Source: Patescibacteria group bacterium
Lineage (GTDB): Bacteria; Patescibacteriota; UBA1384; XYA2-FULL-43-10; 1-14-0-10-43-13
Direction: 5' to 3'
DNA: 64,000 nucleotides
Assembly (NCBI GenBank): GCA_041674765.1
Contig: JBAYVE010000004.1
Coordinates: forward strand, 26,751-90,750
The translations under genes and the position numbers were made by a program. The notes beneath the pieces were generated by a model. That model was not told the DNA's origin. It ran no database searches and saw only the letters and a program-made list of their open reading frames with translations. Of the stretch, positions 1-64,000 are shown in pieces; within the stretch, counting starts at the first letter, position 1, and each line of letters begins with the position of its first letter.

Positions 1-300
<300 letters not shown>

Positions 301-455
301 AGTGGGGAAGGTAGAACGTAGAGCGGGGAACGTGGAACGTAGATTGGGAATGTAGAACGTAGAATGTAGATTGGGAACGTGGGAGGGGGAAGGTTGAGTG
401 TGGAGCGGGGAACGTAGAACGTGGAATGGGGGATAGAGAGCGTCAATAAGGAATA
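301..455. repeat. Purine-rich degenerate tandem repeat (units like GGAACGT / GTAGAACGT / GGAATGTAGAA)
   Basis: Direct reading: gtagaacgtagagcggggaacgtggaacgtagattgggaatgtagaacgtagaatgtagattgggaacgtggg...; related copy at 41621-41712. Confidence 0.8.
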
Positions 456-460
456 AAAAG

Positions 461-488
461 TGGCCGGTCACTGGCTGCTTTTTTATTT
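461..488 (+). terminator. Putative intrinsic terminator after serS/repeat
   Basis: Imperfect hairpin gccggtcactggc followed by TTTTTTATTTT. Confidence 0.5.
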
Positions 489-562
489 TGGAAACTTTGG
501 TACAATAAAACTGATATTGCATGTAGAAATTTAATCGGCTAATTTGTTAGAAAGGAGCCAGG

Positions 563-931
563 ATGAAGGTAGAATTTCATATTAAAGACATTGTGATTAG
601 CGCTAAACAGAAAGCATTGATCGAGAAGAAAGTGATGAAATTGAAGCGGTATTTGAAAGATGAGCCGATGATAATCGATATATATTTGAGGGATGAAACC
701 AGCCCTGAGAAGGGTGGCACGGATCAAGTAGTTGAATTATCGGCAGTTTTTGGTTCTGAAAAAATCTTTGTGCAACATGTCGATGACAGATTGATGCGTT
801 CCTTTGCTTACGCCTACAAATCCTTTGAGCGTGCAATGTCGGAATTCCAACGGAAAAGATTGGATAAGACGCAAAAAGGATCGACCGGTAAAATTGATAG
901 AGCACTACGACGGTTGGGAATAAGAAAGTAA
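563..931 (+). CDS. hpf: ribosome hibernation promoting factor / ribosome-associated inhibitor (YfiA/HPF family, short form)
   Basis: MKVEFHIKDIVISAKQKALIEKKVMKLKRYL...IDIYL pattern typical of HPF/RaiA; RBS aggagcc upstream; directly upstream of secA. Confidence 0.75.
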   Translation: MKVEFHIKDIVISAKQKALIEKKVMKLKRYLKDEPMIIDIYLRDETSPEKGGTDQVVELSAVFGSEKIFVQHVDDRLMRSFAYAYKSFERAMSEFQRKRLDKTQKGSTGKIDRALRRLGIRK

Positions 932-1226
932 GACAAGTTTACTGATGTTTTGTCCGAATGTAATGAGTACTTCTCACGCTCGAGCACCAAGCGTTCGAAG
1001 AATAAGTTATATATTTTTTAACTTGGTATCAGTTGCAATTGCTTTCATTGTATTGGGACTTTACTCGTGATAATATCTATTATGGCTGATGCCATTCTTT
1101 TAACTTAAAATTTAAAACGGAAAAGTTAAAACCATAATTTAAAAGGCAAAAATTTTCCGTGAGTTAAGTTTTACTGTTTTTGGGTTATGGTTTTTAGTTT
1201 TAACCTTTAATTTTTGAGTTATTATT

Positions 1227-4070
1227 ATGTCTTTACTCGATAAAATCTATAATCCCAGCCGTAGGGTGATAAGCTCCCTTCAGAGCCAGGTTGCGAAAAT
1301 CAACGCCTTTGAAAGCGAACTTAGCAAATTATCAGATGAGGCTTTGAAAGCCAAGACCTTGGAATTCAAAGAGAAGCTCGCTGATTTAGGCCGGCAGAAT
1401 GAAATCATAGAGGAGATCACACCCGAAGTTTTTGCGGTCATGAGAGAAGCGATGAAGCGTGTTTGGGGAGAACGCCATTTTGATGTCCAGCTGATCGGTG
1501 GATTGGTTCTTCATCAGGGTAAGATCGCCGAGATGAAAACCGGTGAAGGCAAAACGATTGTGGCTACTCTGCCCTTGTATCTGAATGCTCTGACCGGTCA
1601 GGGAGTCCACCTTGTGACTGTGAATGATTATCTTTCCCGCCATCAGGGAGAAGGAATGGGGGAAGTATTTCATTTTTTGGGTCTTTCTACCGGTATTATC
1701 CAGAGTAATCAGGAAACTTATCGTTTCGTTAAAAAACATAATTACAAACATTATTCGGAAAGTGAAGGCCTAAACTTAGAGCCTTGTTCGCGTAAGGATG
1801 CTTATGCTTGTGATGTCACTTATGGTACAAACAACGAATTTGGTTTTGACTATCTGCGCGATAACATGGCGCCGAGCGTTGAACTCTGCTCTCAGCGGAC
1901 GCTTAATTTTGCTATCGTTGATGAAGTGGACTCAATCCTGATCGATGAGGCTAGAACTCCGTTGATTATCTCGGCTCCGGCAGAGGAATCAACTGGCATG
2001 TATCAACAGTTCGCCTCACTCGTGCCACGGTTGAAAGAGGGAGAGGGATATATCGTCGATGAGAAGGACAAGGCAGTTTCGCTGACAGATAAGGGAATCG
2101 CCGAGATGGAAAAAATGCTTCATATAGACAATATTTATGAAGCCGGTGGTATCGCGATGGTTCATCACCTGGAGCAAGCCCTGAAGGCGCATGGTTTATT
2201 CAAAAAGGACCGTGATTATGTCGTCAAGGAAGGGGAAATTATTATCGTTGATGAGTTTACCGGCCGTTTGATGGTTGGCAGACGTTATTCGGAGGGACTC
2301 CATCAGGCAATTGAGGCGAAGGAAAATGTTGAAGTAAAAAGTGAGTCGCAGACCTTGGCTACAATCTCCTTCCAAAATTTATTTCGCATGTACGGAAAAT
2401 TGGCTGGTATGACCGGAACTGCCGCAACGGAAGCAGAGGAATTCTACAAAATTTACAAACTCGATGTTGTGGAAATTCCAACAAATAAATCAGTTGCCCG
2501 CAAGGATTTTCCTGATCAGATTTATAAAACGGTCGAAGCTAAGCTCGATGCGATTGTCAAAGATGTCAAAGAGAGAACCGAGAAGGGTCAGCCGATTTTG
2601 ATTGGTACTGTTTCTGTCGAAAGAAATGAGTTGCTGTCGAAAAGCTTGAAGAGGGCTGGCATCAAGCACGAAGTTTTGAACGCGAAGCAGCATGACCGTG
2701 AAGCCAAAATTATTGCCAAGGCAGGCCTCAAGGGCGCGGTGACTGTGGCAACAAATATGGCCGGACGCGGAACCGATATCAAATTGGGCGAAGGTGTCCG
2801 GGAAGTTGGAGGATTGCATGTTCTTGGTACTGAACGTCACGAGGCACGCCGTATTGACAATCAGCTCCGTGGCCGTTCCGGAAGGCAGGGCGATCCAGGG
2901 TCTTCTCAATTCTTTGTTTCGATGGAAGATGATCTAATGAGAATTTTTGGCGGCGAGCGGCTGAAGAATCTAATGAGTTCGTTGGGTCTGCCTGACGACA
3001 TGCCAGTCCAGAATGCGATGATTTCACGCTCAATTGAATCAGCCCAGAGAAGAGTTGAGGGATATAATTTCGACATTCGAAAACATCTCGTTGAATATGA
3101 TGATGTGATGAATAAGCATCGCGAGGTCATTTACAGGAAACGAAGAAGAATACTGGAATTAGAGGTCAACAACCAACAATCAACAACCAGCAACCAATCA
3201 AATTCCAATATTCAAAATCCAAATGACTATGAGACCATTGGACAGTCAGAGCCGACTGACCTGAGAAGCGAGATTCTCGAAATCATTGATGATGAGATTG
3301 AAGCAATAATCAATTTGAATATTGAAAACCCCGATAAGGCCAAATCGGAACTGACTGTAATGCTTGGTTCCCCGGTAGAGCTTTTGGATATGGAAAAACT
3401 AAAGGCTCAGGCAATAAGCCTTTATGAAGCTCGAGAAGAAAAGTTTGGGCCGGAAGTGATGCGTCAGATCGAGAAAGCGGTGTATCTAAGGACGATTGAT
3501 ATGCTTTGGGTCGAGCATCTGACAACGATGGACGAACTTCGAACCGGTATTGGACTTCAGGGTTACGGCCAGCGTGATCCTCTTATCGAATATAAGCAGG
3601 AAGCTTACCGTTTATTCGAAGGTCTACTCCGAAGCATTGAAAGTTCTGTGGCTAAAACAATTTTTCGCGTAGAAGTTTCTGCGCAACCCCAGCCGAGACC
3701 CATAGAAGAGAAAAAGCTGGAATATACTCAGCCTGATATTAGTGAAGTAGGCGGATTTGAGAATGACCTGCCCGCAGTCGCTAAAGCCCAGCTTTTGCAG
3801 GCGGGAAAAGAAGATCTGGCAGTTGCTCAGAAGATGCTTGCTATTCAGGCAGAGAGCCAAAAGCAAAAGGTTAAAAACGATGAGCTTTTAAAAAAATCAT
3901 TCGGTAAAGGCAGCAGCGTATATGACAGAATGAAGGAATCGAGTGCCTCAGGGCCTGCCTCTCAGGTCAGAAATAAATTATCAAAAGTCGGCAGAAACGA
4001 TCCCTGCCCATGCGGAGCGACTAAGGCAGACGGACGCCCGGTAAAGTACAAACATTGTCACGGGAAATAA
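1227..4070 (+). CDS. secA: preprotein translocase ATPase SecA
   Basis: 947 aa with DEAD-like motor motifs and C-terminal zinc-binding tail CPCGATKADGRPVKYKHCHGK; contains a low-complexity N/Q/S insert. Confidence 0.97.
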   Translation: MSLLDKIYNPSRRVISSLQSQVAKINAFESELSKLSDEALKAKTLEFKEKLADLGRQNEIIEEITPEVFAVMREAMKRVWGERHFDVQLIGGLVLHQGKIAEMKTGEGKTIVATLPLYLNALTGQGVHLVTVNDYLSRHQGEGMGEVFHFLGLSTGIIQSNQETYRFVKKHNYKHYSESEGLNLEPCSRKDAYACDVTYGTNNEFGFDYLRDNMAPSVELCSQRTLNFAIVDEVDSILIDEARTPLIISAPAEESTGMYQQFASLVPRLKEGEGYIVDEKDKAVSLTDKGIAEMEKMLHIDNIYEAGGIAMVHHLEQALKAHGLFKKDRDYVVKEGEIIIVDEFTGRLMVGRRYSEGLHQAIEAKENVEVKSESQTLATISFQNLFRMYGKLAGMTGTAATEAEEFYKIYKLDVVEIPTNKSVARKDFPDQIYKTVEAKLDAIVKDVKERTEKGQPILIGTVSVERNELLSKSLKRAGIKHEVLNAKQHDREAKIIAKAGLKGAVTVATNMAGRGTDIKLGEGVREVGGLHVLGTERHEARRIDNQLRGRSGRQGDPGSSQFFVSMEDDLMRIFGGERLKNLMSSLGLPDDMPVQNAMISRSIESAQRRVEGYNFDIRKHLVEYDDVMNKHREVIYRKRRRILELEVNNQQSTTSNQSNSNIQNPNDYETIGQSEPTDLRSEILEIIDDEIEAIINLNIENPDKAKSELTVMLGSPVELLDMEKLKAQAISLYEAREEKFGPEVMRQIEKAVYLRTIDMLWVEHLTTMDELRTGIGLQGYGQRDPLIEYKQEAYRLFEGLLRSIESSVAKTIFRVEVSAQPQPRPIEEKKLEYTQPDISEVGGFENDLPAVAKAQLLQAGKEDLAVAQKMLAIQAESQKQKVKNDELLKKSFGKGSSVYDRMKESSASGPASQVRNKLSKVGRNDPCPCGATKADGRPVKYKHCHGK

Positions 4071-4172
4071 GTTCTGAATTTTGTGAAAATCAAGCCGAGT
4101 CCCTTTCGTAGCTTTAGCGAAGGGGGACGGTTCTGGTAAGAAATATAAGAAATGCAACGGGAAATAACATAT

Positions 4173-4267
4173 CTACCTCACCTAGCCTCTCCTAAACTAG
4201 GAGAGGGATTAAACAGGATCATTGCAATTATTTCCCCTCCTGGATCAGGAGGGGTTAGGGGAGGTAG
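4173..4267. mobile_element. MITE-like hairpin repeat block (left copy) with ctacctc...gaggtag termini
   Basis: ctacctcacctagcctctcctaaactaggagagggat + second hairpin cccctcctggatcaggagggg; 37-bp core identical to 4630-4666. Confidence 0.7.
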
Positions 4268-4653
4268 TAAAAATAGAATATATTTTCAATAATAAAGATA
4301 GTGCTGATCTCAGGCGCAATCTTCGGAAGAATATGCCTATTACAGAAGTGGTTATTTGGCAGAGAATCAGGGCGGGCCAATTGGGTGGCTATAAGTTCAA
4401 AAGACAATATAGCGCCGCTAATTTTATTTTGGATTTTTACTGCCCATTAAAGAGACTAGCGATCGAGCTTGACGGTGAAAGCCATTATTTGGGCAACCAA
4501 AAAGAATACGATAAAGACAGAACTAAATATCTGAATTCGCTAAATATAAAGGTTGTTCGATTTACCAATAAAGAAGTGATGGAGAATATTGAGGGCGTGA
4601 TTGAGAGGATACTATCAATTTTAAATGAACCTACCTCACCTAGCCTCTCCTAA
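4222..4653 (+). CDS. DUF559 (Vsr/endonuclease-fold) domain protein
   Basis: LRRNLRKNMPITEVVIWQRIRAGQLGGYKFKRQ...ILDFYCP..LAIELDGESH...VVRFTNKEV matches the DUF559 signature. The ATG at 4222 lies inside the left repeat block, so the true start is uncertain. Confidence 0.75.
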   Translation: MQLFPLLDQEGLGEVVKIEYIFNNKDSADLRRNLRKNMPITEVVIWQRIRAGQLGGYKFKRQYSAANFILDFYCPLKRLAIELDGESHYLGNQKEYDKDRTKYLNSLNIKVVRFTNKEVMENIEGVIERILSILNEPTSPSLS

Positions 4654-4773
4654 ACTAGGAGAGGGATCAGAACGGGATCATCATGGCTACTTTCCCTTAT
4701 TTGATTAGGAGTGATTAGTAGGGCCATTGCAGCTACTTTTCCTTCTTCGATTAGGAGGGATTAAGGGAGGTAG
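4630..4773. mobile_element. MITE-like hairpin repeat block (right copy), direct repeat of 4173-4267 with a longer middle
   Basis: Same 37-bp core, shared ggatcat/attgca middle and terminal ...gggaggtag; overlaps the 3' end of the DUF559 ORF. Confidence 0.7.
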
Positions 4774-4788
4774 AAATCAGAAGCAATC

Positions 4789-5544
4789 TTATTTATTCTT
4801 ATCGGGACAAAGATCCCAAATTAAACGGAACCAAGTTCTATAGGTTTCTGCGAGTTCCGGATTAATCATGACAAAGATTGTGCCGTCCTCGCCGAAATTG
4901 CCAATGCCAACACTAGTAAAGGTAACGACATAATCTCCGAAAACATCGGTGACCCCTGGGGCTTCGTAGCCTTTGGGTAAAATTTTATATTCACCTCCGA
5001 CATTTTTGAGCGCCTCTGGCAGCTCTTTTTTGACTCTGGGATCGTAAAGAGTGTAATATTTCTTACCCTTTCTGGTCATCGCATCCTTATAGTCATCCAA
5101 ATACTGTTTCTCGACCCAGGGGGTAAACCAGAGGCCCTTGGCACCAAGAAAATAGGTATCCTCCGCCACATTGGCCATATCTCGAAGGTAATTTTTGTAG
5201 CCCTCTTTGCCCTTGTAAATAAAGGCGGCTTCTTTTTGGGGCTCAGTTTCATACATTTTTTTTAATTCAGGCAAAATATTATTCAACTGCTCCGACTGTT
5301 TCTGAAGCATCTCCTGCAATTTATCAGGACTGACCGCTCGAAATTTATTCTCTTCTTTCTTGAAAATACGAAAAACAAGGCCCTTTTCGATAAGGCGATT
5401 GAGCGTATCGTAAACATTGCGCCTGTTAACATCGGCTTTGAGTGAAATTTCGGCTACGCCGATCTCATTGGAAGAGAGTAGCGCCTCATAAATTTTTGCT
5501 TCATTGGGCGAAAGCCCTAAGTTACTAAAGATCTCTGAATACAT
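4789..5544 (-). CDS. TrmB-family transcriptional regulator
   Basis: N-terminal winged HTH (LGLSPNEAKIYEALL..GVAEIS) plus C-terminal TrmB-like sugar-sensing domain length. Confidence 0.6.
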   Translation of the reverse strand: MYSEIFSNLGLSPNEAKIYEALLSSNEIGVAEISLKADVNRRNVYDTLNRLIEKGLVFRIFKKEENKFRAVSPDKLQEMLQKQSEQLNNILPELKKMYETEPQKEAAFIYKGKEGYKNYLRDMANVAEDTYFLGAKGLWFTPWVEKQYLDDYKDAMTRKGKKYYTLYDPRVKKELPEALKNVGGEYKILPKGYEAPGVTDVFGDYVVTFTSVGIGNFGEDGTIFVMINPELAETYRTWFRLIWDLCPDKNK

Positions 5545-6100
5545 TTTTTCCTTTTCTTCCCCTCATTTTTAAGGAGGGGCTAGGGGTGGTTTATTTATTA
5601 ATTTTCAATTTTTAATTTAAATTTTTCTAATAACTATCAACGGATCAAATCTCTTCTAGCGTGTCATCCTCGGGACCGGCGGTGTTCTCTAGAGTGGTGC
5701 CTCATTCGAGTCTGCCTTCGATTCACACTCAGGCCCTGAGCCTGTCGAATGGGAGCCTGAGGGCTCTTCCCTCAGAGTCGAAGACCGGGGACCCAATTCC
5801 TTTTTTGCGGTGTCATCCTGAGGAACCGAAGGATCTCTGAACTTGTTTCAGGTGGCATTGACTTCGCATTCGCGAGGGATTCTTCGCCTCCTCAGAATGA
5901 CAGACTAATATGGTGTATAACTGATAGATTCTTCGCCTCCGAGAACATTGGCTCAGAATGACAGTTGTTATGGTGTATGTAATCACCATATGGTGATATT
6001 GACCACTCATTAACTTTATTATATACTTGCTCATCGTTCTTGTCAAGGCTTGCTTTGGTGAGAATGTTTTAAATATCAATCGAGCTCAAATTATGCTTTC
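5545..6100. repeat. Cluster of dispersed MITE-like repeats. Modules present: gtcatcctcgggacc; cctcagagtcgaagaccgggg; ctcagaatgacag; gattcttcgcctcc
   Basis: Modules recur at 20512-20740, 27545-27684, 30047-30225, 36294-36700, 40865-41000 and 45685-45960; no convincing ORF. Confidence 0.8.
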
Positions 6101-6150
6101 AAGCCTGGTTGGAGCTAGGACCTACACAACCTAGAGCGGGAGGGAAAGGT

Positions 6151-6789
6151 ATGCCAAGAATAGAGAGTGCAATTATCATCACTGATGATATGCGTAATCT
6201 GTTGATGCATTGTTGCCGATTGAGTGGGCTGACTCAGAAAGAGCTTGCTCGGAGGGCAGGAGTGGAACAGTCATGGGCTAGCAGAGCCTTAAATGGGAGT
6301 CGGAAACGTGTCGAGAGAGCGCTTATTCAAAGTACGGTCAAGGTAGTGGCGTCTGCCCTTGAAGAAAAACAGGAGATAGATTGCGAGCAAGCAGCAGCGC
6401 ACCTAAGAAGCGCTTTCGGCGTCGGCGGCGAGCTGGTTACAAATACAGCCATGTTGTTCCGGACGATAGCCATCACCGGGCTTGTAAATTGCGGTCTCGG
6501 AATGACCGATGAGCAGGCCGTGGTATTCTGCAACCTGCCCTGTCTATTCACGCGTTTAGAAGCAGTGAAAACGATTCTGCGCGGCTTGGTTGCTATTGCC
6601 AATGCGTCAAATGGCAAGGCAGCGGAAGCTGTCGGCCAAATGATTATTGTGGGGATTGTCAATTGCGGTCTTGGGATCACGGAAGACCAGGCCAAGAAAT
6701 TCGTCTCACAACCGAATCTGGGCGAGAGAATTGACAGTGTATTGAGTGCAATGAGTGCCATCGCGGCCGCATTCGAAACTGGCAATTGA
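6151..6789 (+). CDS. HTH (XRE-like) domain protein with two CGLG repeats, paralog A
   Basis: RBS gggagggaaaggt before the ATG; LTQKELARRAGVEQSWASRAL helix-turn-helix; internal repeats GLVNCGLGMTDEQAVVF and GIVNCGLGITEDQAKKF; GC about 52% versus about 41% in flanking DNA. Confidence 0.7.
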   Translation: MPRIESAIIITDDMRNLLMHCCRLSGLTQKELARRAGVEQSWASRALNGSRKRVERALIQSTVKVVASALEEKQEIDCEQAAAHLRSAFGVGGELVTNTAMLFRTIAITGLVNCGLGMTDEQAVVFCNLPCLFTRLEAVKTILRGLVAIANASNGKAAEAVGQMIIVGIVNCGLGITEDQAKKFVSQPNLGERIDSVLSAMSAIAAAFETGN

Positions 6790-6815
6790 GAAGAAGCGAA
6801 AGGAAGGGGGCAAAT

Positions 6816-7463
6816 ATGCCGCAGGTGGAAGTTACCCTACTAACGGGAGAGATGACAGATCTTCTCGTTAAATGTGTGAAAACGAGCAAGCTCAACCAGA
6901 AGGAATTGGCCGAAAAGGCGGGAGTACAACAATCATGGCTAAGCCGTCTTTTGAGGGGGGATCGCCATCGTTTAGAGGTAGAGTCGATCAATAAAGTTGT
7001 CGGAGCATTGGCTAAAACACTTGACACGATGGGCGCTGCTGCAAGCAATCAAGCAACATATCTCAGAGAAGTCTTCTTTGGCGATGTACTGAATGCCGGG
7101 CCAATGAGTGCTGTCAAAAAGATGGCTGTGATTGGGCTGATGAAATGCGGCCTCGGCATCGACGCAGATAGGGCGGGGGAAATGTTTGATAGTGATCCCT
7201 GTCTGATGACGAAAGTGCAGGGAGCCATTCAAGTGCTTAAGGCGATTGAGGCAATCATCAATGCAATCCCTGACAGTCTCAAGGACGCGGCAGTTGGGGA
7301 GATGATCACATCAGGGATCGAAGATTGTGGCTTTGGAACTCCTCATGATGTTGCCCGTGAATTCTGTAAGCCTGACGCGAAGGAAAAAATACAGAGGGCA
7401 GTGAGTGCCTTGAGCGGAGTGAGCGTCGTCATCGAGATCGCCCGAGGCGAGGATCGAAGTTAA
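6816..7463 (+). CDS. HTH (XRE-like) domain protein with two CGLG repeats, paralog B
   Basis: RBS aggaaggggg; LNQKELAEKAGVQQSWLSRLL HTH; repeats GLMKCGLGIDADRAGEMF and GIEDCGFGTPHDVAREF; same architecture as 6151-6789. Confidence 0.7.
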   Translation: MPQVEVTLLTGEMTDLLVKCVKTSKLNQKELAEKAGVQQSWLSRLLRGDRHRLEVESINKVVGALAKTLDTMGAAASNQATYLREVFFGDVLNAGPMSAVKKMAVIGLMKCGLGIDADRAGEMFDSDPCLMTKVQGAIQVLKAIEAIINAIPDSLKDAAVGEMITSGIEDCGFGTPHDVAREFCKPDAKEKIQRAVSALSGVSVVIEIARGEDRS

Positions 7464-7492
7464 TAACTAGTGACGCGCTAGCGAGAGTGGAC

Positions 7493-7540
7493 AAAAACCG
7501 ACCGTCCGGCGTGCAAGGATGCACAAAGGGCGGTTTTTTT
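7493..7540 (+). terminator. Putative intrinsic terminator after the HTH pair
   Basis: aaaaaccgaccg...gtgcaaggatgcac...gggcggttttttt compound hairpin with T-run. Confidence 0.5.
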
Positions 7541-7601
7541 AATTATTAATTTTAGTTATAATTTAATTGCATTTAATATTAGTCAACCTGAAAAGGAATC
7601 T

Positions 7602-8120
7602 ATGGAAAATAAAAGTGCTATACATTTTTTGATGACAGGTGGGACTATCGATTCTTACTTTGATCCGATAGAAGGCACAACGATACCCACTGAACACTCG
7701 TATATCCCAAAATTCATTCCCTTATTAAAACTTTATGAGAATTGCATTTTTACTGAAGTTTGCATGAAGGATAGCCGTGATTTGCTGGAAGATGACCGAA
7801 AGAGGCTGCTCAAAGCTATTAAAGAAAGTGATTCTCAAAGAGTAATTATTACTCATGGGAGTTATACTGTAAGCGATACCGCAAGGTTTATTCAGGAAAA
7901 TTTCAGAGAGAAAAATAAGACGATAATATTTGTTTGTGCGATGGTGCCGCTGGATGGTTTTTCACCGACAGACGCAGGGTTTAACTTAGGGTATGCGGTT
8001 GCTAAGTCTCAGGATTTGGAACCAGGTATATACGTTTGTATGAATGGCAGAGTATTTGACGCCGAAGAAGTTACAAAGATCCTTTCTGAAGGCAGATTTG
8101 GGTCAATCTATACTAAATAG
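7602..8120 (+). CDS. asparaginase/glutaminase family protein, N-terminal domain only
   Basis: LMTGGTIDS (TGGTI motif) and VIITHGSYT (THGTDT-like); only 172 aa, so it lacks the C-terminal domain. Confidence 0.5.
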   Translation: MENKSAIHFLMTGGTIDSYFDPIEGTTIPTEHSYIPKFIPLLKLYENCIFTEVCMKDSRDLLEDDRKRLLKAIKESDSQRVIITHGSYTVSDTARFIQENFREKNKTIIFVCAMVPLDGFSPTDAGFNLGYAVAKSQDLEPGIYVCMNGRVFDAEEVTKILSEGRFGSIYTK

Positions 8121-8194
8121 CTCGATTCAACCACTTGGGCAGGCGGAGGCTGCTGGCGGTTTTTTAAACCTCGAAATTTGGTTATAATAACTAT

Positions 8195-8947
8195 ATGGCA
8201 GAGAAGATAAAATATGGTTTTGGGGTGAGGCAATTCGGCAAGACCCCGAGGACTTTCGAGCAGGAAGTTGAGTTTGCAAAGATAAACGGTTTTGATTTTC
8301 TGCAAGTTTTTTATTTCTCTAAAAAAGGATTGGAGATGATCCCCCCAGGCAAAGGAATCGAGCGCATTCGTAAAGCCAATTTCCCGGTAATCATTCATGC
8401 GGGATTTGAACCAAGGGAGTTTCAAAAACAAATACCAAAGGTTGTAAATATCATTGATGAGCTTGGTGGCGGGGAGGTGATAATTCATCCCTGGAATCCC
8501 ACAGGTCGGCCTGAGAGCTCTTTCTCCGTCTTGATTCAGGAAATGGCAGTGGCTCGGGATATTTTCGAGGACAAGGGAATCAAGGTCTATGTGGAAAATA
8601 ATAGCGAAAAGGATTCGATTTTAATAGAACCTGAAGAAATCAAAGAGTTCTTCGGCCAATTTCCAGAGATGGAATTATTGCTAGATATAGGTCATATGGT
8701 CAGCTTCGAGAAGACAAAAGCGATCGCAAAAGTGAAATTACCGGCTCTGCTACACATGTCTGATCGTGATTTGAATGGTCCGCCAAATCATCTGCCTATC
8801 GGCAAGGGTAATATTGATTTTAAGAGGGTGATTGGGGAGATACTGCCTGATTTTCAGGGTAAGATTATTTTAGAGGTGACGGAGAGCGATGAGGCAATTA
8901 TTAATTCAAAAAAGATTATTGAATATATGTTAAGTAATAATTATTAA
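8195..8947 (+). CDS. sugar-phosphate isomerase/epimerase (xylose isomerase-like TIM barrel)
   Basis: VIIHAGFEP, VYVEN, LLDIGHM, HMSDRD..H.PIGKGNIDF pattern of AP_endonuc_2/XylA-like barrels. Confidence 0.55.
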   Translation: MAEKIKYGFGVRQFGKTPRTFEQEVEFAKINGFDFLQVFYFSKKGLEMIPPGKGIERIRKANFPVIIHAGFEPREFQKQIPKVVNIIDELGGGEVIIHPWNPTGRPESSFSVLIQEMAVARDIFEDKGIKVYVENNSEKDSILIEPEEIKEFFGQFPEMELLLDIGHMVSFEKTKAIAKVKLPALLHMSDRDLNGPPNHLPIGKGNIDFKRVIGEILPDFQGKIILEVTESDEAIINSKKIIEYMLSNNY

Positions 8948-8949
8948 TA

Positions 8950-9060
8950 GTTGGTCATCTCGACATCCGCCTCTGGCGAGACGAGAGATCTTCATTTGAG
9001 TGTTTGATTCTGGATTCCCGCCTACGCGGGAATGACAGCAGAAGAGGCGGTACATCAATG
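8950..9060. repeat. MITE-like repeat (ggattcccgcctacgcgggaatgac hairpin plus companion module)
   Basis: One mismatch from the 24-bp hairpins at 52013-52036 and 52214-52237. Confidence 0.7.
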
Positions 9061-9106
9061 ATAGATTGCTTCGCAAAGACACTCGCAATGACAGGTAAAA
9101 ATATTT

Positions 9107-9943
9107 ATGAAAAACAAAAACAAATTATCTTTTATTAAACGATTTGGCTGGTTGATTTTAATTGGTCTTGTACTTTTAATTGGTCTTTATTCGTATTTTG
9201 TCGAGCCCAAATTATTGGGTGTAAAGAGTTTCGTGTATGGGGGCGAGCAGGTGCCGGATGAGTTTATCGGCAAGAAGATTGTCTTTCTCTCGGATCTCCA
9301 TTTTGGTGTCGGCAATTTAGATTATGGCAAAATCGTTGAGAAAGTGAATGATGAAAAGCCGGACATAATCATTCTCGGCGGCGACTATATCGATCGCGAT
9401 CCCAAGTTTATCGATGAGTGCGTTTCTTATTTGGAAAAATTGAAAGCTCCTTTTGGGGTCTATGCGGTCTTTGGTAATCATGATAATCGCAGAAAAGTGT
9501 TACCAGGATTAAAAGCAGCTCTTTCCAAAACAGATATCAAAATTATCAACAACGAGTCCTTTTGGATTAATGCAGGTAGTTCAAGGATCAGAATCGGAGG
9601 AGTGGGCGATCTTGATACGGATGACCAATTGATTAAAAAAACGACCGCCGGCGTCTCAAGGGAGGAATTAATAATTTTGGCCTCGCATAATCCTGATTAT
9701 TTTGAGTCTTTGGTGGGGAATGAAGTTGATCTGGTATTCTCCGGCCACGTCCATGGCGGACAAATGAATTTTTTTAGGCTCTGGTATCCGATTTCGGTGA
9801 CGGCCTACGGAAAAAAATTTATGAATAGTTTGGTAGAGGAAAAGGGCATAAGTATCTTCACATCAAATGGCATCGGAATGACAGCCCTTCCTCTCCGTTT
9901 CTCAGCCAGACCGGATATAATCAGCGTTACTCTTGAGAAGTAG
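9107..9943 (+). CDS. metallophosphoesterase (calcineurin-like) with N-terminal TM anchor
   Basis: DLHFG, GGDYID, GNHD and SGHVHGGQ motifs. Confidence 0.85.
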   Translation: MKNKNKLSFIKRFGWLILIGLVLLIGLYSYFVEPKLLGVKSFVYGGEQVPDEFIGKKIVFLSDLHFGVGNLDYGKIVEKVNDEKPDIIILGGDYIDRDPKFIDECVSYLEKLKAPFGVYAVFGNHDNRRKVLPGLKAALSKTDIKIINNESFWINAGSSRIRIGGVGDLDTDDQLIKKTTAGVSREELIILASHNPDYFESLVGNEVDLVFSGHVHGGQMNFFRLWYPISVTAYGKKFMNSLVEEKGISIFTSNGIGMTALPLRFSARPDIISVTLEK

Positions 9944-10124
9944 CGCTTCAAGCATCCAAGTTCCAAATTCCAAGAACCAATCAATGTCCAAATTTCAAAA
10001 GTTAAGTTCTTTTGATTTGGAATTTAGAATTTGAATGGATGCTAGAGATTGGGTGTTGGTTGTTATTCTGTTGCCAGAAGTTTCTGTTATAATGTTCTTG
10101 TTGAATTATCTCTTGGAGGTTTAT

Positions 10125-11690
10125 ATGTCGCTCGCTAATAAAGTATTGTTGATTATATTGGATGGTTGGGGATTGTCTGGGAAGAAAGAGGGTAATGCCC
10201 CTTTGCTTGCTAAGACCCCGATTTTGGATTATGTCTACTCAACTTATCCGAAGACCTCTCTGACAGCCTCTGGCCTAGAGGTCGGGCTGGGGCAGGGAGA
10301 ACCCGGCAATTCTGAAGTTGGCCATCTAAATATCGGTTCCGGCCGGGTTATTTGGGAAAATTTGCCGAAGATTGATCAAATGATCGCAAATGGTGAGCTC
10401 TACAAGAATAAAGCTTTGCTCGAGATAATCGATCATGTTAAGAAAAATAACTCAACATTAAATTTCATCGGTCTTGTTTCGGACGGGGGAGTTCATTCCC
10501 ATATTATGCATCTATCTTCAATGATTGAATTTGCAGCCAAACAGGGGATAAAAAATATTAATATTCATATGATCACTGACGGACGGGATACACCGCCTTC
10601 TATCGCGGCAAGTTATGCTGAACAGCTCGAGGCCTTCTGCCGCGGTGTTGGTGCAGGTAAAATTGTAACTCTAGTTGGCCGTTATCTCGCTATGGACCGT
10701 GACAAGAATTGGGACCGGGAGAAGCAGGCTTTTGATCTTTTTACTCAGAATATAGGTGAAAAGTATGACACGGCTAAAGAAGCAATCGATGATAATTATG
10801 CTGCCGGAAAAACGGATGAATTTATTGAAGCCAGTGTAATCGGTGAGGGAGGTAAGGTTTCTGAAAACGACGGTGTTATATTTTTCAACCACCGTAATGA
10901 CCGGATGCGTCAGCTTCTCGATCTTTTCGAGGGGGGAGAAGGAGCTGCCGTTCCAACCGGCTTAAAATTAATCACGATGACGCAGTATTTCAAAGGACAA
11001 AAATCAGAATTTATTTTGTCGTCGCAGAATCTTGAAAATACCTTATCGGAGATTGTCTCCAAAAATGGCGGTACCCAATTTCATACGGCTGAAACTGAAA
11101 AGTATGCCCATGTAACTTATTTTTTCAAAGCAGGGAAAGAAGAGCCATACCAAGGAGAGGTTGATGAGGTCGTTCCGTCCAAGAAAACAACTTATGACAA
11201 ATTACCACAAATGTCAGCTCCTGAGGTAAGAGATCAGGTGGTTGCCAGCCTTAAAGAGGGATATAATTTGGTGATCGTAAACTTTGCAAATGGAGATATG
11301 GTTGGACATACCGGTGTTCTGGAAGCGGCGGTCAAGGCTTGTGAAGAGGTTGACCGAGATCTCGGTTTGGTTTTGGAAGGGGCCGCCGAACATGATTACA
11401 GGGTATTTATTACGGCTGATCATGGCAACTGTGAAGAGATGATTGCCCTAGACGGTACTACCCCAAACAAAGAGCATACGAGCAATCCCGTCCCCTTTGT
11501 CTACTTAAATTTTGAAAATCATCCTTACCGGCCCACCTCAGTGCCTTTTTTGGAACCGGATTATCTCCAATATGCTATAGGAACTCCGGTCGGAGTGTTG
11601 GCAGATATTGCGCCTTCCATCTTAGCCAATTTAGAAATTCCTCTGCCTGGAGAGATGGGTGGTATGGATTTGAGCGTAGCTATGCTATAG
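10125..11690 (+). CDS. gpmI: 2,3-bisphosphoglycerate-independent phosphoglycerate mutase
   Basis: LIILDGWGLS, GNSEVGHLNIGSGR, ITADHGNCE; RBS ggaggt before ATG at 10125 (ORF-track start 10035 is probably too early). Confidence 0.9.
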   Translation: MSLANKVLLIILDGWGLSGKKEGNAPLLAKTPILDYVYSTYPKTSLTASGLEVGLGQGEPGNSEVGHLNIGSGRVIWENLPKIDQMIANGELYKNKALLEIIDHVKKNNSTLNFIGLVSDGGVHSHIMHLSSMIEFAAKQGIKNINIHMITDGRDTPPSIAASYAEQLEAFCRGVGAGKIVTLVGRYLAMDRDKNWDREKQAFDLFTQNIGEKYDTAKEAIDDNYAAGKTDEFIEASVIGEGGKVSENDGVIFFNHRNDRMRQLLDLFEGGEGAAVPTGLKLITMTQYFKGQKSEFILSSQNLENTLSEIVSKNGGTQFHTAETEKYAHVTYFFKAGKEEPYQGEVDEVVPSKKTTYDKLPQMSAPEVRDQVVASLKEGYNLVIVNFANGDMVGHTGVLEAAVKACEEVDRDLGLVLEGAAEHDYRVFITADHGNCEEMIALDGTTPNKEHTSNPVPFVYLNFENHPYRPTSVPFLEPDYLQYAIGTPVGVLADIAPSILANLEIPLPGEMGGMDLSVAML

Positions 11691-11803
11691 CCACATTGGT
11701 CCTGATTTGCGGCCAGTCTATTTTAGAAGTATAATGTAATAGGAATCAAACCGGGCGAGAGTTTGTCAGGTAACTAAGTATCGAAGTAATATCAAAACAA
11801 AAT

Positions 11804-12583
11804 ATGGGCGATTTAGATCTGAAAGAAAAAGAGGAAACAGAGGAGAAGGGGGATAAGAAGAAGCCGGTCAAACCGGAAAAACCTTCGGAAAAAAACGAGG
11901 TCGTTATCTCATTCAAAAAAGTTTCCAAAATATATCAGTCGACCATCGAGGCATTGGTAGATATATCCTTTGATATCAATATTGGGGAATTTATTTCTGT
12001 GGTAGGGCCTTCGGGGGCCGGCAAATCAACTTTGATCCGACTCCTGACTTGCGAAGAGAAGCCCACAAGCGGGAGTATCTTGATAGCGGGCAGGGATGTC
12101 ACGCAGCTAAAGCAGAAGGATCTACCTTACTTTCGCCGAAAGGTCGGTGTAATTTTTCAAGACTTCAAACTTTTGCCGAAGAAGACAGTTTACGAAAATG
12201 TCTCATTTGCGCTTGAGGTGTCTGACGCAACAAACGAAGAGATCAACGACCGTGTCCCGAAGATCATCGAGCTGGTCGGTTTGACAAATCGTACAAATGC
12301 CTTAACCGAGCAACTGTCTGGCGGAGAAAAGCAGCGTGTCTCGATTGCCCGTGCTTTGGTTCACAATCCCAAATTACTTATCGCTGACGAGCCGACAGGA
12401 AATCTTGACCCCGTTTCTACCTGGGAAATTATCGAATTGTTATTCAAAATAAACAAGCAGGGAACAATAGTGATTTTGACAACACATGATAAAGAGGTAG
12501 TCGATTCGTTGGAGCGCAGAGTTGTAACGATAAAGAACGGCAGGATTGTATCAGATCAGGCTAAGGGGAAATATATACTTTAG
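11804..12583 (+). CDS. ftsE: cell-division ABC ATPase FtsE (with K/E-rich N-terminal extension)
   Basis: GPSGAGKSTLIRLL, LSGGEKQRVSIARAL, ADEPTGNLDP; followed by ftsX. Confidence 0.9.
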   Translation: MGDLDLKEKEETEEKGDKKKPVKPEKPSEKNEVVISFKKVSKIYQSTIEALVDISFDINIGEFISVVGPSGAGKSTLIRLLTCEEKPTSGSILIAGRDVTQLKQKDLPYFRRKVGVIFQDFKLLPKKTVYENVSFALEVSDATNEEINDRVPKIIELVGLTNRTNALTEQLSGGEKQRVSIARALVHNPKLLIADEPTGNLDPVSTWEIIELLFKINKQGTIVILTTHDKEVVDSLERRVVTIKNGRIVSDQAKGKYIL

Positions 12584-12587
12584 TTCA

Positions 12588-12700
12588 TCAAGTGCATAAA
12601 GCTAAAAGTTCATAAAGACTAAGGTTTGTAGAGTTAAAAGTTTGGAAAGTGCATAAGAACAAGAGTTCGTAAAGACTACTTTCCGTAGAGTCAGTCAGGA
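12588..12700. repeat. Two tandem ~55-bp units carrying the gtgcataaag/gttcataaagact motif
   Basis: gtgcataaagctaaaagttcataaagactaaggtttgtagagtta / gtgcataagaacaagagttcgtaaagactactttccgtagagtca; same motif at 18440, 23055 and inside prmC at 37640-37700. Confidence 0.65.
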
Positions 12701-12759
12701 AAATTTATATCATTTATTTTATTTATTACTTTGTTAATTTATTAAACTTCAGCTAGCTT

Positions 12760-13671
12760 ATGTTTTTCGTTTCCATTCATAGAATTTTGAAGACGTCGAT
12801 CATTTCTCTTTGGCGCAATCTCTGGTTATCTCTAGCGGCAATTTTGATTATGATTTTAACCCTTTTCACAATCTCCTTTTTTGTTACCCTGCTTTTTGTT
12901 ACTAGCAGAACGACCACGTCATTGCAGAGCAAGGTAGATATTTCTGCTTTCTTCAACGATACGACTTCGAAGGATCAGATTTTTGCGATCGAGAATAATC
13001 TGCTTTCCATGCCGGAGGTGAAATCAGTAGATTACGTGTCGAAAGAGGATGCTTTAGGGCGCTGGCAGGAGCGTAACAAGGACAATGAAAAATTGAGAAA
13101 TTTAGTTTCTGCTAATTTTAATCCTTTGCCGAGGAGTCTCGAAGTCAAAACCGACAAGCCGGAAAATCTTGAGAAGGTGTATGGCTACTTGAGCTCAGCT
13201 GACTACCAGCCTTTGATAAAAGAAATCAGCTATCAGAAGAACCGGGATCTCATCAATAGGCTCATGAAAATCACTACCTTTATCAAGATTATCGGCTGGG
13301 TTCTATCATCCGTATTTATACTTGTCTCAATCTTGATAATTTATAATACAATCAGACTGACAATCTACGCGCGTCATGATGAAATTGAAATAATGAAATT
13401 GGTCGGGGCAACGGACTGGTATACTGAAGGCCCTTTCTTCGTAGAAGGTCTCATGTACGGTTTGGTTGCGTCAATCATATCGGCGGTCGCACTTTACTTC
13501 GGCTATACACTTTCGATGCCGGCGGTCCAGAATTATCTGGATATAAGTATATTAAATTCCGGTAGCTTGGGATTAAACTTCTGGTTTATTACCTTTGTTC
13601 AAATAGTATTTGGATTGGTCTTGGGTACACTTTGCTCTGTTTTGGCAGTTAAAAAACATCTGAAAAAATGA
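12760..13671 (+). CDS. ftsX: cell-division permease-like protein FtsX
   Basis: N-terminal TM segment, large extracytoplasmic loop, three C-terminal TMs; located after ftsE. Confidence 0.85.
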   Translation: MFFVSIHRILKTSIISLWRNLWLSLAAILIMILTLFTISFFVTLLFVTSRTTTSLQSKVDISAFFNDTTSKDQIFAIENNLLSMPEVKSVDYVSKEDALGRWQERNKDNEKLRNLVSANFNPLPRSLEVKTDKPENLEKVYGYLSSADYQPLIKEISYQKNRDLINRLMKITTFIKIIGWVLSSVFILVSILIIYNTIRLTIYARHDEIEIMKLVGATDWYTEGPFFVEGLMYGLVASIISAVALYFGYTLSMPAVQNYLDISILNSGSLGLNFWFITFVQIVFGLVLGTLCSVLAVKKHLKK

Positions 13672-14888
13672 AAAATATTGCGATAAAATTTGTTATGTTT
13701 CTTCTACTTTTCACCTTTGTATTTACTCCTTTTTCTGTGAAATCAGCAAGCGTTAGTGATTTGCAAAAAACAAAAAATGCTTTGCAGGAACAGTTAAAAC
13801 AGATCAGCAACCAAAAGGTACAAAATGAGAAAGATCAGCAGATGCTACAGGACCAAATCACCAGGGTAACTGATCAAATTTCGCAAACCGAAAAAGTTCT
13901 GACTCAAACGTCAAGTCAGATCGGTGATACAGAAAGTGCGATCGAGACTTTGCTGGAACAAATTAAAACGCAGCAGGGTATACTGGCGGAGACGAAGGAC
14001 CGGCTTGGAAGAGTCGTTTCCTCTTGGTATATGGAGGGTAATGATGGTCTATTGACGGCACTTTTAAGCTCGGGAAATGTCTCTGAGTTGGTGGAAAAGC
14101 AGGAATATTATGATTCATTAAAACAACAGATCGAATCAGAAATAGATCAGATAGTAACTCTTCAGGCGAATTTGGCGGCTAAGAAGTCGGAGCAGGAGAA
14201 TCAATTGCAGGCGCTAAATAGTTTAAAGGAAGATCAAGCTAGCCAACAGCAGAATTTAGAGAAAAGTAAACAATACAAGGCTTATGTTCTGGACAACAAG
14301 AAGGATGCATTGGACGATCTGAAGACACAGGAGTCGGAAACGCAAAAGAGAATTAGTCAGATTGATTCACAGATACGGGCGTTGACGGCCACTAGCCGTT
14401 GGGGAGACCAGATCGTATCAGATAACGGAGGTTTGTCCGTGCCTTTTTACGCGCAGACGGGCAATTATACTAAATTGGGAAACAGTCCATATACAGTCAA
14501 TCAATATGGGTGTTTGATTACCTCAATTGCGATGGTAGCTTCATACTATGGCAATAACGTCACTCCTACATCAATTGCCTCTAACACAGCAATTTTTGAC
14601 AGAGAAGGTTATCTATTGGTTACAACGCCGCCGGGGGTTGGAGTTAATGTCCTGCCAAGCCAGGGAATAAATTGGGACACCGTGGATGCTGAGTTGGCAG
14701 CAAAGAGGCCGGTCATAATCAGTATATTTTTGCCGACTGTCGGTGCAGTTAACCGCGACGGATCTTCCCATTTCATCGTGATCAAGGGAAAAACGGGAAA
14801 CAAATATCTGATGAACGATCCGATCGGAATAGGAAGAGGTTACAATATGTCACAGGTGCGATCGATGAAATTAATAAGATCTTATTAG
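13668..14888 (+). CDS. secreted coiled-coil protein with C-terminal C39-like (papain-fold) peptidase domain; FtsEX-associated hydrolase analogue
   Basis: Signal peptide, long Q/E-rich coiled coil, then YGCLITSIAMVASYYG (Cys) ... SHFIVIKG (His); start overlaps the ftsX stop (ATGA). Confidence 0.65.
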   Translation: MKNIAIKFVMFLLLFTFVFTPFSVKSASVSDLQKTKNALQEQLKQISNQKVQNEKDQQMLQDQITRVTDQISQTEKVLTQTSSQIGDTESAIETLLEQIKTQQGILAETKDRLGRVVSSWYMEGNDGLLTALLSSGNVSELVEKQEYYDSLKQQIESEIDQIVTLQANLAAKKSEQENQLQALNSLKEDQASQQQNLEKSKQYKAYVLDNKKDALDDLKTQESETQKRISQIDSQIRALTATSRWGDQIVSDNGGLSVPFYAQTGNYTKLGNSPYTVNQYGCLITSIAMVASYYGNNVTPTSIASNTAIFDREGYLLVTTPPGVGVNVLPSQGINWDTVDAELAAKRPVIISIFLPTVGAVNRDGSSHFIVIKGKTGNKYLMNDPIGIGRGYNMSQVRSMKLIRSY

Positions 14889-14890
14889 CG

Positions 14891-16123
14891 TTGAAATCAA
14901 CTTTAGACAATAAACTTTCAAGTAATTCATGGAAGAAGCAGACTTTATTTTTCGTCGGCCTGATAGTTTGTTTTGCCATAGTTTTCTCGGTTGGTTATTC
15001 TATCGGTGAGAACGGCCGTATAGAAAAAAACGTAATTTCTAACTTTAAAAATACAAATTCAGGGAAGCCGGACAATTTAGATTTTTCGCTTTTTTGGGAG
15101 GCGTGGAGCAAATTAAGTGAAAGATCTGTTCAAGCGCCTGATCTGCAAAAGATGCTTTATGGTTCAATTTCGGGGATGCTATCATCGATGGATGACCCTT
15201 ATACGGTATTTTTCTCTCCAGAAGATAATAAGAGGTTCAGAGAAGACATACAGGGAGAATTTGATGGTATAGGAGTGGAGCTGGTTCTGAAGAATGGTTT
15301 GCCAACCGTTGTCGCGCCTTTATCAAAAAGTCCGGCAGATCAAGCAGGAATAAAAGCCGGTGATGTTATTTTGGCGGTGGATGAAGTTGATACATCAGGT
15401 CTCGGTTTCAATGAAACTGTTGATAAGATTAGAGGACCGAAGGGTAGCAAGGTACGCTTAAGGATATTTCGAGAGGGCAGCGATCAGCCTGTCAACGTAG
15501 AAGTTACAAGAGAAACCATTTCAATCAAAAGTGTTGAATGGGAATACCGAACTGAGAAAGGCAAAAAAATAGCGATAGTCCATGTACGCCAATTCGGCGA
15601 TGATACTGACAAACTGTTTGATGATTTTGTAAGTGAAATAGTAAAGACAAAACCGGCCGGTATAATAGTTGATCTGCGCAATAATCCCGGAGGGTATTTG
15701 GAAAGCGCGATCAATCTGTCAAGCTACTTTTTGGATGGCGGCATCGTCGTAAATGAGAAAGGAAGATCAGGCGATAATAAATCATATAATGTGACGAAAA
15801 AGAATAGGCTCTCTGGTTTTAGGACGGCAGTTTTGGTCAATAATGGCTCAGCCTCAGCCTCGGAAATTTTTGCTGGAGCGCTGCAGGATCGAAAAAGCGG
15901 ACGAGTTTTTGGCGAGAAAACCTTCGGCAAGGGTAGCGTTCAGGAGATAGTACAGTTGTCCGATGGCTCTGCTTTGAAGATTACCGTTGCCAAATGGTAT
16001 ACGCCAACTGGGCGTTCGATCAATGGTGAAGGGATAACTCCGGACGTAGAGATTAAAGGTAGCGACAGTAAAGAAGAAGATAGCCAGCTCGATGCAGCGC
16101 TTGAATATGTTATCGCTGATTGA
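14891..16123 (+). CDS. ctpA: carboxyl-terminal processing protease (S41) with PDZ domain
   Basis: PDZ GIKAGDVILAVDEV, S41 core LVNNGSASASEIFAGALQD..K. Confidence 0.9.
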   Translation: MKSTLDNKLSSNSWKKQTLFFVGLIVCFAIVFSVGYSIGENGRIEKNVISNFKNTNSGKPDNLDFSLFWEAWSKLSERSVQAPDLQKMLYGSISGMLSSMDDPYTVFFSPEDNKRFREDIQGEFDGIGVELVLKNGLPTVVAPLSKSPADQAGIKAGDVILAVDEVDTSGLGFNETVDKIRGPKGSKVRLRIFREGSDQPVNVEVTRETISIKSVEWEYRTEKGKKIAIVHVRQFGDDTDKLFDDFVSEIVKTKPAGIIVDLRNNPGGYLESAINLSSYFLDGGIVVNEKGRSGDNKSYNVTKKNRLSGFRTAVLVNNGSASASEIFAGALQDRKSGRVFGEKTFGKGSVQEIVQLSDGSALKITVAKWYTPTGRSINGEGITPDVEIKGSDSKEEDSQLDAALEYVIAD

Positions 16124-16166
16124 GCTTTGAAGCGGTTTTTTGTATAATGTTTCTGGAGGGATAATA

Positions 16167-18419
16167 ATGGTTGATGACACAAACACTACTAATATTGCTG
16201 CGAGACCTGCCGGGCAGAATATTGTTACAGGCGCTACATCGAGTTCCAAGGGCTTAAGTCCGTGGGATGACGATCTTGAGCTGCCTGAAGAAAAACCTAA
16301 GATTATTGGAACATTAGAGGGCGGCACTAGTCGAGTAGCGGCGAAGCCTTTTAGCTTGCCCGAGAATATAGAATCTACATCTGGCCCGAAAGTGGTTCAG
16401 GCCACAGATTTTATTCAGCCTGCGCCTCCAGCACCTCAAATGCCCCAGGCGTTGCAGGAGCCGGCGACGGTACAAGCCAAGCCTGAGATTAGCGGGATTA
16501 GCGATGCTAATTCTTCTTCCCCTGTTCCTGCTCAAACGATACCTCAAAAAGCTACGTTGTCATCACCACAACCGGTTGCCACCAAAAAATTTGTTGAGGG
16601 CTCTGCCCCCGACCAACCGACTGTTCAGGATATACGCCCTCCTATCTCGACTGTTACAACTCCTCCTGTTATGGAGATGAAGCCTCTCGCGCCAATTCCT
16701 GAGTCATCCAAGGCGACTGAACCTGAGCGAACGAAAACGAATCTTTTCTCCAGTTTGAGGATGTTTGGAAAAAAGGAGAAAAGAGCTGTCCCTGCTGCAC
16801 AAACAATTCAAACGAATGCCAATCCGAATAAAGAACCTTTCAATCTGAAGGTTCCGCTAACTGTTTTTACTTTTATTTTGATATTCATCGCCCTAGTTGC
16901 AGCAACGGAGAAAGGGTTTATCTCTATCGGGCTTGAGAAAGTTTACGGCGCTGTCGGAATCGAGCAGCTATGGGGAGGATTATCGAAGAACACAGAGCAG
17001 GCGCTTGGTAGATCGATTCTCAGTATGGCGGATCATCCTGAATTCAAGGTCAAAGGCAGTCTGGAACTCACGATAGATAAGACCATAAAATCGGAGATTA
17101 CTACACCACTAGTCTCTGAGAAAGAGGCCAGACAAATCTGGACTATGGCTCCGTTAACGCAGGCGATTTTGGCAGTTTTTGAAACAGACGTTTACGATGA
17201 TAATTCAGTATCTGACAATTCAAGCCTGTATTCTACTGATTATAGTTTCGGCGATACGAGTGATCCAGCCGCTGACGACAGTTATTATGGGGATTATGAT
17301 AATTCAAATAGTAACAACAGCAGCTCGCCGACAAACTCCAATACCGGACTTAGTAATACAAATACCCCTGCAGCTGATCTGGAGAATCCTTACCTAAATG
17401 AGAGCGAACTTTCTCCGTATGAAAGTATTGGAACTGAGACAACATCGAAGCAGATCAATATTGGCGTACAAGCCAACTCGAGTGCAGCGGGGCATGAAGC
17501 AACGTTGAGCGTTAACCGTGCGGCTGGAAGCTCTCAGATTTCACTTAAAAACAGTGATAATACGCTTTGGGTGAAGAGTGATAATATTTTATTTAGTAAC
17601 AACGCTGATCCGAATAAATGGTTGCAGTATGACTTCGCAAAGATGCAGGGTAACAAACTGAAGGATGTAATTTTCAGTCAAACAGTCGCAAAGAGCATTG
17701 TTATTGATGGTCAGCGCGTCGGAAGCGAAAAAATTGGTCAAACACTAACTTACAAATATACTATCTCTAAACTTGAATTTGGCGATAGTTTAGAAAAAAT
17801 CGGAATATCCTCCGACGTAGTTCAAAATATTCAGGGCGATGTTTGGATTGGCGTTGCCGATAAGCTCATACGCAAAATTACCTTGAAAATTGGAGCCTCT
17901 CCTTCCTATGCCGTCTCTGCGATGATTCTCAATTTAGAATTCTCCGAGTTCGATCAGAAAAATGAGTACATTTACCCTGATGTATCTTCGGTGGTCAAGC
18001 CTGACGGGAGTTCACTTGTTTCTGAAGAGATTATTGAGACGCCATCGGCGACTGGTTCAGAATCTTCAGTCAACAGTAATTCTTCTACTGTCACTGTTGT
18101 TCCGACAAATGATGAAACAAGAATGAGCGATTTGGCCGGGATCAAGGCTGCACTGGAGAACTATAAAATAGCTAATAAAAAATATCCTATTGCGGTTGAA
18201 AACGTCCGTCTCAATACTCTGGGCAATGCCGTCGAAAAGGCACTTGTCCCTAAGTATATTTCGGCGCTTGCAAAGGATCCAAACGATAGCTCCGGATGGT
18301 ACTATGGGTATAAATCCATCAACGGGTCCAGTTTTGAATTGAGTGCAAGAATTGAAGATATTTCAGACAGTCAGGCAAAAAAAGTCGGAAATGTATATCT
18401 TTACATTCTGACGAACTGA
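16167..18419 (+). CDS. large bitopic membrane protein: Pro/Thr-rich N-terminal region, one TM, and a C-terminal pseudopilin (GspG-like) domain
   Basis: RBS ggaggg; TM VPLTVFTFILIFIALVAATEKGF; C-terminus MSDLAGIKAALENYKIANKKYPIAVENV...AKDPNDSSGWYYGY resembles the T2SS G / type IV pseudopilin globular domain, but there is no N-terminal prepilin leader. Confidence 0.55.
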   Translation: MVDDTNTTNIAARPAGQNIVTGATSSSKGLSPWDDDLELPEEKPKIIGTLEGGTSRVAAKPFSLPENIESTSGPKVVQATDFIQPAPPAPQMPQALQEPATVQAKPEISGISDANSSSPVPAQTIPQKATLSSPQPVATKKFVEGSAPDQPTVQDIRPPISTVTTPPVMEMKPLAPIPESSKATEPERTKTNLFSSLRMFGKKEKRAVPAAQTIQTNANPNKEPFNLKVPLTVFTFILIFIALVAATEKGFISIGLEKVYGAVGIEQLWGGLSKNTEQALGRSILSMADHPEFKVKGSLELTIDKTIKSEITTPLVSEKEARQIWTMAPLTQAILAVFETDVYDDNSVSDNSSLYSTDYSFGDTSDPAADDSYYGDYDNSNSNNSSSPTNSNTGLSNTNTPAADLENPYLNESELSPYESIGTETTSKQINIGVQANSSAAGHEATLSVNRAAGSSQISLKNSDNTLWVKSDNILFSNNADPNKWLQYDFAKMQGNKLKDVIFSQTVAKSIVIDGQRVGSEKIGQTLTYKYTISKLEFGDSLEKIGISSDVVQNIQGDVWIGVADKLIRKITLKIGASPSYAVSAMILNLEFSEFDQKNEYIYPDVSSVVKPDGSSLVSEEIIETPSATGSESSVNSNSSTVTVVPTNDETRMSDLAGIKAALENYKIANKKYPIAVENVRLNTLGNAVEKALVPKYISALAKDPNDSSGWYYGYKSINGSSFELSARIEDISDSQAKKVGNVYLYILTN

Positions 18420-18528
18420 TAGTACGATAAGACAGTTCATAAGGTAAAGTTTTTAAGGCAGTAAGGAGCTTCAACTGCTGGATGAATTTTCCAACTTTAT
18501 ATCTTGAAAAACTAAAAAAGGAGCAAAT

Positions 18529-19080
18529 ATGGCATTTTGGATAATCATTGCTGTTATAGCGATACTAGCCATCGCCGTAATCGGCATATACAATAATTTA
18601 GTGAAATTACGAATCAGGGCAGACGAAGCTTGGAGCGATATCAACGTTCAGATGAAGAGAAGATATGATCTGATCCCAAATTTAGTTGAAACTGTCAAAG
18701 GTTACGCCAAACATGAGAGAGAGGCTTTTGAGAATGTTACCAAGGCCAGAGCAGAAGCTCTGGGTGCCACGGGCGTCGCCGATAAATCTAAGGCCGAAAA
18801 TCAGCTGGAAGGGGCGCTCAAAACAATATTCGCGGTTGCTGAAGCTTACCCAGACCTCAAGGCAAATCAGAATTTCGCACAACTACAGACCGAACTGACA
18901 GATACGGAAGATAAAATTCAGGCATCCCGTCGCTTTTATAATAGCAATGTGCGAGAGTTGAATATCGCGATTCAATCATTTCCGACCAGCATCCTCGCTG
19001 GTATGTTCCGCTTCCAAACGAAAGAGCTCTTCGAATTGGAGGAGGCAGAGGAAAAAGAGCCGGTCAAAGTTAAGTTTTAA
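18529..19080 (+). CDS. lemA: LemA family protein
   Basis: N-terminal TM, then NNLVKLRIRADEAWSDINVQMKRRYDLIPNLVETVKGYAKHE typical of LemA. Confidence 0.85.
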   Translation: MAFWIIIAVIAILAIAVIGIYNNLVKLRIRADEAWSDINVQMKRRYDLIPNLVETVKGYAKHEREAFENVTKARAEALGATGVADKSKAENQLEGALKTIFAVAEAYPDLKANQNFAQLQTELTDTEDKIQASRRFYNSNVRELNIAIQSFPTSILAGMFRFQTKELFELEEAEEKEPVKVKF

Positions 19081-19194
19081 ATGCTAAAATTATTCTTGGA
19101 GTGTTTATATCTTGAGCGTTTAAAAAATGAAAGACGTGTCAGAATGGAACGGTTTTAATCCGTTCGGATAGAAAACAATAATAAAACTGGAGTC

Positions 19195-19560
19195 TTGATG
19201 AAGTTAAATTTCAATAAACCGAACCTTTCGATCCCAAAAATGAAATTGGTCAAACTGGACATTTCTAAGATCAATCTTAGAAAGCTGAACGGAATGACTA
19301 TTTTGGCGGTCTTGTCATACTTAAGTATACTGGTAATAATCCCGGTATTATTTGGTCGAAAGAGTTCATATATCCGATTTCATGCGAGACAAGGGATCGC
19401 ACTGCTTTTTTTGTGGGTAATTTTTAGTTTTTCTTTTTATCTGCCTTTCATTCCGTGGGTGTTGGCAGTGATAATCATCGCTTCGATAATCTACGGCATA
19501 GTCAATGCGGTGACCGGAAAAGAGAGAATATTGCCGCTGGTGGGGAAATACGCCAAGTAA
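19195..19560 (+). CDS. small membrane protein (DUF4870-like), LemA/HtpX-associated
   Basis: Two TM helices with HARQGIALLF motif; start codon uncertain. Confidence 0.5.
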   Translation: MMKLNFNKPNLSIPKMKLVKLDISKINLRKLNGMTILAVLSYLSILVIIPVLFGRKSSYIRFHARQGIALLFLWVIFSFSFYLPFIPWVLAVIIIASIIYGIVNAVTGKERILPLVGKYAK

Positions 19561-19593
19561 TTAATGCGAAAATAGAAAATAAACTATTATATT

Positions 19594-20511
19594 ATGAATC
19601 TTTGGACACAAGTAGATAGTAATAAAAGGAGGAGCGCCGCACTGGTGTTCTTCTTTGTGTTAATCGTGATTGGGCTTGGTTGGCTTTTTTCATATGTTTA
19701 TAATTCTCCGGCAATTCTTGTGATTGCTGTCATAATAGCAGTTGTTCAAGCGCTTTTGAGTTATTATTCGGGTGACGCAATCGTTTTAGCAACTTCGGGC
19801 GCTCAACAAATACAAAAAAAGGATAATCCGGAACTCTGGCGCATTGTTGAGAACCTGTCGATAACTGCAGGCTTGCCGATGCCAAAAGTCTATATTATCC
19901 CCGATGCTGCACCAAATGCTTTTGCAACCGGCAGAGACCCGAAACACGCTTCGGTGGCAGTAACAGCAGGGCTGTTGCAACGCCTGGACAAAAATGAACT
20001 CTCTGGAGTGATCGCTCATGAACTATCGCATGTCGGTAATTACGATATTCGGCTGATGACGATCGTAGCAGTATTGGTTGGAGTAATCGCGCTCGTCTCT
20101 GACATTTTTCTGCGTTCTCGTTTATTTGGCTTTGGCGGGAAGAGGGATGAAAATAGTGGAGGCGGCCAAATTCAAACAATCTTACTGATTGTTTCCATTG
20201 TCGCCGCAATATTGGCGCCGATTATTGGCATCATCGTTCAACTTGCAATTTCACGACGGCGCGAATATTTGGCTGATGCCGATGGCGCTTTGTTGACAAG
20301 ATATCCGGAAGGATTGGCGGGTGCTTTGGAAAAAATATCACAGTATAAGGCTCCGATGCGAAAAACAAGCACTGCTACTGCTCATTTATTTATCGCCAAT
20401 CCACTTGGCGCGAAAGAAAAGGGTGAGGATCAATCCGGTTTTGTAAAATTATTCTCAACTCATCCGCCGGTAAAAGAGCGTATTAAGATTTTGAGAGAAA
20501 TGTCTCTCTAA
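19594..20511 (+). CDS. htpX: zinc metalloprotease HtpX (M48)
   Basis: HELSHVGNYD HExxH motif, four TMs, conserved STHPP C-terminal motif. Confidence 0.9.
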   Translation: MNLWTQVDSNKRRSAALVFFFVLIVIGLGWLFSYVYNSPAILVIAVIIAVVQALLSYYSGDAIVLATSGAQQIQKKDNPELWRIVENLSITAGLPMPKVYIIPDAAPNAFATGRDPKHASVAVTAGLLQRLDKNELSGVIAHELSHVGNYDIRLMTIVAVLVGVIALVSDIFLRSRLFGFGGKRDENSGGGQIQTILLIVSIVAAILAPIIGIIVQLAISRRREYLADADGALLTRYPEGLAGALEKISQYKAPMRKTSTATAHLFIANPLGAKEKGEDQSGFVKLFSTHPPVKERIKILREMSL

Positions 20512-20740
20512 TTCAGCTCCAAATGTCATCCTCGGGACCAATGGTGATCTTGGAAATGGTACCCGGGGATCCAATTCCTTATTTATATTAGAGGACAGGG
20601 GGCTCTTTCTCTTCGAGTCTGAGCGACGAGGTCGCTAGGCCTCAGAGTCGAAGACCGATGCCTGAATAATTCTATAAACCCCCTCTAGCTCCCCCTTGAG
20701 AAGGGGGAGAAAATAGTGTTTTGGTAAGATTCAATTGGAT
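20512..20740. repeat. MITE-like repeat cluster. Modules present: gtcatcctcgggacc; gaggacagggggctctttctcttcgagtctgag; cctcagagtcgaagaccg; ctcccccttgagaagggggag hairpin
   Basis: Modules shared with 5545-6100, 36430-36480 and 45790-45830. Confidence 0.8.
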
Positions 20741-20741
20741 A

Positions 20742-21314
20742 CTAATTAACTTTAAACATCCCGCCGTGGCCGGGGATGATATAATCGGCAAGTTCTAAGA
20801 CTTTTTTTCTCGATTCGATAAGTTCGGGCATATCAGTTGCATACGGATCATTTTCGGGATAGTTCTCTTTCCAAAAGACATCGCCGACAACGGCTACTTT
20901 GCCGCTTGTGGTTTGGACAAGAAAAGTCAGGGCGTCACGGTTATGCCCCGGGGTTTTGACGATCTCAATATTATCAGAATATTTACCATTTTCGATATCT
21001 CTGTCTCTACCTTCCTGCCATTCGCCGAAGAATTCAACAATTCTAGTCGTCTCCGGAAACATCCCCGCATTACGATAGTGATCAATATGTGAATGGGTGA
21101 TAAAGATATGGGTGATATCTATTACTTTCAAATTTTCCCTTGCCAGGGCATCAATAAGCATCTGTTGGCTAGGAAGTTCTCCGGGATCGACAATGCCAAT
21201 AATATCACCGTCTTTTATCAGTGATATTGTAGCTGCTGTAGTTGGCTCCTTGCCTGCCAAATGGCAGTCTTTATGCAGCCACCCCTCGATCAATATTTTA
21301 ACTTCTGCTGCCAT
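20742..21314 (-). CDS. MBL-fold metallo-hydrolase
   Basis: THSHIDH (HxHxDH) and downstream His/Asp ligands. Confidence 0.8.
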   Translation of the reverse strand: MAAEVKILIEGWLHKDCHLAGKEPTTAATISLIKDGDIIGIVDPGELPSQQMLIDALARENLKVIDITHIFITHSHIDHYRNAGMFPETTRIVEFFGEWQEGRDRDIENGKYSDNIEIVKTPGHNRDALTFLVQTTSGKVAVVGDVFWKENYPENDPYATDMPELIESRKKVLELADYIIPGHGGMFKVN

Positions 21315-22224
21315 AATACTCCTTGATTAGGGGGATAATTTCCTTGCGCATAATGATTCCTTGACGGATTGCATAATTATCCCTGAATTTGATATTTAGG
21401 ACGCTCTCGAGCATTTGACTGGTCTCTTTTTCCGTGGAGATAAACAGATTGAGATTATCACTCAGATCTATTGTTGTCAGGAATATCTCATCAAGCTCAA
21501 ATTGATTTTTTATTTCTGTTAATGTAATGGATATCTCTTGTAGTTTGCCAAGCAAAATATTTGAACCAGTTATTTCCAGTTGAAGAATACCTATCTTGAG
21601 ACCACCAAATTCCTGGATTTTCATATCATCAACCAGACTCTCCTCAAGATTGGCGAGAATTTCTTTTGTTTTGGTTTGCAGCATCGTGTCTGCAATATCT
21701 TTTGGAGCTTCAGCAATCTTGGATAACCAGTCTGCCATCACGATATCCCTATCAGTAGTTGTATTGGATTTAAAATTTAAGGTGTTGGAAACAATGCCGC
21801 CATACAAAAGGAAAGCTGAGTTCTTTGAGAGCTCAATTTTATTATTGTAGAATCTCTCCGCAATGAGTGTAGCTGCTGCCCCGACAGGTTCAATTTGCCG
21901 CTTTGCATTTTTGAAAGACGTTTCATCGGTTACTTTGCGGTGATCTATGATTTCGATAACATTGTCTGGGTTGATATCCTTAGACAAGCCTGGTAGATCG
22001 CTTGTATCTACCAAAACTAATTGGGATTTTGAACCAATTTTTCCGGTTGGAAATTCGATTTTGAGATAATTGAGTAAGTATTTAACTTCAGGATGCGGCT
22101 TACCGGTCAAGATCGGCATTGCCGGTTTGTCATTTTGGCACAAAAAGTCGGAATAGGCGATAGCGGACGCTGTGCCATCGAGGTCTGGCCCGTCATAGCT
22201 CGTTACGATTATTTTTTCTGTCAT
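21298..22224 (-). CDS. ppaC: manganese-dependent inorganic pyrophosphatase (family II, DHH/DHHA2)
   Basis: Recalled similarity to B. subtilis PpaC: DGPDLDGTASAIAY, LVLVDTSD, IEIIDHRKV (DHH motif reads DHR here), EPVGAAATLIAERFY, LLYGGIVSNTLNFKSNTTTDRD; 308 aa. Confidence 0.8.
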   Translation of the reverse strand: MTEKIIVTSYDGPDLDGTASAIAYSDFLCQNDKPAMPILTGKPHPEVKYLLNYLKIEFPTGKIGSKSQLVLVDTSDLPGLSKDINPDNVIEIIDHRKVTDETSFKNAKRQIEPVGAAATLIAERFYNNKIELSKNSAFLLYGGIVSNTLNFKSNTTTDRDIVMADWLSKIAEAPKDIADTMLQTKTKEILANLEESLVDDMKIQEFGGLKIGILQLEITGSNILLGKLQEISITLTEIKNQFELDEIFLTTIDLSDNLNLFISTEKETSQMLESVLNIKFRDNYAIRQGIIMRKEIIPLIKEYYGSRS

Positions 22225-22284
22225 CGTATGTCATCCTTTCAGAAGCTATTTTTAATAACCAAAGCATCTCAAAAAATCTAGCCC

Positions 22285-22314
22285 TTGACAATATTTAATT
22301 GATTATGCTACACT
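22285..22314 (+). promoter_or_regulatory. sigma70-like promoter (TTGACA, 18-nt spacer, TACACT)
   Basis: Read directly at 22285-22290 and 22309-22314, upstream of the TrpR-like gene. Confidence 0.5.
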
Positions 22315-22325
22315 GTGTTAACACG

Positions 22326-22655
22326 ATGATACTAATCAAGAATTATCAAAAAAAGATGAAAAGAGAATTGGAACCGGAATTACAATCAAAAGCAGCCAAG
22401 AAACTTTATGAAATTTTGGCGTTGATCGAAAAGCCAGAAGAGATGGCATCCTTTTTGCGCGATCTTTTGACCTTGGAAGAAATCGAAGAGGCGAGCCGGC
22501 GGTTTTTGATTGCCGGGCAACTTAAGAAAGGGGACAAAAGCATCCGTGACATTGCGAAGGAATTTGGCGTTTCGACAACGACTGTTGTTCGTATAAATTA
22601 TTGGTTGCATCACGGCACGGGTGGATATGGGATTGCTTTGGAGAAGCTAGAGTAG
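22326..22655 (+). CDS. TrpR-like (YerC/YecD family) DNA-binding protein
   Basis: LLTLEEIEEASRRFLIAGQLKKGDKSIRDIAKEFGVSTTTVVRIN fits the Trp-repressor-like fold; start ambiguous (22299, 22326 or 22356). Confidence 0.55.
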   Translation: MILIKNYQKKMKRELEPELQSKAAKKLYEILALIEKPEEMASFLRDLLTLEEIEEASRRFLIAGQLKKGDKSIRDIAKEFGVSTTTVVRINYWLHHGTGGYGIALEKLE

Positions 22656-22691
22656 ATTAGTTTCTCCAAGTGGAATTTCATATCTGCGATG

Positions 22692-22716
22692 AATCCGCAA
22701 TTACGCGGATTTTTTG
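22692..22716 (+). terminator. intrinsic terminator
   Basis: atccgc aattac gcggat followed by TTTTT. Confidence 0.7.
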
Positions 22717-22741
22717 GTGCCAAATTCTAGAGGAGTAAACC

Positions 22742-22939
22742 ATGAAATCACTCGCTAGTACGGAACAAAAACCTCAGGCGGTAATTGCCGAGAGGACAGC
22801 ACAGACTAGCCATACCACTCTTGAAGTGACTTGGGTCTGCCCGCAATGTAACCGAAAAATTATAACATTGGCATTTCCGGGCGATCTTGAGCTTGAGGCC
22901 GATTGTTCTTGCGGACATTCAGTAGCAATCCGTGTTTAG
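22742..22939 (+). CDS. small zinc-ribbon protein (CxxC...CxC)
   Basis: Strong RBS aggagt; CPQCNRK..DCSCGH; own terminator downstream. Confidence 0.5.
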   Translation: MKSLASTEQKPQAVIAERTAQTSHTTLEVTWVCPQCNRKIITLAFPGDLELEADCSCGHSVAIRV

Positions 22940-22980
22940 TTGTAATCTTCAGTTAGAGATTAGCGACAACGTCAACCTTT

Positions 22981-23014
22981 GCCCCGATGGTTTATTCCGT
23001 CGGGGCGCTTTTTC
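22981..23014 (+). terminator. intrinsic terminator
   Basis: gccccgatggtttattccgtcggggc followed by TTTTT. Confidence 0.75.
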
Positions 23015-23049
23015 TATTGAAGGAAGCAATATTAACGGTTAAAATCATA

Positions 23050-25223
<2,174 letters not shown>

Positions 25224-25236
25224 TAAAATATATTTT

Positions 25237-25494
25237 ATGTTAGATAAATCAGATATAAAAATTATCAAAACTCTTCTTGCCGAGCAAAAGGACGGCATTA
25301 TTGAGGAGGTCAAAGACATTGTTGATTTTGCGATAGAGAAATCAGAATCAAAGATGAATGATAGATTTGATAAGGTTGATCAGAGATTTGACCAAGTTGA
25401 TGTAAGACTTGATAAAATGGATCAGTCAATCTCGGATTTGGCGGAAACCGATCAATATATATTGGATCACCTAAATAAGCATGAAAAAAAATAG
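25237..25494 (+). CDS. hypothetical small coiled-coil protein
   Basis: 85 aa, D/K-rich heptad pattern, tight spacing after ligA. Confidence 0.4.
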   Translation: MLDKSDIKIIKTLLAEQKDGIIEEVKDIVDFAIEKSESKMNDRFDKVDQRFDQVDVRLDKMDQSISDLAETDQYILDHLNKHEKK

Positions 25495-25580
25495 TTCGTT
25501 TGGAAGTAAAAGCCGGAATTGGCGAAGTTTAGTCTCGTGACCTACTATTTTTGAACTATTTAGAGAATCACTTTTTATTT

Positions 25581-26498
25581 ATGAAAAAACTAGATTTACC
25601 AAAAATAGATATTCACAAGATTGAAGAAATCGCATCGCTTGGCAAGGCTGATTTGCATATCCACTCGAATCATTCTGACGCTCGTCCCTCAATCCAGGAA
25701 ATTCTTGATTATGTTGAAAATCATACGAATTTGGATGTGATTGCAATTACCGATCATGACAAAATTAGCGGAGCCTTGGAAGCACAGGAACTTTTGAGAC
25801 AGAAGAAATACCGCTTTGAGGTTATTATCGGCGAGGAAGTCACAAGTAAAGAAGGACACATTCTTGGTTTGTTCTTAAAAGAGCCAATTCCAGGCGGTTT
25901 AAATGCTCACCATACTTTGGAAAGGATTCATGCGCAGGGGGGTATTGCGATTGCAGCTCATCCATTTCAGCATGTCCGGGTAAGAGATCCCAGATATTTA
26001 ACGCTTGATGGTGTTGGTTTGGTCACAATTGTTAAAGAAAAGAACGGTTTTGATGCCGTTGAAGTAGTGAATGCAACGCCAACCTTGGGTGAAGAAAATC
26101 TCCGGGCCGCATTTGTAAATAGAACGATGCTTTTCAAAGGTGAAACTGGATCATCTGATGCTCATATTGTGGAAGCGATCGGCAAAGGTTATACGCTTTT
26201 TGAAGGCAATACAGTGCAAGATTTGCACAAAGCATTGAAGCATCATCAGACTCAAGCTATGTATGCCCCCTGGACTTTAATGGCTCTGTTTAAATATCTT
26301 TTCTTTTTCATCCCCAAAGGCCTCAGATTAGCTTTTTTCACACTAGTAAAAGGACGGAGAGAGAAACGCCCTCAATTGATCAATTTGCCAAAGATAAAAC
26401 TCCGTCCGGATCTATTCCTTAAAAGCAGCGGATTATTTACCCTCCGCAAACCGGAAGAAAAAGAAGACGGCAAAGAGGGAAAAATAACCATCAATTGA
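25581..26498 (+). CDS. PHP-domain metal-dependent phosphoesterase
   Basis: DLHIHSNHSD and AITDHD PHP motifs. Confidence 0.8.
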   Translation: MKKLDLPKIDIHKIEEIASLGKADLHIHSNHSDARPSIQEILDYVENHTNLDVIAITDHDKISGALEAQELLRQKKYRFEVIIGEEVTSKEGHILGLFLKEPIPGGLNAHHTLERIHAQGGIAIAAHPFQHVRVRDPRYLTLDGVGLVTIVKEKNGFDAVEVVNATPTLGEENLRAAFVNRTMLFKGETGSSDAHIVEAIGKGYTLFEGNTVQDLHKALKHHQTQAMYAPWTLMALFKYLFFFIPKGLRLAFFTLVKGRREKRPQLINLPKIKLRPDLFLKSSGLFTLRKPEEKEDGKEGKITIN

Positions 26499-26565
26499 AC
26501 GGTTTGCAGTTGAACTTTAGATGCGTTAATGTTAGGATTTCTTTGTAGCATTAACCAGATTTATT

Positions 26566-26859
26566 ATGCCAAAATTGACCGCTGAAGAGGTCTTGCATAT
26601 TGCTAGACTTTCTAAACTAGAGCTTTCAAAGGAAGAGACGGGAAAATATCAGGAACAGCTTTCTTCTATTTTGGCGTATGTGGAACAGCTAAATGAAGTT
26701 GATACAGATGGTGTCGAGCCGACTGCAAACGTCACGGGGCTGGAAAACGTGGAGCGCGAAGATATAGTTGAGCCGTCGGGAATTACACATGAAGATATCG
26801 CGAAGAATGCACCTGAATTTAAGGACGGCAGCTTCATTGTTCCGGGTGTATTCGAATAA
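26566..26859 (+). CDS. gatC: Asp/Glu-tRNA amidotransferase subunit C
   Basis: LTAEEVLHIARLSKLELSKEE...VEQLNEVDTDGVEPT typical GatC. Confidence 0.9.
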   Translation: MPKLTAEEVLHIARLSKLELSKEETGKYQEQLSSILAYVEQLNEVDTDGVEPTANVTGLENVEREDIVEPSGITHEDIAKNAPEFKDGSFIVPGVFE

Positions 26860-26881
26860 ATGATAAAATCAAAAGGAGATT

Positions 26882-27544
26882 ATGAACCCAGAACAATTTA
26901 GCGACGTTGGCGTTAGGCAGCCAAAAGATATGTCCCCAATGGATATACCCAGTGGGGTCGATCTTCATGAAAATAAGCTTCTTGACGACCAGGGAAGAGC
27001 CATTTTTAAATATGGCCTAGAGAGGATGTTGGCCGGGTCTATCAGGACTTTTGGAGAAGAACCAGATTCTCCAGCCGAGTATACCGATGGATCACTTCTC
27101 ATTTTTCAGCCCGGCTATTTTTATGTTCATGTAGCGAAACGAGACTTAGCAGCAGAAGAAATCAACAGTATTGGGCAGCTAGTAGCCGATCTAGATATTA
27201 AGTATAGCTATCACGAGTATCTAGCAAAGGCAGTGAAACAACTGGATGAAATTGCGCAGACAGCAAAACCACTCGAACTATCAAGGGCAAGGGTTGAGTC
27301 GGAGTATATTGTTGGGGAGAAAAGTAATACTGGTTTCGCTGATGATGCAATGAACAAGGAACTCGCTGATCTGGGTGTTATAGCTGGCAAAATGAGAGAA
27401 CGCCTTCCTGTCCTGCACGCTGAGATCTTGTCGATTCAAACAAATTTAAAAGAACTTGGAGTCTCGCTTATTCGAAGTCAAACTGGTGATCAAACTGGTG
27501 GAAGAGCGTTTCCAATCGGATTAGTTAGAGCGGATATTGAATAA
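26882..27544 (+). CDS. hypothetical protein inserted between gatC and gatA
   Basis: Strong RBS aaaggagat; 220 aa with no motif I recognise; followed by a MITE-like repeat. Confidence 0.55.
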   Translation: MNPEQFSDVGVRQPKDMSPMDIPSGVDLHENKLLDDQGRAIFKYGLERMLAGSIRTFGEEPDSPAEYTDGSLLIFQPGYFYVHVAKRDLAAEEINSIGQLVADLDIKYSYHEYLAKAVKQLDEIAQTAKPLELSRARVESEYIVGEKSNTGFADDAMNKELADLGVIAGKMRERLPVLHAEILSIQTNLKELGVSLIRSQTGDQTGGRAFPIGLVRADIE

Positions 27545-27684
27545 ATAATTGCCCCTTGGTTGTCATTTCGACTCCCTGATGTGTTGTCAGGGGCGGAGAA
27601 ATCTTTTGCGGCACAATGGCGTTAAGTCAGTCTAAAGATCTCTCGGCTGGCTACCGCCGCTCGAGATGACAGAAAAGAAAAACA
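27545..27684. repeat. MITE-like repeat (gtcatttcgactccctgatgtgttgtcagggg ... ctcgagatgacag)
   Basis: Near-copy at 36312-36350. Confidence 0.7.
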
Positions 27685-29169
27685 ATGAATTTGCATCAAT
27701 TTACAATCAAAGAGGCATCTGAGAAATTAAGAATGGGCGAAATTACTTCGGTGGAATTGACCGAAGCCATTTTTGTGAGGATTGATGAAGTCGAGTCAAA
27801 AGTAGGCGCATACATTACTCTTTGCAAAGAGAAGGCTATGGAGATGGCGAAGGCATCCGATGAGCGACGGAAAAATGGTAAAATTCTCAGCCAAATTGAT
27901 GGTATTCCTGTCGCCGTTAAGGATATTATTTTGACGAAAGATATCAAAACCACGGCTGCTTCAAAGATTTTAGAAGACTTTATACCGCCATATAATGCGA
28001 CAGTATATAAAAGGCTGGAACTATCTGGTTGTGTGCTTATTGGGAAGACTAATCTAGATGAATTTGCGATGGGTTCATCGACAGAGAATTCAGCTCTCGC
28101 TGTTACGAAAAATCCTTGGGCGATAGATAGAGTCCCTGGAGGATCATCGGGAGGCTCTGCGGCTGCGGTGGCGGCGGACGAGTGCCTGTTTGCGTTGGGG
28201 ACGGATACCGGCGGTTCGATTCGCCAACCAGCCAGCTTCTGTAGCGTGACAGGGCTAAAAGTCTCCTATGGATTGGTTTCCAGATATGGTGTGATGAGCT
28301 ATGCCTCGAGCTTCGATACTATCGGACCTTTCGCCAAATCTGTTGAAGATATTGCCATAATTCTAAACTCAATTGCCGGCAACGACAAAAAAGATGCCAC
28401 GACAGTTCAAGGAGAACTACCCGATTATTCGGAATGTCTAGCTGGTGACATTAAAGGTAAGAAGATCGGGATTCCGAAAGAATATTACGGAGAAGGATTG
28501 GACCATGAAGTGGCCGAGATATTAGAGCAAACTAAAAAGAAGTTTGAGGAATTAGGTGCTATAGTCGAAGAAGTATCATTACCCCTGACGCATTATGCGA
28601 TTGCGACTTATTACATCCTCGCCAAGTCAGAAGCATCATCGAATTTATCGAGATATGACGGAATTCGTTTCGGACATTCTGTCCTAAAATCACAAAAAAT
28701 AAACGACAAATCACAAACCTTGGAACAAGTCTATTTGGAATCCCGAAGTGAGGGATTTGGGCCGGAACCTAAGCGCTCAATAATGATGGGGACTCATGCG
28801 TTGTCATCAGGTTATTTTGATGCATACTACAAGAATGCTGCTAAAGTCCGGACGAAAATTCGAAAAGAATTCGAAAATATTTTCAAAGAGTATGATATAT
28901 TACTGACACCAGTCTCGCCGTTTCCGGCATTTAGGATCGGTGAGAAATTGGCTGATCCACTTTCGATGTATCTTGCAGATGTTGATACAGCGCCGGTAAA
29001 CGTCGCTGGAGTGCCTGCACTAAGCATGCCCGCCGGGCTTACAAGCGACGGTTTGCCAGTCGGAGCACAGCTGATAGGTCCGATGTTCGGCGAAGAAAAA
29101 ATATTGCAATTCGGCTATGCGTATCAATTGGCTACAGATTTTCATAAAAAGAAACCGTTTATTAGGTAA
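27685..29169 (+). CDS. gatA: Asp/Glu-tRNA amidotransferase subunit A (amidase signature)
   Basis: GGSSGGSAAAVAA amidase signature, 494 aa. Confidence 0.95.
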   Translation: MNLHQFTIKEASEKLRMGEITSVELTEAIFVRIDEVESKVGAYITLCKEKAMEMAKASDERRKNGKILSQIDGIPVAVKDIILTKDIKTTAASKILEDFIPPYNATVYKRLELSGCVLIGKTNLDEFAMGSSTENSALAVTKNPWAIDRVPGGSSGGSAAAVAADECLFALGTDTGGSIRQPASFCSVTGLKVSYGLVSRYGVMSYASSFDTIGPFAKSVEDIAIILNSIAGNDKKDATTVQGELPDYSECLAGDIKGKKIGIPKEYYGEGLDHEVAEILEQTKKKFEELGAIVEEVSLPLTHYAIATYYILAKSEASSNLSRYDGIRFGHSVLKSQKINDKSQTLEQVYLESRSEGFGPEPKRSIMMGTHALSSGYFDAYYKNAAKVRTKIRKEFENIFKEYDILLTPVSPFPAFRIGEKLADPLSMYLADVDTAPVNVAGVPALSMPAGLTSDGLPVGAQLIGPMFGEEKILQFGYAYQLATDFHKKKPFIR

Positions 29170-29179
29170 ATATAATAAA

Positions 29180-30046
29180 ATGGGATCCCCGGGTCATGGC
29201 TTTGCCTGCTCCGAGGATGATAAGGAGAAAATGGGTAAACGAGCACAAATCAGGAGGGAGAAAAAAGAATATGTTCAAAAGGTTCGCAAGGAAACTTTGC
29301 GTATAATTGAGCGAAGCAAAAATCCTTGGGAAAACTTTTGGCGGACGATCAATTTCTGGATTTATTGTGCCTGTTTTATTGCTATTATCGCTTTCCCTTT
29401 CATTAAAAAGGACACTATGAATGGAATAGAAAACGCTGTCATCTATACCTCGATGGGAGATATAGAGATCGAATTGTACTCAAAGGATGCGCCGAAGACT
29501 GTCGAGAATTTTGTCGAATTATCTAAGCAAGGTTTTTACGACAATTTAACATGGCACCGAGTTATTAAGGGGTTCATGATACAAGGTGGCGATCCGAAGG
29601 GCGACGGAACTGGAGGCGAGAGCGCCTTTGGTGGGACTTTTGAGGATGAAATTAACGCGACAGCCCTCGGCCTAGACAAACAGATTGTCAAAAACACTCC
29701 TTCTGTCTCCGGCCAAATTGGTACTGAGGATTTGGAAAAATATGGTCAGCTGACAGTAAAGGAATATTATGAACAGATCAAAGGTTACCAGTATAGTGAA
29801 AATCTAAAATCTCATAAGATGCAAGCCGGTTCAATAGCTATGGCTAATTCTGGTGCCGATACCAACGGAAGTCAATTTTTCATAATTACTGAACAGGATC
29901 AGCCCCATCTAGATGGTATGCACACAGTATTCGGCAGGGTGACGAAGGGCTTGGATATAGCCCTAAAAATTTCGGAGGTACCTGTTGACGACAGCGACAA
30001 GCCAATTGATCCGGTGATGATTCAGTCGGTAGAGATTGTTGATTAG
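29180..30046 (+). CDS. cyclophilin-type peptidyl-prolyl isomerase with N-terminal membrane/basic extension
   Basis: VIYTSMGDIEIELY..APKTVENF..GFYDNLTWHRVIKGFMIQGGDP cyclophilin core. Confidence 0.85.
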   Translation: MGSPGHGFACSEDDKEKMGKRAQIRREKKEYVQKVRKETLRIIERSKNPWENFWRTINFWIYCACFIAIIAFPFIKKDTMNGIENAVIYTSMGDIEIELYSKDAPKTVENFVELSKQGFYDNLTWHRVIKGFMIQGGDPKGDGTGGESAFGGTFEDEINATALGLDKQIVKNTPSVSGQIGTEDLEKYGQLTVKEYYEQIKGYQYSENLKSHKMQAGSIAMANSGADTNGSQFFIITEQDQPHLDGMHTVFGRVTKGLDIALKISEVPVDDSDKPIDPVMIQSVEIVD

Positions 30047-30225
30047 AGTTCCTTTGTCATTCCAGACTGTAAGCTTGATCCGCTAGCTAGCGGGCTGGAA
30101 TCCAGTTACCTGCACAAGCAAAGCAACTTCCTGGATTCCCGGATCATGGATCGCCCAACTATTAGATTTCAAAGGTTAAGGCTCATCCTGTCCGAGAATG
30201 ACAATACTTAATTTATGGGAAAGAT
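30047..30225. repeat. MITE-like repeat cluster (gtcattccagactgtaagcttgatccgctagctagcgggctggaatcc; ggattcccggatcatgg; gtcatcctgtccgagaatgac)
   Basis: Near-identical element at 40877-40930. Confidence 0.8.
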
Positions 30226-30228
30226 ATT

Positions 30229-30708
30229 ATGAATTATAATTCGAGTTATCACAAAAAACAAAAATATCAGCAGCAGCCCGGTGTCGCCGAGGTTTTGATT
30301 GTTGGAATTTTTAAGATGCTTTGGTGGCTGGTCAGACTGCCATTTAGGGGGTTGAAGCTTGGTGTTAAGAAAACAGGCTTGAAGATCGAAGATAGAAGTT
30401 ATATCACTTCTAAAAGGTTAGAGGTCGAAAAAATGTTAAATGCTGAAAATCAAATAGAACTTAAACATGCCGTGATGGAGGCTGATAAATTAGTTGATTA
30501 TGCTTTGCAAGTAGCTGGATATCCGGGACAGACATTTGCTGATAGGTTTAGAAGTGTACGCAATTCTATCAGTCCATCATTGTATGATGAAGTTTGGCAG
30601 GGCCATATTGTCAGAAACCAGATAGCTCATGCGCAGGAGTCGAATATTATGAGTAGCGAATTACGAAATGCTGCCCGGAAACTATTGAATTATTTGGAGA
30701 GGATTTAA
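30229..30708 (+). CDS. membrane-anchored HEPN-like protein (R-N-x3-H motif)
   Basis: TM VAEVLIVGIFKMLWWLV; C-terminal HIVRNQIAHAQE matches the HEPN Rx4-6H motif; stop overlaps the next start. Confidence 0.4.
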   Translation: MNYNSSYHKKQKYQQQPGVAEVLIVGIFKMLWWLVRLPFRGLKLGVKKTGLKIEDRSYITSKRLEVEKMLNAENQIELKHAVMEADKLVDYALQVAGYPGQTFADRFRSVRNSISPSLYDEVWQGHIVRNQIAHAQESNIMSSELRNAARKLLNYLERI

Positions 30709-30709
30709 A

Positions 30710-31105
30710 ATGAGTGGAGAATTTGAAACCGTTGACCCACGTAATCCAAGGGAAATTTTCCATAGTCTTTTTGATACTTATAGTAACTTTCTTCTATCTC
30801 TTGAGCATGAGCAGTACGGTGGAATCGTTCAGGCCGGCGGCATCGAGTCCTATTCTAGACTAGGAGAGGAGAGGGTAGAAAAGGCTAAAAAATTTCAGGA
30901 TCACATCAAGTATGTGATGGGTATAGTCCGCTTGAGTGGAGCCGACATCGCACGATTGAAAGAACTGGAAGGCGAGCCCTCTGAATATCAATTTACCGAA
31001 GAAGAAGTACAATTCGCGTTAAAGACAGAAGCCAAAGTGAAGATTGCATTCGAGATGATGAAGGGGCGCGAAGATGAATACACAGAGGAGTTTCTGAAGA
31101 GCTAG
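30710..31105 (+). CDS. hypothetical acidic protein, translationally coupled partner of the HEPN-like gene
   Basis: TAAAATGA overlap; 131 aa with no motif I recognise. Confidence 0.5.
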   Translation: MSGEFETVDPRNPREIFHSLFDTYSNFLLSLEHEQYGGIVQAGGIESYSRLGEERVEKAKKFQDHIKYVMGIVRLSGADIARLKELEGEPSEYQFTEEEVQFALKTEAKVKIAFEMMKGREDEYTEEFLKS

Positions 31106-31140
31106 CAAAGTTTAACAAGAAAATTTAAATTATAATAAAT

Positions 31141-32637
31141 ATGACAGAGTTAAAAACTACAATGGATTCGACAAGCTCACCACAGGTGGATTCGACTACC
31201 CTCGTTACAACGATCGGATTGGAAATCCACGTACAGCTAAAGACAAAAAGTAAAATGTTTTGTAGTTGTGATAACCAATCCTTCGTTGAAGCTACGGATG
31301 GCAAGTACGCTGCAGTAGAACCCAACACTCTTGTGTGCCCAGTCTGTCTTGGCTTGCCTGGAGCTTTGCCGGTGGCAAACAAGCAGGCGATTCTATGGAC
31401 AATCAAAACAGGTTTGGCTTTGGGTTGTTCTATTCCCAAAATTGCGAAATTTGACCGCAAACATTACTTTTATCCTGATCTGCCAAAGGGTTATCAGATC
31501 AGCCAGTACGATGAACCATTCGCGATCAATGGATCGCTTAAGTCAAAAGTTGAAGAGGAAGAAATCACTATTAGATTAAATAGAATTCACCTAGAAGAAG
31601 ATGCGGGGAAGCTTATTCATTCGGGTGGGAAGAGCTTGGTTGATTTGAATAGATCGGGAACTCCGCTAATGGAGATCGTAACGGAGCCGGATATTACTTC
31701 GCCGGAAATGGCGGGACAATTCTTGCGAAAGTTGCAAAAAATCGTTCGGGATGTCGTCGAGGTATCAGATGCCGATATGGAAAAGGGTCATCTTCGTTGT
31801 GATGCTAATATTTCAATTAGTGAAAGGCCAAAAGATGAAAATGGGAAGCACAGGATGTCCCAGATCATCGAATTGAAGAATTTGAACTCGTTTAGATTTG
31901 TGGAAAAAGCGTTGGCTTTGGTTGAGACCAAGTTGAAAGAGGAGCACGAAGATTGGCCCGCGAAATTGACCAAAGAAACTTGGGGCTATGACAGCATCAA
32001 CAATGAAGTTTATTTGCAGAGAAGAAAGGAAGAAGCAGCCGACTATCGTTATTTCCCAGAGCCGGATTTGCCGCCATTCGATACTTCGGCTATGAATTTG
32101 GATATATTAAAGTCAGAATTCAAAGAGACCGAGGAGGAAAAAATTGATAAATTAACTTCTCTTGGTATCCCTGAAGCGGAGGGCAAAGTTTTGGCTTCCG
32201 ATAGAAGCAAGAGCCAAGCCTTTTGCCAAATTAAAGATGAACTTTCAGATCAAAGCTATCCACTCCTTGCGAAAGCAATTGTGCATAATTATTTTGGTTT
32301 TGTTCCAAGCGATGAGAAAAAGTCGGCAGAATTTGCTAAAGCGATTGACAATTTGGCCGACGGCAAAATCAATAAGCAAACCTTTACGGCTATCGTGCAA
32401 GAAATTAATTGCGGGAAAACCTTTGAAGATGCATTTGAAAATTCTCAAGGAGAGGCAATCGATTTGTCGTCGATCGTCGGAAAGATTGTTTCGGCAAATT
32501 TGAAAGAATTAGAGCGCTATAAAAATGGTGAAAAACAGCTTTTCGGCTTTTTTATGGGGCAACTAATGAAAGAGACAAAAGGACAGGCAGATCCAAGAGA
32601 GGCAAATAGAATATTAAAAGAAAAATTAGAAAAGTAA
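31141..32637 (+). CDS. gatB: Asp/Glu-tRNA amidotransferase subunit B
   Basis: TTIGLEIHVQL, FDRKHYFYPDLPKGYQISQ, HLEEDAGK GatB/E motifs. Confidence 0.95.
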   Translation: MTELKTTMDSTSSPQVDSTTLVTTIGLEIHVQLKTKSKMFCSCDNQSFVEATDGKYAAVEPNTLVCPVCLGLPGALPVANKQAILWTIKTGLALGCSIPKIAKFDRKHYFYPDLPKGYQISQYDEPFAINGSLKSKVEEEEITIRLNRIHLEEDAGKLIHSGGKSLVDLNRSGTPLMEIVTEPDITSPEMAGQFLRKLQKIVRDVVEVSDADMEKGHLRCDANISISERPKDENGKHRMSQIIELKNLNSFRFVEKALALVETKLKEEHEDWPAKLTKETWGYDSINNEVYLQRRKEEAADYRYFPEPDLPPFDTSAMNLDILKSEFKETEEEKIDKLTSLGIPEAEGKVLASDRSKSQAFCQIKDELSDQSYPLLAKAIVHNYFGFVPSDEKKSAEFAKAIDNLADGKINKQTFTAIVQEINCGKTFEDAFENSQGEAIDLSSIVGKIVSANLKELERYKNGEKQLFGFFMGQLMKETKGQADPREANRILKEKLEK

Positions 32638-32710
32638 TAAGGAATTGGATTCCCGATGCCACTTCGCCAAGGCTATGAGGCACATGGTCAGGTCGGGAAT
32701 GACACTATTT
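32638..32710. repeat. 66-bp mini-element with inverted termini ggattcccga ... tcgggaatgac
   Basis: Read directly from the sequence. Confidence 0.75.
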
Positions 32711-32722
32711 TAAGGAAAAACT

Positions 32723-32998
32723 ATGGATAAAATAAAGAAAAAAAGCAATGAGTTGAGAATGGAATTTTTAAAGACAATGATTTCTCTGGCTACGGCTGGC
32801 TTTGGCCTTGCTGCGGCATTGGCCTGGAATGAAACGATTCAAGCGGTTATCACTGAGATCATACCAGAAAAAGGATCGGCAATTTGGTCAAAACTTATTT
32901 ACGCTTTGATTGTGACAGGCATCGCTGTATTGGTAACTTACTCTTTGGGCAAGATGATCCAAAAAGAGGAGAACGAAGCTGAGCTGATCAAAAAGTAA
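32723..32998 (+). CDS. small two-TM membrane protein
   Basis: 91 aa, two hydrophobic helices. Confidence 0.45.
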   Translation: MDKIKKKSNELRMEFLKTMISLATAGFGLAAALAWNETIQAVITEIIPEKGSAIWSKLIYALIVTGIAVLVTYSLGKMIQKEENEAELIKK

Positions 32999-33126
32999 AT
33001 TTCAGCAAATTTTCAGCTTAATTCCTGATAATAATTATATAATCTCTTGTTGCGTATTTAGGCCAAACGTCATATACTTTAATTTAGCGGAGATTTCGTT
33101 ATTTTTTATTAAGAAAGGGTTTATCA

Positions 33127-33399
33127 ATGACGTTAGAGCAAATACTAGTTCTCGTATCCATTATTGCCGTTCTATTATTATGTGCAGTTCTCCTGCGTCT
33201 TTATCAGATAATGACCAATGTAAAGAAGACGAGTGATATCATGGAAAAGAGGGTTTCCGAGCTTGACCGGGCGATTGATAAACTTGAGGCCAAAGCTGAA
33301 ACGCTTGTAGAAATGGTGAAAGGTTTTTTCTATTCAATGGATTTTATCAAAAAAATAAAAAGTTCGGTAAACAAAAAAGGAGAGACAGATGAAGAATAG
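33127..33399 (+). CDS. small membrane/coiled-coil protein (DUF948-like)
   Basis: N-terminal TM then coiled coil; overlaps the next ORF start. Confidence 0.45.
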   Translation: MTLEQILVLVSIIAVLLLCAVLLRLYQIMTNVKKTSDIMEKRVSELDRAIDKLEAKAETLVEMVKGFFYSMDFIKKIKSSVNKKGETDEE

Positions 33400-33586
33400 C
33401 AACAAATTCGTCCTCGGAGCACTTCTGGGCGGGGCAATCGGGGCAGTCGCTGGCATTTTATTTGCTCCAAGGAGTGGGAAAGAAACAAGAAAAATTGTCA
33501 GTAAAAAAGCCAATGATCTGACTGAAAAGGGCAAGGAATTAATTAAAGAAACGGCTGACACCATTTCCGATAAGCTCGATAAATAG
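33389..33586 (+). CDS. YtxH-domain protein
   Basis: FVLGALLGGAIGAVAGILFAPRSGKETR is the YtxH signature. Confidence 0.6.
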   Translation: MKNSNKFVLGALLGGAIGAVAGILFAPRSGKETRKIVSKKANDLTEKGKELIKETADTISDKLDK

Positions 33587-33593
33587 GAGAATT

Positions 33594-34802
33594 ATGTCAA
33601 AGTTGGAATATGAAGATTCATCTATGAAGGAGTATGTCGCTGATAAAAAAAATAAAGGCGCTCAATTAGCTTTTATCGTTATTATTGTGATTCTGATCTT
33701 TTTTGCAGGTGCGGTGGGTGGGATTGGAGGGGTCGTCCTTCTTTCTCAGAATAACGGAGAGTTGGCTACCAAAATAGGGCTATCCAGATTCAAAGATTTA
33801 GCGATTCCGACAACATCAACTCAAAAAATTACGGTTGAGGAATCAAATGCATTTATTGATGTCGTTAACAAAGTGTCAAACTCAGTAGTCTCTATTACAC
33901 AAAAATCGACTGTTCAAACGATTCTTGGTTCTTATGAAACTCAGGCGGCTGGGACAGGTTTTATTATAACAAGCGATGGTCTGATCTTAACTAACAAACA
34001 TGTCGTTAGCGATACAAACGGGACTTACACGGTAATCATGCGTGATGGGAAAACCTATGATGCCAAGGTTCAGTCGCTGGATCCGGTAAATGACCTTGCT
34101 GTGATAAAAGTGGAAGCTCGAAATCTTCCGGTGGTGGAGTTGGGTGATTCTGATCAGCTCCAGGTCGGACAATGGGTCATCACCGTCGGCAATGCACTCG
34201 GACAATTTCAAAATACTGTAACTTCGGGCATAATCTCAGCCAAGGGGCGCAAGATTGATGCTTCAAGCGCAAGCGGATCTAGCTCAGAAACCTTGAGCGA
34301 TTTGCTTCAGACTGATGCGGCAATCAACTCGGGAAATTCAGGTGGCCCTCTGGTAAATCTGGCCGGTCAAGTGATTGGTATAAATACCGCTGTCGCCTCT
34401 GGCGCACAGGGAATCGGTTTTGCAATCCCCATCAACGCGGCAAAATCGGCAATTGATAGTATCAAGAAAACCGGTAGGATAATCAGACCATACCTAGGTG
34501 TTAGATATTTTGAGATCACACCAAGCGTGGCCAAACAATCCAGTCTCCCGTCTGATCATGGGGCTCTCGTCCAACGCGGCAGGGGTTTAACCGACTTTGC
34601 AGTGGTGCCAGGATCGCCTGCCGATAAGGCCGGAATCGCCGAGAATGATATCATTACAGAGGTAAACGGACAGATTATCAATGAAGATCACAGCCTTGTT
34701 CAACTAGTTCAGCAATATCAGGTAGGTGAAACCGTCACGTTGAAGGTTGTTTCGAAGGGAGAAACGAAAGAAGTCAAAGTAAAACTAGAAGAAAGTAGAT
34801 AA
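33594..34802 (+). CDS. htrA: HtrA/DegP family serine protease with PDZ domain
   Basis: TNKHVV (His), DLAVIKV (Asp), GNSGGPLVN (Ser), C-terminal PDZ. Confidence 0.9.
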   Translation: MSKLEYEDSSMKEYVADKKNKGAQLAFIVIIVILIFFAGAVGGIGGVVLLSQNNGELATKIGLSRFKDLAIPTTSTQKITVEESNAFIDVVNKVSNSVVSITQKSTVQTILGSYETQAAGTGFIITSDGLILTNKHVVSDTNGTYTVIMRDGKTYDAKVQSLDPVNDLAVIKVEARNLPVVELGDSDQLQVGQWVITVGNALGQFQNTVTSGIISAKGRKIDASSASGSSSETLSDLLQTDAAINSGNSGGPLVNLAGQVIGINTAVASGAQGIGFAIPINAAKSAIDSIKKTGRIIRPYLGVRYFEITPSVAKQSSLPSDHGALVQRGRGLTDFAVVPGSPADKAGIAENDIITEVNGQIINEDHSLVQLVQQYQVGETVTLKVVSKGETKEVKVKLEESR

Positions 34803-34952
34803 AAGGCGGATTACGAATCACAGATTGGAAGAACTCTCTTAGGATGAAATCAAGAAAAACCGTTCCTCAACAGGGCGGTTTTTCATTATCCAACTATCTG
34901 TACAAAATGATTTTGTGCTATATTGGTAAGAGAATAATAAAAAGGAATTGAG

Positions 34953-36293
34953 ATGGATAAAATTACAATTGAGTCTAAGGGCATCGATATTAACGGAAAT
35001 GACTTTAGTCTCATCAAATCCGAAATAGCAGAGGCGTATCAAAAAATTGAAGACAAAAGCGGTGCCGGCAATGAGATGCTTGGCTGGGCTGATCTACCAA
35101 GTCAAATAAGCCAATCTGAAATCGTTGATATCAGGGAAACAGCAGAAAAAATCAAGGATAATTCCGATGCTTTTATTGTTATCGGCATTGGCGGTTCATA
35201 TCTGGGCTCCAGGGCAGTCATCGAAGCCCTGAAGCCATCATTTTTTAATAGTCTGCCAAAGAAGAAAAGGGATTACCCTGAAATTTATTTTGCCGGTAAT
35301 AATATCAGCGGAAAATATTTATCCGACCTTCTGCATGTTTTAGAAGGGAAGGATATCAGTATCAACGTGATATCGAAATCGGGGACTACGACAGAGCCGG
35401 CCATTGCATTTAGAGTATTCAAAGAATATCTGGAGAATAAGTATGGAAAGGACGAGGCGGCTAAGCGTATCATCGTAACTACAGATAAGGAAAAGGGTTC
35501 TCTTAAGAAACTCGCTGGTGACGAGGGCTATAAAACATTCGTCATCCCTGACAATATCGGCGGCAGATATTCAGTTTTGACTCCTGTGGGCCTTCTCCCT
35601 ATCGCTGTCGCAGGTATTGATATCGATGAACTAATCGGTGGCGCTAAAGCGAGTGAAGAAGATTTGAAGGGAAGAGATACTGAAAAAAATGACGCTTGTA
35701 TTTATGCAGCCGTACGTAATTTACTCTATCGGCAAGGTAAAAGCTTGGAGATCTTAGTAAATTATGAGCCTTCTCTTCATTATTTTGCCGAATGGTGGAA
35801 GCAGCTTTTCGGTGAGAGTGAAGGCAAAGGGGGAGCAGGAATCTTTCCGGCTTCCGTTGACTTCACGACTGATCTTCATTCTCTCGGGCAGTATATTCAA
35901 GCGGGAAAAAGAAATTTATTCGAAACGGTTTTAAATATACGGGATCAAGAACAGGACATTCCATTGGGGGAGGTCGAAGGAAATATTGATGGTCTGAACT
36001 TTCTTGCCGGAAAATCAATCAATTTTGTAAATCAAAAAGCTCTGGAAGCTACAGTTATGGCACATACGGACGGAGGAGTTCCAAATATTATCATCAATAT
36101 TCCAAAGATTAATGCTTATTATCTCGGCAATCTGATCTATTTCTTCGAGAAGGCTTGTGCTATCAGCGCTTACACTCTGGGAGTCAATCCGTTCGACCAG
36201 CCAGGCGTTGAGACCTATAAGAATAAAATGTTTTCTTTGCTCGGAAAACCAGGATATGAAGAACTAAAACCAGAGTTGGAAAAAAGAATCTAA
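34953..36293 (+). CDS. pgi: glucose-6-phosphate isomerase (short bacterial/archaeal type)
   Basis: [30 protein letters not shown] motifs. Confidence 0.85.
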
Positions 36294-36700
36294 ACATTTT
36301 TTATTTTATTTGTTTGTCATTTCGACACCTCAATGTGTTGTCGAGGTTTATTCAGGATCAAATTCCTTGCTTCCTCACCTTCTCGAGGGGAGGCTAGGTG
36401 GGGTGTATAAAATATAACTCCATTTGTTATTTTCTTTTTTTGAGGACAAAGGGACTTATTCTCTTCGAGTCTGAGAGTCTTTGATGTTTCTTTTTATCGA
36501 ATTGATATTTGCTAAGCAAAGTAACTGATCATCCCCCCATCGTCATTCCGGACTGTAAGCTAGAGATCTGGAATCTATCGTTATAATAGATCCTGAAACA
36601 AGTTCAGGATGACAGAATGAGTGAGGAGTTACTAAGCTAACTATTGACAAAATATTAATAATATACTATAATATATATAGATATCTGGATCTGATGGTAT
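36294..36700. repeat. MITE-like repeat cluster. Modules present: gtcatttcgacacc...; cctcaccttctcgaggggagg hairpin; gaggacaaagggacttattctcttcgagtctgag; gtcattccggactgtaagctagagatctggaatc; gatcctgaaacaagttcaggatgacag
   Basis: No coding potential; several modules match other clusters. Confidence 0.8.
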
Positions 36701-36714
36701 GAGGAGCAAAACTA

Positions 36715-37029
36715 ATGAAAATTCCCATTCATTCAGGATGGTTGGCTGTTGCAACGGCCATGGTGACACTCGCGGCCACGGGTGTAATACCGTGGTTGTG
36801 GATAGTGTGCTGGGCAGCGGTGTTTGTAGCCTTTTGGCTCATTACATCGCGTTTCGGGCTTCACAGAACGTGGGCCGCTGATCCTGCTTCAGTATCCATC
36901 ATCGCAGTTGTTGGCATCGTCCAAGCAGGATTGATTCTGCAGAACTACTCCTTCCAGGGACTGGTATTGGCCTTTGGAAATATGGTCATTATCAGCCTGT
37001 GCTGGCTAAACATTCGAAGATTCAGTTAG
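36715..37029 (+). CDS. small polytopic membrane protein (GC-rich, about 55%)
   Basis: 104 aa, 3-4 hydrophobic helices, W-rich; composition differs from the neighbouring genes. Confidence 0.45.
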   Translation: MKIPIHSGWLAVATAMVTLAATGVIPWLWIVCWAAVFVAFWLITSRFGLHRTWAADPASVSIIAVVGIVQAGLILQNYSFQGLVLAFGNMVIISLCWLNIRRFS

Positions 37030-37092
37030 CCAGTCAGTTAGCCAGTATGTATAATGCTACCCCTCGCCCAACTAGGTGAGGGGACAGCTATA
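37030..37092. repeat. ttagccagtcagttagccagt direct repeat plus cccctcgcccaactaggtgagggg hairpin
   Basis: Read directly from the sequence. Confidence 0.6.
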
Positions 37093-38103
37093 TTAATAGC
37101 TAGATAACGATATTGTAAGATAACGATCAAGACCTGCAAGGTCTTTTTTTAGTTCTATTTTTGCGGTTGGATAGTGATAGTGTGAAAATTTTTCTATCTC
37201 CATAGCATTTCTGGGATCAAGTTCAATTAAAATCGTACCATCTTCAGCAAGGTGGTTTCGGGCTTGCGCTAGAAATCGTTTGATTATCTCTGAACCATTG
37301 TCGTCGGCAAAGATTGCATTTTGGGGTTCAAACTTAACCGTATTATGTATTATGTATTTGGTATTATGAGTTTCCAGCTCATTGCTTAATACTTTATACT
37401 CACACTTTGATACCAGCTTCGGGACATACGGCAAGTTGGCGATAATAAGATCAAACCCGCCTGACGGCGAGGCAGGCTTTTTATGAAGTTGATGATTTTG
37501 GAATAAGTCAGAATGAATAAATTTAATCGTATTGTTCGAGCACAAGCGAGAACCAGCTTGGTTTGATAGTTCTCGGCCTCTGGCCTCGAACAATAACTTC
37601 TTTGCATTCTTCCTGGCCATTTTCAGGGCTTTTGCAGAAATATCGGAGGCGTATAAGTTTATAAAGTTGGAAAGTTCATAAAGTTCATCAAGTTTTTTGG
37701 CCAGTGAGATGATGAGGCAGCCGGAGCCGGTACCAAGGTCTAAAATTTTCAATTTACAATTTACAATTTTCAATTTTTTCTGAAGGACTTCAACCGCTTG
37801 TTCTACCAAAAATTCACTTTCGGGGCGGGGGATAAGGACATCGGGCGTTACCAGAAATTCGTACCCGAAAAATTCTTTTTTTCCGGTAAGATAGACAATC
37901 GGTACATTGTTTTGGCGTTTTTTCAACAATTTCTGGAATTTATTAATTTGGCTCTTTGACGGCTCGAACTCAGGATGGCTCAGAAGGAACGTCTTGTCTT
38001 TGCTAGTCGCGTATGACAAAAGAACCTGAACATCGAGTTCGGGAGAGGCACTTACCTCTTTGAGTTTGAGGACGGATTGAGAATATAGTTTCTTCAGGTT
38101 CAT
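37093..38103 (-). CDS. prmC: release-factor glutamine N5-methyltransferase PrmC/HemK, carrying repeat-derived in-frame insertions
   Basis: DLGTGSGC and NLPYVP (NPPY) motifs; located downstream of prfA; extra segments encoded by hairpin/repeat DNA (37440-37470, 37540-37600, 37640-37700, 37745-37790). Confidence 0.8.
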   Translation of the reverse strand: MNLKKLYSQSVLKLKEVSASPELDVQVLLSYATSKDKTFLLSHPEFEPSKSQINKFQKLLKKRQNNVPIVYLTGKKEFFGYEFLVTPDVLIPRPESEFLVEQAVEVLQKKLKIVNCKLKILDLGTGSGCLIISLAKKLDELYELSNFINLYASDISAKALKMARKNAKKLLFEARGRELSNQAGSRLCSNNTIKFIHSDLFQNHQLHKKPASPSGGFDLIIANLPYVPKLVSKCEYKVLSNELETHNTKYIIHNTVKFEPQNAIFADDNGSEIIKRFLAQARNHLAEDGTILIELDPRNAMEIEKFSHYHYPTAKIELKKDLAGLDRYLTISLSSY

Positions 38104-38171
38104 GGATTAATTTTCAATTAATAATTTAAAATTTAGAAATATTTTTAAATTATTAAATTCTAAATTTTAAA

Positions 38172-39239
38172 TTATGACTGTGCTGCCAGCTTCCTTGCTT
38201 GGTCTTCGGTCATAAGGGCGTTAACTATCGGCTCGATATCGCCATCCATAATATTTGGCAGAGAGTGCCAAGATTGATTTATTCTGTGATCGGTAACACG
38301 ATCTTGAGGGAAATTGTAAGTTCTAATTTTTTCAGAACGATCCCCTGTCCCGACCTGAGAAAGACGCAAGTCCTTTCTTTCTTTTTGCAGTCGTTCTTCT
38401 TCGGCGGCCAAAATTCTTGAGCGGAGAATACTCATTGCCTTGTCTTTGTTCTTCATTTGGCTTCGTTCATCCTGACACTGCACTACAATGCCGGTAGGGA
38501 GGTGAGTGATTCGGACAGCGGAATACGTTGTGTTCACAGATTGTCCGCCAGCTCCTCCTGAGCAGAAGGTATCGATGCGGAGGTCTTCAGTTTTTATATT
38601 TATATCGGCCTCTTCTGCCTCAGGCAAGACAGCGACAGTAACGGTGGAAGTGTGGACTCTCCCCTGTTTTTCCGTTTCCGGCGTACGCTGAACACGGTGA
38701 ACTCCGCTTTCATATTTCATCTTCGAATATACTTTTTGTCCGCTGACTTCAAATGTGACTGACTTTAATCCGCCAATTCCCGTTGTTTGAGATTCCAAAA
38801 TGTTTGCCCGCCAACCTTGACGTTCGGCGAAGCGGGTATAAAGGCGGAATAACTCGGCGGCGAATAATTCTGATTCGTCTCCGCCCGCTCCTGGCCTTAT
38901 TTCAATAATAGAGTTTTTTTCATCGTTCGGATCTTTTGGCAGGAGAGCCAATTCCAACTCTTTCTCCATCTTGTCTTTCTTGGGATTTAGTCGGTTTATT
39001 TCTTCGTGCGCCATCTCTCTGAGTTCTTCGTCGCTAGAACTGATCATCTCTTCGCTATCGGAGATATTCTTGAGTACGCTAAAATAAGAATTGATTAATT
39101 GTGCAAGATCATCAAGACTGGATTTCTCTCTTGCAATTTTAGTGAATTCTGCATTATTGGCTTGAATTTCAGGCCTCTCTAAGCTTGCTGAGAGTTCGTT
39201 GTATCTGTCTAAAATTTTTTGTAGTTTTTCTTTATTCAT
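38172..39239 (-). CDS. prfA: peptide chain release factor 1
   Basis: GGQ motif ([18 protein letters not shown]), PxT-like decoding region. Confidence 0.95.
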
Positions 39240-39284
39240 AATCTTTAAATGCTAAAGGTAAAATAACCGAAATAACGAAATCAT

Positions 39285-39322
39285 AGTTTTTAGTTGTTTA
39301 GTTTCTTTTCGCATTTAGCGTT
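39285..39322 (+). repeat. ribosomal-locus repeat copy A (ttagttgtttagtttcttttcgcatttagcg)
   Basis: Family also at 39862-39932, 40025-40093 and 40822-40860 (reverse orientation). Confidence 0.75.
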
Positions 39323-39415
39323 GTAATTAAAAAGCCAGCCTTTATCTCAATAATTATATTATAAAGATTTTGGGCCGACTTTAATACCCGCCTGCCGGCG
39401 AGGCAGGTAGAGTAG

Positions 39416-39700
39416 CTATTTGTCTTCTGTTTTTTTCTCTTCTTTGGCAGGTTTGGCTGCTTTTACGGCTTCCTTTTTGGCTGCCTCTTCTTTCATCTTT
39501 TTGGAAGCTTCCATTCTGGCCTTGAATTTATCTACTCTGCCGGCTGTATCAACAAGTTTCTGCTTGCCGGTGAAGAATGGATGACATTGAGAACAAATTT
39601 CAACACTAATATCGTCCCTGGTTGATCCGGCGGAAAATTTGGCTCCACAGGCGCAGGAAATAGTGATATCTTTGTAATTTGGGTGGGTATTTTTTTTCAT
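39416..39700 (-). CDS. rpmE: 50S ribosomal protein L31 with K/E-rich C-terminal tail
   Basis: [25 protein letters not shown]. Confidence 0.9.
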
Positions 39701-39861
39701 TTCAAAAACAGATTACTAATCATACAAATCTACAGATATCGAATTGTTACCGACTATTGGTAATCAATAATCCGTTAGTATTTGTTTTACTTGAATGATT
39801 CTATCACACTCTTGAACTTGAGTCAATAATATGATAAGATCGTACTTAGTTCAAGTTAATG

Positions 39862-39932
39862 CGAAAAACTAAAAGAAACGAAAGAACGAAATTTAGTTTT
39901 TTGTTGTTTAGTTTATTTTCGTATTTAGCTTT
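39862..39932 (+). repeat. ribosomal-locus repeat copy B (internally palindromic, about 70 nt)
   Basis: gcgaaaaactaaaagaaacgaaag...tttagttttttgttgtttagtttattttcgtatttagc. Confidence 0.75.
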
Positions 39933-40024
39933 AAAGGGGGAAGTCGACACATTCGTCTCAAATCTCTCTCCTTCCAAGGAGCCAGTCGAATGGATGAGGA
40001 TAATAAGAGAAAGTTCAGTTCAAC

Positions 40025-40093
40025 TCTAAAAACTAAAATAAACCAAATAGCGAAATTTAGTTTTTAGTTGTTTAGTTTATTTTCGTTTTTAGC
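40025..40093 (+). repeat. ribosomal-locus repeat copy C, 24 nt upstream of the rpsB start
   Basis: ctaaaaactaaaataaacc...tttagtttttagttgtttagtttattttcgtttttagc. Confidence 0.75.
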
Positions 40094-40116
40094 ATTATTT
40101 AGTAATAAGGATTTTT

Positions 40117-40821
40117 ATGAACCAGTTACCGAGTTTGAGAGAGATGCTTGACGCCGGTGTTCACTTCGGTCACAAGACCTCCAGATGGCACCCAAAAATG
40201 GCGCCTTACATTTACATTTCTAAATCTGGCGTCCACGTTATCAACTTGGAAGAGACAGAAGCGAAATTGAAAGAAGCAGTCGAATTCATCAGTCGTGAGG
40301 CTTCAGAAGGCAAAACTTTTATTTTTGTCGGGACCAAAAAGCAGTCCGGTGAAATTGTCAAAGAAGCTGCTGTTGAAGCGGGCATGCCTTATGTAAATGT
40401 TCGTTGGCTCGGTGGTACTATTACCAATTTTGAAGCTATCAAGAGCGCTGTCAAAAACTTTCAGAAACAAAAGGAAGAACTTGAAAAAAATAATGATCTG
40501 CCAAAGAGTGAACTCTCAAAACTTCGTAAAGAAGTTGCAAGAGGCGAAAAGTTTCTCGGCGGTTTAGTCGGTATGGACAGAAAGCCGGACGCGTTGATCC
40601 TTTTCGGTTCGTACGACGAGAAGATCGCACTCAGAGAAGCAAAAGGTATCAATATCCCCGTCGTCGCAGTTGTCGATACAAATGCTGATCCAAATGCTGT
40701 AGAGTATCCGATTCCTGCCAATGATGATGCCACAAAATCAGTAAAACTGATCGCAGACACTTTCGCTCGTGCTATCAAAGAAGCAAAAGCCAAGTCAGCC
40801 AAAGTAGCTGAAACAAAGTAA
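40117..40821 (+). CDS. rpsB: 30S ribosomal protein S2
   Basis: MLDAGVHFGHKTSRWHPKM N-terminus. Confidence 0.95.
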   Translation: MNQLPSLREMLDAGVHFGHKTSRWHPKMAPYIYISKSGVHVINLEETEAKLKEAVEFISREASEGKTFIFVGTKKQSGEIVKEAAVEAGMPYVNVRWLGGTITNFEAIKSAVKNFQKQKEELEKNNDLPKSELSKLRKEVARGEKFLGGLVGMDRKPDALILFGSYDEKIALREAKGINIPVVAVVDTNADPNAVEYPIPANDDATKSVKLIADTFARAIKEAKAKSAKVAETK

Positions 40822-40860
40822 CTAACGCTAAAAACGAAAAGAAACTAAACAACTAAGTAT
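40822..40860 (-). repeat. ribosomal-locus repeat copy D (inverted relative to A-C), immediately after the rpsB stop
   Basis: gctaaaaacgaaaagaaactaaacaactaa is the reverse complement of ttagttgtttagtttcttttcgtttttagc. Confidence 0.75.
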
Positions 40861-40864
40861 TACA

Positions 40865-41000
40865 TATTTCCCTCGTATGTCATTCCAGACTGTAAGCTCG
40901 ATCCGCCAGCTGGCGGACTGGAATCCAGGAAGTTTGGTCGTTATAATATAAAGTATTGGATTCCCGGATCATAGCGCTGTCTATCCGAGAATAACATTGG
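40865..41000. repeat. MITE-like repeat (gtcattccagactgtaagctcgatccgccagctggcggactggaatcc; ggattcccggatcatagcg; gagaataacat)
   Basis: Near-copy of 30055-30140. Confidence 0.8.
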
Positions 41001-41022
41001 GGGTAATTAAACAAAGGAATTT

Positions 41023-41619
41023 ATGTCAAATATTACAGCAAAACAAATCGCAGATTTGAGAGCCAAAACAGGCATAGGAATGATGGAATGCAAGAACGCT
41101 CTTGTCGAGGCCGGCGGTAATGAAGAAAAAGCGATGGAAATCCTTCGCAAAAAAGGTGCAGCCAAGGCAGCTAAAAGATCCGAAAGGGAGACAAAAAACG
41201 GAATCATCGAATCATATATACATGCCGGTGGAAAAATCGGTGTAATGGTTGAAGTGCTCGCCGAGACAGATTTTGTCGCAAAAAACGAAGAGTTCAAAGA
41301 GTTTGCGCACGACGTTGCTCTTCATATCGCTGCGATGGCGCCGAAATTTGTTAGTCGTGACGAGGTCCCTGCAGAAGAAGTCGCAAAAGAAAGAGAAATC
41401 CTTCTCGAAGAAGTAAAAGCTTCTGGTAAGCCTGAGAATATTGCTGAAAAAATTGTAGAGGGCAGACTTTCAAAATTCTATAGTGAAATTTGTCTACTCG
41501 AACAATCTTTCGTCAAGAATCCGGACTTAACTATAAATGACCTTTTGAATGAAAAAATTTCTAAGATCGGCGAGAAAATCGTTATCTCAAGATTTTGTCG
41601 GTTTGAAATTGGAGCATAG
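41023..41619 (+). CDS. tsf: elongation factor Ts (short form)
   Basis: ITAKQIADLRAKTGIGMMECKNALVEAGG UBA-like N-terminus. Confidence 0.9.
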   Translation: MSNITAKQIADLRAKTGIGMMECKNALVEAGGNEEKAMEILRKKGAAKAAKRSERETKNGIIESYIHAGGKIGVMVEVLAETDFVAKNEEFKEFAHDVALHIAAMAPKFVSRDEVPAEEVAKEREILLEEVKASGKPENIAEKIVEGRLSKFYSEICLLEQSFVKNPDLTINDLLNEKISKIGEKIVISRFCRFEIGA

Positions 41620-41620
41620 A

Positions 41621-41712
41621 ATAGTGGAATGTAGAATGTGGAATGTAGAACGTGGAAGGGGGAACGTGGAATGGGCGATGGGGAACGGGGCAGAACGGGG
41701 GAAAGAATGGAA
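41621..41712. repeat. Purine-rich degenerate tandem repeat, second locus (ggaatgtagaatgtggaatgtagaacgtggaagggggaacgtggaatggg...)
   Basis: Shares ggaatgtagaacgtgga and gggaacgtggaatggg with 301-455. Confidence 0.8.
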
Positions 41713-41717
41713 GGGAT

Positions 41718-41776
41718 ACCGGCCGCATGAAGGTGCTGCCGGTTTTTTTAATCGCCCCATGGGGGTGGGGCGATTA
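41718..41776 (+). terminator. tandem hairpins: accggc..gccggt + T7, then atcgcccc..ggggcgat
   Basis: Read directly from the sequence. Confidence 0.7.
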
Positions 41777-41837
41777 AAATCCCAATAAATGGGGCAAAAA
41801 CCTTCCGCTCGGCGGAACTTTTTGGTATTGTCTAATT

Positions 41838-42542
41838 ATGAAATATAACAAAATACTCATTAAACTCTCCGGCGAGGCCCTTCAGGGGAGCCGGCAGAGC
41901 GGCATTGATCCAGAGGTTGCTCAATTTGTTGCTTCCGAGATCAAGGAAGCGCAGGACTTGGGGGCAAAAGTAGCTGTTGTTGTTGGGGGCGGTAACATTT
42001 ACCGTGGCGCTGAGTCCTTTGAAAAAGATGGGATTAGAGAGGAAACCAGTCATTGGATGGGGATGCTAGCTATTTGTATAAATTGTCTGGCTTTGTCTGA
42101 TCTATTCAAGTCCTTTGGTGTTGAAAATCATGCTCTCTCTGCTTTGGGACAAGTTGGTGATATGGGATCATATTCAGTTTCAGAGGGCAAAAAAACATTG
42201 GACCAGGGTAAGGTTTTGCTTTTGTCAGGCGGTGAGGGAAAACCATTTCGCTCCTCAGATTCTGGGGCAGCGACCAGAGCCAAAGAGCTCGATATGGAGG
42301 TAATTTTCAAGATGACAAAGGTTGACGGAGTCTATGATTCTGATCCTTTTGTAAATCCAAATGCGAAAAAGTTTTCTGCGATCAGTTTTGATGAGGTTTT
42401 GGAGAGAGACTTGAAGGTGATGGACAGGGGCGCTTTTGAAACGTGCAAGGAAAATGGTATTTCAATAGTTGTTTTTAGGTTGGAAAAAGGTAATATTAGG
42501 AAAGCAGTGATGGGTCAGGAAATAGGGACCGTCGTTAAATAA
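41838..42542 (+). CDS. pyrH: UMP kinase
   Basis: ILIKLSGEAL, VVVGGGNIYRG. Confidence 0.9.
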   Translation: MKYNKILIKLSGEALQGSRQSGIDPEVAQFVASEIKEAQDLGAKVAVVVGGGNIYRGAESFEKDGIREETSHWMGMLAICINCLALSDLFKSFGVENHALSALGQVGDMGSYSVSEGKKTLDQGKVLLLSGGEGKPFRSSDSGAATRAKELDMEVIFKMTKVDGVYDSDPFVNPNAKKFSAISFDEVLERDLKVMDRGAFETCKENGISIVVFRLEKGNIRKAVMGQEIGTVVK

Positions 42543-42626
42543 TAAAAAACAGATTACAGATAATACGAATGTACGGATATATTTCGATCCAAATATTCGT
42601 AATCTGTGGTAAAAACGGAGTAAATT

Positions 42627-43184
42627 ATGATTGATGGAATTTTAAAAGAATCCAAACCAAAAATGCAGGCCTCCATTGCTGCATTTAGTGCCGAACTATC
42701 AAAAATCCGCACGGGCAGAGCCAATCCGGCCATACTCGATGGAATAATGGTTTCTTATTATGGCACGAACACATCCATCAAGGAGGTTGCTACAATTTCT
42801 GTTCCGGAGTCAAATCAGATCGTAGCAAAACCCTGGGATAGAAACGCTCTTGGCGCTATCGAGACAGCAATTCGAAATTCCGATATTGGGCTTGCTCCTG
42901 TCAACGATGGACAGCAGATTAGATTGATGCTTCCTCCAATGACGGAGGAAAGAAGAAGAGAAATAGCAAGTCAGGTCAGAAAAATGGCCGAAGAAGCTAA
43001 AATATCGGTTCGAAATGTCAGAAGAGAATCTTGGGACAAAGTCCAGACGGCCGAGAAGAATAATGAAGCAACAGAAGATGACCGTCGTTGGGCCGAAGAA
43101 GAATTGAACAAAATGGTTAACGATATGAACAAGGAAGTCGATCGTGTAGCGGCCGAAAAAGAAGCAGAAGTGATGAAAATTTAG
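42627..43184 (+). CDS. frr: ribosome recycling factor
   Basis: 185 aa; LSKIRTGRANPAILDGI and later RRE...VRNVRRE pattern. Confidence 0.9.
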   Translation: MIDGILKESKPKMQASIAAFSAELSKIRTGRANPAILDGIMVSYYGTNTSIKEVATISVPESNQIVAKPWDRNALGAIETAIRNSDIGLAPVNDGQQIRLMLPPMTEERRREIASQVRKMAEEAKISVRNVRRESWDKVQTAEKNNEATEDDRRWAEEELNKMVNDMNKEVDRVAAEKEAEVMKI

Positions 43185-43291
43185 TTTTTGCTATTTTCTA
43201 GTCGATAAAGTCGAAGATCGTGAAGTCAAAGATTTGCATTTAAGCAAGAATTTTAGAACTTACAACTTGAAAACTTTTAACTAAAGGAATT

Positions 43292-44434
43292 ATGTTAACA
43301 ACTATTATCGCATTTATCATAGTCCTCGGGGTCCTAGTCATGGTCCATGAACTGGGACATTTCGTCGCGGCCAAGTTATCTGGGGTGAAAGTGTTGGAAT
43401 TTGCGATCGGTTTTCCTCCGAGAATTATTTCATTCATCAAAAAAGAGACAAAGTACACAATCGGGCTTTTGCCGTTTGGCGGTTATGTGCAGATGCTTGG
43501 GGAGAATGGCGCCGACTTCACTTCAAAAACCAGTAAGGGCTCGAACGAGAAGGATAAAAAAGGAAATATTCTTAGCGATCCTCATGCTTTCCTTAATCAA
43601 TCTCCTGGCAAAAGATTTCTGATCAGTATCGCCGGAGTCCTCATGAACTTTGTGTTGGCTTGGCTGCTTTTGACCGTTGGTTATGTTGCTGGAATGGCCC
43701 CGATGACAGTATCACTGGAAAATGTCGCCGGGAAAGTATCATCTCCCAAAATTTATGTCGTCGAGGTGCAAAAAGATTCGCCGGCGGCGAAAGCCGGTTT
43801 GGAGCCGGAGGATATAATTTTGAAGGGAACCGACTCAGATCAAACAGTAACCTTCGATTCCGAGCAAAGCGTTAGTGATTTCACGGGTGCCAATAAGGGC
43901 AGAGAAGTGACTTTGACAGTTAGCCGTGAAGGGCAAATTTTGGACAAGAAATTGATCGTATCGGACAATAGCGATGCTCCGATTGGAATAGGAATATATA
44001 ACCAATCAGTGATTAGACTGCCATGGTACAAAGCCCCTTACTATGCTGCCCTTGAGGTCGGAGGCATTACCAAACAAATGTTTGTATTTCTGGGTAGCTT
44101 TTTCCACCAATTATTTGCAAGAGGGGAAATCTCCAAAGAGGTAGGTGGCCCTGTAGCAATCTTCAATTTGACAGGCGCAGCTGCAAGAGCCGGTGTAACG
44201 GCGTTGATTCAATTTATGGCTTTGCTCTCTATAAATTTGGGTCTAATCAATATTCTGCCTTTCCCTGCACTGGACGGCGGAAGGTTGCTATTCATTATTC
44301 TAGAAAAAATATTTGGCAAAAAGGTGGTCAAGGAGGAAGTCGAGGGAATAATTCATACCGTGGGTTTTGCTCTTTTAATACTTCTTATCCTGGCTGTGAC
44401 ATATAAAGATGTGATGAGAATGCTTGGTAAGTAG
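43292..44434 (+). CDS. rseP: RIP site-2 metalloprotease RseP (M50) with PDZ
   Basis: HELGHFVAAK HExxH, PDZ segment, C-terminal LDGG. Confidence 0.9.
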   Translation: MLTTIIAFIIVLGVLVMVHELGHFVAAKLSGVKVLEFAIGFPPRIISFIKKETKYTIGLLPFGGYVQMLGENGADFTSKTSKGSNEKDKKGNILSDPHAFLNQSPGKRFLISIAGVLMNFVLAWLLLTVGYVAGMAPMTVSLENVAGKVSSPKIYVVEVQKDSPAAKAGLEPEDIILKGTDSDQTVTFDSEQSVSDFTGANKGREVTLTVSREGQILDKKLIVSDNSDAPIGIGIYNQSVIRLPWYKAPYYAALEVGGITKQMFVFLGSFFHQLFARGEISKEVGGPVAIFNLTGAAARAGVTALIQFMALLSINLGLINILPFPALDGGRLLFIILEKIFGKKVVKEEVEGIIHTVGFALLILLILAVTYKDVMRMLGK

Positions 44435-44462
44435 CCCAATTAAATTGAAAGTTGGAGAAGTT

Positions 44463-45680
44463 ATGAAACAATCGAAATTATTTTTAAAAACTCGAAAAGA
44501 AGTGCCGGCAGATGCCGATTCGATTAACGCATCTTATCTGATACGTGCCGGTTTTGTTGAGAAGCAGATGGCCGGAGTCTATGCATTTTTGCCGCTTGGC
44601 CTTCGGGTTCTCAAAAAGATCGAGAATATTGTTCGTCTGGAGATGAACGATATCGATGGCCAGGAAATTTTAATGAATGTACTCCAGCCCAAAGAGCTTT
44701 GGGAGGAAACAGGACGGTGGGAATCTGCTGTTGATGTTTTTTACAAATTGACGGATAGCCGGGGCAAAGAGCTAAATCTCGCGCCAACTCACGAAGAACA
44801 GGTAATTGATATCGTTCGCAGAAAGATTAAGTCATACAAAGATCTGCCGCTTTCTCTTTATCAAATTCAGACAAAGTTCAGAAATGAACCAAGAGCTAAA
44901 TCTGGGCTGCTGCGTGGCCGTGAATTTATTATGAAAGATATGTATTCCTTTCATGAAAGCGAAGAAGATCTCTGGAAGTATTATGACAGGGCTATCGCCG
45001 CGTATAACAAAGTTTTCAATCATCTTGGACTAGAGGTAAAACTGGTCGAAGCATCAGGCGGTATCTTTTCAAAATTTTCGCATGAATTTCAGGTTTTGAC
45101 TCCTGTTGGCGAAGATACCATTTTCTACTGTGATAAATGTGATTTTGCTCAAAATAAGGAAATCGCCGAAGTAAAGGAGGGCGATAAGTGTCCTAAGTGT
45201 GATGGTAAGATCAAAATGGACCGGGGGATCGAAGTCGGGAACATTTTTCCGCTGATGGATAAATATTCGAAGCCGATGAAGGCGACATTTCTCGACAAGG
45301 ACGGGAAGGAAAAGACTTTTACCATGGGTTGCTACGGTATCGGCATTTCTAGATCTTTGGCGACTATTGTTGAAGTGAATTACGATGCTACAAAGAACCA
45401 AATGATCTGGCCAGCTGCGATTGCTCCCTATGAGATCCATTTGATTTCGCTAAACCAAAATGCTGAAGCGGAGAAAATATATAATGGATTAATAAAAGAC
45501 GGCAAACAGGTACTTTTCGATGACAGGGATATTTCGGCAGGTGAAAAATTCGCCGAGGCTGACCTTGTCGGTTGCCCGGAGAGAATTATTGTTTCCAAAA
45601 AATCTCTGGAAGCTGGCGGTTATGAATTAGTCGATGTCAAAAGCGGTAAGACTGAGATAAAAAAATCTAACTTAAAATAA
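44463..45680 (+). CDS. proS: prolyl-tRNA synthetase (short, no editing insertion, Zn-ribbon CxxC..CxxC)
   Basis: Class II motifs (FLPLGLRVL, FRNEPRAKSGLLRGREF), CDKCDF..CPKCDG, C-terminal anticodon-binding domain. Confidence 0.85.
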   Translation: MKQSKLFLKTRKEVPADADSINASYLIRAGFVEKQMAGVYAFLPLGLRVLKKIENIVRLEMNDIDGQEILMNVLQPKELWEETGRWESAVDVFYKLTDSRGKELNLAPTHEEQVIDIVRRKIKSYKDLPLSLYQIQTKFRNEPRAKSGLLRGREFIMKDMYSFHESEEDLWKYYDRAIAAYNKVFNHLGLEVKLVEASGGIFSKFSHEFQVLTPVGEDTIFYCDKCDFAQNKEIAEVKEGDKCPKCDGKIKMDRGIEVGNIFPLMDKYSKPMKATFLDKDGKEKTFTMGCYGIGISRSLATIVEVNYDATKNQMIWPAAIAPYEIHLISLNQNAEAEKIYNGLIKDGKQVLFDDRDISAGEKFAEADLVGCPERIIVSKKSLEAGGYELVDVKSGKTEIKKSNLK

Positions 45681-45684
45681 TGTC

Positions 45685-45960
45685 TTCCTGAACCGACGCC
45701 AGTCGTCCGTACTCGATGCGGGATCTGCATCTTGATTCAGAATCAAATTCATTTATTGTTCGAGCTTGTCGAGAACTATTTGCTGTTTTTTCTTCTCTTT
45801 GAGGACAAGGGGACTCATTCCGAAGTCGTCCCCCTATCCTCAAACACCAACCCCCTACACGGTATAGAGGTATTCTTCTCTTTTATAAAAAATTGAACTC
45901 CTTTTAGTCGCCCTTCGGGTAAGTAATTTTTTATGTAGGAGAAGAATTATCTGTATAAAA
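45685..45960. repeat. MITE-like repeat cluster (gggatctgcatcttgattcagaatc; gaggacaaggggactcattccgaagtcg; cccctacacgg...)
   Basis: Modules shared with 23115-23145, 36430-36480 and 20590-20640. Confidence 0.75.
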
Positions 45961-46017
45961 AAATATGCAGGGCCCCGAATTATCGGGGGCCCTGCATCGG
46001 TGCAGGAAAGCGGGGCA

Positions 46018-46524
46018 TCAACCCCGTACGACCATTTCTCCTTCCGGCGTTGACGTGAGCCGTGATCGAATATCACAGAGTGTTTCCATGAGGGAGGGAT
46101 TGGCACGCGTACCTTCTTCGAGAAATGTCGCCTTGACTTGAGCCACGGCGTTGTCGAAGCGATCGAGGAGAAATTCCGGCAATTGGTCGATCGCTTTGAA
46201 GCCGATGATAACAGCACGAAACGCGCGGTGAGATCTGGCGACTTCCAGAAGTTTGATACATTGTACGGGGTCGGGTTGAATTTCAAGTTCAACTTCAATC
46301 CGCATGATTTGTGCCCATGTACTCTGCATGGACAAATCGTTCAGCCCTTGATTGAGATACCAACAGGCTTGTGAGCGAGCGAGTGCATTTTGTCGTGCTT
46401 GGCGAGAGATTTCATGCAAGGCGTTCGCACGGAGACTCGGTCTTGTTTTGGCGATACTGTACAGATCAGCGATAGAGCGCTGATTCAAAGGAATTCGAGC
46501 ATTCTTATCCAAGGGTTTGGACAT
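46018..46524 (-). CDS. hypothetical protein (GC-rich island)
   Basis: 168 aa, about 53% GC, divergent from 46862-47743. Confidence 0.5.
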   Translation of the reverse strand: MSKPLDKNARIPLNQRSIADLYSIAKTRPSLRANALHEISRQARQNALARSQACWYLNQGLNDLSMQSTWAQIMRIEVELEIQPDPVQCIKLLEVARSHRAFRAVIIGFKAIDQLPEFLLDRFDNAVAQVKATFLEEGTRANPSLMETLCDIRSRLTSTPEGEMVVRG

Positions 46525-46861
46525 GGGATTTCCTCCTAATCTGGATTGTGTAGATTGCAGGGAAGTCTTTCGGGAGACGTCCCCTGAATATATACAAAAA
46601 ATCTGGCTCGGAATCCGGCCAGTTTTATTAGCGTTTCAATATTTTAGAATGACGACACTAAAAAGCTGGCCTCTTTGCGAGGAAATCTACCTTACCAACT
46701 TTTCTAATACATAAATTCATTATGGGGATATATTAGCAAAGGAGGCTTGGAAAATCAATAGTACCATCTCGGCGTTGACTATTTAGCGTTTTTAGGTTAT
46801 GAATAGTCTAACTTGTCAAGGCTGGTATCTTGGCTTGATTTTTATGACGGGGGGTCGTTTC

Positions 46862-47743
46862 ATGGCAACTTTCGTATTACCAGAGAAAACGCAAATAGCA
46901 AAAATTGTTGACCCTGCTGTTAGAGCAGACACTGTGGCACGATTTGCGCTAGAGCATATTCTGCTCGCTCAGCACATCCAAGTGCTGATCACAGAGGGGA
47001 TGGAGCTGCCGTTGGAATACAAGGAGTATCTTTTTCCGACGGTAGGCAATATCTCACTGGCGCTCGGAGAGGGCTACGCTGATAATTTCGTCAGCAAGGC
47101 ACTTCGCCGTAGCAGGATTATCAGCCCTGAGGACAAATCATACCTCAGAATGCTGACCGAAGCCCGTTACTTCCGCCACTCTGCGAAGGAAATCGAAGCC
47201 TTACTAGCGAGAATTCGGAAAGAGATCGCCAGCGGCAAGGCTAGCGGCTACAGACTGCTGAAAAAGGAGTTTGGTTTTCAGCCGGTCGAATTGGGCAATT
47301 TTTGCCGGGATTTTCTAACGCCTGAACAGTGCGAGGCACGAAACTCTTTGGCGATTCACCACAAACCGGAGAGGCCAACTGATCCCCAGATCAGTGCTCT
47401 CATCTTGGCTGACGCTAAGGCCAGGCTTCGCGAAGGAAAAGCCGTGAGTGCTAAGTCTTATGCCAGGCTTCACCATATTGGCTTAGGCAGCGTCAACAAG
47501 GGACTTCGGGGACTGAGCCGTGACGAAGCGGCTGATAGAAAACGGATTCTGAAACAGAAGACCTTTTACCCGAATTCCCCTGATCCGGAAGTCTCTCTCG
47601 GAGTAGCCATCGATAATCTTTCGAAGATTGCCGAAAGTCCGGAAGTAACGCCGGCTCGTGCTGCAGAAATTGCTGATACGGTCGAATTTTATGTGGCGCG
47701 ATTGCGAGCATTGGCGGCAGATGCCGATCATGGCCCATCTTGA
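46862..47743 (+). CDS. hypothetical protein (GC-rich island)
   Basis: About 293 aa from MATFVLPEK; putative promoter ttgact..tatgaat upstream; no motif I recognise. Confidence 0.5.
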   Translation: MATFVLPEKTQIAKIVDPAVRADTVARFALEHILLAQHIQVLITEGMELPLEYKEYLFPTVGNISLALGEGYADNFVSKALRRSRIISPEDKSYLRMLTEARYFRHSAKEIEALLARIRKEIASGKASGYRLLKKEFGFQPVELGNFCRDFLTPEQCEARNSLAIHHKPERPTDPQISALILADAKARLREGKAVSAKSYARLHHIGLGSVNKGLRGLSRDEAADRKRILKQKTFYPNSPDPEVSLGVAIDNLSKIAESPEVTPARAAEIADTVEFYVARLRALAADADHGPS

Positions 47744-47801
47744 TTCATTCTGAATCAAGATGGGCTTGTTTTATATCAGGAAATTCATTACATTTAGGTG
47801 T

Positions 47802-49103
47802 ATGACAAATATCAAAGATAAAATCAAAGATTTACCGAAAGAGCCGGGTGTTTATCATTTCATAGATGAAAAAGGCTCTGTTCTATATGTCGGGAAGGCC
47901 AAGAATTTACAAAACCGTCTCAGACAGTATTTCCTGAAAGAGCTTGGACGTGGTCCAGCGATAGAACAAATGGTAGAAAAAGCAAGAGATATTAAATGGA
48001 TCGAGACAGAATCGGAGATTGAGGCTGTCATACTTGAGGCAGAGCTGATCAAGAAGCTAAAACCGAAATATAATATCCGCCTCAAAGATGATAAAAGCTT
48101 TTTGGTGATTAGAATTACTAAAGAAGATTTCCCAATCGTTGAATTGGTTCGCTTTCGAAATGTCGATTTATCGGACAAATCTGCTTGGTATTTCGGCCCA
48201 TATCCTGCGGGGGAACTCCTTAGAAAATCATTAAATTATTTGCGCAAGATCTTTCCCTTCCGCGATTGCTCTAAGGCAAAGTTCAATACTTACAAAAAGA
48301 AGCAGCGAACCTGTATCTATGGAGATATTAGGGTTTGTTCTGGCCCCTGCAACGCCTGGGTGAATAAATCTCAATATAATAAGAATATTATCTATCTAAA
48401 AAATTTCCTCCGGGGTAAGAAAGGAAAGATTATTGCCGACTTGGAAAAGGAGATGAAAGCCTTTAGTCGAGCACAGCGATTTGAACAAGCGGCGCTAGTC
48501 CGGAATAAGCTAGCGGGACTTGAACACTTAAAAGATGTGGCCTTGGGCCTCAGAGACGACGTTTTCAACGGCAGAGAGGTGTCTTTCCATCGAATAGAGT
48601 TTTATGACATTGCGAACATCGGTAAAGAGCACGCTGTTGGATCAATGGTTGTCTTCACGGACGGCAAATCCGATAAAGACGAATACCGGAAGTTTAAAAT
48701 TGAGGATGAGATTTCTCCGACCTCGAAAACAGGGGGTCGAAATGACACTATTTTATTGAATAACGATCTAGGCCGCTTAAAGCAAGTTTTGCAGAGGAGG
48801 TTTAAAAATGATTGGCCAATGCCCGATCTAGTTCTAGTCGATGGCGGACCCCTACAGCTCAAGATTGCCAAAGAAGTAATTTCTGGTCTAGGGCTAAACA
48901 TTCCACTAGCTTCGGTTTCCAAAGGGCCTCGGCGGGAAAAGAATGATTTTCATTATGGCGACCTCAACATCGCAAATTTCATTGGCAATGATCGGCAACT
49001 CCAGAATATTTTGATAGAAGCGAGGGATGAGGCTCACCGCTTTGCAATTTCTTATTATCGCAAACTACATCGGAAAAGTGTTTTTCAAAATGACTCTCAA
49101 TAA
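47802..49103 (+). CDS. uvrC: excinuclease ABC subunit C homologue lacking the C-terminal HhH region
   Basis: GIY-YIG (PGVYHFIDEKGSVLYVGKAKNL..R), Cys-rich UvrC motif, UVR helix, RNase-H-like endonuclease region; only about 433 aa. Confidence 0.8.
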   Translation: MTNIKDKIKDLPKEPGVYHFIDEKGSVLYVGKAKNLQNRLRQYFLKELGRGPAIEQMVEKARDIKWIETESEIEAVILEAELIKKLKPKYNIRLKDDKSFLVIRITKEDFPIVELVRFRNVDLSDKSAWYFGPYPAGELLRKSLNYLRKIFPFRDCSKAKFNTYKKKQRTCIYGDIRVCSGPCNAWVNKSQYNKNIIYLKNFLRGKKGKIIADLEKEMKAFSRAQRFEQAALVRNKLAGLEHLKDVALGLRDDVFNGREVSFHRIEFYDIANIGKEHAVGSMVVFTDGKSDKDEYRKFKIEDEISPTSKTGGRNDTILLNNDLGRLKQVLQRRFKNDWPMPDLVLVDGGPLQLKIAKEVISGLGLNIPLASVSKGPRREKNDFHYGDLNIANFIGNDRQLQNILIEARDEAHRFAISYYRKLHRKSVFQNDSQ

Positions 49104-49146
49104 TATTTTCTATTTTTTTCCAATCGCTCGCATGTATAGTTGAACA

Positions 49147-50172
49147 GTGAATAATATTATAAAAACTTGGTGGAAATGGCTGAAATATGGTCCCGACGAC
49201 CCTCGTTTCGATGCCGGTGGTGATGTAAAGATTGCTGTGATCGGCGGAGGGACAGGCTTGTCCACTTTGCTTCGAGGTTTAAAGCAATATTCAAATAAAA
49301 TAACGGCCGTTGTCACTGTTGCCGATGACGGAGCTTCTTCGGGAATATTAAGGCGGGAATTCGATATTCTCCCACCCGGCGATATCAGGCAGTGTATTTC
49401 AGCTTTGTCTTATGACGAAAAGTTAATTTCCGGAATACTAGAGTATAGGTTTTCCAAGAGCAATAAAAGCTTTGGCGGCCATACTCTCGGCAATATTTGG
49501 ATAACGGCGCTTTCCAATCATCTTGGTTCTTTTGAAAGAGCGTTAGAAGCAACGACAGCTATTTTTCAAACTGCCGGCAGAGTCTTGCCTGCAACCCTCG
49601 AAAAAATCGAATTATGCGCTGAATTTGAAAATGGTACGGTCATAAAAGGGGAATCAAAATTGAAAGCTGGTAAGAAGATAGCAAAAGTTTTTCTGAATAA
49701 GAAAGGTGTCCGGGCCTACAAAGAGGCTGTCCTGGCCATCAAAAGCGCTGATCTAATTATCCTGGGGCCTGGAAGCTTATTCACGAGTGTAATCCCAAAT
49801 ATTTTGATCTCAGGCGTTAGGGAGGCTGTATCTGCAAATAGCAAAGCGGTTAGGGTTTTTGTCGCAAATTGCTCGACTGAAGTTGGGGAAACTGAAAATT
49901 ATACGATAGATGATCACATAAAGGCTCTGAATGCGCATGCTGGAAAAAGAATATTTGATTATTGTTTGGTGAACAGCAAAGTTTTGAAGGAATCAAGAAT
50001 TACTGAAAGAATTGGTGAAATTAATAACATTACGACAAACAAATCAGTTATATCTGAGGTGAAAATAAAAAGAGCCGATGTGGTTAATAGCGCAAAACCG
50101 CTCTATCACGACCCTCAGAAACTAGCAAAGGCATTGATCTCGTTGTATAATGATAATAGGAAATCAAAGTAA
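49147..50172 (+). CDS. YvcK/gluconeogenesis-factor family (CofD-like) protein
   Basis: IAVIGGGTGLSTLLRGLK, DDGASSG, LPPGDIR. Confidence 0.8.
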   Translation: MNNIIKTWWKWLKYGPDDPRFDAGGDVKIAVIGGGTGLSTLLRGLKQYSNKITAVVTVADDGASSGILRREFDILPPGDIRQCISALSYDEKLISGILEYRFSKSNKSFGGHTLGNIWITALSNHLGSFERALEATTAIFQTAGRVLPATLEKIELCAEFENGTVIKGESKLKAGKKIAKVFLNKKGVRAYKEAVLAIKSADLIILGPGSLFTSVIPNILISGVREAVSANSKAVRVFVANCSTEVGETENYTIDDHIKALNAHAGKRIFDYCLVNSKVLKESRITERIGEINNITTNKSVISEVKIKRADVVNSAKPLYHDPQKLAKALISLYNDNRKSK

Positions 50173-50190
50173 TCGAAAAGCGAGGGGAAA

Positions 50191-50970
50191 ATGCGCAGGC
50201 CTATTGTAGTTGCTAATTGGAAAATGCATACTCACTCGGCAGATGCTGGGATATTGGCAACATCTGTCAGGAACAATGTTGCTGATTTTGAGGGTGTTTC
50301 AATTATTATCTGTCCACCGATGATCTGGCTTACTGAAGTTGCGTCTATCATCGGAAAAGGCGGTCGTTTGGAGGTTGGAGCTCAAAATGCCTTCTTCGAA
50401 GCCGAGGGCGCGTATACGGGGGAAGTTTCTCCCACAATGATCAAGGACGTCGCCAATTATGTAATTGTCGGCCATTCAGAGCGCAGAGAGTATTTTGGTG
50501 AAACTGATCTGGATGTCAACGAAAAAACGATCGCTGCGTTGAAGGCTGGTCTGACGCCAATTATTTGCGTTGGCGAGCGGAAGAAGAAAAACAATCCCGA
50601 TGAACCGGTAAGTGAGCTAATCGAAGCATTGGCTCATATCCCAAAGAAAAATTACAAAGATATTATTGTTGCTTATGAGCCGGTATGGGCGATCGGAACA
50701 GGCGAGAATGCTGATCCAATTTATGTTTCTAAAATAATCACAAAGCTTCGAGAGATAGTTCACTCAAACACGTCAATCCTTTATGGGGGCAGCGTAAATT
50801 CAGGGAACGCTGAGTCATACGCCAAGATGCCACAAGTTGATGGTTTATTGGTAGGCGGGGCATCCCTTCGGGCTGCTGATTTTGTCAAAATATGCCGGAC
50901 TTGGTCGTTATCTAAGAATTTTAAGAATGATCTCTTTGTGATCAAGGAGGAAGATGAAGATAGCAATTAA
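50191..50970 (+). CDS. tpiA: triosephosphate isomerase
   Basis: VVANWKM, GHSERR, YEPVWAIGTGE. Confidence 0.95.
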   Translation: MRRPIVVANWKMHTHSADAGILATSVRNNVADFEGVSIIICPPMIWLTEVASIIGKGGRLEVGAQNAFFEAEGAYTGEVSPTMIKDVANYVIVGHSERREYFGETDLDVNEKTIAALKAGLTPIICVGERKKKNNPDEPVSELIEALAHIPKKNYKDIIVAYEPVWAIGTGENADPIYVSKIITKLREIVHSNTSILYGGSVNSGNAESYAKMPQVDGLLVGGASLRAADFVKICRTWSLSKNFKNDLFVIKEEDEDSN

Positions 50971-51943
50971 CGGTTTCGGCCGGATCGGCCGGGCTGCCGC
51001 CAAAATAATTACCGGACGCACTCAAATGGAATTGGTGGCTATCAATGATTTGACCGATGTCCCTACCCTAGCCCATTTGCTAAAGTATGATAGCTGCTAT
51101 GGCACATGGAAGTGTGAAGTTGGCTATGACGAGGGGGATATACTGATAGAAAAGCAAAGAATTCACGCCTATGCAGAGAAAGATCCGGCGTTGTTGCCAT
51201 GGCGTGAGCTTGGGATTGATATTGTTCTAGAATGTACTGGGCATTTTCTCACGACGAAAGATGCAGGGGCGCATCTAAAGGCAGGCGCCAAGAAGGTTAT
51301 ACTGTCTGCGCCGCCGAAGGATGAAACGCCGATGTATGTCATGGGAGTCAATGCTGGGAAATATGATGGAGAAAATATTGTTTCAAACGCTTCTTGCACA
51401 ACCAACTGTATAGCTCCTGTGATGAAGGTACTCGAAGATGAATTCGGCATTGAAAAGTCTCTGATGTCGACAATTCACTCCTATACTGCCGACCAGAATT
51501 TGGTTGATGGACCGCACAAGGATCTTCGACGCGCTAGAGCAGCAGGGATGAATATAGTCCCGACTTCGACGGGTGCGGCAAAAGCAGCATACAAAACTGT
51601 GCCGGCGCTTGAGGGTAAATTTGATGGTATTGCGCTCAGAGTGCCGACTCCGGTCGTTTCGCTTTCCGATATCACGGCTGTTCTCAAGAAAAATGTCACG
51701 GTTGAGGATATCAATAAGGCTTTTAAGTCGGCTGAAAAAGGTGTTATGTCGGGATTCCTAGCGACGACTGATGAGCAATTGGTCTCAATTGATTTTCGAG
51801 GATCTCAATTTTCGACGATTGTAGATCTATCTTTGACACAAGTGGTGGGCGATAATTTAGTCAAGGTGATCGCCTGGTATGATAACGAGTGGGGATACAG
51901 TGAGCGTTTGGTAGACTTGGCGGAGCTAATCAACAAGCGCTGA
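50954..51943 (+). CDS. gap: glyceraldehyde-3-phosphate dehydrogenase
   Basis: INGFGRIGR, ASCTTNCIAP. Confidence 0.95.
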   Translation: MKIAINGFGRIGRAAAKIITGRTQMELVAINDLTDVPTLAHLLKYDSCYGTWKCEVGYDEGDILIEKQRIHAYAEKDPALLPWRELGIDIVLECTGHFLTTKDAGAHLKAGAKKVILSAPPKDETPMYVMGVNAGKYDGENIVSNASCTTNCIAPVMKVLEDEFGIEKSLMSTIHSYTADQNLVDGPHKDLRRARAAGMNIVPTSTGAAKAAYKTVPALEGKFDGIALRVPTPVVSLSDITAVLKKNVTVEDINKAFKSAEKGVMSGFLATTDEQLVSIDFRGSQFSTIVDLSLTQVVGDNLVKVIAWYDNEWGYSERLVDLAELINKR

Positions 51944-52004
51944 TTAGCATTTTCAATTTTTTTGTCATTTGATCAGATGGACTCGCAGGCCCAGAATCTA
52001 GTGT

Positions 52005-52245
52005 TCTGTATTGTCATTCCCGCGGAGGCGGGAATCTATACAATGTAAATTCCTTTTATGAAACTATATTATGTTTATATATTAGCGAGTGAAAAGAACG
52101 GAACTTTGTATATTGGTGTTACTTCTGATTCAAAGAAAAGGGTTTGGCAACACAAGAATAAATTGGTAGTGGGAAGATTTATATTTTAATATTTAAGGCA
52201 AAACAACTTCCTCGATTCCCGCCTCCGCGGGAATGACGGACAAGG
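52005..52245. mobile_element. Truncated GIY-YIG nuclease mini-element bracketed by perfect 24-bp inverted hairpin repeats
   Basis: gtcattcccgcggaggcgggaatc at 52013-52036 and its exact reverse complement at 52214-52237; internal ORF 52058-52189. Confidence 0.75.
52058..52189 (+). pseudogene. GIY-YIG nuclease N-terminal fragment (43 codons)
   Basis: MKLYYVYILASEKNGTLYIGVTSDSKKRVWQHKNK matches the GIY-YIG signature; ORF stops well short of a full domain. Confidence 0.7.
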
Positions 52246-52253
52246 AGAAAAAT

Positions 52254-52484
52254 ATGTGTCTTGCGATTCCTGGAAAAATTGAAAAAATCGAAGGCTCAAA
52301 GGCATTCTTTAAATATGATCATAAAAAGTATGAAGTTGATATTCTGCTGGCACCCGAAGTCGAGATCGGTGACTGGATCCTAATGCATGATGGCCGGGCC
52401 CTTTCAAAAATTACAGAAGAGGAGGCCAAAGAAAATTTAGAGTTTATAAAACAACACAAGGAAATGGCCTGTCTGCCTCATTGA
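52254..52484 (+). CDS. hypC: hydrogenase maturation factor HypC
   Basis: MCLAIPGKI N-terminus with Cys2, about 77 aa. Confidence 0.8.
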   Translation: MCLAIPGKIEKIEGSKAFFKYDHKKYEVDILLAPEVEIGDWILMHDGRALSKITEEEAKENLEFIKQHKEMACLPH

Positions 52485-52497
52485 AATGCGAATATAT

Positions 52498-52911
52498 TTA
52501 CTTTATATTCCATAAAATACTGCTCATAAGAGCCCCCGCTCTTTTGAAGAAAGTTGGCTTTTGGGGAGAAGTTAGCCTCCTCAATTCATTGACCTTTAGT
52601 TGTTTGTTGTAGGCCGATTCTTGCTCGCGCAGCAATTTCGCATTTGATCCAGGAACAATAGCATCTCCTCTTCTCAGTGCCGCAAATTGCTCCGGATCAA
52701 AACCGGGAACTTTTGGCATTTCCGCAATTTCATTTTTGAGAAGTGCGATTCGAGCCAACCTTCCTACCTCTGCAGATCCTCTATTTGGGGCAGGTTTTTT
52801 GGTCAAGTTTTTGCTTGCCGGAGGCATTTTGGGAGATTGCTCTATCGGCTTTTGTTCTTCTGATTCTTCGAAAACTTGAGGTTCTTCTATTTCGCTATTT
52901 TCCACTCCCAT
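52498..52911 (-). CDS. hypothetical protein downstream of the ABC permease
   Basis: 137 aa; start overlaps the permease stop. Confidence 0.4.
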   Translation of the reverse strand: MGVENSEIEEPQVFEESEEQKPIEQSPKMPPASKNLTKKPAPNRGSAEVGRLARIALLKNEIAEMPKVPGFDPEQFAALRRGDAIVPGSNAKLLREQESAYNKQLKVNELRRLTSPQKPTFFKRAGALMSSILWNIK

Positions 52912-53705
52912 TACACATCCTTTCGGTTGAAAACAATTAGTGATCCGGCTAAGCCGAGAGCAAAAACTCCTAGTAATACATATATTTGGTAGTATTCAAA
53001 ACCTGTATTTCTCAATAATTTCTCAGGGTCATAGAGATAAAAAATCGAATACATATCTAAATTCTGTAATTTTTCTACCAGACGGGTAAGTGAGAGAAAG
53101 ACATAAGACCCAAGTGTGAAGGCGACAGTGAGTAGCATTACTCCGATTTTTGATTTGAGAATCGAAGAAAGAAATAGGCCAATACCATACAGTGCCCATA
53201 TCAACAACGTGGCGATGACAGTAAAGTTAGCAATGCCTTTGGCACTGATTGCAACATCAAATAAAATGCAGAATAAGTAGGTGAAAGAAGAAACGAAAAC
53301 AGTGATAAGGCTGGAGTAAAATAGAGCGGTGATTGCCTCAGCTAAAACTAGTTTTGTTCTAGAAATTGGCTGCGACAGGTTGAAATCCATCGTCCGTTTT
53401 TCGATTTGTCCGGCAATGGCCGAACCGGCTGCGCTACCTATATAGAAAGAAGTGATCAGAATGAAAAAAAGTGAGAAAAATTCCATTGATAGAAAACCTT
53501 CGATCGTACCGAAAGAGGCCATCCCTGAATCACCGAAAAATTTGGCAAAATCCTCCGGATAGCTTGAAATCAAGGCGTCGATGTCCATCTTTTTCATCGA
53601 AGGGAACATACTGATCATAAGAAACGTATACCCGACAAGACTGGCGATGTAGACTGCGACACTGTTTCTTTGTTCTTTCAATTTTTGTTTTATTATTGTA
53701 AACAT
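52911..53705 (-). CDS. ABC-2 type transporter permease
   Basis: Six hydrophobic helices; follows the ATPase gene. Confidence 0.75.
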   Translation of the reverse strand: MFTIIKQKLKEQRNSVAVYIASLVGYTFLMISMFPSMKKMDIDALISSYPEDFAKFFGDSGMASFGTIEGFLSMEFFSLFFILITSFYIGSAAGSAIAGQIEKRTMDFNLSQPISRTKLVLAEAITALFYSSLITVFVSSFTYLFCILFDVAISAKGIANFTVIATLLIWALYGIGLFLSSILKSKIGVMLLTVAFTLGSYVFLSLTRLVEKLQNLDMYSIFYLYDPEKLLRNTGFEYYQIYVLLGVFALGLAGSLIVFNRKDV

Positions 53706-53739
53706 AATGCGAATTAAGAAGATATGACTTTAAGTTGAA

Positions 53740-54621
53740 CTACTTATAAAAATGTAAAAATATCTCTTCTAGCGATGGTTCGGTAATTTTGAAATCGGTA
53801 ATATTAAATTTGGCCAGAGCTTTGATGATCTCGCCGTTTGGTCCGGCGGTCACAAACTTATAACCGTTGGTAGTACGGCCAATTTTCTTCAAGCCGGCGC
53901 TTTTCAGGGCGGAGAGGGGAATGGACTCTTTCGTTTCTACGAAAATAGTTCTAATATTTTTCTCTTTAAAATCCTCAATGTTTTCTATTTTTAGTAATTT
54001 GCCAGATTTTATGATACCAACTCGATCACAAATTTTTTCTGCTTCGGTCAGAATATGGGTTGAAAAGAAGGTGGTAGTTCCCCACTTCTTAGTCTCTAAA
54101 ATTGTATTGTAAAATTCTTGCTGGTTGATTGGATCCAAGCCGCTTGTAGGCTCATCGAGGATCAAAAGCTTCGGTTTATGCATTAGAGCCAATACTATCG
54201 CTAGTTTTTGTTTATTTCCCTTTGAATAAGCGCTAACTCTTTTTGATAAATTAAGCTCAAACCTTCTAAGCAGAACCTTCAGATAATTCTTATCAATTTT
54301 TTCTTTAAAGCCGCTGTAAAAATCGACGCACTCCTGGCCAGTCATATTCTCTTGCAGAAATATTTCTCCAGGCAGGAAGCCTATCCCCCTCCTGATTTGA
54401 ACGGATTTTTGATTTATATCAAGACCAAAAACCTGACCGCTCCCAGAGGATGGCCGAATCAAATCCAGAAGCAGGCGAATTGTGGTTGATTTGCCAGCGC
54501 CGTTTGGACCGATAAATCCAAATATCTCTCCCTCTTCTATTTCTAGATTCAAATCCTTGATGCCGATAACTTTGCCGCGGGAGTAGTATTTCGTTAAATT
54601 TTTTGTCTCGATGAGGTTCAT
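53740..54621 (-). CDS. ABC transporter ATP-binding protein
   Basis: GPNGAGKSTT Walker A, signature and Walker B regions. Confidence 0.9.
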   Translation of the reverse strand: MNLIETKNLTKYYSRGKVIGIKDLNLEIEEGEIFGFIGPNGAGKSTTIRLLLDLIRPSSGSGQVFGLDINQKSVQIRRGIGFLPGEIFLQENMTGQECVDFYSGFKEKIDKNYLKVLLRRFELNLSKRVSAYSKGNKQKLAIVLALMHKPKLLILDEPTSGLDPINQQEFYNTILETKKWGTTTFFSTHILTEAEKICDRVGIIKSGKLLKIENIEDFKEKNIRTIFVETKESIPLSALKSAGLKKIGRTTNGYKFVTAGPNGEIIKALAKFNITDFKITEPSLEEIFLHFYK

Positions 54622-54675
54622 ATACTGATTATAGCAATTCTTTTTTATTTTATAAACTTTATGACTTTCGACTGT

Positions 54676-55935
54676 TTAATGTGTTGCACAGGTGATACAG
54701 GGGTCATAAGCGCGAATGAGCATTTCAATATTTTTGTTTCTCTCTTTTACAGACAGGTCGTTTAATTTGGGAAGGAATAACGCCATATCTTTTTCCAGAG
54801 CTGGTAAGTTCTGAACCGTTGGAGTAACAAGGTCGCAACTGGTAATTCTCCCCTTATCATCAAGTTCATAATGATGAAAAAGAGTACCCCTTGGAGCTTC
54901 ACAAGCGGCAGTTCCGATACCAAATTTTTTTGGCAATTGTTGGTGTTCTTCTTTTATACTTTTTGATAGTTCTTCGAGTAATTCGACAGAATGTATGACA
55001 AAGTAATAATTTTCGATTGCTTGAGCTAATATATTGTCGAATGGATTGAGGAATGGCAGCTTTATCCCCAGTTCTTTCAAAATATCTTTTACAAAATCAT
55101 TTGGAAAAATATTTAGGTTTGTTCTAGCAGCGGCGCCAACTTGCATTATCTTGCCTTTTAGAGTTCCGAATTTTGTGCTGGTGTATTCTTTTAGCTCTTC
55201 ATCAATATAATCAGTATAATTCCCGGCTTCAAAAACTTGGCCTGTCGATGTCCATATATCTCCTTCATAGTAGGCAAATTTACCTTTTTGATGCAATGCG
55301 CTATCAATAATCTTGCGCTCTACTTCTGGATAATCGAAACTGGCAAAAAGTCTTAATGTTGATTCGGCTATTTCAATAACTGTTTGAGCGCTTCCTATTA
55401 ATTCTTTTAATTGGCTTTTTGCCGGATAAGATTTGAAACCGCCTGGGACATTGGTAATCGGGTGGACGGCTCTGCCGCCGATTACTTCGATAATTTTATC
55501 GGCGAATTTTTTGAGTTCGATCGCATTCTTGAACAGGTCGGGATGATTTTTTTGGAGTTCGAAGGATGAACTAACGCCGACATAGTCAGGCAAAACCAAA
55601 AGGTATAGATGTAGTGAATGACTCTGTATCATCTGTGCTGCGAGCATCAATTCACGCAACTTTATCGTCTGGTCCGACGGCGTTATACCGCAGGCGGCCT
55701 CAATGGCTTTTGTAGAGGTTACATTGTGTATGACCGGACAGATGCCACAAATTCTCGAAGTAATAATCGGGGCTTCCCAAAACTCTCGTCCGACTAAAAT
55801 TTTTTCGATAAAACGGTCGTTTTCGAGGCCAATAAATCTGGCCTTTTCAACTTCATTATTCCTCAGATGGGCATAAAATGCCGCATGGCCTTCAATTTTT
55901 GGTACTGCTTCCATGAAGAACTCTCCAAATTCCAA
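54676..55935 (-). CDS. hydA: [NiFe]-hydrogenase large (alpha) subunit, group 3b-like
   Basis: N-terminal RICGICPVIH and C-terminal DPCITCATH Ni-Fe ligating Cys pairs; about 419 aa. Confidence 0.85.
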   Translation of the reverse strand: MEFGEFFMEAVPKIEGHAAFYAHLRNNEVEKARFIGLENDRFIEKILVGREFWEAPIITSRICGICPVIHNVTSTKAIEAACGITPSDQTIKLRELMLAAQMIQSHSLHLYLLVLPDYVGVSSSFELQKNHPDLFKNAIELKKFADKIIEVIGGRAVHPITNVPGGFKSYPAKSQLKELIGSAQTVIEIAESTLRLFASFDYPEVERKIIDSALHQKGKFAYYEGDIWTSTGQVFEAGNYTDYIDEELKEYTSTKFGTLKGKIMQVGAAARTNLNIFPNDFVKDILKELGIKLPFLNPFDNILAQAIENYYFVIHSVELLEELSKSIKEEHQQLPKKFGIGTAACEAPRGTLFHHYELDDKGRITSCDLVTPTVQNLPALEKDMALFLPKLNDLSVKERNKNIEMLIRAYDPCITCATH

Positions 55936-56193
55936 AATATTACGAATTAACAGTGCAATTTTTCTTAATTCTTTGTTTAAATCAACATAATGTTATTCAC
56001 TGATCAGTAAGCCAATACCCTTTTAATCGTGATTCCCTAAAACCCTATTAAATGTATTTATTCTTCGAATGGTGCTCTTAAAAATGAGAAGTCTGTTACT
56101 GTATTAATAAGTGACCATAGTTCTCGTCGTTCCTCCTCGAACAATAAGGAACAGGGAAATAGTAAGGTTTTCGGGATCACGTTCTTTTACCTA

Positions 56194-56222
56194 TTGACAA
56201 AAGTAACAATTAAGTATATAAT
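56194..56222 (+). promoter_or_regulatory. consensus sigma70 promoter TTGACA, 17-nt spacer, TATAAT
   Basis: Read directly at 56194-56199 and 56217-56222. Confidence 0.65.
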
Positions 56223-56228
56223 GAGTAT

Positions 56229-56356
56229 ATTGTTACTTTAGTTGTGGGTGTGGCGTTAAGCCGTGCCTCTCGCGGCAGACGAGTTTATCTGCCGGAAGGA
56301 AGGGCCGCAGAAATGTGGTAGATACGACTCGTCGGACACAACCGACGAGTCTTTTT
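56229..56356 (+). ncRNA. ffs: putative small RNA, possibly SRP RNA (4.5S-like)
   Basis: Starts about 7 nt after the -10 box; contains CCGGAAGGAAG (the apical GGAA tetraloop region of SRP domain IV in E. coli and B. subtilis, as I recall it); ends in hairpin gactcgtcgg/ccgacgagtc + T5. Confidence 0.4.
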
Positions 56357-56357
56357 A
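56326..56357 (+). terminator. intrinsic terminator (hairpin + T5); A-tract on the other side allows bidirectional use after hydD
   Basis: gactcgtcgg acacaa ccgacgagtc ttttt. Confidence 0.75.
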
Positions 56358-57041
56358 TTTATCCAAATTTCCATAAATCGTGAACAGATTCTCTGTTTCT
56401 TCCCTCTCCACCATTGTATCAAGAATTTGCTTCAATTTCTTTACGTTCGGCTGGGGTATCGGGCCACGGCAGCCGAGACAGGCTTCGCCATTATTAACAC
56501 AGACAGAATTGCAGCCCATGCGAGTGATCGGCCCAAGGCAAGCTTTTCTATTTTTCAATCGGCATTCGTTTTCATTTTGCCGGCATTCGAAGCATACGGC
56601 CAGATCTGGAAGTGTGAATTCTTTCCCCCAATAAATGTCCAAGAGGCACTTATAGAGCTCTTCGTGACGGATCGGGCAGCCAGGGATGATGAAATCAACC
56701 TTTATTACCTCGGGGACCGTTTTGACTTTATCAGTTTTCGTGAATTCTTTCCCGTTTCGTTCTGATTGTATCCCTCCCAAATGCGCGCAGGCTCCAAGGG
56801 CGATGATAATTCCTGATTCTTTTCGTATTTTTTTTAGATGCTCAATCTGTTCTTTGCTGCCAGGGGAGCCCTCAACGATGGCAACATCATAGGGCCCTTC
56901 TTCTTTTTTATTTGAGCCGAGCCGGAAGTTCTTTATATCAAAATAGTCCAGTAGTTTGCTGAACTCTTCATAACTATTTAGCATTTCAAATTGACAACCT
57001 TCACAGCTTGTAAGCGAAAATATGGCAAGTGACTTCCTCAT
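56355..57041 (-). CDS. hydD: [NiFe]-hydrogenase small (delta) subunit
   Basis: LTSCEGCQ and GACAHLGG...GCPI Fe-S ligating motifs; start at MRKSLAIF. Confidence 0.8.
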   Translation of the reverse strand: MRKSLAIFSLTSCEGCQFEMLNSYEEFSKLLDYFDIKNFRLGSNKKEEGPYDVAIVEGSPGSKEQIEHLKKIRKESGIIIALGACAHLGGIQSERNGKEFTKTDKVKTVPEVIKVDFIIPGCPIRHEELYKCLLDIYWGKEFTLPDLAVCFECRQNENECRLKNRKACLGPITRMGCNSVCVNNGEACLGCRGPIPQPNVKKLKQILDTMVEREETENLFTIYGNLDK

Positions 57042-57097
57042 AAAACTCCTAATTAAATTCCAACTGCAACGCCCAACATCCATTCAAATTCTAAATT

Positions 57098-57469
57098 CTA
57101 TTTTTTCAAGATAGCTGCAAAAATAAGTATCAATTCATGAACTTCCTTGTAAATTTTTGCAGCCCAATCTCGCTTATTCGGATCTGCTTTCACAATCATC
57201 CTGAGCCAATGTAATGTTTCTTTAGCTTCTTTCTTGGCTATGGCAATCTTGTTCTGAAAATCTTTTTTTGAGTTTGCTTCGTTTGCTTCAGCATAATTAG
57301 CCCCTATACTTGTTCCGGATCGGACGATCTGACTTATCAATGGATTGGTAATAACTGATCCCTTAATATTTTGGCAAAATTCAATAACATCTTCGCCAAC
57401 CTTAGCCGTTCTATCCAGTAGATCGAATTTCTGAATATTGGAATTTGGTTGTTGATTGGATGTTGACAT
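57098..57469 (-). CDS. four-helix-bundle protein (23S rRNA-IVS / Avd-like family), copy 1
   Basis: SIGANYAEANEANSKKDF..AKKEAKETLHWL family signature. Confidence 0.75.
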   Translation of the reverse strand: MSTSNQQPNSNIQKFDLLDRTAKVGEDVIEFCQNIKGSVITNPLISQIVRSGTSIGANYAEANEANSKKDFQNKIAIAKKEAKETLHWLRMIVKADPNKRDWAAKIYKEVHELILIFAAILKK

Positions 57470-57513
57470 TGATATTTGGAATTTAACTCAGGGTAATTTA
57501 AATTGTTAATTAA

Positions 57514-58314
57514 TTATTTATTTAACTCTGGCTGAATATGATCCCACCGGAAAACCGGTCCGTCCTTACAGACTAAGTGTTTTCCGCAGTTGCAATGCTG
57601 ACAAACGCCGATTCCGCACTCCATCCGTCTCTCCATCGAAACGTAGATTTGGTCATCCAAAACACCACGTTTGTTTAACTCGCTGATCACGTATTGGTAC
57701 ATAATCTCCGGTCCGCAGATAAAAACCAGCGCTTTCTTTGCATTAAATTCTAGCGTCCTGATCGGCTCAGTAATCAAACCCTTTTTGCCGAAAAAATGTC
57801 TATCTGATCTCTCGGCATAGGCTTCAACATCAATTAAATCTTGGAGTTTCTCAATTTCATCGTAAAAGACAAAATGGTGTGATGTCTTGGCGCCGGCGAT
57901 AAGATGGATCTTCTTGTTCTTTGATCTTTTAATCGTAAGATCATGGAGAAGCGACCGGATTGGAACCATGCCCATTCCTCCGCCGACAAGAATCAGCTCT
58001 CTATTTTTAATCTGATCTATTGGCCAGCCGTTGCCGTATGGGCCTCTTATTTTCAAGCTATCGCCCACTAGCAGATTTGAAATCGCAGCAGATCTGTTGC
58101 CGTTAGCTCTGATGCAGAGTTCGAAAAAATCAATATTCTTATGGTGAGAGCAGGGAGCGAGAGTTATGGTTCCGAAGTGATCCAGGGCGGCTTCTATAAA
58201 TTGGCCGGGTTTGAAATCTAGATGCCCTTCAAGCCGGAATAAAAAAGATTCGGGAGCTATCTCTTCTTTATCGAGTATCCTATATTCTTTGTATGATAAA
58301 TTAAGCATTGGCAT
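57514..58314 (-). CDS. hydG: hydrogenase gamma subunit (FAD/NAD(P)-binding oxidoreductase with C-terminal 2Fe-2S Cys cluster)
   Basis: FNR-like fold, CGIGVCQHCNCG. Confidence 0.8.
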   Translation of the reverse strand: MPMLNLSYKEYRILDKEEIAPESFLFRLEGHLDFKPGQFIEAALDHFGTITLAPCSHHKNIDFFELCIRANGNRSAAISNLLVGDSLKIRGPYGNGWPIDQIKNRELILVGGGMGMVPIRSLLHDLTIKRSKNKKIHLIAGAKTSHHFVFYDEIEKLQDLIDVEAYAERSDRHFFGKKGLITEPIRTLEFNAKKALVFICGPEIMYQYVISELNKRGVLDDQIYVSMERRMECGIGVCQHCNCGKHLVCKDGPVFRWDHIQPELNK

Positions 58315-59278
58315 CGACTTTTTTTAACCTATCTTCTTCCTCCGCTATATTGGCCAGCGTCTGAATTATTTTTTTCTGATTGAGATTGGCCGGGCAAGCT
58401 TTGATACAACGTCCACAACCGGTACAGAGAATTTGACCACTTGATTGTTTGGCTCTGACAAATTTATGATGATACCAATTGTATAGACGGTCAGCATTTT
58501 CTGGTCGATAGTCAAAGTGATTTTGAATTTCAGAAAAGCTTTTAGAAAAACAGCTATCCCATGAGAGACAATGCCGGCAGCCAGATTTTTCATCATTGAC
58601 AATCTCCTGTTTGGTACAATAGCAAAGCGGACAAACCGCTGTACATGCACCGCAGCCAAAACAGTTCGAAGCTATTCCTTGCCAAAAAGCTTTAGAGCCA
58701 GCCTTGTCTTCTATCTTCTGCTCTAAGAGATTCAGATTTATAATTTCCGAGTTTTTTTCGATTGGTGTAATTGGCCTAGCTTTGGGGTCGTTTTTTATTC
58801 CACAATCAATTAAAATCTTTTGGCCCCGGGTTGAACCGCTGAAGATGTCGTATTTCTTACCGTTGGATTGGATATGGAGGTCAAACGATTTAACCTCGTT
58901 ATGGCCGAAAGCAGTGCAGAAGCACTCTCCGTCAGGTTTGCACTCTGTTGAGATAACTAGCGGCTTTCCGGGTAATAAATTGGTTTCCGAAAATTCCTTG
59001 TATAATTTTGCTAGAGCAATTACATCGCAATTTGTAAGACCGAAAAAAGCTAGTTTCCTCGCTTCCTTTTTTGCGGGCAGATATTGGAAGTGGTTTGGCC
59101 AGACTATCCCCTTGAAAGGCATGGTTGTCTTTGGGGTTGGTATAGGTATTTGATGGAAGTTTTGCAAAATTCCGAATTTAATATCCCCACCCTCTTTTTT
59201 GGTGCCAAAAATACTATATTCCCTTTCGATATAGCGGAAAATATGTTCAAGCTGAAACTCGGTGACTATTGATTTCAT
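58301..59278 (-). CDS. hydB: hydrogenase beta subunit (4Fe-4S cluster protein)
   Basis: CFGCGACTAVCP and CTGCGRCIKACP ferredoxin motifs. Confidence 0.8.
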   Translation of the reverse strand: MKSIVTEFQLEHIFRYIEREYSIFGTKKEGGDIKFGILQNFHQIPIPTPKTTMPFKGIVWPNHFQYLPAKKEARKLAFFGLTNCDVIALAKLYKEFSETNLLPGKPLVISTECKPDGECFCTAFGHNEVKSFDLHIQSNGKKYDIFSGSTRGQKILIDCGIKNDPKARPITPIEKNSEIINLNLLEQKIEDKAGSKAFWQGIASNCFGCGACTAVCPLCYCTKQEIVNDEKSGCRHCLSWDSCFSKSFSEIQNHFDYRPENADRLYNWYHHKFVRAKQSSGQILCTGCGRCIKACPANLNQKKIIQTLANIAEEEDRLKKVDANA

Positions 59279-59378
59279 CTCTTTTTATTTTATCTTTTTC
59301 GAGTTGAAACAGCAATTGTTTGCTGGTATCGCTTTATTATAGTAAAATTATCTTAGGGTTATTAGGTACGAGGGAATT

Positions 59379-60497
59379 ATGGAACTATTACAAGACGTTT
59401 CTTTGAGGGGAAAGAAGGTATTTCTCCGGGTTGATTTTAATGTACCTTTGGAAAAGGGTAAGATTTTAGATAACAACAGAATCAAGGCGGCTATTCCGAC
59501 TATTAGATTCCTAGCGGAAAGCCGGGCTATTATAATTATCGGAACTCATTGCGGCCGTCCGGAAGGAAAACCCAGTCCTGAAACTTCCGTGGCACTGATT
59601 GCCAAGGAATTAGAAAGAGTATTGAACCTAAAAGTTTTGATGGCAGAGGGTATTGTCGGAGAAAATATAAAAGGCGTAATAGATAGCTTACATCCAGGTC
59701 AAATTATCGTGCTAGAGAATCTTCGCTGGGACCCACGGGAGGAAGCCAACGACCCGGCATTTGCCAAAGAATTAGCCGGGTATGCTGATATATATGTCAA
59801 CGACGCTTTCGCAGTGTCTCATAGGGCAAATTCATCGGTTGATGCGATCACCAAATTTTTGCCAAGTTATGCCGGACTTTTGATGCAGTCAGAAATTACA
59901 AATCTGAGGCTCCTTTTGGAGAAGCCGGTTCGTCCCTTCGTTTTAATTGTCGGAGGCATAAAGGTGGCCGATAAAGCGGCGATGATCAAGAGGCTTGCCC
60001 CTCTAGCGGACAAAATTCTTGTCGGCGGCGGAGTGGCTAACACATTTTTGAAAGCAAGAGGCCAGGATATCGGGAAATCGGTTTTTGACGAGGAAATGAT
60101 TGCTGAGTGCAAAACAATGCTTGAAAAATTCGGTAGCAAGATTGTTTTGCCGGTAGACAGTGTTAGAGAAGATTTGGGAAGCGGCGAGTTTGGGATTATG
60201 GATATAGGACCGGAGACTAGAAAAATTTTTATTTCGGAAATATTGAATGCCAAGACAGTTTTGTGGAATGGCAATCTTGGCAAGAGCGAAGACGAAAAAT
60301 ATAGGGATGGTATGAGAGACGTAGCAATGGCGATGGCAAAAATTAGGCAGCACACCGTTGTGGCCGGAGGAGATACGGCCGCCTTTGTAATAGAAGAAAA
60401 ATTAAATAATGGCATTGCCTTCATTTCTACCGGCGGCGGCGCTGCCCTGGAATTTTTGGCAGGGGAGAAATTGCCTGGGATAGAAGCTCTACGATAA
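59379..60497 (+). CDS. pgk: phosphoglycerate kinase
   Basis: VFLRVDFNVPL N-terminus, 372 aa. Confidence 0.9.
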   Translation: MELLQDVSLRGKKVFLRVDFNVPLEKGKILDNNRIKAAIPTIRFLAESRAIIIIGTHCGRPEGKPSPETSVALIAKELERVLNLKVLMAEGIVGENIKGVIDSLHPGQIIVLENLRWDPREEANDPAFAKELAGYADIYVNDAFAVSHRANSSVDAITKFLPSYAGLLMQSEITNLRLLLEKPVRPFVLIVGGIKVADKAAMIKRLAPLADKILVGGGVANTFLKARGQDIGKSVFDEEMIAECKTMLEKFGSKIVLPVDSVREDLGSGEFGIMDIGPETRKIFISEILNAKTVLWNGNLGKSEDEKYRDGMRDVAMAMAKIRQHTVVAGGDTAAFVIEEKLNNGIAFISTGGGAALEFLAGEKLPGIEALR

Positions 60498-60526
60498 TTG
60501 CTATATTGCTTTATTGTTAGATTGTT

Positions 60527-60907
60527 ATGGAAACAAAAAAGTATCTACAACTTAATGACATTGAGGCATATAAAACAGCTTTTTCATTATCAAATTATGT
60601 TTGGGATAGGATAGTGGCTTGGGACCACTTCTCTAAGAGTACAATCGGTAATCAATTTGTCAGAGCAATCGATTCAATCTCGGCAAATATCGCTGAAGGA
60701 TTTGGCAGATACGGCAAGAAAGATAAAATCTGTTTCTATCGATATAGTTACGGATCAATCAAAGAGTCCCTTGATTGGAATGAGAAGGCAAAAGATAGGA
60801 AATTAATTTCCGAAGAAGAATACAGTCGTATCTTTGCAGATTTACAAAAACTGCCTAAATCTGTCAACTATCTCATCAAATTTACTAACGAAAAATTAAC
60901 AATATAA
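60527..60907 (+). CDS. four-helix-bundle protein (23S rRNA-IVS / Avd-like family), copy 2
   Basis: SISANIAEGFGRY..SYGSIKESLDW. Confidence 0.75.
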   Translation: METKKYLQLNDIEAYKTAFSLSNYVWDRIVAWDHFSKSTIGNQFVRAIDSISANIAEGFGRYGKKDKICFYRYSYGSIKESLDWNEKAKDRKLISEEEYSRIFADLQKLPKSVNYLIKFTNEKLTI

Positions 60908-60911
60908 CAAT

Positions 60912-61769
60912 ATGACAATACAACAATCGTCGCCTGATAAAACAGTCTTACAAGTCATAGACGTTAAGTCAGAGTTAATTAGAGCCAGACGTGAACATTA
61001 TGCAATCGGGGCTTTCAATACCAATAATCTCGAGGTGACGAAAGCAATCTGTCAGGCTGCCACCAAATTTGATGCGCCCATTTTGGTCCAGACAACACCA
61101 TCGGCGATCGAATATGCTGGATTAAGGCAGATTTTTGATATCATAACAACGGAAATTATAAACACCAAAATCAAGGCAGCAATTCATTTGGATCATGCCA
61201 AAGATTTTTCAATTATTTCTCATGCTATACGAGCCGGCTATCGGTCTATTATGTTTGATGGGTCAAAGTTGCCATACCGTGAAAACGTTCATTTAACATC
61301 GAAAGTGGTAAATTTTGCTCATAGCTATGGAGCGTCAGTGGAGGCCGAGATTGGTGTTATCTCTCATGAAGAGGGTGGGCATCTTTCTGGTAAAGCAGAA
61401 TTGAGCTCACCTTTGCAGGTCAAGGAATTTGTCAAACTGACCGGAGTTGATTCCATTGCAGTCTCAGTTGGGAATGAACATGGCGCTCCAAAGGGCGAAC
61501 ATGTTGATTTCAATCTGTTGGAGAAAATTTCTTTAGCAGTGGATATTCCTCTAGTCATGCACGGAGCCTCCGGTTTGACGGCAGGAGACATCCGGGAGGC
61601 GATCTCCTTTGGCGTCGCCAAGTTCAATATCGACACTAAAATCAAGAAGGTTTTTACCCATGAACTCGAAACCTCCGAAGCTTCCGATTATCGAGATGCG
61701 ATGAAGGAGGGAATGGCGGAAGTGGAAAAAGTCGTTGAGAATTATATAAAGCTTTTTTCAAATAACTGA
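60912..61769 (+). CDS. fba: class II fructose-bisphosphate aldolase
   Basis: IHLDHAKDF, MHGASG. Confidence 0.85.
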   Translation: MTIQQSSPDKTVLQVIDVKSELIRARREHYAIGAFNTNNLEVTKAICQAATKFDAPILVQTTPSAIEYAGLRQIFDIITTEIINTKIKAAIHLDHAKDFSIISHAIRAGYRSIMFDGSKLPYRENVHLTSKVVNFAHSYGASVEAEIGVISHEEGGHLSGKAELSSPLQVKEFVKLTGVDSIAVSVGNEHGAPKGEHVDFNLLEKISLAVDIPLVMHGASGLTAGDIREAISFGVAKFNIDTKIKKVFTHELETSEASDYRDAMKEGMAEVEKVVENYIKLFSNN

Positions 61770-61847
61770 TTGCAAATCACAAATAACAATTACCAAATTA
61801 CAAATAAATCACAAATCTAAAATCACGAATCTAACACAAACGAACAG

Positions 61848-62198
61848 ATGGCTAATTCTGAAAAAATATATGATCTTGAGGAAAGGACTTTTATATTTGC
61901 TAGGAATACGGTTATTCTCATTAAAAAACTACCTAAAACAATATCAAATATCGAATATGGCAAACAAGTAATCCGGTCTTCCGCTTCAACAGGCGCAAAC
62001 TATATTGAAGCGAATGAAGCTTTGGGTAAGAAAGATTTCCTTATGAGGATTAAAATCTCCCGCAAAGAAGCGAAGGAATCGGCTTTCTGGTTTAGGCTTC
62101 TGAAAGAAACCAATTCAAATTTTGCTCAAGAGCTAGAATCATTACTGAATGAGGCTACTGAGTTGAAAAAAATATTTTCATCAATGCTTGGAAATTGA
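61848..62198 (+). CDS. four-helix-bundle protein (23S rRNA-IVS / Avd-like family), copy 3
   Basis: STGANYIEANEALGKKDF..SRKEAKESAFWF. Confidence 0.75.
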   Translation: MANSEKIYDLEERTFIFARNTVILIKKLPKTISNIEYGKQVIRSSASTGANYIEANEALGKKDFLMRIKISRKEAKESAFWFRLLKETNSNFAQELESLLNEATELKKIFSSMLGN

Positions 62199-62258
62199 TA
62201 TACTTTGGGAGTTGTTATTTATTTGTAATTTGGTATTTGGGATTTGGAGTTTAGAAAT

Positions 62259-63221
62259 ATGCAGCATGATGTTGTTACAATCGGAGATGCTTTCGAAGAT
62301 GTTTTTGTCCAACCTGACTTGAAGGTAAATTCGGATAGATCCTTTGGCTCCGGTAAGGGGATCTGCTTCGAATTTGGTGAGAAAATTCCTCTAAATTTTG
62401 TCCAGTATGAAATTGGAGGCTCTGCATGCAATATTGCTGTTGGTCTCTCGAGGCTAGGATATAAAACTACTTTTGTAACAGCGCTTGGCAAGGATACGCC
62501 AGCTCAAAGAATCATCCGGCAGCTGGAAGATGAGGGAGTTGATACCAAAAATGTCATTGAAAAATCAGATATTCAAACCGGTTTTTCGGTGGTATTTTCT
62601 GTCGACGGTGAGCGGACGATTTTTTCATATCATGCACTAAAAGATTATTCCAAATTGAAGATCAAAGATAGCCTCAAATCAAAATGGCTTTTTGTCACTT
62701 CTCTTGGGGAAAATATTGGTGAGATCGAGAAAAGGATAATTGCTGAAGTTTCAGAGGAGGGGTCTCTTTTTGCCTGGAATCCGGGATCCATTCAGATTGC
62801 CAGAGGTGCCAGTCATTATCGTCATCTGCTTCGTTGCACTTCGATCTTATTCCTGAACCGTGAGGAGGCAATAAAATTTCTGGATTATCCGGCAAGACCT
62901 ATCATCGAAGAGGTGATGAAGAAATTGCATAATTTTGGTGCAAGAATTGTTGTGGTGACCAACGGCAAGGAAGGGGCCAGGGCCTATGATGGCCAGGAAT
63001 TTTATGAGATGTCAGCGATTCAGAGAACTGAGCGTATAGATGCTACGGGTGCCGGAGATGCTTTCGCAACAGGATTTCTAGGTAGATTGATCGATGAAGA
63101 TTGGAAAAAAGATATTGATTCCGACATCATAAAAAATGCTTTGAAATGGGGGATTGCGAACTCGAACTCCGTGATCCAGCACATAGGGGCGCAAAAAGGG
63201 CTGCTTGCAGAGATTGATTGA
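62259..63221 (+). CDS. PfkB-family carbohydrate kinase
   Basis: GGSACNIAVGLSRLG, DATGAGDAF. Confidence 0.8.
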   Translation: MQHDVVTIGDAFEDVFVQPDLKVNSDRSFGSGKGICFEFGEKIPLNFVQYEIGGSACNIAVGLSRLGYKTTFVTALGKDTPAQRIIRQLEDEGVDTKNVIEKSDIQTGFSVVFSVDGERTIFSYHALKDYSKLKIKDSLKSKWLFVTSLGENIGEIEKRIIAEVSEEGSLFAWNPGSIQIARGASHYRHLLRCTSILFLNREEAIKFLDYPARPIIEEVMKKLHNFGARIVVVTNGKEGARAYDGQEFYEMSAIQRTERIDATGAGDAFATGFLGRLIDEDWKKDIDSDIIKNALKWGIANSNSVIQHIGAQKGLLAEID

Positions 63222-63302
63222 CTCAAAGGAGCAAAAAGTGATATAGGATAAAAAGAACTCACCGCTATTTTCCTGTCCAAGGGCAGGCAAAGGAGTAAAA
63301 CC

Positions 63303-63857
63303 GTGAAAAGTCTAACGGGGCAGTGTTATGCTCAGATGATGCATGTGTTGGCAAAAATCGTCGAGCGCGTAGTGATTTCGTGGTCTTTGCCACGACGCCG
63401 GGATATTGACCAATATGTCCAGACCATCGACCTCATTGGGATCAACGGCAATGGATTGTTGAGACTCATGGTACAGGATCTCCGGCAGCATCCTGAACGT
63501 GCGAATGTTCTGCTTGATTTGATTGAGTCATTTGCACGGCGTCTGGGTGTGGAGTTTCCGGAGGTGACTGATGACATGAAGCGCCATCTTGCTGTGCGCC
63601 GAGCTGCAGTTTTGGATTGGTTCGATGGCATCGATCTGGAGTTGGGATTTCCCTTCAATCTGGTTTCCATGGTTGGAACGAGCGATATCACTGTAACATC
63701 GAGATTGAAGGACGGTAGTTTTAAAACATCTGGGGTCGGTGCGATTACCTTCCTTAATCCTGATAATCAATCGCCGATCGAGCCAACCATTGGAGCTCTG
63801 GTCACCGTCGTTTCAGGGGGCGGTCCGATGGATGGCCAATATCGAATTCAGGACTAA
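63303..63857 (+). CDS. hypothetical protein (GC-rich, about 52%)
   Basis: 184 aa; composition unlike the flanking pfkB gene; start uncertain. Confidence 0.4.
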   Translation: MKSLTGQCYAQMMHVLAKIVERVVISWSLPRRRDIDQYVQTIDLIGINGNGLLRLMVQDLRQHPERANVLLDLIESFARRLGVEFPEVTDDMKRHLAVRRAAVLDWFDGIDLELGFPFNLVSMVGTSDITVTSRLKDGSFKTSGVGAITFLNPDNQSPIEPTIGALVTVVSGGGPMDGQYRIQD

Positions 63858-63884
63858 CAATGCCTGGCTTCTCAAACGACAGTG

Positions 63885-63923
63885 CTCGCCGCCCCCGAAA
63901 TGGATTCGGGGAGCGGCTTTTTA
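63885..63923 (+). terminator. intrinsic terminator
   Basis: gccgcccccgaa..ttcggggagcggc + TTTTT. Confidence 0.65.
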
Positions 63924-64000
63924 TAATTGCTAGGTTTGAAAAAATTTAATTTTGTGCTAGAATTATGCGGAAAATAAAAAATTAATTCAAGGATAAAATG

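Follow-up and report, generated by a model that had tools for sequence, protein, structure and literature searches.

The 64,000-nt stretch of DNA analysed here (the window) comes from a metagenome-assembled genome (MAG) of a member of the Patescibacteria (CPR), which are ultra-small, uncultivated and have few transcription factors. On its minus strand lies an operon for a group-3 [NiFe] hydrogenase. In the direction of transcription, genes for the beta (58301-59278) and gamma (57514-58314) subunits are followed by a PF05635 four-helix-bundle gene ('23S rRNA IVS'; 57098-57469) and by hydD (56355-57041), which encodes the small (delta) subunit of 228 aa. Beyond a spacer comes hydA (54676-55914), encoding the large (alpha) subunit of 412 aa, with an SD sequence of its own (GGAGAG) 7 nt upstream of its ATG; ABC-transporter genes follow. 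Among 5.8 billion proteins, none is closer to HydD than 71% identity, and the host has no close relatives.

With the NCBI start codons (hydA ATG at 55914, 228 aa for HydD), the hydD-hydA spacer runs from 55915 to 56354 and measures 440 nt. Its left part (55915-56193, 279 nt) is AT-rich (33% GC), includes an imperfect 23-nt inverted repeat (56028-56050/56160-56181) and contains no credible ORF, no minus strand promoter and, by tblastx, no pseudogene trace. Between 55936 and 56354 we identified neither a minus strand promoter matching at least 9/12 positions nor a canonical minus strand terminator, these being consensus signals, and those of the host phylum are poorly known. With regard to a possible MITE, searches of the window, of parts of the 92-kb contig and of the related loci showed one copy of the spacer, and the inverted repeat has no flanking duplication. 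An independent Logan assembly of SRR6484325 breaks within this spacer: one contig (L002) starts at 56119 and another (L004) ends at 56058. The resulting 60-nt gap (56059-56118) falls between the arms of the inverted repeat, and the break may be due to low coverage, to variation among strains or to a repeat.

The right part of the spacer carries transcription signals on the plus strand, opposite to the operon. A sigma-70-type promoter (56194-56222) matches the consensus at 12/12 positions, with TTGACA as -35 box (56194-56199), a 17-nt spacer and TATAAT as -10 box (56217-56222), and the predicted transcription start is at about 56229. Perfect sites of this kind occur three times in the window (6018-6046, minus strand; 36644-36672, plus strand; and 56194, plus strand). 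Dinucleotide shuffles (n = 100) gave a mean of 0.56 sites even with one mismatch allowed, and none reached three. All three perfect promoters are intergenic, and the one at 36644-36672 lies 43 nt upstream of a gene for a predicted membrane protein of 104 aa (36715-37029) with the SD sequence GAGGAG. Given their intergenic positions and the SD-bearing gene behind the 36644 site, this host apparently does make use of the consensus. The three sites also have TTGACAA in common.

The -10 box is framed by a perfect 11-nt inverted repeat (56200-56210, AAAGTAACAAT; 56229-56239, ATTGTTACTTT), which reaches 14 nt at 93% complementarity (56197-56210/56229-56242). This repeat may function as an operator or may form a hairpin in the mRNA of the opposite strand; as an operator, we infer, it could render expression of the small RNA (sRNA) conditional. 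Its exact 9-mer half-site AGTAACAAT is unique to the repeat within the window. We considered the palindrome as a regulon operator and rejected this, since the half-site has no second palindromic occurrence in the window and its 40 viral matches are heterogeneous. On two viral contigs from IMG/VR (L017, ~895-985; L054, ~140-230), TTGACA is accompanied by three palindromes in tandem, AGTAACAAT-(A/T)-ATTGT(T/C)ACT, which look like a phage operator array. The half-site on these contigs is the same 9 nt as in the -10-box repeat, the half-sites in the window are 18 nt apart, and the relation between the two is uncertain.

The plus strand also carries an intrinsic terminator (56326-56356), located some 105 nt past the -10 box. 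It consists of GACTCGTCGG (56326-56335), the 6-nt loop ACACAA and CCGACGAGTC (56342-56351), which form a 10-bp stem with 7 GC, followed directly by T5 (56352-56356). A strict scan of the window found about five perfect-stem terminators of this strength, this one among them, and other strong plus strand terminators in the window follow real small genes (for example, 22743-22940). The T-run shares 2 nt with the hydD stop codon (56355-56357). Read on the minus strand, the same hairpin begins 4 nt past the hydD stop, with an A-tract before it and no U-tract after it.

The transcript predicted from these signals (56229-56356, plus strand) would be about 125-128 nt long. Its body forms a GC island, with 58.7% GC versus 42.2% for the window, and ranks among the top 0.45% of windows of 109 nt. 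In both the MFE and the centroid structures it folds into three independent hairpins plus the terminator hairpin: H1 (56246-56254/56260-56268), H2 (56273-56279/56288-56294) and H3 (56304-56309/56314-56319), the last with a GAAA loop. Between H2 and H3, the purine tract GGAAGGAAGGG (56294-56304) is single-stranded in the MFE structure. The whole unit has an MFE of -51.8 kcal/mol (z = -3.9), and z still reaches -2.2 to -2.9 when the terminator is left out. Eight nucleotides downstream of the SD-like purine tract, a two-codon mini-ORF, AUG-UGG-UAG (56313-56321), can be read from the sequence; it ends 5 nt upstream of the terminator stem, and we report it as an observation only.

There is no ORF of at least 40 aa between promoter and terminator. 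Small-protein coding was rejected after inspection by eye, which found on the plus strand only a 25-aa GUG frame lacking an SD sequence, besides the two-codon mini-ORF; a 40-aa GTG ORF on the minus strand is unsupported. No tRNA or tmRNA was found. Membership of other Rfam families was also rejected, as no score came near its threshold, the values being 21.2 bits (E 0.095) for His_leader, with a gathering score of 49, and 16.9 bits for SSRC10, with a gathering score of 56.

A preliminary description of this DNA had proposed a small RNA unit running from promoter to terminator, possibly the SRP RNA, in the gap between hydD and hydA. Its account of the promoter, of the strong hairpin with T5 and of several internal hairpins agrees with our analysis, and the promoter-to-terminator unit is, as far as sequence goes, well supported by these signals, the GC-rich folded body and the lack of an ORF, in contrast to its identification as SRP RNA, which is discussed below. 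The unit does lie within the hydD-hydA gap, but it takes up only the right-hand 164 nt of it and so does not account for the gap as a whole.

We compared the locus with its counterparts in seven related genomes from the CPR, which bear the labels Berkelbacteria or Saccharibacteria and share the arrangement pgk<>beta-gamma-delta-alpha. In five of the seven, hydD is adjacent to hydA, at a distance of 5-45 nt, and the 440-bp spacer of the window is therefore a lineage-specific insertion. At the delta-alpha junction, a GIY-YIG ORF (11060-11317) lies within an insert of 1.1 kb in L007 and a GxxExxY-like ORF (~10760-11170) within one of 0.5 kb in L010, whereas at the gamma-delta junction L008 has a four-helix-bundle ORF (9583-9966) and L005 a small membrane ORF. 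With small selfish ORFs in two other relatives at the same place, the hydD-hydA junction appears to be prone to invasion. The inserts of the relatives are co-oriented coding genes, in contrast to that of the window, which is non-coding and has its signals opposed to the operon. Besides the copy within the operon, the window has PF05635 four-helix-bundle genes at 60527-60907 and 61848-62198, both on the plus strand. The selfish-looking small genes that sit between hydrogenase and glycolytic operon genes are always co-oriented with them, and the junctions that they occupy vary among genomes.

Relatives of the unit were sought in several ways. Searches with blastn and nhmmer found none in the rest of the window, in the pieces of the 92-kb contig or in about 120 kb of related genomes, and a single-sequence covariance model (R1) found none over 208 kb. 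Against 50,697 phage records, blastn returned merely promoter-like, AT-rich matches. Pattern scans of viral contigs and metagenome contigs identified no relatives; the few pattern matches (L013, L014 and L055) are chance matches within GC-rich coding regions. No trace of a decayed ORF was detected in the insertion by tblastx.

The unit, so far restricted to a single MAG lineage, is best classed as a candidate cis-antisense sRNA gene. The explanation that we prefer, tentatively and with rather less than even confidence, is that of an orphan, lineage-specific sRNA gene, located in the insertion between hydD and hydA, that acts by cis-antisense pairing or transcriptional interference. If the unit acts at all, it most likely does so as a local antisense RNA. 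Transcription would initiate near 56229 at the consensus promoter, and the RNA would fold into the three GC-rich hairpins, leaving the purine tract exposed, before ending at the strong terminator that abuts the hydD stop codon. As the spacer has no recognisable minus strand promoter or canonical terminator, hydA is probably co-transcribed with hydB-hydG-(IVP)-hydD by read-through of the spacer. Given such co-transcription, the sRNA would be perfectly complementary to the intercistronic mRNA. Pairing in cis with the hydD-hydA spacer RNA could then lead to processing or to differential stability, which we regard as the most likely mode, and head-on transcriptional interference against the operon would also be possible. 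Either mode would allow hydA, together with the ABC-transporter genes that follow it, to be expressed independently of hydBGD.

In architecture and proposed mechanism, the closest analogue appears to be GadY of E. coli, a cis-encoded sRNA that is antisense to the gadX-gadW intergenic region and directs processing there. Like GadY, the unit would specify a small RNA complementary to a polycistronic mRNA, and its own promoter and terminator are both found on the strand opposite to the operon, in an intercistronic spacer. The two have no sequence or structural homology, however, and they belong to different phyla and different operons. Another antisense RNA located within an operon is RNA-beta of Vibrio anguillarum, which lowers the expression of the distal relative to the proximal genes of fatDCBA-angRT, but it is longer, overlaps coding sequence and has no homology to the unit.

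The strongest competing explanation, which we nevertheless consider somewhat unlikely, is that the spacer is insertion debris at a hot-spot junction, in which promoter and terminator are leftovers that may fire and have no selected role. The unrelated inserts in L007, L010, L008 and L005 at the same or neighbouring junctions would fit such a functionless relic, as would the PF05635 gene between gamma and delta in the window itself and the failure of the DNA, viral and metagenome searches to find a homologue of the unit. On the other hand, the window's insert differs from those of the relatives in orientation and coding content, and tblastx detected no decayed ORF. Nor would neutral decay in a genome of 42% GC be predicted to leave a 12/12 promoter, a terminator with a 10-bp stem and a folded, GC-rich body intact together.

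The unit could also encode a trans-acting sRNA, for which its position in the hyd operon is incidental. Such an RNA could pair with its targets by means of a CCUCU loop in an alternative hairpin, or could use the exposed GGAAGGAAGGG to mimic an SD sequence or to bait a CsrA-type GGA-binding protein. The purine tract is indeed single-stranded in the MFE structure, and another GGA-rich, terminator-ended non-coding stretch is present at 41620-41750. Against this, duplex energies with the window's 62 translation-initiation regions revealed no target that exceeded the shuffled controls, the window representing about 6% of a genome of about 1 Mb: 15% of the shuffled controls scored as well as the best real match, a result that is neutral for a role in cis. 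There is also no detectable conservation of the unit, and we judge a trans-acting role to be unlikely.

Less probable again is a regulated attenuator, in which the terminator is overridden by an alternative helix or by a ribosome on AUG-UGG-UAG, so that antisense transcription proceeds across hydD, hydG and hydB. An antiterminator-like helix can in fact be drawn between 56278 and 56333 on the plus strand. It comprises 12 bp (56278-56290/56320-56333), of which 7 bp pair 56278-56284 with 56327-56333 and 5 bp pair 56286-56290 with 56320-56324, and it sequesters the 5' arm of the terminator. The placement of the mini-ORF, between the SD-like tract and the terminator, and a best Rfam score that belongs, below threshold, to an attenuator model (His_leader) would both suit this mechanism. 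However, the constrained alternative conformer (-42.7 kcal/mol) is 9 kcal/mol less stable than the terminator fold, and H2 forms first in simulated co-transcriptional folding. The His_leader score is far under the gathering score and derives from generic hairpins, no known aptamer was matched, no homologues were found, and there is no plus strand gene between 56357 and pgk at 59379. Antisense RNAs under such control do occur elsewhere, for instance the SAM-riboswitch-controlled antisense RNA of the Clostridium acetobutylicum ubiG-mccBA operon and the B12-controlled AspocR of Listeria. The unit resembles them in that a promoter, a structured leader and a terminator are directed against an operon and that its alternative helix competes with the terminator; it differs in that it has no known aptamer, that its alternative fold is much less stable and that read-through is hypothetical. 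It is very unlikely that the SD-like tract, AUG-UGG-UAG and the terminator/antiterminator pair form a new, CPR-lineage attenuator, gated by translation or by an effector, that doses antisense RNA into the [NiFe]-hydrogenase operon. If true, a minimal-genome episymbiont would tune its H2 metabolism without a protein regulator.

There is similarly little probability that the hairpin at the 3' end of hydD works on the minus strand, either stabilising the mRNA or terminating hydBGD independently of a U-tract, with the plus strand promoter coincidental and hydA expressed from an unrecognised promoter of its own. Its position so close behind the hydD stop codon would be suitable for this. The uptake hydrogenases of Cyanobacteria, which have intergenic hairpins or repeats between hupS and hupL, offer a precedent, and there too an unusually long, structured spacer separates the genes for the small and large subunits of a [NiFe] hydrogenase. 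Those structures and repeats are co-oriented, however, with no opposing promoter or terminator, and they belong to group 2a or 1 hydrogenases rather than group 3. Against this reading, the T-run here is confined to the plus strand side. A 12/12 promoter would not, moreover, be expected by chance, and the one here is directed towards the hairpin over a distance of 105 nt.

The SRP RNA identification in the preliminary description drew on an 11-nt string, and for E. coli this identity is real: CCGGAAGGAAG (56292-56302, plus strand) is present in the ffs gene of MG1655, which encodes 4.5S RNA. The unit also has a similar size (~125 nt) and, like the bacterial small SRP RNA, a strong promoter and a terminator of its own, and the shared string includes GGAA. 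The likeness stops at the edges of the 11-mer. In bacterial small SRP RNAs, the 5' and 3' ends pair to give one long irregular hairpin (helix 5/8), and helix 8 has a GNRA tetraloop and a symmetric loop (AGG on the 5' side, AGCA on the 3' side) that is bound by the M domain of Ffh. On the 3' side of the 11-mer, the unit has GGCCGCAG where E. coli has CAGCC (GGAAGGGCCGCAG here versus GGAAGCAGCC in E. coli), and the AGCA motif is missing. On the 5' side, it has UAUCUG where E. coli has CAGGU (UAUCUGCC versus CAGGUCC), and the AGG side of the symmetric loop is missing as well. GGAA is not a tetraloop in the MFE structure of the unit, and its 5' and 3' ends are unpaired with each other in the predicted fold, which has three short hairpins in place of a long terminal helix.

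Covariance models agree. No SRP family was matched, even at E <= 10, in searches with 601 nt and 136 nt, whereas the same tool gave E. coli ffs, as a positive control, 68.1 bits against RF00169 (gathering score 40). A search of the whole window with Rfam 15 returned no match at gathering score, hence no ffs candidate elsewhere in the window. In addition, an essential and universal RNA would not be expected in a lineage-specific insertion that is missing from all relatives. The unit is not a member of the SRP RNAs (RF00169, clan CL00003), and it is hardly credible that it represents ffs with GGAA as the helix-8 tetraloop.

The practical value of these results is mainly negative, in that the unit should not be annotated as ffs, and the 11-mer is a caution that identity of a short motif can mislead. 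Regulatory RNAs of Patescibacteria are, to our knowledge, almost entirely uncharacterised, and we found nothing relevant on CPR sRNAs or SRP RNA in the literature. A verified sRNA in the widespread group-3 hydrogenase operon of the CPR would, if true, be an early case of RNA-based operon tuning in this phylum.

Other non-coding features were observed in the window. Between the second perfect promoter, on the minus strand at 6018-6046, and the next ORF lie about 430 nt of non-coding sequence that is rich in GC. This region (5545-6046) contains repeated hairpin motifs of the form GTCATYCTGAG...CGAAGAATC, with eight matches in the window versus 1.9 expected, clustered at 5812-5962. The region had no match in Rfam (at E <= 1, noise only), and motifs akin to these are also present in the insert of L007.

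On the plus strand at 41620-41790, G-rich GGAA/GGA near-repeats (GGAATGTAGAATGTGGAATGTAGAACGTGGAAGGGGGAACGTGGAATGGG...) lie directly 3' of an ORF. The run ends in a hairpin with a T7 terminator (~41718-41748), after which there is a second hairpin, and it could be a GGA-rich 3'UTR or an sRNA. A very strong hairpin at 45960-45992 (TGCAGGGCCCCGAATTATCGGGGGCCCTGCA), with its T-run on the minus strand, stands just downstream of the minus strand gene 46018-46524 and is likely a terminator that the strict scan missed. Finally, on the plus strand at 22692-23007, the ORF 22743-22940, encoding a Cys-rich, zinc-ribbon-like protein of about 65 aa, is located between two terminators (22692-22711 and 22980-23007) and has the appearance of a self-contained mini-gene within an 'intergenic' gap of 534 nt.
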